This document shows, piece after piece, positions 1 to 39,588 of a stretch of DNA of 39,588 nt; the stretch's first letter is position 1, and each line of letters begins with the position of its first letter. Made by a program: the position numbers and the translations under genes. The stretch comes from Octopus bimaculoides (taxonomy: Eukaryota). Where the stretch lies: assembly GCF_001194135.2 (NCBI RefSeq), contig NC_069001.1, forward strand, positions 20,936,275-20,975,862, written 5' to 3'. The notes below the pieces were generated by a model. The model searched no databases. It saw only the letters and a list, made by a program, of their open reading frames with translations, and was not told where the DNA came from.

Positions 1-19
1 ATATATATTTATATATATC

Positions 20-950
20 AAAATAAGCAACAAGGATGTTTCAAGCAACTCCATTTAATTGAACAATGCTATCATTACATCAATTTAAATGCAGCGCAAT
101 CCTCAGCTGCATAAAGACATAGAATTTAATTAAATTAAAACAGATGGACACATTAGTATAATTTTACCTAAAATCTCCAAGAAGGTAAGGAGATAGACAG
201 AGAAAATGCTGTCTTCATTTCAGCTTAGAAGCTACTAAGGTATCAAGATTTTGCTTGTCACTGTTTTATGGGGTCAGTTTTAATTTATAGACTAGTTTAT
301 CAAATCTTTGTATATCCAAGGCCAAAAGAGCAAGGAGCAATGCCTGTTAGAAAGTGGGCTGAGGGAGTCGACAATATTGTTTAAAATATTTAACTATAGT
401 ACCACGTGATGAGATTTCCCCTGTTTCATTATGAATGGTCTACTATTGACTTGCCCCTTTAATTGTCAGCTAACATTTTGATTCAAGATTTCCTTTACCA
501 AATCTCATGATATTGCTTCAAATAAATCTTGATAGTTTTTATGACTATATCCACTGTGATTTCTGTCAGCCCCCTTCCTAACAGGCATTGCTCCTTGCTC
601 TTTTGGCCTTCAATATACAAAGATTTGATAAACTAGTCTATAAATTAAAACTGACCCCATAAAACAGCGACAAGCAAAATCTGTAACAAGTCTTTCTTCC
701 TGATACCTTAGTAGCTTCTAAGCTGAAGTGAAGACAGTATGTTCTCTGTCTATCTCCTTAGCTTCTTGCAGACTTTAGGTACAATTATACTAATGTGTCC
801 ATCTGTTTTAATTTATTTAAATTCTATGTCTTTATGCAGCTGAGGACTGCTCTGCATTTAAATTGATGTAATGATTGCATTGTTCAGTTAAATGGAGTTG
901 CTCGCAACGATTGTATCGCATTACCTCTGGATATCCTTGTTGCGTATTTT
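20..950. repeat. Long imperfect inverted repeat: arms 20-362 and 566-950, ~200-bp spacer
   Basis: Arm 1 reads as the reverse complement of arm 2 throughout (e.g. ggccaaaagagcaaggagcaatgcctgttag vs ctaacaggcattgctccttgctcttttggcc). Arm 2 has two extra ~20-25-nt segments. Confidence 0.9.
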
Positions 951-1106
951 AATTTTAATCACTTTATTTTGAAATTGTATGGATAATACCGTACTAAATT
1001 CTGGTGCCTCAACTTAAATACCATATTCATTCAGGAGTAATTTGCACAGGTTATGAGAGTTACATCCTATTTCAATTTTACTGGGGAAAAATAACGAGGG
1101 TAAGAC

Positions 1107-1182
1107 GTTGTGGAGTGAGTTTAGTGGGATGGTCCACATGACCCCTGTGATATGAACCATCCTACTAAACTCACTCCACAAC
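1107..1182. repeat. 76-nt hairpin with a 27-bp stem
   Basis: gttgtggagtgagtttagtgggatggt (1107-1133) pairs with accatcctactaaactcactccacaac (1156-1182), with one G-U pair and a 22-nt loop. Confidence 0.9.
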
Positions 1183-2479
1183 ATTTTAATTTTTTATTCA
1201 TTTATTCCCAACGAGCATATACTTCCACTAACACTTCAAATTTTAATATTTTAATATTATTTGCATCTGTAGCTTGCAACATTGTAACCAGTTGAACACT
1301 AAATCTCCCCTCACCACTAGTCATCTCATGCTCACTGTTCTGAGGGCTGTCATTTGAGAACTCCATTATCTTTAACAACCACGTTACTACCATCCAAATC
1401 CTGCCTCCCACTCTTGCAATCTAATGACTATTGTCAAGGCTGGTAGCCAACAATAAAATGAGATATATGCATGCGCACACACACACACGTTTGTGTCCAT
1501 GCATCTGTAATTGTCTGTATTTATATATATGTATATCTATGTGTATATGTATGGGTGCATGTATTATGTACAGCCATATACCTCTGCATATATGTGTAGG
1601 TGCTGGCACATGAGCACATGTGGGTATTTGTGCATATATATATTCCCTAACCCTTTTGCCATACATGCCTTCATTACTGACTAGTCTCTATCTACTCTCA
1701 TACATTTACCATTCTATCTTCTCTTCACACGGTAGTATACTGTTCCAACTCAATCCTAATTCACTTTCTATTCAAACATGGAATTAATGACTTCCATTAT
1801 CCTTTGCCATTGATTAACCTTGAATCTTCACCTATGGAACTGCGAATGGACTTTATCTTTTACCTATGACTTTATTAATTCTTTGATTATGGGACTACCA
1901 AACTCATATACCTTTCATTCTAGTTTTTCTTTCATTTCTCGATGAACTGGAAACTGCTAACAACCTTGATTGGGGATATTCTTCATTTCTATATTTTCTA
2001 ACTTCTCTCTCTCTCTCTCTAGTGACTGAATACTTTGTGGAATCCTTTACTCAATAACACGATCCATGTACTTGTAAGAGGTTTTACCTATTTATCATAA
2101 CTACTCTGCACTATGTTTATATTCTCTGTTTAAATTAAATGTGTCTAGAGTGATGACAGGTGTTTTGCATATTCATTTTCTATTTTAATTTATCTGTCTG
2201 TCTGTCGCCCCCACCACCATACACATGAATAAAAACAGGGATGAAATAAATCCAAGTGAATAACTCTGTGAGTATTCCATGCAGTAAAACTAGTTAACAG
2301 GATGCAATTAAGATTAGAGTACTCTGTAAAGGTTGTTAATTCCATGTGACTGGTGCAAGCTGTACATTCGAAGTTTGTCTCCAATTAGTAATTTGGTATA
2401 TAAATCAGAGTATACCACTAATGAAATAAACAATGGAGAATTAGTTTTGCATGAATATAATTCTTCAATTTTTATTTCA

Positions 2480-2700
2480 TTTATACACACCTATACACAC
2501 ACAACACAAAAACATACACACACAACACAAAAACATACACACACACACATGCACCACACACACACACACCTATGTACACATACATATGCACCACATATAC
2601 ACACACCTACACACATGTACCACACAGACACATATACACCTACACACACACACACACATACACCTACCTACATGCACCAAACACACACACACACAAACGT
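2480..2700. repeat. CA/TA-rich low-complexity tract
   Basis: Degenerate (CA)n; produces the spurious His/Thr-rich ORFs. Confidence 0.9.
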
Positions 2701-2729
2701 ACAGACATAAAGAATACGGCTACAAACCA

Positions 2730-3110
2730 TATCTCTTGTTTTCCACCCTGTGGAGGCATTGAGGTTGGGCTAGTTAGCCCAAAGGTGGTTGAAATTTATT
2801 CTGCCTCAGGGCTGGTTGGGAAACTGGTCTAGTAAATAAAGTGTGAGTAGCAAGGGAAGCTTGCTGGCGGGTGCTAGTGGGTGATGGGGTTGCAGGTAAA
2901 TCTAGAGTGCTTAGCGTCTCTACAAGAAACAGAAATTCTTGTTTAGTTTCCAGTTTAGAACTGGAAATATAGAAAACCTTCTCCAGGAAACCAGTATTGC
3001 AGAGGGCATTGTTACAGTATGGGGCATAATTATCAAAGATATCTAATAGAAATTGCTTTAACTGTGTTATTGAAGACCTCTACTCATTATGTGAAATCAT
3101 TATAATTACT
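2730..3110 (-). mobile_element. Decayed Penelope-like element fragment (RT thumb/linker)
   Basis: Minus translation VFNNTVKAISIRY...IFDNYAPYCNNALCNTGFLEKVFYI aligns by eye with the 36.5-kb PLE segment TFENIIKGISIRT...NNYANYYNQALAVSGFSQKIRFI. Confidence 0.55.
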
Positions 3111-3451
3111 CCTCAATTTAGCTAAAATTCTCTTTTCTCACTGTACTTCTACTCCAACTTCCTTACCTCAGCGCATAATGTTCCCACATCTTTCTATTGT
3201 CTCTGACATTCTTAACTGCTTTCTTTTCTGAAAACAACAACCTTGACACCTCTCTCTTTCACGGCTAGGGTAACTGTTAGCATTATTTCTTCAGCAAGAT
3301 ATCAACTTTATCTTTTTTATGTCTGGTCTTTGTGAAACTATATCTTCATGTCGTCTCTCTTCTAAACCAGCCCTTCTTTTTCACTATTTCCTTCCACTTC
3401 CTCTAACCTCCTACTCACCTCTCTCCTCTTTAAGCCTTTATAGTACTGTGT

Positions 3452-3656
3452 GACTGGCCCTCGTGCCGGTGACACGTAAAAACACCCACTACACTCTCAG
3501 AGTGGTTGGCGTTAGGAAGGGCATTCAGCTGTAGAAACTCTGCCAGATCAGATTGGAGCCTGGTGCAGCCTACTGGCTTGCTAGTCCTCAGTCAAATCGT
3601 CCAACCCATGCTAGCATGGAAAGCGGACGTTATACGACGACGATGATGATGATGAT
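3452..3656 (+). mobile_element. SINE family B, 3' part with (GAT)n tail
   Basis: gtggttggcgttaggaagggcattcagctgtagaaactc...ccaacccatgctagcatggaaagcggacg followed by (gat)n. Antisense copies at 21535-21593 and 29300-29594. Confidence 0.8.
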
Positions 3657-3930
3657 TTGTAAAAACTACTCGCCAACTTGCATTTATATATATACGTTTA
3701 TGTATTTGTTTTGCAAGACTCCTGGTGTGAAATTCTGTGTTGAAACAGATATTGTTATAGTTGGGGATGGTCTTATCTTGCCAATGAAACACATGGACTA
3801 TACACTTGGTCTTCACTTCAGCATTGTTATTATTATTTTAGTGTTTTTGTCTAAGCTCTTCCATCACACATCCTGTAACCTCATCAGTGATTCTCTAACC
3901 CATGTGTCTCCTCTTGTTCTGCTTATTCCA

Positions 3931-4022
3931 CCATCTTAGGCAAGTATCCTTTATTATAGCCTTAGGCTGACGAAAGCTTTATGAGTGGATTTAGTAGATG
4001 GAAACTGGAAGAAGCTTGTTGT
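3931..4022 (+). mobile_element. SINE family A, 5'/middle fragment
   Basis: Similar to the 38113-38190 copy (aagt..tattatagcct..ggctgac.aaagc.tt.tgag..gattt..tagatggaaactg.aagaagc). Confidence 0.7.
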
Positions 4023-4159
4023 AAAGCCACACTTTGATCTGAGATGAGTTGTCTCACCTCTCTATGACTTTCAGGTGTTTTAACACCCAGTGTTAACAGC
4101 GGTCATCCCCAAGCACTATTTCACAGTGAATGTGGCAAACAAACAAAACACATACAAAC

Positions 4160-4600
4160 CAATTACAGAGAAGACAGAATTCCTTGCCTTTATCATAAGG
4201 TATCGAAACTGAGAGAATCAACCAATCTAAATTAAATTATTTATTGTGGTCTTTTATATACCAAATTAATTTACTAAGCCCTGTACTGTTACTATCCCTA
4301 AATCCCTAATGATTAGAAATTCTTTTAGATAACTGAGAAGATGAGCTGCCTATATAAAAAAAATATTTCCTTACCAGAAGTAATTTTACACTGGTATATA
4401 GAATTTTTAATTTTAGAGTTACTTGACATAAACTTGATTCTGTTGTTATTGACATCAGATACAATAACTTTGTTATTCATATTTCTAGGGGGATGGATGG
4501 TATTAGCTAAATTAATGTTAGTATTAGTAAATGTATCAATATTTAACAGGTTAATATTATGTGAGGAGATAATTTGTGAGAGATTTTATTCAAAGTGATA
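4160..4600 (-). mobile_element. Decayed PLE C-terminal GIY-YIG endonuclease fragment
   Basis: With one frameshift in the T8 run: NSIYQCKITSGKEIFFYIGSSSSQLSKRISNH*GFRDSNSTGLSKLIWYIKDHNK*FNLDWLILSVSIPYDKGKEFCLLC. Contains the IY...YIG motif and terminal CxxC. Confidence 0.8.
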
Positions 4601-4689
4601 TCTTTGAAACATGTGTCGGGAGTAAAAGAATTTGAATAACACCTGCTTTTAACTCCATTTATTTATTTATATATATGTATGTGTATATA

Positions 4690-4912
4690 TGTGTATCTTT
4701 GTGTCTATGTTTGTCCCCCATCACTACTTGAGAACTGATGTTGGAGTATTTACATCCCCATAACTTAGCAGTTTTGCAAAAGAGACCAATAAAATAAGTA
4801 CCAGGCTAAAAATAGAAAAGATAATATGTACTGGGGTTGATTAATTTGACTAAAAATTCTTGAATGCAGTGCCTCTGCATGGGTGTAGTCTAACAATTGA
4901 AACAAGTAAAAG
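4690..4912 (+). mobile_element. SINE family A, 3' half
   Basis: tgtttgtccccc...cccataacttagcagtt..gcaaaagagacc..taaaataagtaccaggct...tgaaacaagtaaaag; same as 38330-38534. Confidence 0.75.
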
Positions 4913-4913
4913 C

Positions 4914-5031
<118 letters not shown>

Positions 5032-5221
5032 TTATTTATATGTTGCATTCACCAAAAATCTGTTAATTATTTGAGACTAAACTTCAAGCTCTCAAATAAG
5101 TAACTAACTTCAGTCTGTCCTTGCACACATGCACTCGTTAGTTACTTTTCATTCCAATGTAGTTCGATGTAAATTAGGGATGAGACAGGTTGTATTTTGT
5201 GTGCTATGGATCACCCTGAAA

Positions 5222-6522
5222 ATGGAGAATCAAAATGAACATTATTGACACCTCATGTTATTTCATTTAAAAAAAAAAGCAAGAAAGTGATGGAAATCTG
5301 CAGGAAGACATGTGCTGTGTACAGATAGAATTCTGTTACAGAATGTGTGTGCCAGAAGTAGTTTTCAAGATTTAGATCAGGCAAGTTTTCAATCTTTGCT
5401 CTGGTGGGTCAACTGGGATTAACAACAACAACATGAAGGAGTTAGTCAACACTAACACCCATTATACAATCAGAATGATAGCAGATATTTTCCAAATATC
5501 CAAATCAAGTGTTGAAAAATATCTGCAAGGTTATGCCAGCTGGTTCAATGTTTGGGTCACACATCAATTGAATGTGGTTAACTATGCCTCACAGATTTCC
5601 ACAAGCAATTTGTTACAGAAATGTGAAAAAACAAAATGATCTAGTTTTGAAGAGTATCATGACATGGGATGAAAAATGGATCATCCATAACAGTGGTTCC
5701 CAAAGTGGGCAGTGGAATGATCTGGCGGGGTGGGGGTGGGGGCATTGAAAAAGGTGGAGCAATAATGGGGTAGCTAGAAGGGGCACAAGGAATGTAAAAA
5801 CAAAATAATGGATGAATTAGGTTAAGTTTTATTTTTGAAATAAATAGTTGATTTGAATTTGCTGCAGAAAATGGTCTGTTTGTGGTGGTGAGTGGTGAGA
5901 GGTGGCGCTAGGAATGTGGTCCAGGTGCCAAGGGGGTGTTGCTAGGAGTGTGGACTGAGTGGCAAGTCAGTGGCAACCTGAAAAAGTCTGGGAACTACTG
6001 ATCAATAACAATGTGACACATGGTAAACAACATCAAACAACCTCTAAAGGAGGACTTCATCTAAAGAAGTTTATGCATTCAATTTGGTGAGATTGGAAGC
6101 ATGTTGTCTTTTGCAGGCTTTTTTCCACCGACAGAACCATCAATTCAGATGTGTACTGTGATCAGTTTGACAAATTAAACACAGTGAACCACCAGAATTA
6201 CCCAATATTTGCCAGTCATTAGAGCATTATCCTTAATTATGACAATGCCAGACCACACACTTTTTTGCACATGCAGAAGTGATTGGGACTTAGCCGTGAT
6301 GTTTTGCCATGCCCTCCATATTGCCTGATCATGCACTTTCAAATTTTCACCTATTTTAGTTTCTTCAAAATTCATTGAATGGGCAGACTTTCAACATTAA
6401 AGAAGATGTAAAAATAATCACCTGGAAGAGTTTTTTGGCAGTAAAGAGAAGAAATTCTTTGAAATAATGGATCTGCAGAAAATATTGGAACAAAGCAGTA
6501 AATAATGTAATATTATATAATG
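5222..6522 (+). mobile_element. Decayed mariner transposase, interrupted by a hAT MITE
   Basis: MENQNEH..., WVTHQL (WVPHEL motif), TWDEKWIIHNNV across the MITE, LHLKK, DNARPH, PPY; multiple stops and frameshifts; TIRs not recognised. Confidence 0.9.
5691..6000. mobile_element. 310-bp hAT-type MITE with 8-bp TSD
   Basis: TIRs cagtggttcccaaa / ctgggaactactg; TSD atccataa (5683-5690) / atcaataa (6001-6008). Confidence 0.9.
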
Positions 6523-6619
6523 AAGTTGTTGTTGTGCTCAGATGCACTACTACAACTCATCAGTGACTAAAATTGCATGAACAGCACATAGAATAAGCAC
6601 AGAAAGTGAACAGTAAATA

Positions 6620-7858
6620 TGAGGGGCCACCTAAAAGAAACCAGAGTTTTGCAATATTATTTTATTCACTTAGTTTTACATGTTTATACTTTTATTTTCC
6701 ATTTGAAGCAATGCATCAGTCCAGGTGCATTTTCCATTGTTCAAAACAGTCCTGGAACTCTTGCGAAATGATGTCTTTTAACACCGCCATCATTTCTTTC
6801 TTCACCTTTTCCACATCTGCAAAACGTTTGCCTTTAAGGACTTTTTTCATTCAGGGTAACAAAAAAAGTCCCTGGGATCAAGATCAGGTGAATAAGGAGG
6901 GTGGGCAAGTAGAGTCATGCCATTTTTGGTCAAAAACTGTCTCACACTCAAAGTGGTGTGTGCAGGTGCATTGTCATGATGGAACCACCACTCTCTAGTT
7001 TGCCACAGGTTGAGGTGTTTTTGTCTCATTGCATCTCACAAATGCTTCAAAACTGCCAAGTAAAATGTCTGGTTAACAGTTTGACCAGGAGGGACAAATT
7101 CTGTGTGGACAATTCCTTTCCCATCAATGAAACAAATCAGCAATGTCTCGACACTGGGCTTCTGGTGACATCGAATGCTTCCATTGACTTAATTGCTGCT
7201 TTGTTTCCTGGTTGTAGCCATAGCACCAGCTTTCATCACAAATGATAACCTTCAAAAAAGGGTCTGGATCAACTTCTAACTATTCCTTCACTTCATGACA
7301 CACATTTGAGTCATGATTGCTTTTGATCTTTTGTGAGCATGTGAGGCACAAATTTTGTTGTAACTATTTTCCTTTGCAATTCCTTGCTCAAAATTCGTTG
7401 GCAGCAACTCCAGGATACATCAGTCATATGAACAAGCTTGTCAATTGTTCAGTGACGGTCCTTCAAGATCAGTTCATGAATTTTCATGATGTTTTCATTC
7501 GTTTGGGAGGTCAAAGGTCATCCTGAATGAGGTTGGTCTTCAAGCGACAAGTGACCATTCCTAAAGTGTGGAAACCACTCGTAAACTTGTGTTTTGCTTA
7601 TGGCAGTGTCCTTGTAAACTGTTTAAGGCTTCTCAACTGTTTTGGCTGCCGTTTTCCCGCCATCGTAAAAATCAACAAACAGGGTAGAAGCAATGCAAAA
7701 CATAGACACACCACATGAGAGTATCACTTCATTCAACACTGCTGGTCGGCCAACTGATGCCTGAGGGTTGCATCAAGTAGCTTCTAGTAGCAGAAGCCTG
7801 AACTACGATGGGCTTGCCCCACAGAGAATGTTTCCAGTTACTTTTGGGTAATCACTTG
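6620..7858 (-). mobile_element. Near full-length decayed mariner (second family), TA TSD
   Basis: Minus translation has FVPHML, ICDESWCYGY, KQQLSQW, HHDNAPAH and HPPYSPDL. Degenerate TIRs tgaggggccacctaaaagaaacc / ccagttacttttgggtaatcacttg, flanked by TA at 6618-6619 and 7859-7860. Confidence 0.9.
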
Positions 7859-7879
7859 TAAATCTTAAAAAAAGAATAA

Positions 7880-9118
7880 TGTGTGTGTGTGTGTGTGGGG
7901 GGGTATCAGGTGTACTGTTGGCGAATTTCAGGAAGCATGGAAATTTTGAAGGATGTAATGTCCCAACAACTAACAACTGATGTGGGTAGTTTATTCCATG
8001 TTTCAGCAATTCTGAGCATTAAAAAATGTTTCCAAATGTCATGGGTGTTGTGTTGTTTTATGATTTTGTAAGCTTGTCCACGAGTGTTAGACATATGGAA
8101 TTCAAAACGGTACCTAAGATTATTGTTGGAAGATAGTGGATAATCTTGTGGGTGTTTACCAAGTCAGTTGCCAAACATTGGAGCTCTAATGTGTTCATGC
8201 CCAGGGAAGAAAGACTTTCAGAGTATGGTAGATGCCTGATGGCGTATTTGTCTGGTGGCACATTTCTGAATAGTTACCAGGAGATTGATATGTTGAGCAA
8301 GATAGGGGTTTCAGACTGGTGATGTAAATATGTAGAGTACCATAGTCATATACAACTTTAAATAGATAGCTAGAGAGCAGCAACAAAAGGCCTTACTGAG
8401 GGAGGATGAAGCACACTCATTCTTGATAATTTTAGAGATGTGTTTTGTTCAACACAGATTGCTGTTGATCATAACAGCCTTAACAGACTTCTTAAGATTG
8501 GTGTTGTTAAGGGAGTATGTAAAAGCTAGGTTTTTTCTTCCAAAATGCCCGGTGGCGCACATGTTTGCAGCCAGTTTGAGTTACCAGTTAGTAATCCATT
8601 GTTTCATTGTGTCCAGGTCTGATTGCAGGAAAGGTCTATAGCATATAGGTTCTGTTCTTTTTATCTAAAGGTACAACTTGATGCCATCTGTATATTTCAA
8701 CACTAATATTCTTCAAGTTGGCATCTCATAAGGTGAAGAACAATGTCCTAGAACTGTGACTATCTCTTTTTTGACTGAGAAGGAAGGACTTCAACCAGTT
8801 ATAGGGATCATCTTTCACACCCATTGCAGAGAGTTTTGCTTTGAGTCATTTGTGTGGAACAGAACTGAAGGCTTTAGAAAGTCAAGACCCATGAGCCACC
8901 ATCAGTGATTTGGGCAATATCCTCAAGAAACTCGATGAGTTGGATACAACAGCTGGAGTTGGGGATAAATCCAAATTGTGAGGGTCAAGTAAGGCTGTGA
9001 GAGCTCCAGAGTGTTTCTCTGAGACAGGACTCCATCAGTTTGGTGATGCTGATAGTAAATTGACTGAATAGTTGTTGACAGGTGATGTGCAATCACCTCT
9101 TTTCAACAATTATATTAT
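7880..9118 (-). mobile_element. 5'-truncated decayed CR1-clade LINE (RT and C-terminus)
   Basis: QFGFIPNSSCCIQLIEFLEDI, YTDGIKLY (YADD-like), LPYSESLSSLGMNTLE, NTRGQAYKI...ETWNKLPTSVV typical of the CR1 C-terminus. Confidence 0.85.
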
Positions 9119-9127
9119 TGATTGAAT

Positions 9128-9255
9128 AAGGACACTGCCATAAGCAAAACACAAGTTTACGAGTGGTTTCCACACTTTAGGAATGGTCACTTGTCGCTTG
9201 AAGACCAACCTCATTCAGGATGACCTTTGACCTCCCAAACGAATGAAAACATCAT
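9128..9255 (+). repeat. Exact 128-bp inverted copy of mariner segment 7486-7613
   Basis: Base-for-base reverse complement of 7486-7613. Confidence 0.95.
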
Positions 9256-9331
9256 TGATTGAATAAATCACTTTGTGTTTCAGACTTGTGTCTGATTTTC
9301 AATTAAAAACCGAACTGACACTTTAGCCAAA

Positions 9332-9370
<39 letters not shown>

Positions 9371-9757
9371 CAAGAGAGTTAGGGGTTGAGGATCCAACCC
9401 ACTAAGGGATAGTATCTATCGAATATACTGCTGGGAGGGTACCCAATTATTGTTACACTAGTGTTATACCAAGTGTATAAGTGGGTGCAGGTAAAAAGGG
9501 GGGTTATTTTAACCTAAATTTATATAGCAATTAGAAAATGGAGGATAATATGCTGTACCCAACGAATTGCAGACAGTGTATTCCGTTGAATTAATTAACT
9601 TATTTTGTAACTAAAATGACAAAAAACCACAAAATGCAAATGTTTATGACAAACCATGTTATATTGACAATCGGGTTTACAAATATATAAAGTACAATAG
9701 GAATATATATAATCATGTAGAGAATGGAGAAACAAACACAGGAAGAAGCAGGTCGAT

Positions 9758-9948
9758 TGCGCTAGTTAGCCATTAATTTAATCAATTAGGTAGAGATTAT
9801 GTAATGTTATATTTTCGATCGTTTCGTTAAACAGAATTCTCAACATTCTGAAGAGATCTGCCAATTTAAATTAGCAAATCGAAACAATCGTAAACGTTAC
9901 ATTACATAATCTCTACCTAATTGATTAAATTAATGGCTAACTAGCGCA
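9758..9948. repeat. Fold-back with 50-bp perfect arms (9758-9807 / 9899-9948), running into a gap
   Basis: tgcgctagttagccattaatttaatcaattaggtagagattatgtaatgt and its exact reverse complement; imperfect pairing extends ~19 bp further inward. Confidence 0.9.
9842..9898 (+). ncRNA. Type I hammerhead ribozyme (core intact)
   Basis: aacatt CTGAAGA gatctgc-[12 nt]-gcaaatc GAAA C-aatc-G TA^ aacgtt. Helix I 5/6 bp, helix II 6/7 bp with G10.1-C11.1, helix III A-U and C-G. Predicted cleavage after 9892. Confidence 0.8.
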
Positions 9949-10048
9949 NNNNNNNNNNNNNNNNNNNNNNNNNNNNNNNNNNNNNNNNNNNNNNNNNNNN
10001 NNNNNNNNNNNNNNNNNNNNNNNNNNNNNNNNNNNNNNNNNNNNNNNN
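9949..10048. other. Assembly gap (100 N) followed by (TATG)n to 10087
   Basis: N run. Confidence 1.
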
Positions 10049-10669
10049 ATGTATGTATGTATGTATGTATGTATGTATGTATGTATATGAACTTTTTTAC
10101 CTTCTCTGGACCTTTCTTTTCTCCTCTTTCTCCCACCTTCACTGAGTTTCAACCTAACATATTCCACATGTACACCCTTTTATTATTTTGTAATTTGTTA
10201 TTTTTAATGCTCAATTTGACTATATTTATATGTATTTGAATAAAATTTGGGTAAAAACCTTGCATTATGCTTTGCAAAGCTTAACCCAAGTTATTGGCTG
10301 TCAGATGTCATCATACAGTGAAATACTCCTGTTACTGGATATACATATGGAATTCCATAGTATCCATAGAGAAAGGATGAATAAGAGAAAATAGATTGAA
10401 CAACATTCTTTACTTCATATTACTACAATTGTTTCCTCACATTGATACAGTGTAAAACTGTAGAACATTGGTGAGATGATGTATATGAACTAACATATTG
10501 TGTAATCACTGTCATTTGTCAAAAGTGTAAAATGTGTTTCTTTAGGTGATTATTTTGAATAACCCCTTCATTAGATCATATTGTCATTTCACTCTGTAAA
10601 GGAATGAATACCCAAAGCAGTTTGCTATTTTCAGCAATTTGCAGATTTCATTTATATCATTTTCTCATA

Positions 10670-10700
<31 letters not shown>

Positions 10701-10763
10701 TGGGTGTGTGTGTGTATATATATATAGGTCAGTAGAGTTAGAGGTTGGAATAATTGTCTAAGG

Positions 10764-13156
10764 CATGCATAAGCAACCTACGGCCTGCGGGCCAGATTTG
10801 GCCCACAAAGCCTTGTTTTCTGGCCCGCAGAGACCTGTAACAGTATGGCCGTGAAGTGGTTAATTTTCTAGTCTGGCTGACTCGTAGAGTAAATAGGCAA
10901 AAACAAAACAAGCTTTCGTGGAGTGCACTGTAGGAAAAATTCTAGGAAATGTGAAAGGACTAAATCTGTAGAATTAAAATAGAGGAAGTGAAACTCATGT
11001 TTCCTCCAAAAAGAGACAGGAAACATCAATAATAAATTAAACTAATCGTAAGCCTTACTAGTCAGTGAGTAGCTAACTTTCAATCTGTAAGTTTATTTCT
11101 TCTTGACACAAGTGAATGATCAACATTTCATTCACGCACTCACTCAACTCTCTCAAAACCAAGAACCAGTTTAGTGAACGACCAAGCCTATTAATATGCT
11201 AATATGCAAAGGCCAGAAATAACTCCACTTAAATGCATTTATCCAAACAATTGACTATTGATAATATCAGCCATGCACTACATACTACTTCATTCTTATT
11301 CCTCTGATTAAGTATGTATTTTCCTTATATAAAGTTCATATTTCACACCCCAGCATGTGCTCTGTTATTTATCACCACTATCTATATCTTTGCCTCGAAT
11401 TATTCAACCCTAAAATGTCGTCATCAAGAAAGAGAAAAGGGGATAACAAATCTCAAGTGTTCCAAGAAAAGTGGATCAATGATTATTTTTTCATACAAAT
11501 CAAACATAAACCAATGTGTTTACTCTGCTCAGAATCAGTTTCTGTCATTAAAGAATATAATGTAAAAAGACACTCATCTCATTATGAAAGCTTTCAAGGT
11601 CAACGTAGGAAACAAAAAGTTGAAAATTTAATAAAAGATTTGAAAGAGTAGCACACAATTTTTGTCAAGAGACGTGAAGATAGCAAAAATATTATTCATG
11701 CTAGTTATATCATTAGCGAGAAAACTGCAAAACATTCGAAAAATTATTCTGATGGTGAATTTGTAAAAGAACACCTACAAGCAGTAGCTGAAATTTTTTG
11801 TTCGGGTAAAAAAAAAAGAAATTGATAATATTAGTTTGTCTTGTAGAACTGTAACAAGGTAGACTGACGAACTTGCAACTAATGTAGACTTGGGCATGAA
11901 AAGACTTTCTTCGCATTTTAAATATTTTTCCTTAGCTATTGATGAGAACACTGACATGTCAAATACAGCCCAACTTGCAATTTTTGTATGTGGAATTGAT
12001 GAAGATTTAAATATCAGGATATTTTTCAAGAATTGAAAATGTTATTGGCCAGATTTAATTTACATTTCAAAAACCTTCATGGTTTATCAACAGATGGTGC
12101 TCCTGTGGTGGTTGGTAGTAAAGCAGGCTTAGTTTCTAAAATCAGATCGGAATTGGCTTCTATGAATATAGACACAAAAGATTTATCCATTTTTCATTGC
12201 ATAATTCACCAGGAGAATTTGTTGCGCCAAGTCACTCAAATTTGAACATGTCATGTCCAAGGTTGTTTCGAGTATAAATTTTATAGAATCTCGAGCTTTG
12301 AACCACCGCCAGTTTAAAGAATTTCTTGAGGATATCGAGGCAGAGTATGGAGATTTGGTTTACTATTGTGAGATGGAATGGTTGAGCAAAGGAAAAATGT
12401 TGAAATGATTTTATGATCTGAGGAGTGAATTTTTTACATACATAGAAATGAAAGGAAAGTCTGTGCCCTAATTGAGTGATGATGGTTGGATATGTGATCT
12501 TGCTTTTCTTGTTGACTTTATTTCATATCTTAATGACCTTAATTTGAAATTGCAAGGAGAAGGCCAATTCATTCATCAGTTGTACAGTCATATCAAAACA
12601 TTTCAAACAAAATGCAACTGTGGGAACAACATCTCAGAAATTGTAATACATTCCATTTCCTAACATTGGCAATTCATGGCAAAATCAATTGTACTTCTTA
12701 TGCAGATGAGGTAAAATTGATCAATGAAAAATTCAATAATAGATTTCAAGATTTCATTATCACAAGAAACATATCTATGTATATTTTCTTCACCTTTTGA
12801 TATCAATATTAACCAAGCTCCCGAGGAATTACAGATGGAATTAATTGAACTTCAAGGGAATGAAGATTTAAAACAGGAAATGAGAGATCGTTCACTAATA
12901 GAGTTTTATAAAAGCCTATCTAGAGAAAATTTCCCCTTGATCGTGGATTTTGCTAGAAAGAAAATGTTACTCTTTAGGAGCACATATAAATGTGAGCAGC
13001 TATTCTCAAAAATGAATTCTACTAAATCCAAAGCAAGATCAAGAATAACTGATAATCATCTTGAAAATAACTTGAGAGTAGCCACTGCTAACATTTCTTC
13101 AAACATCGAGATGTTGGTGAAGAAACATCAACCCCAAATATCCCATTTAAATAATG
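10764..13156 (+). mobile_element. Decayed hAT transposon, Buster/SPIN-like (GTF2IRD2-type transposase); right TIR not found
   Basis: Left end catgcataagcaacctacggcctgcgggccagatttggccc. Transposase pieces 11415-13155: KRK..FQEKWINDYFF..KPMCLLC, FSLAIDENTD, STDGAP, HCIIHQENL, WICDLAFLVD, STYKCEQLFSKM. Confidence 0.9.
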
Positions 13157-13260
13157 TTTCATGGCTATTTTCTCCCTACAAGAATGAATAAATTATTTTA
13201 CTGATTCAACTACATTTGTTTTATATTAATAATTTGTTTTGTTCTTACCCTTATTTTATT

Positions 13261-14410
13261 ATCTGAGATGGGAGGAAAACGTGGCCAGTCACAGAATCTC
13301 ATGGAAGGAACTTTGGGCTTGGGAACAAGCAAGAACAGCCTTCCTGATCAAGTCTACCTTCGACGTTCTACCCTCACCGGCGGACTTAGTTCGATGGAAC
13401 ATAAAAACAACCGATGAATGTGGATGCGGGGAGAAAGCGACGGTGAGACACGTTCTGTCAAGCTGCAGACTAGCACTGGAAAGGTATACATGGCGCCATA
13501 ATCAAGTCCTTGGCGTCATAAGTGCAGAACTCAAGGAGAAGATCGAGGGATACAACAGAGGAGAGTACCCCAAAGTGGAAAAGCGCAGGAAAATATACTT
13601 CCAGAAGGAGGGGAAAGGATATAAGATCAGGCCTCCNNNNNNNNNNNNNNNNNNNNNNNNNNNNNNNNNNNNNNNNNNNNNNNNNNNNNNNNNNNNNNNN
13701 NNNNNNNNNNNNNNNNNNNNNNNNNNNNNNNNNNNNNNNNNNNNNNNNNNNNNNNNNNNNNNNNNNNNNNNNNNNNNNNNNNNNNNNNNNNNNNNNNNNN
13801 NNNNNNNNNNNNNNNNNNNNNNNNNNNNNNNNNNNNNNNNNNNNNNNNNNNNNNNNNNNNNNNNNNNNNNNNNNNNNNNNNNNNNNNNNNNNNNNNNNNN
13901 NNNNNNNNNNNNNNNNNNNNNNNNNNNNNNNNNNNNNNNNNNNNNNNNNNNNNNNNNNNNNNNNNNNNNNNNNNNNNNNNNNNNNNNNNNNNNNNNNNNN
14001 NNNNNNNNNNNNNNNNNNNNNNNNNNNNNNNNNNNNNNNNNNNNNNNNNNNNNNNNNNNNNNNNNNNNNNNNNAAATTTAGACAGTGTCACGTGACAACT
14101 AGCTGGGGCTGCCTGCTGGAGCCTAGCAGCAGATATAAAAAGGGGAACTTGACATGACGATCAGTCGGACGCTGACACTCGTTGATGCTGCATCAAAGAG
14201 GCCAGGGAATAGAAGAAAGAAGACATACACCCAACCCCAGAGTTGAAGACACCTCTGAAAGGAGGGGCCCCGCCACGTCAAAACGGTAGAGGAGTAGGGG
14301 CCGAAACTGGACGTGGTTCCTCCTGATGATGTCTTGAGCTAACTGGATCCTATAAAGGAGCTGTTGTGGTAGCAGACCACGAAACATGGTTGAAATTCCT
14401 CCAGTAAATT
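13261..14410 (+). mobile_element. 5'-truncated RLE-type non-LTR retrotransposon, HERO-like; endonuclease probably inside the 437-N gap
   Basis: Stop-free, GC-richer ORF with FDVLPSP..L.RW...C.CG...T..HVLSSC..AL.RYTWRHNQVL (CCHC knuckle). The post-gap GC-rich 14074-14410 is inferred to be the 3' UTR. Confidence 0.75.
13637..14073. other. Assembly gap (437 N)
   Basis: N run. Confidence 1.
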
Positions 14411-14429
14411 AAATTTTTGCTTTTGCAAA

Positions 14430-16440
14430 AAACATGACAAAACCAAGTAAAACACCACAACCAAAATGCAAAGTCCATCAAGCAAACATCAACAGGAACA
14501 TAAATCATAAACAGAGATAAATCCATTTTTTAATGTCAGGACAACAAAAACCAGAGAAAGAAAAATCCAAGAGGAAACACACCCAAAACAACCGAATGTA
14601 TTGATCCTAAAATAATTAATTTATCCAAAAGAGATCTTGACAATGATGAAATCTAACTTCTGTCAAAAGGACTGAAATTCACACCTACATCAACAGTCAT
14701 CCAGAAATTCTGTTGTAAGTTACAACTTATAGAATTCTTCACTAATAAAAGTAATGAGATTGATGAACCCCTAGTAAAGTATAAATCAAATTTCACTCCA
14801 CCAAAAGTAAGAAATAACTATCTTAACCAATACATTGGTATCCTGTCTAAATTTCCCCTTAGACACAATACTAATGTTAGGCTAAACATTAACAAATCAG
14901 AGATGTCTGCACTTAAAATGTATACAAAACAATCAAACAATAATAATTAAACAAGCAGATAAATTGGGTGCAATTGTTCCGAATACTTCAAGGATTTGGT
15001 TGAGGACCAACTGAAGGACACAACCTTCTATTGTGAAATACCTTCAAATATAGACCACCACATCATGAAGAAGATCAACAACCTGGTTTCAAAATACTAC
15101 AACTCACTGATAATGAAAGAGACTACATCACCAATTTCATGCAACTTCTACGGTTTACCGAATATACATAAGACAAAAGATATTCAACATGCAGTAAAAG
15201 AACAAGAAAGTGAGTACATAAAATTACTATATCCCAAAGACTTAAAACATCAACCTATTATAGATGGTCCAGCATGCCCTACCCACTGTCTAAGCAAGTT
15301 TATTGACATTGTTTTGAAACTGCTATGTACCTACATACTCAGTTTCATCCATGATGACATTGACTTCCTGTCCCATCTTCCTAAAATATTTTAATTCAGT
15401 TTTGATGTAAGCCTTTACACCAATATTCCACATGATTTAGGAATAAAGGTGATTAAATACTGGGTAGAAAAACAGAAGTGATTCCCAACAGATTCACAGT
15501 GCCATTTATATTAGACACAGACTTATTCTGGAAAACAGCACATTCTTCTTTAATGGAAAGAATTACATCCAAATTAAAGATGGGAACGAGGTTTGTTCCC
15601 ATTTGCATGAACTCTGCTGTGGAATATTTAGAAGAACAACACAACCAAGAAGTAGAGAAAAGCTATAGCACCGAATTTTGAAAGTATATTGAAAAACCAT
15701 GGAAGAGATACCTTGATGACTGTTTCATTGTCTGAACAGACTCTAAATTCTCTGGAAGAGTTCACTATCCTCTTGAACAACGTACTCTCATCTCTTCAGT
15801 TTACAAAGAAGATGAGTAGTCCCAAATTACCATTCCTAGACATAATGGTAATTAAAAAAGACACCACCATTACCACAGATATATACTTTAAACATACAGA
15901 CATACATCAATAACTGAATTTTAAGTCGTGCCATCCACCACATTCAAAATACAACATCCCATACAGCTTAGCCAGAGGAATTTGTACAATTGTAGAAGAT
16001 GCAAATATCAGGAATAAACACCTAACAGAACTAATAGAATTTTTGCTCAAAATACCCCTCTCAATAACAGAAAATGGCATACAGTAGGCTATAAAAGTAC
16101 CCGTACAGCAACTTAGGACAACCCAAAGAAGAAAAGAAGGACAAGTCATACCATTTATAGTAACACACAATCCATGTAACCAGAATATCTTCACCATTGC
16201 CAAAGCAAACTTACCAATCATTGCTCAAAGTAATGAATTAAAAGATATAATCACAGATCGAGCAATGGTTTTTAGTAAAAGACAGTTTAAAAACTTGAAA
16301 AAATTATTAACAAAGGCAAAGTTTGATCTTAATAACAAAGGCAAATCATTCATTGTATCTAAATGCAATGATAGCCGATGTGGCACATGCCAATATATAC
16401 CAGCCAATATATGACCACAAAATCCGGAAAAATATTCACA
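14430..16440 (+). mobile_element. Decayed Penelope-like element (N-terminus and RT; resembles Neptune group, clade tentative)
   Basis: LLSKGLKFTP, KQADKLGAIV, FYGLPNIHK, SFDVSLYTNIPH, WKRYLDDCF, LPFLDIMV, CHPPHSKYNIPYSLAR, KCNDSRCGTC; many frameshifts. Confidence 0.9.
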
Positions 16441-16456
16441 AACGTAAGCATAAGAG

Positions 16457-16490
16457 TGGCTGTGTGGTAAGTAGCTTGCTTACCAATCAC
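16457..16490 (+). mobile_element. SINE family A head fragment
   Basis: ggctgtgtggtaagtagcttgcttaccaatcac; matches the heads at 21960-21986 (minus) and 35390. Confidence 0.6.
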
Positions 16491-16773
16491 ATTATTATTA
16501 TTATTATTATCATTATTATAATTATCATTATTCAGGTCACTGCTTGGAATTGAACTCGGAATCTTGGAGTTAGTTGCCTGCGCTCTTAACCACTATGCCA
16601 TATGACCTGACTAATAATAATAATAATAATAATAATCGAAAAATACCTAAGGAATGAGAACCCAGGTTCGTAATTTCCCTAAGACACCTGATAAAGGCTG
16701 GAGGGTATATCAGCTGAAACGTGTTAACAACAAACGAGATGAGGACAAATATCTGTCAAATATAAATAATGTA
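16491..16773. mobile_element. SINE family E (tRNA head + (AAT)n + hammerhead body), head inverted relative to body
   Basis: Minus-strand tRNA-like head 16535-16607 (A box tggcatagtggttaag, B box gagttcaattcc, acceptor ggtcat/gtgacc). Plus-strand body 16603-16773 is homologous to 27020-27179. Confidence 0.85.
16683..16725 (+). ncRNA. Hammerhead remnant in SINE E (probably inactive)
   Basis: gacac CTGATAA a ggctg-gagggtatat-cagct GAAA cgtgtt. G8 is changed to A and 2 nt are missing at the cleavage site. Confidence 0.55.
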
Positions 16774-17082
16774 AATTATAATAAAGGTGATGATAATGGT
16801 GATGATGATAATTGAAAGGAAAAAATCCCTGGGAAATGTTTACAACATTTCTAAAAATAACCAGACAGTTACTGCTTTGGCCAGGGTCAAAATACAGGTC
16901 TCTTGACGCCTAAACCAAACACTAATGAACTGAAATAATTTAGTGAAGCCACACACTGATTGGTCAGAATACAGTTTGCAAAACTTAACATTCTGGAGCC
17001 TACACAAATGTATTTAAGGCACACATTTGAGCCATCTCACTACAGTTGTAAATTGTAAAACATAACTGTCGCCACTACTATA

Positions 17083-17127
17083 TGAACCTGAAGATTGCAT
17101 AAGTTAATGCATGAAAGTACTAGTTCA
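17083..17127 (+). ncRNA. Minimal type I hammerhead ribozyme (core intact, palindromic helix III)
   Basis: tgaac CTGAAGA t tgcat-aagtta-atgca t GAAA GTAC TA^ gttca. Perfect 5-bp helix I, 5-bp helix II behind a U.U closing pair, AGTACT palindrome. Predicted cleavage after 17122. Confidence 0.8.
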
Positions 17128-18224
17128 ATCAGAATGGACATTTAATAATTCTATCATTTCATTATATTATATTATCTCATATTATATTATTATAAAATTG
17201 TAAATAAAATGTGAAAATCAGACAAAGTTAGAATTCCTTTGATTAATATTATCTTCTATACACAGCTATACACACCCATATATATATGTATGATGCATCA
17301 ATGTGGTCCATGTCAATTTGTACATGTATATACAGTGAGTATAAACTGACATATACCACAACGATCACCTTTGGGATATATTCAAGCAGGATCACATTCA
17401 CTACACCTATACAGCCTCACATGTGCCTATTTTACAAAGTTGTAAGAAAACCAGTGGAGGAATCAAAATTTAAATTAAACATACAATGACAAAGTTCAGA
17501 ACGGATATTTCTATCATCCTATATAAGCAACCTCATTTCAAAACAAATTATTGGTTATTCTCAAACAGGAAAAATGTAGTTGATATAAAAAAACAAACAA
17601 AACAATTAGCAATATTGCTGAAAACGTGTGAGAAATATGGTATAAGGACATTTCAATAGGAAAAAACAAATCCAGACTTTGTGTCAATGGAAACAGTTGT
17701 TTCTTGATGAATAAGCTGTGAATTCTGATAAGGACCCCCCAACAACTATGATATGCAAGTGAATGTACTTATACATGTCACAAGGACAAAAACCATAAAC
17801 CAAAACATGTATAATATAAATTCCCTCAACTACATTTTAAATTAAAATGCTAGTGAAAAAAAAAATACTGAAGTGGATCATTTTCAAGATCTAGACAAAG
17901 CTTGCCTGTATGAAAAGACACTCTAGAAATAAACATTACATTGTTTTCTAAAGTAGTTAGAGGCTTCTCAAAATGACAATATGTTTAAAATCCAAAACAA
18001 GACAAAGAATACAATGATAAACAATAAACAAAATGTTCGGATTAACAAGCAAAAATCATGATCATCATCATCATTATCAGCAGCAGCAGCAACAATAACA
18101 ACAGCAACAAATGTTAAACAAAGAAGAATTCATTTTTTTTTTTAGTGTTGAGACAATAAGCAGTATGACAATAGTAAGACAACAATAATCAAAAGAAAGG
18201 AAGAAACATCTAAAATGATTGTCA

Positions 18225-18600
18225 AAAAGGAATTCTGATAATAAACTTCTTTTGGCAAAGGGAATAAAATCAATAACAAGACTATGAAAGTGAAGAAGAT
18301 GAATCTCCTATAAGAAGCATATCAAAATCCCCTGTCTACAAGGAAGAAATCCTTTTCTAGACCAATATGCCAATATCCTTTCCAAATTCCTACTTAAATA
18401 GAATAGTTAGCCAAAATATCACCAATTTGGAAAAGTCTGCTCTTAAATGCCTCGGAAACAATAAAACAATAGTTACCAAACAAGTAGATAAAGATGGGGC
18501 TATTGTCATAAAGGGTGCAGAATATTATTGGGGTGTATGAAGAACAACTGAAGGATACAACCATACTTTGAAAGTGTTCACAAAAGCAATCGACAAAATG
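18225..18600 (+). mobile_element. PLE N-terminal fragment related to the 14.7-15.0 kb segment
   Basis: RNPFLDQYANILSKF...NITNLEKSALKCLGNNKTIVTKQVDKDGAIVI...EQLKDTT. Confidence 0.7.
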
Positions 18601-18619
18601 ACAGCCTTTTCCCTCCAAT

Positions 18620-19640
18620 GTTTGTAGATGAAATATATGAGGTTGGAAGATATGCCTCAGATGTTTTGGGTCATGTGGTAATGTAATCTAGGTCAGGAGA
18701 TAATTATTATATTGTAGAAACAGGTGCTGCATCAATAGTGAGTGCATTTAAAAGTGCTGGCAGAGTACAAGGTCCACAACTGATCGAAGACTCTCAATTT
18801 AGGAAAGAAAAGTCACTTCTGTCACATTGGGATTTGACATCCAGATGAGCACTGCAGAGTTGGCAAAGCCAGAGGAATTGAGAAAATGGTTTGGCAGATT
18901 TAGTGTGTTTGAGGTAAAAGAAAGAGTAGTGGGGACAGAAGTGGAAGTCAGTAGGTTTGTACTGCACGGGGATGGAAAAGTGCTTATTATTATTAGTGAT
19001 GGAAATGTTGAGAAAACTAACAGGAATGTCATATACAGTAGAGGTAAACTCCAAGGCAGGGTGAAAAATATTAATTGCACTGTTGAATGGTGAGTGTGGT
19101 TGTACTGACACAGCTGTCAAAATAACAATCTTACAGTCCTGGGGAGATTTGCTTCTTAATGTGGCCTAAGAACAGGTTTGGCAACATTGGTACACATTTG
19201 GTTCCCATGGCAACTTCGCTGACTTTTTTTGTAAAACTTTCCAAAAGAGGGAAACCATTTAAAGGTTAGGATGAGTTCAGCAAACTGGTGGAGTGGTGGT
19301 GTTGGGTACAGGCTGGGGCAGCAGATTAGGAAGTGATTAAGGGCTAATAGGCTGCCTCTGTTGTTGGTGACCATGTAGGGTGGTATAATATCCATAGTGT
19401 AAAGAAGTTTTGAAGATCCAGACAGAAAAGATAATGAGTTGAGTAAGATTAGGGCGTGTTTGTTATATTTAATATGTGAAAGTAATGTATTTTATGAAGC
19501 TATGTAGAGAGTTCAACAGGCGGTTATAGCCAGAGATGATAGGGCAGGGATATTGTCTGGTTTGTGAAATTTGGGGACAAAGTAAATGTTGGAAGTTTGT
19601 GGTGTTGTTACAATGAGGTTAGTGGCAGAAGGTGGATGGA
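18620..19640 (-). mobile_element. Decayed Neptune-like PLE RT fragment
   Basis: IYFVPKFHKP, LYTMDI, FHPALEFT, FLNISI, VQYKPTDFH, PFSQFLWLCQLCS, TFKCTHY.CSTC. Confidence 0.85.
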
Positions 19641-19818
19641 AATGAACCCAACGACAAATTCACGTTTGTAAAAGTCTACTGTCTTTCTCTTTTGCTCTTG
19701 TGCTATGATACCTCTAAAGAAAAGTTTGAAACATGGGACAATCCACACAATTTGGCAATTTCATTGTATTCTTTTTGTTAATTTTTCTAAATAATACAAG
19801 TCTTGCTGAGGCAGATCT

Positions 19819-19943
<125 letters not shown>

Positions 19944-20030
19944 TCATACCCTCACCCTGCATATATATCCATTTAATGTAGACTGTCGGTAAAAAGAGTA
20001 CTCGATACCATAATAAAAATGAATAATATA

Positions 20031-21281
20031 CAGGGGTTGGACAAAAATGTTGAAAAAAACCTTAAAATTTCAAGCAAATTAATTTTAATATGGGATAGGA
20101 CTGACTTTGGCAGTAATTACAGCTGGAATTCTATGAGGTATGGACTCGTACAAAATTTGAATTGTTTCCAAAGGAATTTTTGTCCATTCTTCAGCTAAAA
20201 CAGTCTCCAGTTCTTGTAGTGATGATGGTGGAGGATAACGACTCCTTACTTGTTTTTCTAAAATGCACCATAAATGTTCAATAATATTGAGATCTAGGGA
20301 CTATGGTGGTCAGATAAGATGTTCACCTTCACTAAAATGTTCCTTGTGCTATTCAGTAACAACTTTAGCTGTGTGAATTGGTGCATTATCATCCTGAAAG
20401 ATTGCGTTTCCCTCCAGAAACAGTTTCACAACCATAGGATAAATTTGATCAGATAAAATGCTTAAATAGTCTTGACTACTAATTCTGCCATGAAGGAAAA
20501 CTACTAGGCCGGTGGATTTCCAAAATATAGCCCCCACCAGATCATTACAGGTCCTCCTCCATGTTTAACAGTTGGAAGAAGACAGTCTGGGTCAACTGCT
20601 TCTTTTGGTTGTCTCCACATGTATACATGGCCGGTGGTCGGAAATCGGGTAAAGGATGACTCGTCCGAGAAAATAACATTCTTCCACTGCTCTAGGGACC
20701 AATTCTGTAGGTTTTTACTCCACTCTAAATGCTTTACAACGTTTGTTTGTGAAAGTAGTGGTTTTCTGATTGCAGCCCTCCTGTGAAATCCGGCTTTGTA
20801 CAGCTCCTGGTAAACAGTTTTTGTGGAAACTGGGTTCTCAAGGTGGTCATTAAGCTCTGCAGTAATTTTGGGAGCTGTACTTTTGTGATCCTTCCTAAAA
20901 ATTTGCGTAAGAGTCTGACAATCCCTGTCTGAAAATTTTGGTTTTTCTACCTGAGTTTTGTTTCGACAAGGAGGTTTTCCCCTCTTTCTCAAAGGCTGTC
21001 ATTACTTTTGAGACAGTACTATTTGATACACCAAACATTTCAGCTGTTTTCATTACGCTAGCACCTAGCATACAAGTACAAACAATTTGACCTCTTTGAA
21101 AGTCCGATAGATCTGTTATTTAAATGAATTTTAATTAGCTTTTTCTGATATCTGAAAAGAAACAGCAATTTTAGCAAGACATATTAAGCAACACTTATAA
21201 TAAATCAAAATACATAAAAAAACAAGCTTTTGATGGTTTTATAGATATTTCAAAATTATGATGCTATGATGCTAACTCTTG
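20031..21281 (-). mobile_element. Decayed Tc1-family transposon
   Basis: TA + caggggttggacaaaa left end; degenerate right end. Minus translation LSDFQRGQIV, RKPLLS, WKNVIFSDESSF, TVKHGGGPVMIW, FQDDNAPIHTAK. Confidence 0.9.
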
Positions 21282-21306
21282 TATTTTATTTTGGTTGAGT
21301 CAGTCT

Positions 21307-21354
21307 CTTGCTACCCTGTGTTTCACCTGTGGCTGCACAGGATCTTCAGGCACG
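21307..21354 (-). ncRNA. Type I hammerhead ribozyme (core intact)
   Basis: Reverse complement: cgtgc CTGAAGA t cctgtg-cagc-cacagg t GAAA C-acagg-G TA^ gcaag. Helix II 6 bp, helix I 4/5 bp, helix III 2 bp. Confidence 0.75.
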
Positions 21355-21534
21355 TTATGTATCATAGACTTCCCATCCCACACACAAGTAGGAATGGATG
21401 GGCTCAACACACAACAGTTTTTACCATTCAGGTTTTGGCTCTTATTGTCAATCACATTAAACTCCTACCTTTGCATGGTCTCTTGGTGAACTTCTGGCTC
21501 AAGATCTTTGCACTGCTATATTTTTTGTTAAAAA

Positions 21535-21593
21535 TCATCATCATCATCATCATCATCATTATCATCATTTAATGTCCACCTTCCATGCCTGGC
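21535..21593 (-). mobile_element. SINE family B 3' end
   Basis: (atc)n-atttaatgtccaccttccatgc, antisense of the 3620-3656 tail. Confidence 0.65.
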
Positions 21594-21845
21594 AAAAATA
21601 AAAATAATATACCAAATATGGCAAGGTATGTTGAATAAAATCTGTTTCTTCTCTTTTCATGTAATAGTTCACTAATCATATTTATTATTAACTACCAATG
21701 TACCCCAGCATTAGCCAAGTGTTATGACCTACAACCACATTGCATTATTTGTTCCTTTGTTATGGGCAGATCGGCACACGAGGAGTATGAAGCAAACAAC
21801 TCTTTATAAACATGTTTCTCAGTTATTTTCTGATGAACAATGCTG

Positions 21846-21986
21846 CAGTTTCCGTCTACCAAATTCAGACACAAGTCTGTGGTTGGCCTAGGGCTATAGT
21901 AGAAAGCACATGCCCAAGGTATCATGCAAGGGGACTGAACATGGAACCATGTGGTTGGGAAGCAAACTTCTTAACCACACAGTCAT
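21846..21986 (-). mobile_element. SINE family A 5' half
   Basis: Reverse complement tgtgtggttaagaagtttgcttcccaaccacatggttcc..ttcagtccc...ctatagccctaggcc...ggtagacggaaactg. Confidence 0.8.
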
Positions 21987-22438
21987 TCTTGTACCTAATA
22001 TGTGTGTGTATGTGTGTATTTACATTTGTTGTTAAATCAAGTATTGTGTCCCTCTATGTCTCAAAGTTAGCAGTTCATCAAGCAGATATCTATAAAATAA
22101 ATGCCAGATTGAAATACATACTGATGTCAGTATGATCAATTACGTTTTTGAAGGTGATACCCCATCACGGCGACAGCCGAAAGACTAAACCCAGTAAAAT
22201 AATGTTTAAAGACTTAATGGCTTCAAATTTAAGGTAATAGATTACTAACCACAAGATAATGAGTTCGAAACTTTGTATTGAATTTCCACTCTATACGATA
22301 ATATTATATGTACATCTCAGTCTACTTGACTTCCAACAATTAACAATTGTAATTTGAAGTTGAAGGATTAGCAGTAAGAAAGCTGTCCAGATTTCTTAAA
22401 AATTATTGTGCAAAAAAAAGTATTTTTTTCACCCCAAC

Positions 22439-22440
<2 letters not shown>

Positions 22441-22490
<50 letters not shown>
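22441..22490. repeat. (CA)n microsatellite
   Basis: Direct reading. Confidence 0.95.
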
Positions 22491-22494
<4 letters not shown>

Positions 22495-23081
22495 GAGGTG
22501 TGTCTGTGGTAACTTGAGCTACTACAAAAAGCATCTCTTAAAACACATCCTTTCATCAAAACAAAAACACAGATTTACAGTATTTCAGGAAGAAAAAAAC
22601 CCCAAAAAATCTATGCGATAGGTCTGCTACACCAGAGGCAACTCTGGACTAAACAAAACACAGACAAACGTGCTTCACATTAAAAATTATCTACTAAATT
22701 ACTTCAGAGTTTCATTCCCTTGTAAAACTAAGATTGTTCAGGCAGAGTTGTTTCTCTTAGCTAATGACCTAAAACCGTGCAACTCAACCTTGTTTTCAAG
22801 GTTATTTTTGTAGTACAAAAAGACTTGTGCAAAAAACACTTTATTTGGTAGGCAAAAGATTACTGAATGTATTGATACCTCATATGTCAAAATCGGCAAC
22901 TAAGTTTTTGAATCCATAAGGAACACACACACACACACACANNNNNNNNNNCACACACACACACACACACGCGCGCGCACAAACTCTGTTTTATATATTA
23001 AGATTAGTACTTATATTCACACTATCTATGCTAGTCTAGTGTGTGTTTACACTCTAAATAACTTCTTTCTCTTTTCCAAAA

Positions 23082-23741
23082 ACCATAGAGAGTGGCAGAG
23101 TCAGAGACTAGTAAAATCCTCTGGGATTTCCCAATCCAAACAGATCAGGGGTCTCCAAAGTGGTCAATATCGACCCTCAGGGGTCAATGGGACTATTCAA
23201 GGGATTGATAAATGCACATTTACTTAATTATTATTTATTTTCTTGTATATACTTTGGGATCAATGAGAGGTCAAGGGTTCCATGAAGGTGTCGATGGTCT
23301 AAAACTTTTGGAGACCCCTGTGCTAGAGCATAACAAACTGGACCTAGTGGTGGTGGACAAGATGAACCACATGTGCTGTATAGTTGATGTTGGATGCCCC
23401 TTTGACCCATGAATAGTCAAGAAGGAAGGCAAAAAACAGAAGTATGAAATAGCATGGCTATGGAAAATGAAGGTGACAATAGTGCGAATTATTGTTGGGA
23501 TCCTTGGGGACAGTATCAGAAGGCATCAAAAGGAATATAAAGGAAATTGGAATAGAGTGCCCAGTAGAGCTGTTACAAAAAGTTTGCCTCTTTGGCATGA
23601 CCAAAATAATCAGGCAAGTATTTGATAGCTGGAAAGAATGGATAGCATGGTACCGTAGGCTGCAGATAGCATGCAAGATTCTAGGAGTTCCAACAAAACC
23701 TGTGATAAAAAGAATAATAATAACAATTATAATAATAATAA
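23082..23741 (+). mobile_element. 3' fragment of an R4/Dong-like RLE LINE with (AAT)n tail, interrupted by a MITE
   Basis: SKILWDFPIQTD|LEHNKLDLVVVDK..C.IVDVGCPFD...IIVGILGTVS...ELLQKVCLFG; PD-(D/E)xK-type endonuclease region. Confidence 0.85.
23146..23320. mobile_element. 175-bp hAT-type MITE
   Basis: Perfect TIR caggggtctccaaa / tttggagacccctg; no matching TSD. Confidence 0.85.
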
Positions 23742-24784
23742 TCAACATTCATACATGCATCTATGTCAACACTCAGCTACACTCATGAACCGTAATATTT
23801 GTGCCTTCATTGACTTGTTTTTAGTTCTATGGTCTATTGTGTCTGGCAGCAATTTTCATCTGACTACAAGAGAGAGAAAGCACACTGTAAGGGTTGTATT
23901 GTCCCTTGCATAAAGATTTTGCTTTTCCATTGGCACTGGACAGAAGGAAGAATGAAGAAGTTTAGAAATAGCAACCAAACAGAATGAATGCTTATCTTAT
24001 ATTATTCTTATCCAAACTAGGTCAAGCTAAAATAAAAGATTGTTCCTCCTTGATCAACCCTGACCTATATTTAACATGAGAAGGTTAAAGAAGTTAGTTC
24101 CTTCCCATAAAAATCCTAGTGCAACAGGCTAGAACAATAGGCTGAGGACTTGTAGGAAACAGTGGATTCGGTTTCAAATCCTAGTTTAGAAAGTTGGTAG
24201 CTATTTGCTACATCACTCCCCTCTGAGAGAATCTTGCAGGAATGTTCACTATGCGAAGATTGAAGAACATTCAAAATTGGAAAAATTTCTAGTCGAATTG
24301 TGCCTGTTGTGGTAAATGCATTAAAACAAGTGCAGAAGCCAAGTGAATCTGGCATTGTGGTCGTGTATATTTATTGTGGGTAAGCAAGATGACAAAGTGT
24401 AAAAGACATGCTGGTGCATTGAGACAGGCAAACTTTCTCTATATATATATATATACCATGACCATCCTGGGATGGTAAGTTGTGCCTGGAAATAAGGGCG
24501 CAGGGAGCATGATCAGCATTCCATAATTTGAAAAGACATCTGATGTATGTTGCATCAGGAAAAGACCTGAGTAGGCACAGACATGGAAAACAAGTCAATG
24601 AAGGCAAAAGGTGAGAACTGTAGGACTAAACTCTTGAACCTAGCATCCAAACATGACCATTCGTCAAATCCTGAAACTAGAAATAAAATGATTAACTGAT
24701 ACTAAAACTACGTCTCTGTCTATCTGTCAGTCTGTCTCTCTCACTCTCTTTCTCTGTCACACTCTCTCTCTCGCGCGCACACAC

Positions 24785-24837
<53 letters not shown>

Positions 24838-25129
24838 ACCAGCTGTCAGATGGAAAATCCTGGGATTCTTATTTTATAGTCTACAGATACCTTCTATTTG
24901 GTTAATATAACTCGGAACAAATTATAATACCTCTTGCGCCTATATCCGATTAGGTGTTGCTCATAACGAATTCTCAAATACCTTTATATTTTTGTAAGCA
25001 AAAATGTATTGTTTACCAGTTATCTCCTTTGATCAGCTCATCTAATCACATACATGATCTATTGACCATCACGCCGTTTTTAGAACAAAACTATTTCTTT
25101 TCAAACATAAATATTTATTGCCTGGTGCA

Positions 25130-25157
25130 TCAGCATGGCCGCAGCTCTGAGCTGAAA

Positions 25158-25198
<41 letters not shown>
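25130..25198 (+). mobile_element. SINE 3' end with poly(A) tail
   Basis: cagcatggccgcagctctgagctgaaactt followed by A29; similar to the family A 3' end at 38486-38515. Confidence 0.55.
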
Positions 25199-25202
<4 letters not shown>

Positions 25203-26050
25203 CAAGAAGCATAAGAACAGTCACTCCCTGTGACAAATACAGTGAAATTAGCTAGGAGTGTCATTATTGGCGATTGCAATCACACGTATACAACACAACG
25301 CGCGCGCGCTAACACACACACACACACACACGCATAGAACAATAGTGTGTATACATGAAATAAAAAAATAAAACGAAGTGTAATCAGAGTGCGTGCGCAC
25401 ACACGTACACATATACACACTAGCACATTCACACTTTCACAAAGGCAGACGGACGTAGTAGGCTATATATTCAACAGATTTAATATAGCTCACTCGTCAC
25501 TTAATGCCCTCAGTCTTACGGTAAAAATGAACAAAACATTGGTTAACGAAGGACCAAGATGGTTAATGATTGTAAGTTATTGTCATTATTTGTTGATAAT
25601 GTCTACTTTTCTTTCTATTTTAACGTATTCCATAATATTTTGAGAACTTGTGATGTTTTTGTTTACATTCTAGATAGTAGTAATAACTTATTTAGCCCCA
25701 GGTGAGATCAGATTGATCAGACCCATGATTAAAAGCATTCTGTCCTTGATCGCCGATTGTTTTGTTTTCGTCAGGTAGGTTCAGGTATAGTGTTTCTCGG
25801 ACCAGATTATCCAGTGTTTCCGTTTCCTTTTTAAGGTGATAAGGTTGAGTTTGAGAGATTTGGTTGCTATTTCTGACAAATCAATCCAACATGTAAGTGT
25901 TGAAGGAAGCTCGTGCTAAGATTTAATTTGGTAGCAATTATATAATGTTCTGGATTTTTATTTTTGATAGTTAATGCATAACTTTATTGAGGTAGTAGTT
26001 TTTACACTATCAATCAACTGTAGTCAATGAGCGCCTGAAATAGGTAAACA

Positions 26051-26377
26051 AAAAGTACTAGATTTCGTTCGACTTATTCCTTTTAGCGTGAAATTTTAAA
26101 CTGCACACTAACTTTTTGCTGGTTTGTTTTTAACAATGCAATTTTTTGGACGGTCTTTGGAATTTTTGCTTTGAACATCATTCTTGCTGGCATTCTTTAT
26201 AAAAAAAAAAAAAAAAANNNNNNNNNNAAAAGTACTAGATTTCGTTCGACTTATTCCTTTTAGCGTGAAATTTTAAACTGCACACTAACTTTTTGCTGGT
26301 TTGTTTTTAACAATGCAATTTTTTGGACGGTCTTTGGAATTTTTGCTTTGAACATCATTCTTGCTGGCATTCTTTAT
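26051..26377. other. 150-bp identical duplication across a 10-N gap (assembly artefact)
   Basis: 26051-26200 equals 26228-26377; both end in an A-run. Confidence 0.85.
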
Positions 26378-26487
26378 AAAAAAAAAAAAAATATATATAT
26401 ATAATAATAATAAATTAAGGAAAAGTTTGTACTTCAATGACCCAGTTGTCGTCACACCCAACCCGCCCCTATTGTAGCTAATACTGC

Positions 26488-26597
26488 TTTCAAATTTTGG
26501 CACAAGGCCAGTAGTTTCGGGGGAGAGAGTGCTCAGCTGGTATTTTATTGGTCCCGAAAGGATGAAAGGCAAAATTGACCCCGTCGGAAATTGAACT
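26488..26597 (-). mobile_element. SINE family C fragment
   Basis: tcaaattttggcacaaggccag...cccgaaaggatgaaaggcaaa.ttgacc..g.cggaa.ttgaact; recalled as a common octopus SINE. Confidence 0.6.
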
Positions 26598-26771
26598 GTG
26601 TTGCTAATATTACTCTTCAATTCTTTTTTAACATCCCACACCAAATCTATACGCATTTCTATATGGAGACTTTGAAAGCATCTATAGTGATACAGTTCTA
26701 TATTTAAGAGATGAGGAATTATGTACATTATTTACATTTGACGGATATTTGTCCTCATCTTGTTTGTTGTT

Positions 26772-26817
26772 AACACAACATTTCGGCTGATATACCCTCC
26801 AGCTTTCATCAGGCGTC
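26772..26817 (-). ncRNA. Minimal type I hammerhead in SINE E (core intact, helices weakened)
   Basis: Reverse complement: gacgc CTGATGA a agctg-gagggtatat-cagcc GAAA TG TT^ gtgtt. Helix I 5 bp (2 G-U), extra A after A9, A.C at the base of helix II. Confidence 0.7.
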
Positions 26818-26864
26818 TCGGGGAAATTTCGAATCTGAGTTATCATTCCTAAGATATTTTTCGA

Positions 26865-26908
<44 letters not shown>

Positions 26909-27088
26909 GGGTTACTGCCTGGAATTGAATTCGGAATCTTGGAGTCAGTAGCCCGTGCTCTTAACCACTACAGGCATATGGCTACTAACCCCAAGATTCC
27001 GAGTTCGATTCTAGGCAGTAACCGGAATAATAATAATAACATCGAAAAATACCTTAGGAATGAGAACCCAGGTTCGAAATTTCCCCAA

Positions 27089-27131
27089 GGCACTTGATGA
27101 AAGCTGGAGGGTATACCAGCCAAAACGTGTT
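27089..27131 (+). ncRNA. Hammerhead remnant in SINE E (inactive)
   Basis: ggcac TTGATGA a agctg-gagggtatac-cagcc AAAA cgtgtt; C3>T and G12>A. Confidence 0.55.
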
Positions 27132-27201
27132 AACAACAAACAAGATGAGGACAAATACCCGTCAAATGTAAATAAAGTATGTATAGTGATGTTGGGGTTA
27201 T

Positions 27202-28166
27202 CCATACATACACACACACTTCACTTCACACAAGGACACATCTAGAGACACACATCCACACATATGGAGATACACATCCATACATACAGACACAGTACAT
27301 AGTCACAAAAAAGCCCATACACACACACACAGACACACTCAAACATGCACACACAAGGAGACAGAAGTGCGCGCACACACACACACACACAAAACACACA
27401 CACGAACACAAAGACAGGAATATGCAGAATACATACATTCAAACGTACACACATACATATCTATACATACGCACACACACATATACATGCATACATACAT
27501 TTACATGCATGCATACATATATACATACATGCATACATGTATATGCGCACACACACTGACCCACACACATGCACACAAACAAACAAAAATAACACAGCTC
27601 GGATGACAGACAGAGTCTAACTATTGAAAAGGTTGCAAGATGCAATGAAAATTTTAGGAAAAATAATTAGGTAAATGAGTGGAAACTGTCAGTGAGTGTG
27701 TTAAATAATAAGGCACTAAAAGCGAATGACTCTCCCCAGACACAACAAAATATGCTTCAACACATGATCTCACATAAAGAATCTTGCAAACCAAATCCAA
27801 AAAACGAAAAAGTATATAAATGTTTTATTTGTATTTATATGTATAGATATGTATGTGTGTACGTTTGAATGTATGTATTCTGCATATTCCTGTCTTTGTG
27901 TTTGTGTTCGTGTGTGTGTTTTGTGTGTGTGTGTGTGTGTGTGCACGCACTTCTGTCTCCTTGTGTGTGCATGCTTGAGTGTGTCTGTGTGTGTGTNNNN
28001 NNNNNNTGTCTCCTTGTGTGTGCATGCTTGAGTGTGTCTGTGTGTGTGTATGGGCTTTTTTGTGACTATGTACTGTGTCTGTATGTATGGATGTGTATCT
28101 CCATATGTGTGGATGTGTGTCTCTAGATGTGTCCTTGTGTGAAGTGAAGTGTGTGTGTATGTATGG
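27202..28166. repeat. Near-identical inverted duplication of a CA-rich segment (27202-27469 / 27838-28166)
   Basis: Unique anchors (cacaaggacacatctagag, gtcacaaaaaagccc, gacaggaatatgcagaat) occur in reverse complement. Arm 2 contains a 10-N gap. Confidence 0.9.
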
Positions 28167-28333
28167 TCATATATTTACATTTTCATCCTTAATATGAAAC
28201 AACATTGTAAATTTTCAGAAAATGAAACAAAACAAAATATATATGATGGGAAAGGGTTGCATGAATGGTGCATGGCAAACTGGCAAAAAACAAGAAGTAT
28301 CTCTTTTGCTTACGGGTCTGTTCAGAGTTCCTT

Positions 28334-28798
28334 TCTTCTGTATTTCCCGTTGAGGAAGACTCTGGAGCCAGAAGCTCTGTGTCTAGGAATCCATTAGTGG
28401 GTAACAATGGGCAGATATGGTGTTCAATGAATTTGCCCTTAGAAGTTGAAATAAGTCACAAGCATACCCAAACTAACCTATAGTTCGTGTATGCCTAATC
28501 ACTGCTTGGCGCTGATACTGCTGAGTTCTTTCTGACTGGGCACTCCAACAGTGCAACTCAGTCAATGTTGTTGACTGTTTCTTTGTTAAAGCTAAAGCTT
28601 TGAATCTGCTCCAAGGTTATCTCTCTTCGGTATTTCCCATTGAGGAAGGCTAAAGAGCCAGAAACTATGTGTCTGGGAATCTGAAAGTAACACTGGGCAG
28701 ACATGGTGTTTTTACAGCTTTTACCATAAGAGAGAACTTTTTCTCTACTCTAGCTGCACTGAATTTGCCTTGAGAAGTTGTAATATGTCAAAAACATA
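28334..28798 (+). repeat. Diverged direct duplication (28334-28466 / 28624-28798)
   Basis: tcttc.gtatttccc.ttgaggaag.ct...gagccagaa.ct.tgtgtct.ggaat...gtaaca.tgggcaga.atggtgtt...tgaatttgcc.t.agaagttg; copy 2 has a ~50-nt insertion. Confidence 0.8.
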
Positions 28799-29248
28799 TT
28801 TTAACTGACTTAAATAAGTACAAAAGCTAATAATTTTTAGTGTCTCACACAATGAAATTTACAATCTCAGTTTTGAAAAGTGTGGTAAAATATTCACTTA
28901 CTTTGATGATAGTCATGTCCATGTAAAATTTGTGAAACATCAATTGATGATGTTTGCTGTTCAAGGGTTAAACACATCAAACATATACTAAATATATTCA
29001 TAAACAAACAAAAAATATTGCAGTTGAAGGTTCTTTAATCCTAGTCCATTTCTGATTTACAAAGAAAAATAATTTAAACTATCTTTTAATTAGAAAAAAA
29101 AAATTGTTTGATAAATTCAAAATTATTGATATTCAAAATGTAAAAATGTGAAGGAGGTTAAAAAAAAAAAAAGCACAGAATAAATAGTGAGTGAGGTGGG
29201 TGGTGGGTGGGGTGTTGTTTAACATTTATGTTAAAATAGAAATATTAA

Positions 29249-29285
29249 GCATGGATGTGTGGTTAAAGAGTTTGCTTTGCAATCA
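29249..29285 (+). mobile_element. SINE family A head fragment
   Basis: gcatggatgtgtggttaaagagtttgctttgcaatca. Confidence 0.5.
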
Positions 29286-29299
29286 ATTTTGATCTTCAT

Positions 29300-29594
29300 C
29301 ATCATTATAATTATCATCATTATTATTGTAATCATCCTCATCATTTAATGCCCATCTTCCATGCTAGCATGGGTTGGATGGCTTGACAGGAACTGGCAAG
29401 GCCAGGGGTCGCACTAGGTTCCATAGTTTGCCTTAGCTTGGTTTCTACAGCTGATTGCCATTCCCAATGCCAACCACCTCCCAGAGTATACTGTCTGCTT
29501 TTTACATGGCATCATCACCAGTGCTCTTTATGTGGCACCATCACCAGTGCTTTTTCCGAGGCACCATCACCAGTGATTTTTACATGGCACCAGC
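29300..29594 (-). mobile_element. SINE family B with internal 26-bp tandem repeats (29496-29593)
   Basis: ttccatgctagcatgggttgga...tttctacagctg..tgcc.ttcc.aatgccaacc; 3.8 units of tgctttttacatggcaccatcaccag. Confidence 0.8.
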
Positions 29595-29639
29595 AGAGGA
29601 ATTACATGTGGACAGACAGAAACTATGCAACTGAATTCA

Positions 29640-30830
29640 GTGTCTTTGTCTGCAAGTGTTGTGAAAGTGTAAACTTTTATCCTAGCAGAAAATATAAGAA
29701 AATAAGTGATTTCTTCAATGAAAGTGAGCACAGATATTGCTCTAAATCTTGCAGTGTACCTTCATTACAAGGGATCTGAAGCAAAGAAAAACAGAAAATA
29801 TAGTTCCTTTCCATTTGATTTGAAATCTTGTGGAATTGATGTATTCAAGATTGTTGATGTATATTTCAAAATTCCAGGCATTGATTTGAGTTGGGTTGAC
29901 TATATTTCGGGGTGTCTGTTGTTGAGACTCCAGCATGTAAATTCATATTACTTACTCTGTAATCCAATGCTGGAACCTAAACTGGATCAAAATTATCAAA
30001 GCTGTTAAAGGGGAGGTACTAAACATGTGACTGTTTTGTGATTTATGGAAATATGAGAAATCTAGGAATCTGGGTACTCTAATCGCCTTTTACACACAGA
30101 AATGAGGTGACTTTTATATGGAGATTTTCTTAACATACTTTGTGCTCTCAATACTTAAAACCTTTTTGGTAGACCAAAAACATATCCTTTTAGCTAAGTT
30201 CAGTAACTCCCTTTGGCTAGCACACTTCTTATTTTGGTTTATATTTATTCTTGAATGTAACAATTAATTGAAGGAATTGAATGAAGAAAACATCAACATT
30301 ATTCTCAGTAAGAGACAAAATTTTAGCATTTGACATAAAGCATTTGCATTAGAACCAGGAAGTGGTTCAAAAACACAAGGCTGCTTTTCTAAAATTTGCA
30401 GAAATTTTAGAAGATTGCAAAAGTATTAATTTGGTGACATGATGGAGTCAGTTGAAAGCTATCTTATCAACATCAAACATTGGTTTTCTGATTACTTCCT
30501 TGGGTTGATTCAGTTAATGTCAGTTGGGCTGTGAATCCCTTTAACTTGTAAAATTGCTGATGCCCTTGAAGGATCTGGAGCTTTGGCTGAGGCACTTCTT
30601 GAATTTCTCTCTAACTGTAAAATACTCATGAAATTTCAGAACAAAGCAGGCCTCATCTTTTTGGCTGTCAAAACATGCTAAAACTCATAATTGCACATAT
30701 GAAAGCAACAAATAATTGCTGTCTTTAATGAAAGGATTTTCTAGTTTTGAACTTGAAAATAAAGTATAGAAATCTATTAAACACTGAAGATATTACCCAA
30801 CTTGCTCTCCATCAGATAAACTTAATTTTA
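29640..30830 (+). mobile_element. Highly decayed hAT (Charlie/Buster-like) transposase relic
   Basis: NSVSLSASVVKV*TFILAENIRK*VISSMK at the 5' end; GFSS..LNLKIKYRNLLNTEDITQLAL (dimerisation-domain end) at the 3' end. Confidence 0.6.
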
Positions 30831-31632
30831 ATGTTCTCATGTAAAAAAAAATGAACCAGTATTGTTTTTCCAAAACCAAAAGAGAGGTTATTTTGAATGA
30901 AACTTGTCAGTTCTTTAATCTATTAATTTTTTTTATGTACTATTTTTATATCAGTCTGCCTGGATTTTTTATTATTATTTCTCTATACTAATACTTGTGA
31001 ATTTGAATGTTGATTTACAATAAGTCTTTGTTGAAAAGTCTTTTTATTGTGCATTTTCTAGAGAGGCTGTTTCAAATTATCTATACTTAATTGAGTAATT
31101 TTACTCATGTACTTCTGCAATGAAGTATTTAAGTTTACAATGAATCACTTTTTAAGGGTGTACGTCAAGGTACTTATAGAGTTTTGAAGCAACTTCTCTG
31201 GGAATGAAAACATGAGAGGTAATTAATTTTTTGCTTTCTTCTTTAACTTTTAAATGAATTCCTTGAAACATTAATAGTAAGAATTTATTCCATGTAGAAG
31301 AATCTGACTGATCTTTAAGAGATACTGTAAGATGATTGAAATATTCAGTGACATCACTGACTCGAATTATTAACAGAATTCTTGTGCAACCACTCAATTT
31401 CTTAAGTTTACAAAATAGATTTGATTTGATTTAGTTCCTTTGTAAATTGTAATGGTATGGGTATATGCTGGGGGTAGGGGGGTTGAAATGAGAAATCTAT
31501 TGCTGTATACAAGCTGCAGCTTCTGCTTTGGCAATAATTTTAAAGGGTGAAATGACTTTTGCCCATCAGCTCTATCTGCCTGTGCTTTTAACAAGTATGA
31601 AAATCCCTGAGGTGAAGAGAGAGGGCTTATGG

Positions 31633-34519
31633 CAGTGTTTCCCGAACATTCCGTGCCAAATTGCAATATCGCCCACCTTTTGGCCAAAAAATGCTCCATC
31701 GCCTACCTGTGTAAAAAAAGACCCTGACATCCCCTGCCAACACAAAATCTCCTAGCCCCCCCCCTATCATTTTGACACACACACTATATCGTAGACTCAT
31801 TGTCCTGTTTGGACTAAATATGCAGTTGTTTACAAATCCATTATTGTGGGTTTACTTTTGCTATTAGTGTCAATAAAATTCTTACATTAACTCTATATTT
31901 TTCAGACAGATTAACTGCTGGAAACTTGTGCTTTCTTTTACACTGATTTTCATTTTTCCCAAATGAACCATTGATCAGAACTACTGATGCAAAAATAATT
32001 AATGATTGTATTATAAAGGAAAAGAATAAAACTTTTTTAATGAGAACCATGTGTATAGTGTGATGCAGGTAGTGCAGATACATTTGGTTTCAAACTTATC
32101 AACTTTAGCCGCAAGTCTCCTCATTATGTCACATCCAGTCCAATTCTTTTATGGGAAAGCAAAGTTCCAACATGGTTAAAACTAGATTCAACCAGGTATA
32201 AGGTAGGGAAAGCAAGCAAAAGTAATTTCAGATGTTTCCACAGACTGGGGTAGGAATTCAATATACTTTGATGGTACCACAAACCTTTGCCATTATGGCA
32301 ATATCACATTGTGGTGTCATTGTCATTTTGTAATTCTACCAATTCCTCTTGAACGTCATCCTTGCAATCGACTGCATCGACCTCAAATGGATTGCTATAC
32401 CAATTTGGAATATTCAGCGCAATAACATCTTGAAATCGCTCCACCGTGTTATCGTGCAATGATTGTAAATAGTTGCGATATGTAGTTAAATCCTCATCAA
32501 CCAATTCATCTTTCAAAGAATCGAGTTGTGGAAATTGATGGAATTAACGTTTTGAAATGTTAGTCTTAAACAACACCAATTTCGAAATGAAGGTAGTGAT
32601 AAATGATTTACAATCAACGAGAGTTTTTCTGTTTCCTTGCAATAACTTATTCAAATCATTTAATTTTGTGAATATATCACAAAGAAAAAAGACATAGCAC
32701 CTTGCAGCCATCAATGAAGTGGATAATGGAGTATCTTTAAAGAAAGATATGATTATATGAAACAGTTCAACAAAGCGTAAAGCACAATTTCCTTTTGACA
32801 GCCACCACACTTTGGTATGGTATAAGAGTTTAGTATGGTCTTCATCATTTCTCAGACAGAGTTGATGGAAAAGTCAATCAGCCAAGGGAGTGGACTTCAA
32901 TTTGTTCCCAGTCTTAATAACTAACTGTAGCGCACATTCACTCGTCTGTTCATATTTTTTGCCACTACATGCTGCCGGTGTGCCAAGCAATGAACGGTTA
33001 GTATCTGGTGGGAAATTTCATGCTTTAGGAGAACTGAAAAGCCCCTGTATTTTTCTATCATCGAAGGGGCTCCATCAGTCACACAGGCAAGAATATTACT
33101 GAGTGGGATATTATGTTCAAAAAGGAAAGATTTAAGAGTGAGAAAAATAGTTGCACCTTTTGAATCAAGTGGAAATTTCTCTGTGAACAACATTTCCTCA
33201 CAAGGTTGAAGGTCTTTACTGAAATACCGAACATATACCATCATCAAACATTGATTTCCGCAACAGTTGATTCATCCACTCGAATAGAAAATTCAGAACA
33301 CTGGAGAATATTAATGAGCTAACGTTTGACATTGTTATCCATTTTATTGATACTTTAAGAAATCGTGTTATTACTAAGTGGGATCTTCATAATGTTGTGA
33401 GGTTTTTCGTGCATAACACTTGACAAAACCTCTTCAATAACTGGGCAAAGTCATGTTTCTCCAATTGTGTGAGACTTCTCAGACTTAGAAAAAAGCAATA
33501 CAATGTTGTATGATGCAATCAACCTATCATTTTCCTGTTAACTAGTTTCCTTAAGTAGCATGTTGAATGTTTGTATTTACTTTTTGAAAGAGCTCACTTA
33601 CAAAAAGTATGATAATGGCTTGTCCTTGTCAGAATGCATCAAAGTGATACTTCATGCATGAAGGTTTCATTGCTTCATTGGTCAATGTCTGATGGCAAAG
33701 AAGGCACATTGGTAACTGACAGTTCTGAGGAGAGGGAATAAATCCAAACGATAAATAATCATTACTGTACTGTTGACAAATTTTCTTGACTGGAGGCATC
33801 AGTAAAGTGAAAATATGAAAACGAATTTCTACAGATGGTGTCAGAAAGGCAGTATGGTATTCCCAAAGAGAAGCAGAAGTCAATAGAGCAGAGTCAGATG
33901 ACATGTCTTTACTGGAGCAAATACGGATCTNNNNNNNNNNTGTTTTTAAAAAGTTATAGAGATTTAAACTTTGATCATTTTCACCCAGTCAAGAAACATG
34001 ATTTCAAAGCTGTCATTTTGTGCATGACTGCACATTGTGTTAATATTCTGAAAATAGCGCTTGTGTTTTGATATGAAACCACAGAATTACACACGACATA
34101 TAACCCCTCATAACTTTTTCATTTTTCAGATTTTCAGGAAATTTTTGCAAATTTGAATTCTATATGCAGGACTTCATACGATTATGCAAAAAAAAAAAAA
34201 AATTGTAGTAGAGTGTGATTTAAGGCCTAGGCCTATTTGGCTGCTATTTTTAGCATGCACGACAACCATCTCAATGACTGTGACAAAAATATTTGCCCGA
34301 TAAACAAGTCTGTGTTTATGCGAGTAGTCAAATCAATAAAAGTGCATCCTTATTCTAGGCATGCCTAGATATCAGTAAATGCAGACTTAATTTCTAAAAA
34401 TTCATTGTCACCCACAAAATGTTCATATCACCTGCCAAAATCTCAAATTGCCCACCATTTTCTAGAAATTTGCCCATCATCCACTTGTAAGTTGAAATTG
34501 CCCACTTTGGGAAGCAATG
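31633..34519 (-). mobile_element. Full-length decayed hAT transposon (ZBED5/ZBED8/Buster-like transposase) with TIRs and 8-bp TSD
   Basis: TIRs cagtgtttcccgaac / ctttgggaagcaatg; TSD gcttatgg (31625-31632) / gcctatgg (34520-34527). Transposase KKICQQYSNDYLSFGFIPSP..PMCLLC..NEAMKPS, VTDGAPSM, VHCLAHRQH, WWLSKGN, LNDLNKLLQG; subterminal (c/t)gcccac motifs. Confidence 0.92.
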
Positions 34520-34589
34520 GCCTATGGTGTTGAGGTTTACATGATAAAATCTCACATCTGGTGATGTGAATGACTAAAGGTGATTTAAT

Positions 34590-34645
34590 ATCTTTTACTT
34601 TTTCTTGTTATTGGACTGTGGTCATACCAGGGCACCATCTCCAAA
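34590..34645 (-). mobile_element. SINE family A-like 3' end
   Basis: ttactt...ttggactgtggtcataccagggcacc, antisense of ggtgctccagcatggccac.gtcaa. Confidence 0.45.
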
Positions 34646-34724
34646 GGTTTTGCTTACAGCACTTGGGTTTTGCTTACAGCACTTGGGTTTTGCTTACAGC
34701 ACTTGGGTTTTGCTTACAGCACTT
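34646..34724. repeat. 20-bp minisatellite x4
   Basis: ggttttgcttacagcacttg three times exactly, plus a fourth copy ending in a; no spacers. Confidence 0.95.
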
Positions 34725-35389
34725 AGGATAAGCAATAACTTATCTATGCACTAACTTAACTTGATGTTTTTTAACATCATTGATTGGATGAGAAACAGCG
34801 TTTTCAACAATGTCAATAAACCTTCACATCCTGGCAAGAAACACAACTTCTCATGCAATGCTATACAACATTTGTTAACTTCAGTCTAATCAGCTATGTC
34901 ATGATGTAGATTGAACGACAATGCTTTTCCAGTTGGTGAGGTACCAAGTTGAAATATACCAAACCAGATACAAGTTGAAAATGCATCAATTCTTTATTAT
35001 CTTCCTGATTAGTTGTGATTTTTGTGAGAGCCACCAGTCTGTGTATTTATATGCACAGGTGAGAGGATGTCAGCACCTGAATTATCAGTTCATTTGCTAT
35101 AACGAATGTCATTTCATTACAAAGATAAATAATCTAAGTATTGAATTTTCCAAGGAAAGTATTTGTTTGGAATAAAACAGAAAAGTTTGATCCCAAAAGA
35201 CATCACAAGTATTTCATTCAAAGCCAGAGAAGCTGCTAAACAACTGTTGTCCAAATGTACAGCGCACCCACTCTCTGCAGGATGCAACTGTTTAGAAAAT
35301 AATGATAGAAGTTGCCAATTACCACTGCAGCATTGCTGGCAAGACTACTCTGATACTCAAATTTGAAGTTTCTGCAAACATTACAAGCG

Positions 35390-35484
35390 CATGTGTATCT
35401 GCATGGTGAGACATTTGCTTCCCAACTACATGGTCCTGGGTTTAGTCCCATTGTGTGGCACCTTGGGTAAGTGTCTTCTACTAT
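35390..35484 (+). mobile_element. SINE family A head, followed by (TA)n 35505-35560
   Basis: tttgcttcccaactacatggtcctgggtttagtcccattgtgtggcaccttgggtaagtgtcttctactat. Confidence 0.75.
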
Positions 35485-35500
35485 GTTATCAATATCAAAC

Positions 35501-35562
<62 letters not shown>

Positions 35563-35649
35563 GAGAATTTATGAAAAAACAACAGCCGAAGACAAGTGGT
35601 GTAAACAACAAATAGATGTATTAGTTTAACGCTTGGGAATAGAGAAAGT

Positions 35650-35684
35650 CTTTGACGTTTTGAGCTACGCTCTTCAACTGAAAG
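35650..35684 (-). ncRNA. Degenerate minimal hammerhead remnant
   Basis: Reverse complement: cttt CAGTTGA a gagc-gta-gctc AAAA CG TC aaag. All helices and the ACGT palindrome fit, but there are three core substitutions. Confidence 0.35.
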
Positions 35685-35764
35685 GAACACAGACAGAAAT
35701 AAGGAGAGAGACAAGGAGAAAAAAATATATAAATGTAGTGGTCAGCGATCTATCATGGCGAATG

Positions 35765-35796
<32 letters not shown>

Positions 35797-36024
35797 TTAC
35801 ATACAAAGTATGGAGGTTTAGTTCACAAGTGATCTAAATGATTAGGTACACTAGGTAAGTGCTGTAACGGGTTACTAGGGCTTCAAAGTTGTAGCCAAGA
35901 TGGTAGTTGTGGGGCCATTGCATATTTCCGTTATAGTGAATATATAATTGTTTAAGAGGACAACAAACGTTAAGGCAAGGCAAACATCTCAAGTCATATA
36001 CGTTATCATTGGAAAAAATTCAAA

Positions 36025-36063
36025 GACTTACGGCTGTTTCTGGGATATTCTGTCATCAGAGAC
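36025..36063 (-). ncRNA. Hammerhead with intact core and eroded helix II (PLE pLTR-like)
   Basis: Reverse complement: gtct CTGATGA cagaatatccca GAAA C-agcc-G TA^ agtc. The two helix II closing mismatches are consistent with CpG decay of cgg...ccg. Confidence 0.6.
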
Positions 36064-36169
36064 AAATAGGGAAAATGAGAAGGGTATAGATTAATGAAAT
36101 GATAGCATAGAGAACAGGTGTAAAGGAATAAGGAGATGAAGAGAGAGAAGAAAAAAGGAACATAAAAGT

Positions 36170-37060
36170 TCACAGTTCAACTTTACCCCACATCAAAGGA
36201 GATTTATATAGAGATGATGCATTGTTAATTACAACTGGCCTAACAAAATCTGCATTAGAAAAAAAACTAGAAAATGCTAACATAAATTCTTCACCAACTT
36301 CAGCCTATCTATCTCTTTTGAAAACTCCTACAGGACAGCAAAATTTCCAGATGTTACTTTAAATTTAAACTCTTCACTATACTTTCCATATCATAAACCC
36401 GGTCAATATCTTAAATACATCAACACAGAATCTAGCCACCATAAAATCTACTTTCGAGAACATAATCAAAGGCATATCCATCAGAACATCCGATCTATCC
36501 GCCACTGAGGAAATCGTCAATAACTACGCCAACTACTATAACCAAGCTCTAGCTGTTAGTGGTTTCTCCCAGAAGATTAGATTTATACCCAACACTAGAC
36601 TTAAGGAACACCTCTCAAAACTTAGCTCTGGACAAATGCGCACAAATATTGGAAATCCAACCCATCCTACTATGATCAGTCAATCTCGCCCACCTAGCAC
36701 CCGCACACATAACACTAGATCTACGAGCACTAATATTAGCATTAGACCTCCCAACTCTCTAACACTCACTAGGAATTACACCTCCCTTAACTTGCCTAAT
36801 AAAAGCGGCAGGAGATCTATTCTCTGGTATACACCTCCATTCGCTTTAAATGTTAAGGGCCTTACTAAAGCATTCTTTAGAATAGTAGAGTCCAATTTCC
36901 CATGTAACAACAAGTACCATTCTATCTTTAACAGATCCACTTTGAAATTATCCTATTCACCTGCACCAAATATAGAATCTATTATCACCTCATCTAACAA
37001 ACAAACTTAGCTCCTACTACTTAAATACATACAACCCTACCATAGACCTACACAACAGAA
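36170..37060 (+). mobile_element. Decayed 5'-truncated PLE RT/linker fragment (same type as 2.7-3.1 kb and 4.2-4.6 kb)
   Basis: DLYRDDAL, FPDVTLNL, FPYHKP..LKYINTES.H, RRSILWYTPPFALNVK...FPCNNKYHSIFNRSTLKLSYS..PNI. Confidence 0.85.
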
Positions 37061-37299
37061 ATACTAACACCAATCACAATAACATATCTAATGCCCCTGG
37101 TCTAGACACAGTGGGAGTGAGAGTGCCATAGTGTTTATTAACATAATAGTGCTTAAAATTATGTTAATCGTACTAATTAAAAGTTTGTCATAGTAACTGA
37201 CCAATTATATCGAAAACTGGATTTTGGTCAATCTCATTACGAGCAATAAGTGGTTGGTCTTTACAACATATCAGTAAGTAAATAATTGTAATTAATTGA

Positions 37300-37610
37300 T
37301 GGGCATTTTATTACAACGATGAGGTTCCTGTTTATCTAATCAATGGAACAGTCTGCTTGTAAAATTAATGTGCAAGTGGTAGAGTACTCCACAGACATGC
37401 ATACCATTAACGTAGTTCTCAGGGAGATTAGCCTCACATGAAATGTAACAAGGCTGGCCCCTTTAAGTTACAACTACAACTCATTTTTGCCAGCTGAGTG
37501 GACTGCAGCAAGGTGCCTTGCTCAAGAACACAGTGTGCCACCGGGAATCATACTCATGACCTTATGATCATGGGCTGAATACCCCTAACCACTGAACCAT
37601 GCACCTTCAC
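37300..37610 (-). mobile_element. tRNA-derived SINE family D
   Basis: Reverse complement head gtgaaggtgcatggttcagtggttagg...catgagtatgattcccgg, then tgtgttcttgagcaaggcac...gtccactcagctggcaaaaatgagt. Confidence 0.75.
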
Positions 37611-38112
37611 TCTCTTAACCCTAGAGAAAAGGACTGAAGTGATAGAGACAGGGAAAAAGGAAAGCCTCAGCCATTTAAAATGGTAATTAGACTGAAATAC
37701 GATCGATCTTTTCTACCTTCTTTACTTTTAACAATGAAAGTGATTTAGTAATGAAGAGAGGGAAAGTCATTCAGGTGTTTAGGTTTTCCTTCTGGAAGTT
37801 CTAGAAGGATTGAGTGTTAGTTCCCTATTCTTTCCCCCACCCCTGATATTTATTCTCCTTGTTTGATAGTTCTTCGTGTCTTAGTTGATGCGGAAGATCA
37901 TGTCTTTTTTCAGGGACGTTTAATGTTTTCTCTACAAACTACAAACAAACCCCCGCTCCCTTTGGTATTTTTCATACTAAAATTAATGCAAATTTTGAAC
38001 AGCATGTAGCTGTGAAAAGAGCCCAGAAAAATGGGAAAACCCCCTACAAAATGGGTGGGGGAGAAAAGTTGCCAACAGGTAGCTACATGAAATTCAACTC
38101 TGTACTTTATAG

Positions 38113-38534
38113 AGTGTCTTCTACTATAGCCTCGGGCTGACCAAAGCCTTGTGAGCAGATTTGTTGATGAAAACTGAAAAAAAGCCCATCGTATATATAT
38201 ATATATATATNNNNNNNNNNNNNNNNNNNNNNNNNNNNNNNNNNNNNNNNNNNNNNNNNNNNNNNNNNNNNNNNNNNNNNNNNNTTTGTGTGTGTGTGTG
38301 TGTGTGTGTGTGCATTTATGTGTTTGTGTCTGTGTTTGTCCCCCCACCACCATCACTTGACAACCAATGTTTGTGTTTGCACCCCTGTAACTTAACAGTT
38401 CAGCAGAAGAGACTGATAGCATAAGCACCAAGCTTACAGGGAATAAGTCCTGGGATTGATTTCTTCGACTAAAGAGTGGTGCTCCAGCATGGCCACTGTC
38501 AAATGACTGAAACAAGTAAAAGAATAAAAGAATA
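38113..38534 (+). mobile_element. SINE family A, 5'-truncated, central microsatellite spanning a gap
   Basis: agtgtcttctactatagcctcgggctgaccaaagcc...(TA)n N (TG)n...gtgctccagcatggccactgtcaaatgactgaaacaagtaaaagaataaaagaata. Confidence 0.85.
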
Positions 38535-38698
38535 CCAGAAGACCATTCCGTACCACTAAACCGAGAAGATTCTATGAATATGTGCGATGTATTTTAAGGT
38601 TAAATAGTAATTCTGTTTACGTTTGTGTAACAGATATTTTGGTTGAATTATATATTTATCGGTTTTACACTTCTTTCTATATTCTGGAAGTGTCACAA

Positions 38699-39387
38699 TA
38701 TAGAAACATGTCTCATAGCACCAGCACACAATTTACAGATGCTTTACATCTTTTGTTTTCCATGAAGTTGTCACAGGTCCAGCTAGTTTTTATTATTATT
38801 TATTGTCTTTGCACAGCTTCTAATGCTGGAGATGTACTATGGTGCCAGATGTTCACTACCAGTGAACTAAGGTAACACCCGTTATTTTTTTACCACCATC
38901 TGGAGTAGTCAAGCCGTTCCAAGCAGTGCTGTTTTCTGAAAGTGCTCCACCCTTATTGCAGCCCCAATTTGTTTCATGTACTTCCCAAGATTTCTGCTCA
39001 CAGTTTCCAGGTCTCCAACAATTATTGGTACTACTACCACCTTTTCCATCGACCACAACTGCTTAACCTCCCAAGCTAACCTATCATATCTATTGACTTT
39101 TCTTTCTTCCTTATCGCATACCTTGTTGTCAGCTGGGCATGCTTTCTTTCTCAACGCTATGTCTGGTTTCCTATTCTCTATCTCATGGTCACACTGAATC
39201 ATAAAATTCCATAGGATCTTTGCATTATCATTTTCAATGATGCCTTTGAGTTTATGTTCATACCTCTTTTTTGCTCTGTCAAGTCCATTCTTGTTGCAAG
39301 TATAGAAACACCTCTCATGGTACCAGCACACAATGTACAGATGCTTACATTTTTTGTTTTCTGTGAGGTTTTTATGGATCCAGCTAG
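38699..39387 (+). repeat. ~88-bp direct repeat (38699-38786 / 39301-39387) flanking the Dong-like LINE
   Basis: Hand alignment gives about 73/88 identity; both copies end in ccagctag followed by T. Confidence 0.85.
38787..39300 (-). mobile_element. 5'-truncated R4/Dong-like RLE LINE with (AAT)n tail
   Basis: YEHK..GIIENDNAKILWNFMIQCDHEIENRKPDI...ACPAD..V..KE..K..RY..LAWEVKQLW..VVVVPIIVG.L..V...QKTALLGTA; 3' UTR ends in aataaataataataa. Confidence 0.88.
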
Positions 39388-39482
39388 TTATTATTGTTAA
39401 ACCCTTTGCAACCTTCATCCTGTCTTTGTCCTTACATGTTTTTAATTTATATTAGCCCTTGTGGCCAATAAAACCAGAATTA

Positions 39483-39533
<51 letters not shown>
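39483..39533. repeat. (ATT)n microsatellite
   Basis: Direct reading. Confidence 0.95.
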
Positions 39534-39588
39534 GTTCAGTAGTTTTATTTTTATAACGTGCTTTAACTTCACTACCGAGCGCAGCTCT

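Follow-up and report, generated by a model that had tools for sequence, protein, structure and literature searches.

A near-complete palindrome of ~490 bp, located at positions 26692-27181 of the window (the whole 39,588-nt stretch of octopus DNA that was analyzed), was resolved into two 5'-truncated copies of a single repeat, arranged head-to-head. The explanation that we favor, with a probability of roughly 60%, is that this repeat is a composite non-autonomous octopus retroelement, in which a Pol III-type head, an (AAT)n linker and a body made of a hammerhead repeat would be combined, the body being used in trans by the machinery of Penelope-type elements (PLEs). Judged from its sequence, the element is probably a Pol III-headed SINE with a retrozyme-like minimal-hammerhead body that is mobilized by PLEs. 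The interpretation put forward in an earlier sequence-only reading of this DNA was partly supported, and the mechanism remains a candidate.

The same order of head, (AAT)n and body was found in the minus arm (26692-26979) and in the plus arm (26980-27181). The inverted-repeat arms of the pair (126, 60, and 53 nt at 83-96% complementarity) confirmed the head-to-head palindrome that had been claimed, and its exact anatomy was mapped as listed below, together with a second block at 16.5 kb. The length of the body across the arms was about 142-175 nt, the upper figure including a 32-nt extension.

26683-26691, no strand: left copy of the target-site duplication (TSD), TATAGTGAT; the identical 9-mer lies at 27182-27190, both directly outside the arm ends
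26692-26723, minus strand: the minus arm runs on for 32 nt at its 3' end, where a second repeat unit begins (terminal redundancy)
26724-26866, minus strand: minus-arm body, 143 nt, sharing 90.7% identity with the body of the plus arm and 88.3% with that at 16.7 kb
26771-26818, minus strand: minimal type I hammerhead motif (full descriptor, MFE fold, covariance-model register)
26867-26907, minus strand: (AAT)n linker, 41 nt
26908-26979, minus strand: tRNA-related head with A and B boxes, 72 nt, ~9 nt missing at the 5' end by alignment to the full head at 16532-16611
26980-27025, plus strand: last 46 nt of the head (B-box region), ~32 nt missing at the 5' end
27026-27039, plus strand: (AAT)n linker, 14 nt
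27040-27181, plus strand: plus-arm body, 142 nt, with the short 3' end
27088-27134, plus strand: decayed hammerhead (C3>U, G12>A, 3-nt deletion)
27182-27190, no strand: right copy of the TSD, TATAGTGAT
16491-16611, minus strand: head in full length (16532-16611), then (AAT)n (16491-16531) that leads into no body
16612-16779, plus strand: (AAT)n (16612-16636) and a third body (16637-16779), head-to-head with the inverted head; the body has 88-89% identity to the two arm bodies and its hammerhead (16682-16728) is decayed (G8>A and a 3-nt deletion)

The window itself was AT-rich (35% GC) and contained N gaps and many transposon remnants, with a perfect 164-bp duplication near the pair. The copies of the repeat in the window were old, their bodies being ~9-12% apart, and an intact hammerhead core was present in the minus arm only.

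The 9-bp direct repeat TATAGTGAT, which was absent from the earlier description, encloses the whole pair. Its position coincides with the exact end of the plus-arm homology and with the point where a related pseudo-protein (P0001) stops matching the minus arm, and the chance of a shared 9-mer between random window pairs was 3.3% under generous scan sizes. TATAGTGAT looks like a TSD around the entire pair and, since it flanks both arms, the pair was read as a single insertion within one TSD. The junction between the arms had been described as a skip of ~20 nt suggestive of template switching. When the full head was used as a guide, the two 5'-truncated copies were found simply to abut, with a microhomology of 1-3 nt, and the junction sequence 'caggcatat' proved to be the continuation of the minus arm (reverse complement ATATGCCTGTAGTGG; compare CATATGGCATAGTGG in the 16.5-kb head). 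Since this sequence belongs to the minus arm and the truncated copies abut, template switching is unnecessary.

A near-complete 490-bp palindrome with a 9-bp direct repeat at its flanks could also be presented by a DNA transposon of the foldback or MITE type, Mutator-like in having a 9-bp TSD outside long terminal inverted repeats, an identity that we consider very improbable. The outer 32 nt of the left arm are unmatched on the right, and for this lack of inverted repeats at the extreme ends the identity was rejected; moreover, the third copy is a single arm and the relatives of the repeat are arranged as direct tandems.

The hammerhead motif of the minus arm (26771-26818) reads aGACGC-CUGAUGA-A-AGCUGG-aggguaua-UCAGCC-GAAA-UG-U-U^GUGUUa. 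A full minimal-hammerhead descriptor (helix I, core, helix II, self-complementary 15.2-16.2, U16.1, and H17) was matched exactly twice in the window, by a PLE at 17088(+) and by the minus arm at 26812(-), and was matched in none of 1500 shuffled windows, while a descriptor limited to the core plus helix II gave 4 window matches vs 0.18 expected. The minus arm is a complete match provided that G.U is allowed at 15.2-16.2, and the statement that no copy is canonical was too pessimistic. The core (C3-U4-G5-A6-N7-G8-A9...G12-A13-A14, A15.1/U16.1, and H17 not G) has been retained in full by the minus arm as well as by the family consensus described below. It is broken in the plus arm by C3>U and G12>A and in the 16.7-kb copy by G8>A, and both carry a deletion (GAAACGU---GUUAAC) by which U17 and the helix I register are lost; alignment of the copies gave 3 nt for this indel, previously put at 2 nt. 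The predicted MFE fold of the minus-arm motif has a helix I of 5 bp and a helix II of 6 bp. Across 6 DNA copies helix II was 83% paired, with one compensatory change from U-A to C-G, a result that, with few sequences, was not significant by shuffling.

The hallmarks described for PLE minimal hammerheads are an unpaired nucleotide between A9 and 10.1, a G10.1-C11.1 pair and a palindromic 15.2-16.2 (Cervera & de la Pena, 2014; PMC4209133). All three were recognized here, which bears out the claim of a Penelope-type minimal hammerhead. An extra unpaired A between A9 and 10.1 is present in all window copies, and at 10.1-11.1 these copies have A.C or G.U, each one transition from G-C. In the family majority, as read from translated relatives, E corresponds to GAR, G to GGN, and P to CCN, and at 15.2-16.2 CG is the majority state, accompanied by its CpG-decay products.

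No hammerhead was reported by Rfam in the window, either at the gathering threshold or at E<=10; because genuine PLE hammerheads are missed by Rfam too, this silence is uninformative. The Rfam miRNA matches were rejected as merely the hairpin made by the palindrome. A covariance model (R1), built from six PLE hammerheads, aligned the minus arm in the expected register with only 7.6 bits and, when run window-wide at E<=10, did not pick up the SINE bodies.

The relatives of the body came to light as translations. A first pseudo-ORF search returned one match, P0001, and an exhaustive profile search with the ORF that crosses the minus arm returned 63 public pseudo-proteins, a sample in which open-frame copies are over-represented; one pseudo-protein from the repeat is itself an Octopus bimaculoides entry in UniRef. 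The 68 segments examined read T-P-[E/D]-E-G-[W/R/Q]-R-x-Y-x-P-K-[R 31, C 18, H 11]-C (58/68)-[G/V/D]-N-N, which back-translates to CC-UGA-RGA-R-GG ... CC-GAA-A-CGY-UGY-G, the residues R, C, and H being CGY and its two CpG-transition products. The body hence belongs to a widespread ~130-nt hammerhead repeat with the consensus CUGARGA-R-GG..CC-GAAA-CG-U-U^GUG. As the 68-segment consensus reads GAAA-CG-U-U^GUG, the long form is that of the family and the 3-nt deletion is derived. The consensus GAAA-CG-UU^GUGUU, which had been reconstructed from the three window copies, was corroborated by these independent segments and by the DNA of a distant relative.

Many pseudo-proteins repeat in tandem every 43 residues, and the same arrangement was seen in the DNA of this distant relative, a eukaryotic ENA contig (L053) on which the repeat occurs without any head. 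Here an inverted 5'-truncated copy comes first and is followed by 2.7 direct units, 130 nt in length; each unit reads ..ACAC-CUGAAGA-A-GGCCGA-aggauaua-UUGGCC-(G/A)AAA-CG-U-U^GUGG, and a 12-bp TSD, TTACATTTTTTT, encloses the whole complex. An RVT_1 gene was also observed on this contig. The long-form octopus body aligns end to end with 1.4 L053 units, from which it follows that the octopus body is a more-than-unit copy whose ends are diverged repeats of each other. The 32-nt extension of the minus arm recurs as ..HNSSSLKYRT in P0001, P0172, P0173, P0176, and further pseudo-proteins. It can be aligned with the next unit of the tandem array, and both end at the same unit position. The claim that the body is a captured pseudo-LTR was revised, the body being better described as retrozyme-like, with more than one unit of a tandem hammerhead repeat of ~130 nt.

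The short terminus of the plus arm lies within a few bases of the end of the inverted copy of L053, and one outer end is longer than the other in both cases, by 32 nt in the window pair and by 34 nt in L053. Because this difference in outer-end length recurs in a distant relative, the earlier suggestion that the arms may come from different templates is not required, and it was rejected that 'long' vs 'short' arms prove the existence of two source subfamilies. When contigs of metagenomes and of bacterial and archaeal genomes were scanned for exact 18-mers, only chance matches resulted, and a chimeric transposon-protein query returned only short marine-metagenome contigs.

The silence of Rfam, the N gaps of the scaffold and the perfect 164-bp duplication nearby might speak for a chance hammerhead-like string in an ordinary repeat, or for an assembly artefact. 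Either is scarcely credible, given that none of the 1500 shuffles matched and that the motif is conserved across the 68 segments and unrelated contigs; the ~9% divergence between the arms means that they are not an assembly duplicate. The shuffles, the L053 DNA, and the 68 segments effectively refuted both possibilities.

Two further sequences carried inverted pairs. On L052, a Logan contig with a common octopus SINE at its end, an inverted body truncated at its 5' start is followed by the 3' part of the head, (AAT)n, and a body; the flank shows a possible 15/17 direct repeat, and both copies carry inactivating changes in the core. In the pseudo-protein P0173, an antisense body and then a sense body lie within one ORF.

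With respect to the head, an A box (TGGCATAGTGG) and a B box (GAGTTCAATTCC), 44 nt apart, were identified by eye, the former being good and the latter fair. Over ~75 nt the head appears to resemble the consensus of the tRNA-related head of MIR/CORE-SINEs, a likeness that serves as a lead. The full-length head at 16532-16611 has a terminal stem of 8 bp (TCAGGTCA/TGACCTGA). No tRNA was called on the head by ARAGORN under default and relaxed settings, apart from one implausible call at the 60% threshold, nor by the Rfam tRNA model at E<=10. Of the earlier claim of a Pol III tRNA-like head, the part concerning the A and B boxes stood, but the tRNA likeness found no echo in these two programs. No run of T4 was present on the sense strand of any copy, vs a background of 8.8 per kb. 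Since the sense strand carries no T4 terminator, Pol III could read through the body, and under the hammerhead-SINE reading most full-length copies would be expected to start with GTCAGGTCATATGGC.

A link between head and body was seen in a small number of copies. They are collinear through the linker in three sequenced copies (both arms and L052), and a fourth case is suggested by a spliced product, the O. bimaculoides RefSeq protein XP_052825882.1 (P0174), in which head-derived IWHSG is spliced onto body-derived EGWRVYQPKCCVNNKQDEDKYPSK (EGWRVYQPKCC..). The body always starts at the same base adjoining (AAT)n, and ANGIRTGDPRGFNKG is the N-terminus common to nine pseudo-proteins. Unlinked cases were found at 16.5 kb, where one head lacks a body and one body stands head-to-head with an inverted head. 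The (AAT)n linker would represent the former tail of a head-only SINE, so that the head may have been joined via a microsatellite, much as a composite SINE retains the tail of its left monomer as a linker.

A different view of this linkage is that the mobile unit is the hammerhead repeat alone (PLE-derived, retrozyme-like, or truncated pseudo-LTR copies), with the head and (AAT)n as a passenger and no Pol III SINE involved; the passenger head could stem from an old SINE in the source copy, or from a microsatellite target beside SINE tails. We regard this view as unlikely, though by no means negligible. It accords with the headless repeat of L053, with the body-less head and (AAT)n at 16491-16611, and with the three body-bearing window copies, which are 5'-truncated at differing points like truncated cDNAs. 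Paired minimal hammerheads 100-700 bp apart on opposite strands have been ascribed to truncated PLEs (Cervera & de la Pena, 2014; PMC4209133), and microsatellite targets are preferred by PLEs (PMC8557442). Nevertheless, the order and orientation of head, (AAT)n, and body recur in both arms, in L052, which derives from a different sample, and in the O. bimaculoides product of splicing, and the body starts at one fixed base beside (AAT)n, neither of which is in keeping with a passenger. The (AAT)n at 16612 sits 5' of the inverted head and is therefore not the tail of that head. The lack of Pol III terminators on the sense strand likewise argues against the repeat having moved alone and in favor of the Pol III-headed composite.

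The 16.5-kb block (~16448-16809), whose head is oriented away from the neighboring body and lacks one itself, is a clean insertion in the GIY-YIG endonuclease coding region of a PLE. This PLE is degenerate, with ORF remnants at 14729-16447 and ~16810-17000 that are not recognized by Pfam; a homology search does recognize them, at 46% identity to full-length proteins with RVT_1 and GIY-YIG domains. Its 3' UTR contains the second full hammerhead of the window (17082-17128, AUGAAC-CUGAAGA-U-UGCAU..AUGCA-U-GAAA-GUAC-U-A^GUUCAA), and PLE relatives fetched from public contigs have the same hammerhead architecture 130-500 nt past their stop codons.

The hammerhead of the window PLE is a different variant from that of the body, with a U bulge and a GUAC palindrome, and its 3' UTR was no more similar to the body than shuffled sequence. 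Among the LINEs and PLEs of the window and the fetched PLE contigs, no autonomous partner turned up whose 3' end is homologous to the body. Inverted pairs were present at five loci (the window at 26.9 kb and at 16.5 kb, L052, P0173, and L053), usually inside one TSD, in line with the earlier statement that inverted copies are a hallmark of PLE integration; the single TSDs around pairs measured 9 bp (window), 12 bp (L053), and possibly 15/17 (L052). PLE insertions have been described (Craig et al., 2021; PMC8557442) as carrying pseudo-LTRs, having an inverted 5'-truncated copy beside them, being tandem or longer than one unit, ending on one side in an extension or tail of 30-40 bp, and bearing a hammerhead within the terminal repeat. 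The octopus repeat and its relatives displayed an inverted 5'-truncated partner, tandem or more-than-unit copies, a one-sided extension of 32-34 nt, and one TSD. Furthermore, PLEs were recently active in O. vulgaris (PMC13282606).

The same insertions may be attributed to an ordinary SINE mobilized by a LINE, for example a (TAA)n-specific LINE of the Dong/R4 type, the hammerhead being an inert fossil and the pairs resulting from independent insertions or twin priming. The (AAT)n tracts that flank or link the modules fit such an origin, among the LINEs of O. vulgaris the Dong-R4 elements are reported to be the most active (PMC13282606), and TSDs of 9-17 bp are compatible with target-primed reverse transcription by LINEs. 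We judge it quite improbable: no LINE fragment in the window was similar to the body; inverted 5'-truncated partners, more-than-unit tandems, and a one-sided extension of 30-40 bp are PLE traits (PMC8557442); and classical twin priming yields non-overlapping segments of one RNA, not two overlapping copies.

Under the favored reading of a PLE-mobilized composite, the element would comprise a MIR/CORE-SINE-like tRNA-related head, the (AAT)n linker and ~1.35 units of the ~130-nt repeat, each unit of which encodes a minimal type I hammerhead of the PLE kind. Pol III would transcribe from the head through the body, and the terminally redundant hammerhead module at the 3' end could then be used in trans by a PLE reverse transcriptase and GIY-YIG endonuclease. 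The structure observed would be accounted for by target-primed reverse transcription at a staggered break, in which both nicks prime cDNA from the 3' end of an RNA and two 5'-truncated cDNAs meet head-to-head, to be joined at 1-3 nt of microhomology. The predicted outcome is an inverted pair in one TSD with one outer end ~32 nt longer. More speculatively, the hammerhead may process multimeric transcripts, and the palindromic ACGU of helix III may pair two RNAs; this intermolecular helix was not predicted by RNAcofold for the octopus motif, yet it was predicted for the PLE controls. A doubtful generalization is that cephalopods, and perhaps other invertebrates, hold a superfamily of hammerhead SINEs that hijack PLEs and in which a Pol III head would drive a retrozyme-like unit with a minimal hammerhead, the palindromic helix III pairing two RNAs so that both nicks are primed. 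If such pairing by the ribozyme palindrome were true, the frequent inverted pairs among PLE-type insertions would be explained.

An element of 300 nt with a Pol III promoter, a minimal hammerhead unit and TSD-bracketed inverted insertions would be a small and tractable system in which the role of minimal hammerheads in PLEs and the origin of inverted and tandem PLE insertions can be addressed, since cleavage, dimerization, circularization, and trans-mobilization are all assayable on it. It would join SINEs, retrozymes, and PLEs within one element and extend to molluscs the precedent of Sm-alpha, a SINE with a hammerhead. In addition, many 'uncharacterized proteins' and at least one Octopus RefSeq isoform are translations of the hammerhead repeat.

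Among known systems, the minimal hammerheads of PLE pseudo-LTRs (PMC4209133) resemble the octopus motif in their type I topology, the CUGANGA/GAAA core, the unpaired nucleotide between A9 and 10.1, the long helix II (6 bp) and short helix I (5 bp), the occurrence of pairs on opposite strands, and a helix III limited to the palindromic 15.2-16.2, which implies action as a dimer. The octopus motif differs in lying behind a Pol III-type head, not beside a reverse transcriptase/GIY-YIG ORF, and the PLE of the window and its relatives depart from it by their U bulge and by GUAC or another 4-6-nt palindrome. Work by Lunse, Weinberg and Breaker from 2017 reportedly also places minimal hammerheads in PLE pseudo-LTRs.

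Animal non-LTR retrozymes comprise short non-autonomous tandem repeats with a type I hammerhead, for which a dependence on PLEs has been proposed (Cervera & de la Pena, 2020, PMC7229834; Li, Clavereau & Pollet, 2026 preprint, 10.64898/2026.07.22.740005). The 2.7-unit array of L053, with a type I hammerhead per unit, is akin to them. Compared with the tandem 170-400-nt units, canonical hammerhead and circRNA expression by which retrozymes are defined, the unit here is ~130 nt, the hammerhead is minimal and without loop-loop contacts, and the octopus copies are single, non-tandem, more-than-unit pieces fused to a tRNA-related head.

The head of the octopus element, through ..GCATAGTGGTTAAGAGCACGG.CT.. 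and the B box, resembles the MIR consensus, which suggests a CORE-SINE/MIR-type head. It differs from such heads in that no CORE domain follows, (AAT)n and a hammerhead unit being found instead. The octopus SINEs OR1 and OR2 are counted among the SINEs with such heads (Ohshima & Okada, 1994, as cited in PMC4824008 and PMC4758252). No description of a hammerhead-bearing SINE in cephalopods was found in the full-text literature, the sequences of Repbase, Dfam, and SINEBase being outside this scope; for the giant squid, 235 hammerhead hits from Rfam are tabulated in the genome paper and taken no further.

A further precedent is that of Sm-alpha and Sj-alpha, SINE-like schistosome elements that harbor a hammerhead of type I (Ferbeyre et al., 1998; Laha et al., 2000; as summarized in PMC8490949). 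Like them, the octopus element is a short, non-autonomous, SINE-like retroposon that bears a hammerhead, a likeness drawn from that summary's description of the elements. According to the same summary, the hammerhead of Sm-alpha is canonical and fast-cleaving, with tertiary contacts, whereas that of the octopus is minimal and belongs to another phylum. PLE minimal hammerheads, retrozymes, and Sm-alpha-type elements were already known; what is added here is a Pol III-type head joined to such a hammerhead repeat via a microsatellite.

The 16.5-kb SINE block, an inverted tRNA-related head with (AAT)n facing (AAT)n and a hammerhead body, interrupts a degenerate Penelope-like element (PLE). The following PLE parts and hammerhead-like sites were located in the window:

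14729-17330 (+), degenerate PLE with reverse-transcriptase and GIY-YIG remnants
14729-16447 (+), reverse-transcriptase ORF remnants of this PLE
from about 16810 (+), GIY-YIG remnants of this PLE
17082-17128 (+), minimal hammerhead in the 3' UTR of this PLE, with an AT-rich microsatellite after it
18340-18562 (+), 5' fragment of a second PLE
21306-21355 (-), third hammerhead-like site, ACGUGC-CUGAAGA-U-CCUGUG-cagc-CACAGG-U-GAAA-CAC...

The third site carried the U...U flanks of the PLE hammerhead variant and was scored at 16.3 bits (E=0.08) by the covariance model built from six PLE hammerheads; neither a proper cleavage site nor well-formed helices I and III were seen there. It is probably a decayed PLE pseudo-LTR.

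Additionally, the initial ~40 nt of another, very common octopus SINE head (GGCTGTGTGGTAAGTAGCTTGCTTACCAATCAC) were observed at 16448-16490 (+), ending abruptly where they run into the inverted head's (ATT)n. The 3' truncation of this SINE points to a later deletion or rearrangement within the 16.5-kb block. Near the SINE pair (two inverted, 5'-truncated copies with hammerhead bodies), a direct repeat of 164 bp, 100% identical and with 13 bp between its copies, was present at 26051-26214 and 26228-26391, and it looks like either a product of assembly or gap closing or a tandem duplication of very recent date. Directly to the right of the pair, CA-rich/TG-rich low-complexity sequence formed a large inverted repeat (27321-27469 and 27838-27996; arms of 83-96 nt, complementarity 91-93%).

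One reading frame of the ~130-nt hammerhead unit was open in many copies, and the repeat has therefore been annotated as protein: P0001 (UniRef A0A0L8FV75_OCTBM), P0174 (XP_052825882.1) and 60 other pseudo-proteins derive from it. Among the repeat-derived proteins was the O. bimaculoides 'dystrobrevin beta isoform X1' of 94 residues, whose N-terminus corresponded to SINE head plus body, either by exonisation or as an annotation artefact. Furthermore, nine pseudo-proteins of the distant subfamily (P0199, P0204, P0210, P0215, P0219 and P0220 among them) had the same N-terminal sequence, MANGIRTGDPRGFNKG.SSKF, ahead of the hammerhead unit. Back-translated, it reads GGN ATH CGN ACN GGN GAY CC, which could be a tRNA-like B box; in their source organism, too, the hammerhead unit may thus have a Pol III head in front of it.

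Other transposon remnants occupied five intervals:

12724-13191 (+), transposon remnant
13239-13626 (+), transposon remnant
20504-20992 (-), transposon remnant
32921-33247 (-), transposon remnant
38909-39418 (-), transposon remnant

Among them were hAT/FAM200-GTF2IRD2-like ORFs, which share 77-85% identity with proteins of O. bimaculoides and of marine metagenomes, part of a Tc1/mariner transposase, and LINE C-terminal fragments adjoining an N gap. At 39483-39533, an (ATT)17 tract was followed by minus-strand sequence (GAGCTGCGCTCGGTAGTGAAGTTAAAGC) that may represent a further tRNA-like SINE head, an arrangement that agrees with a genome in which many SINEs have (AAT)n tails.
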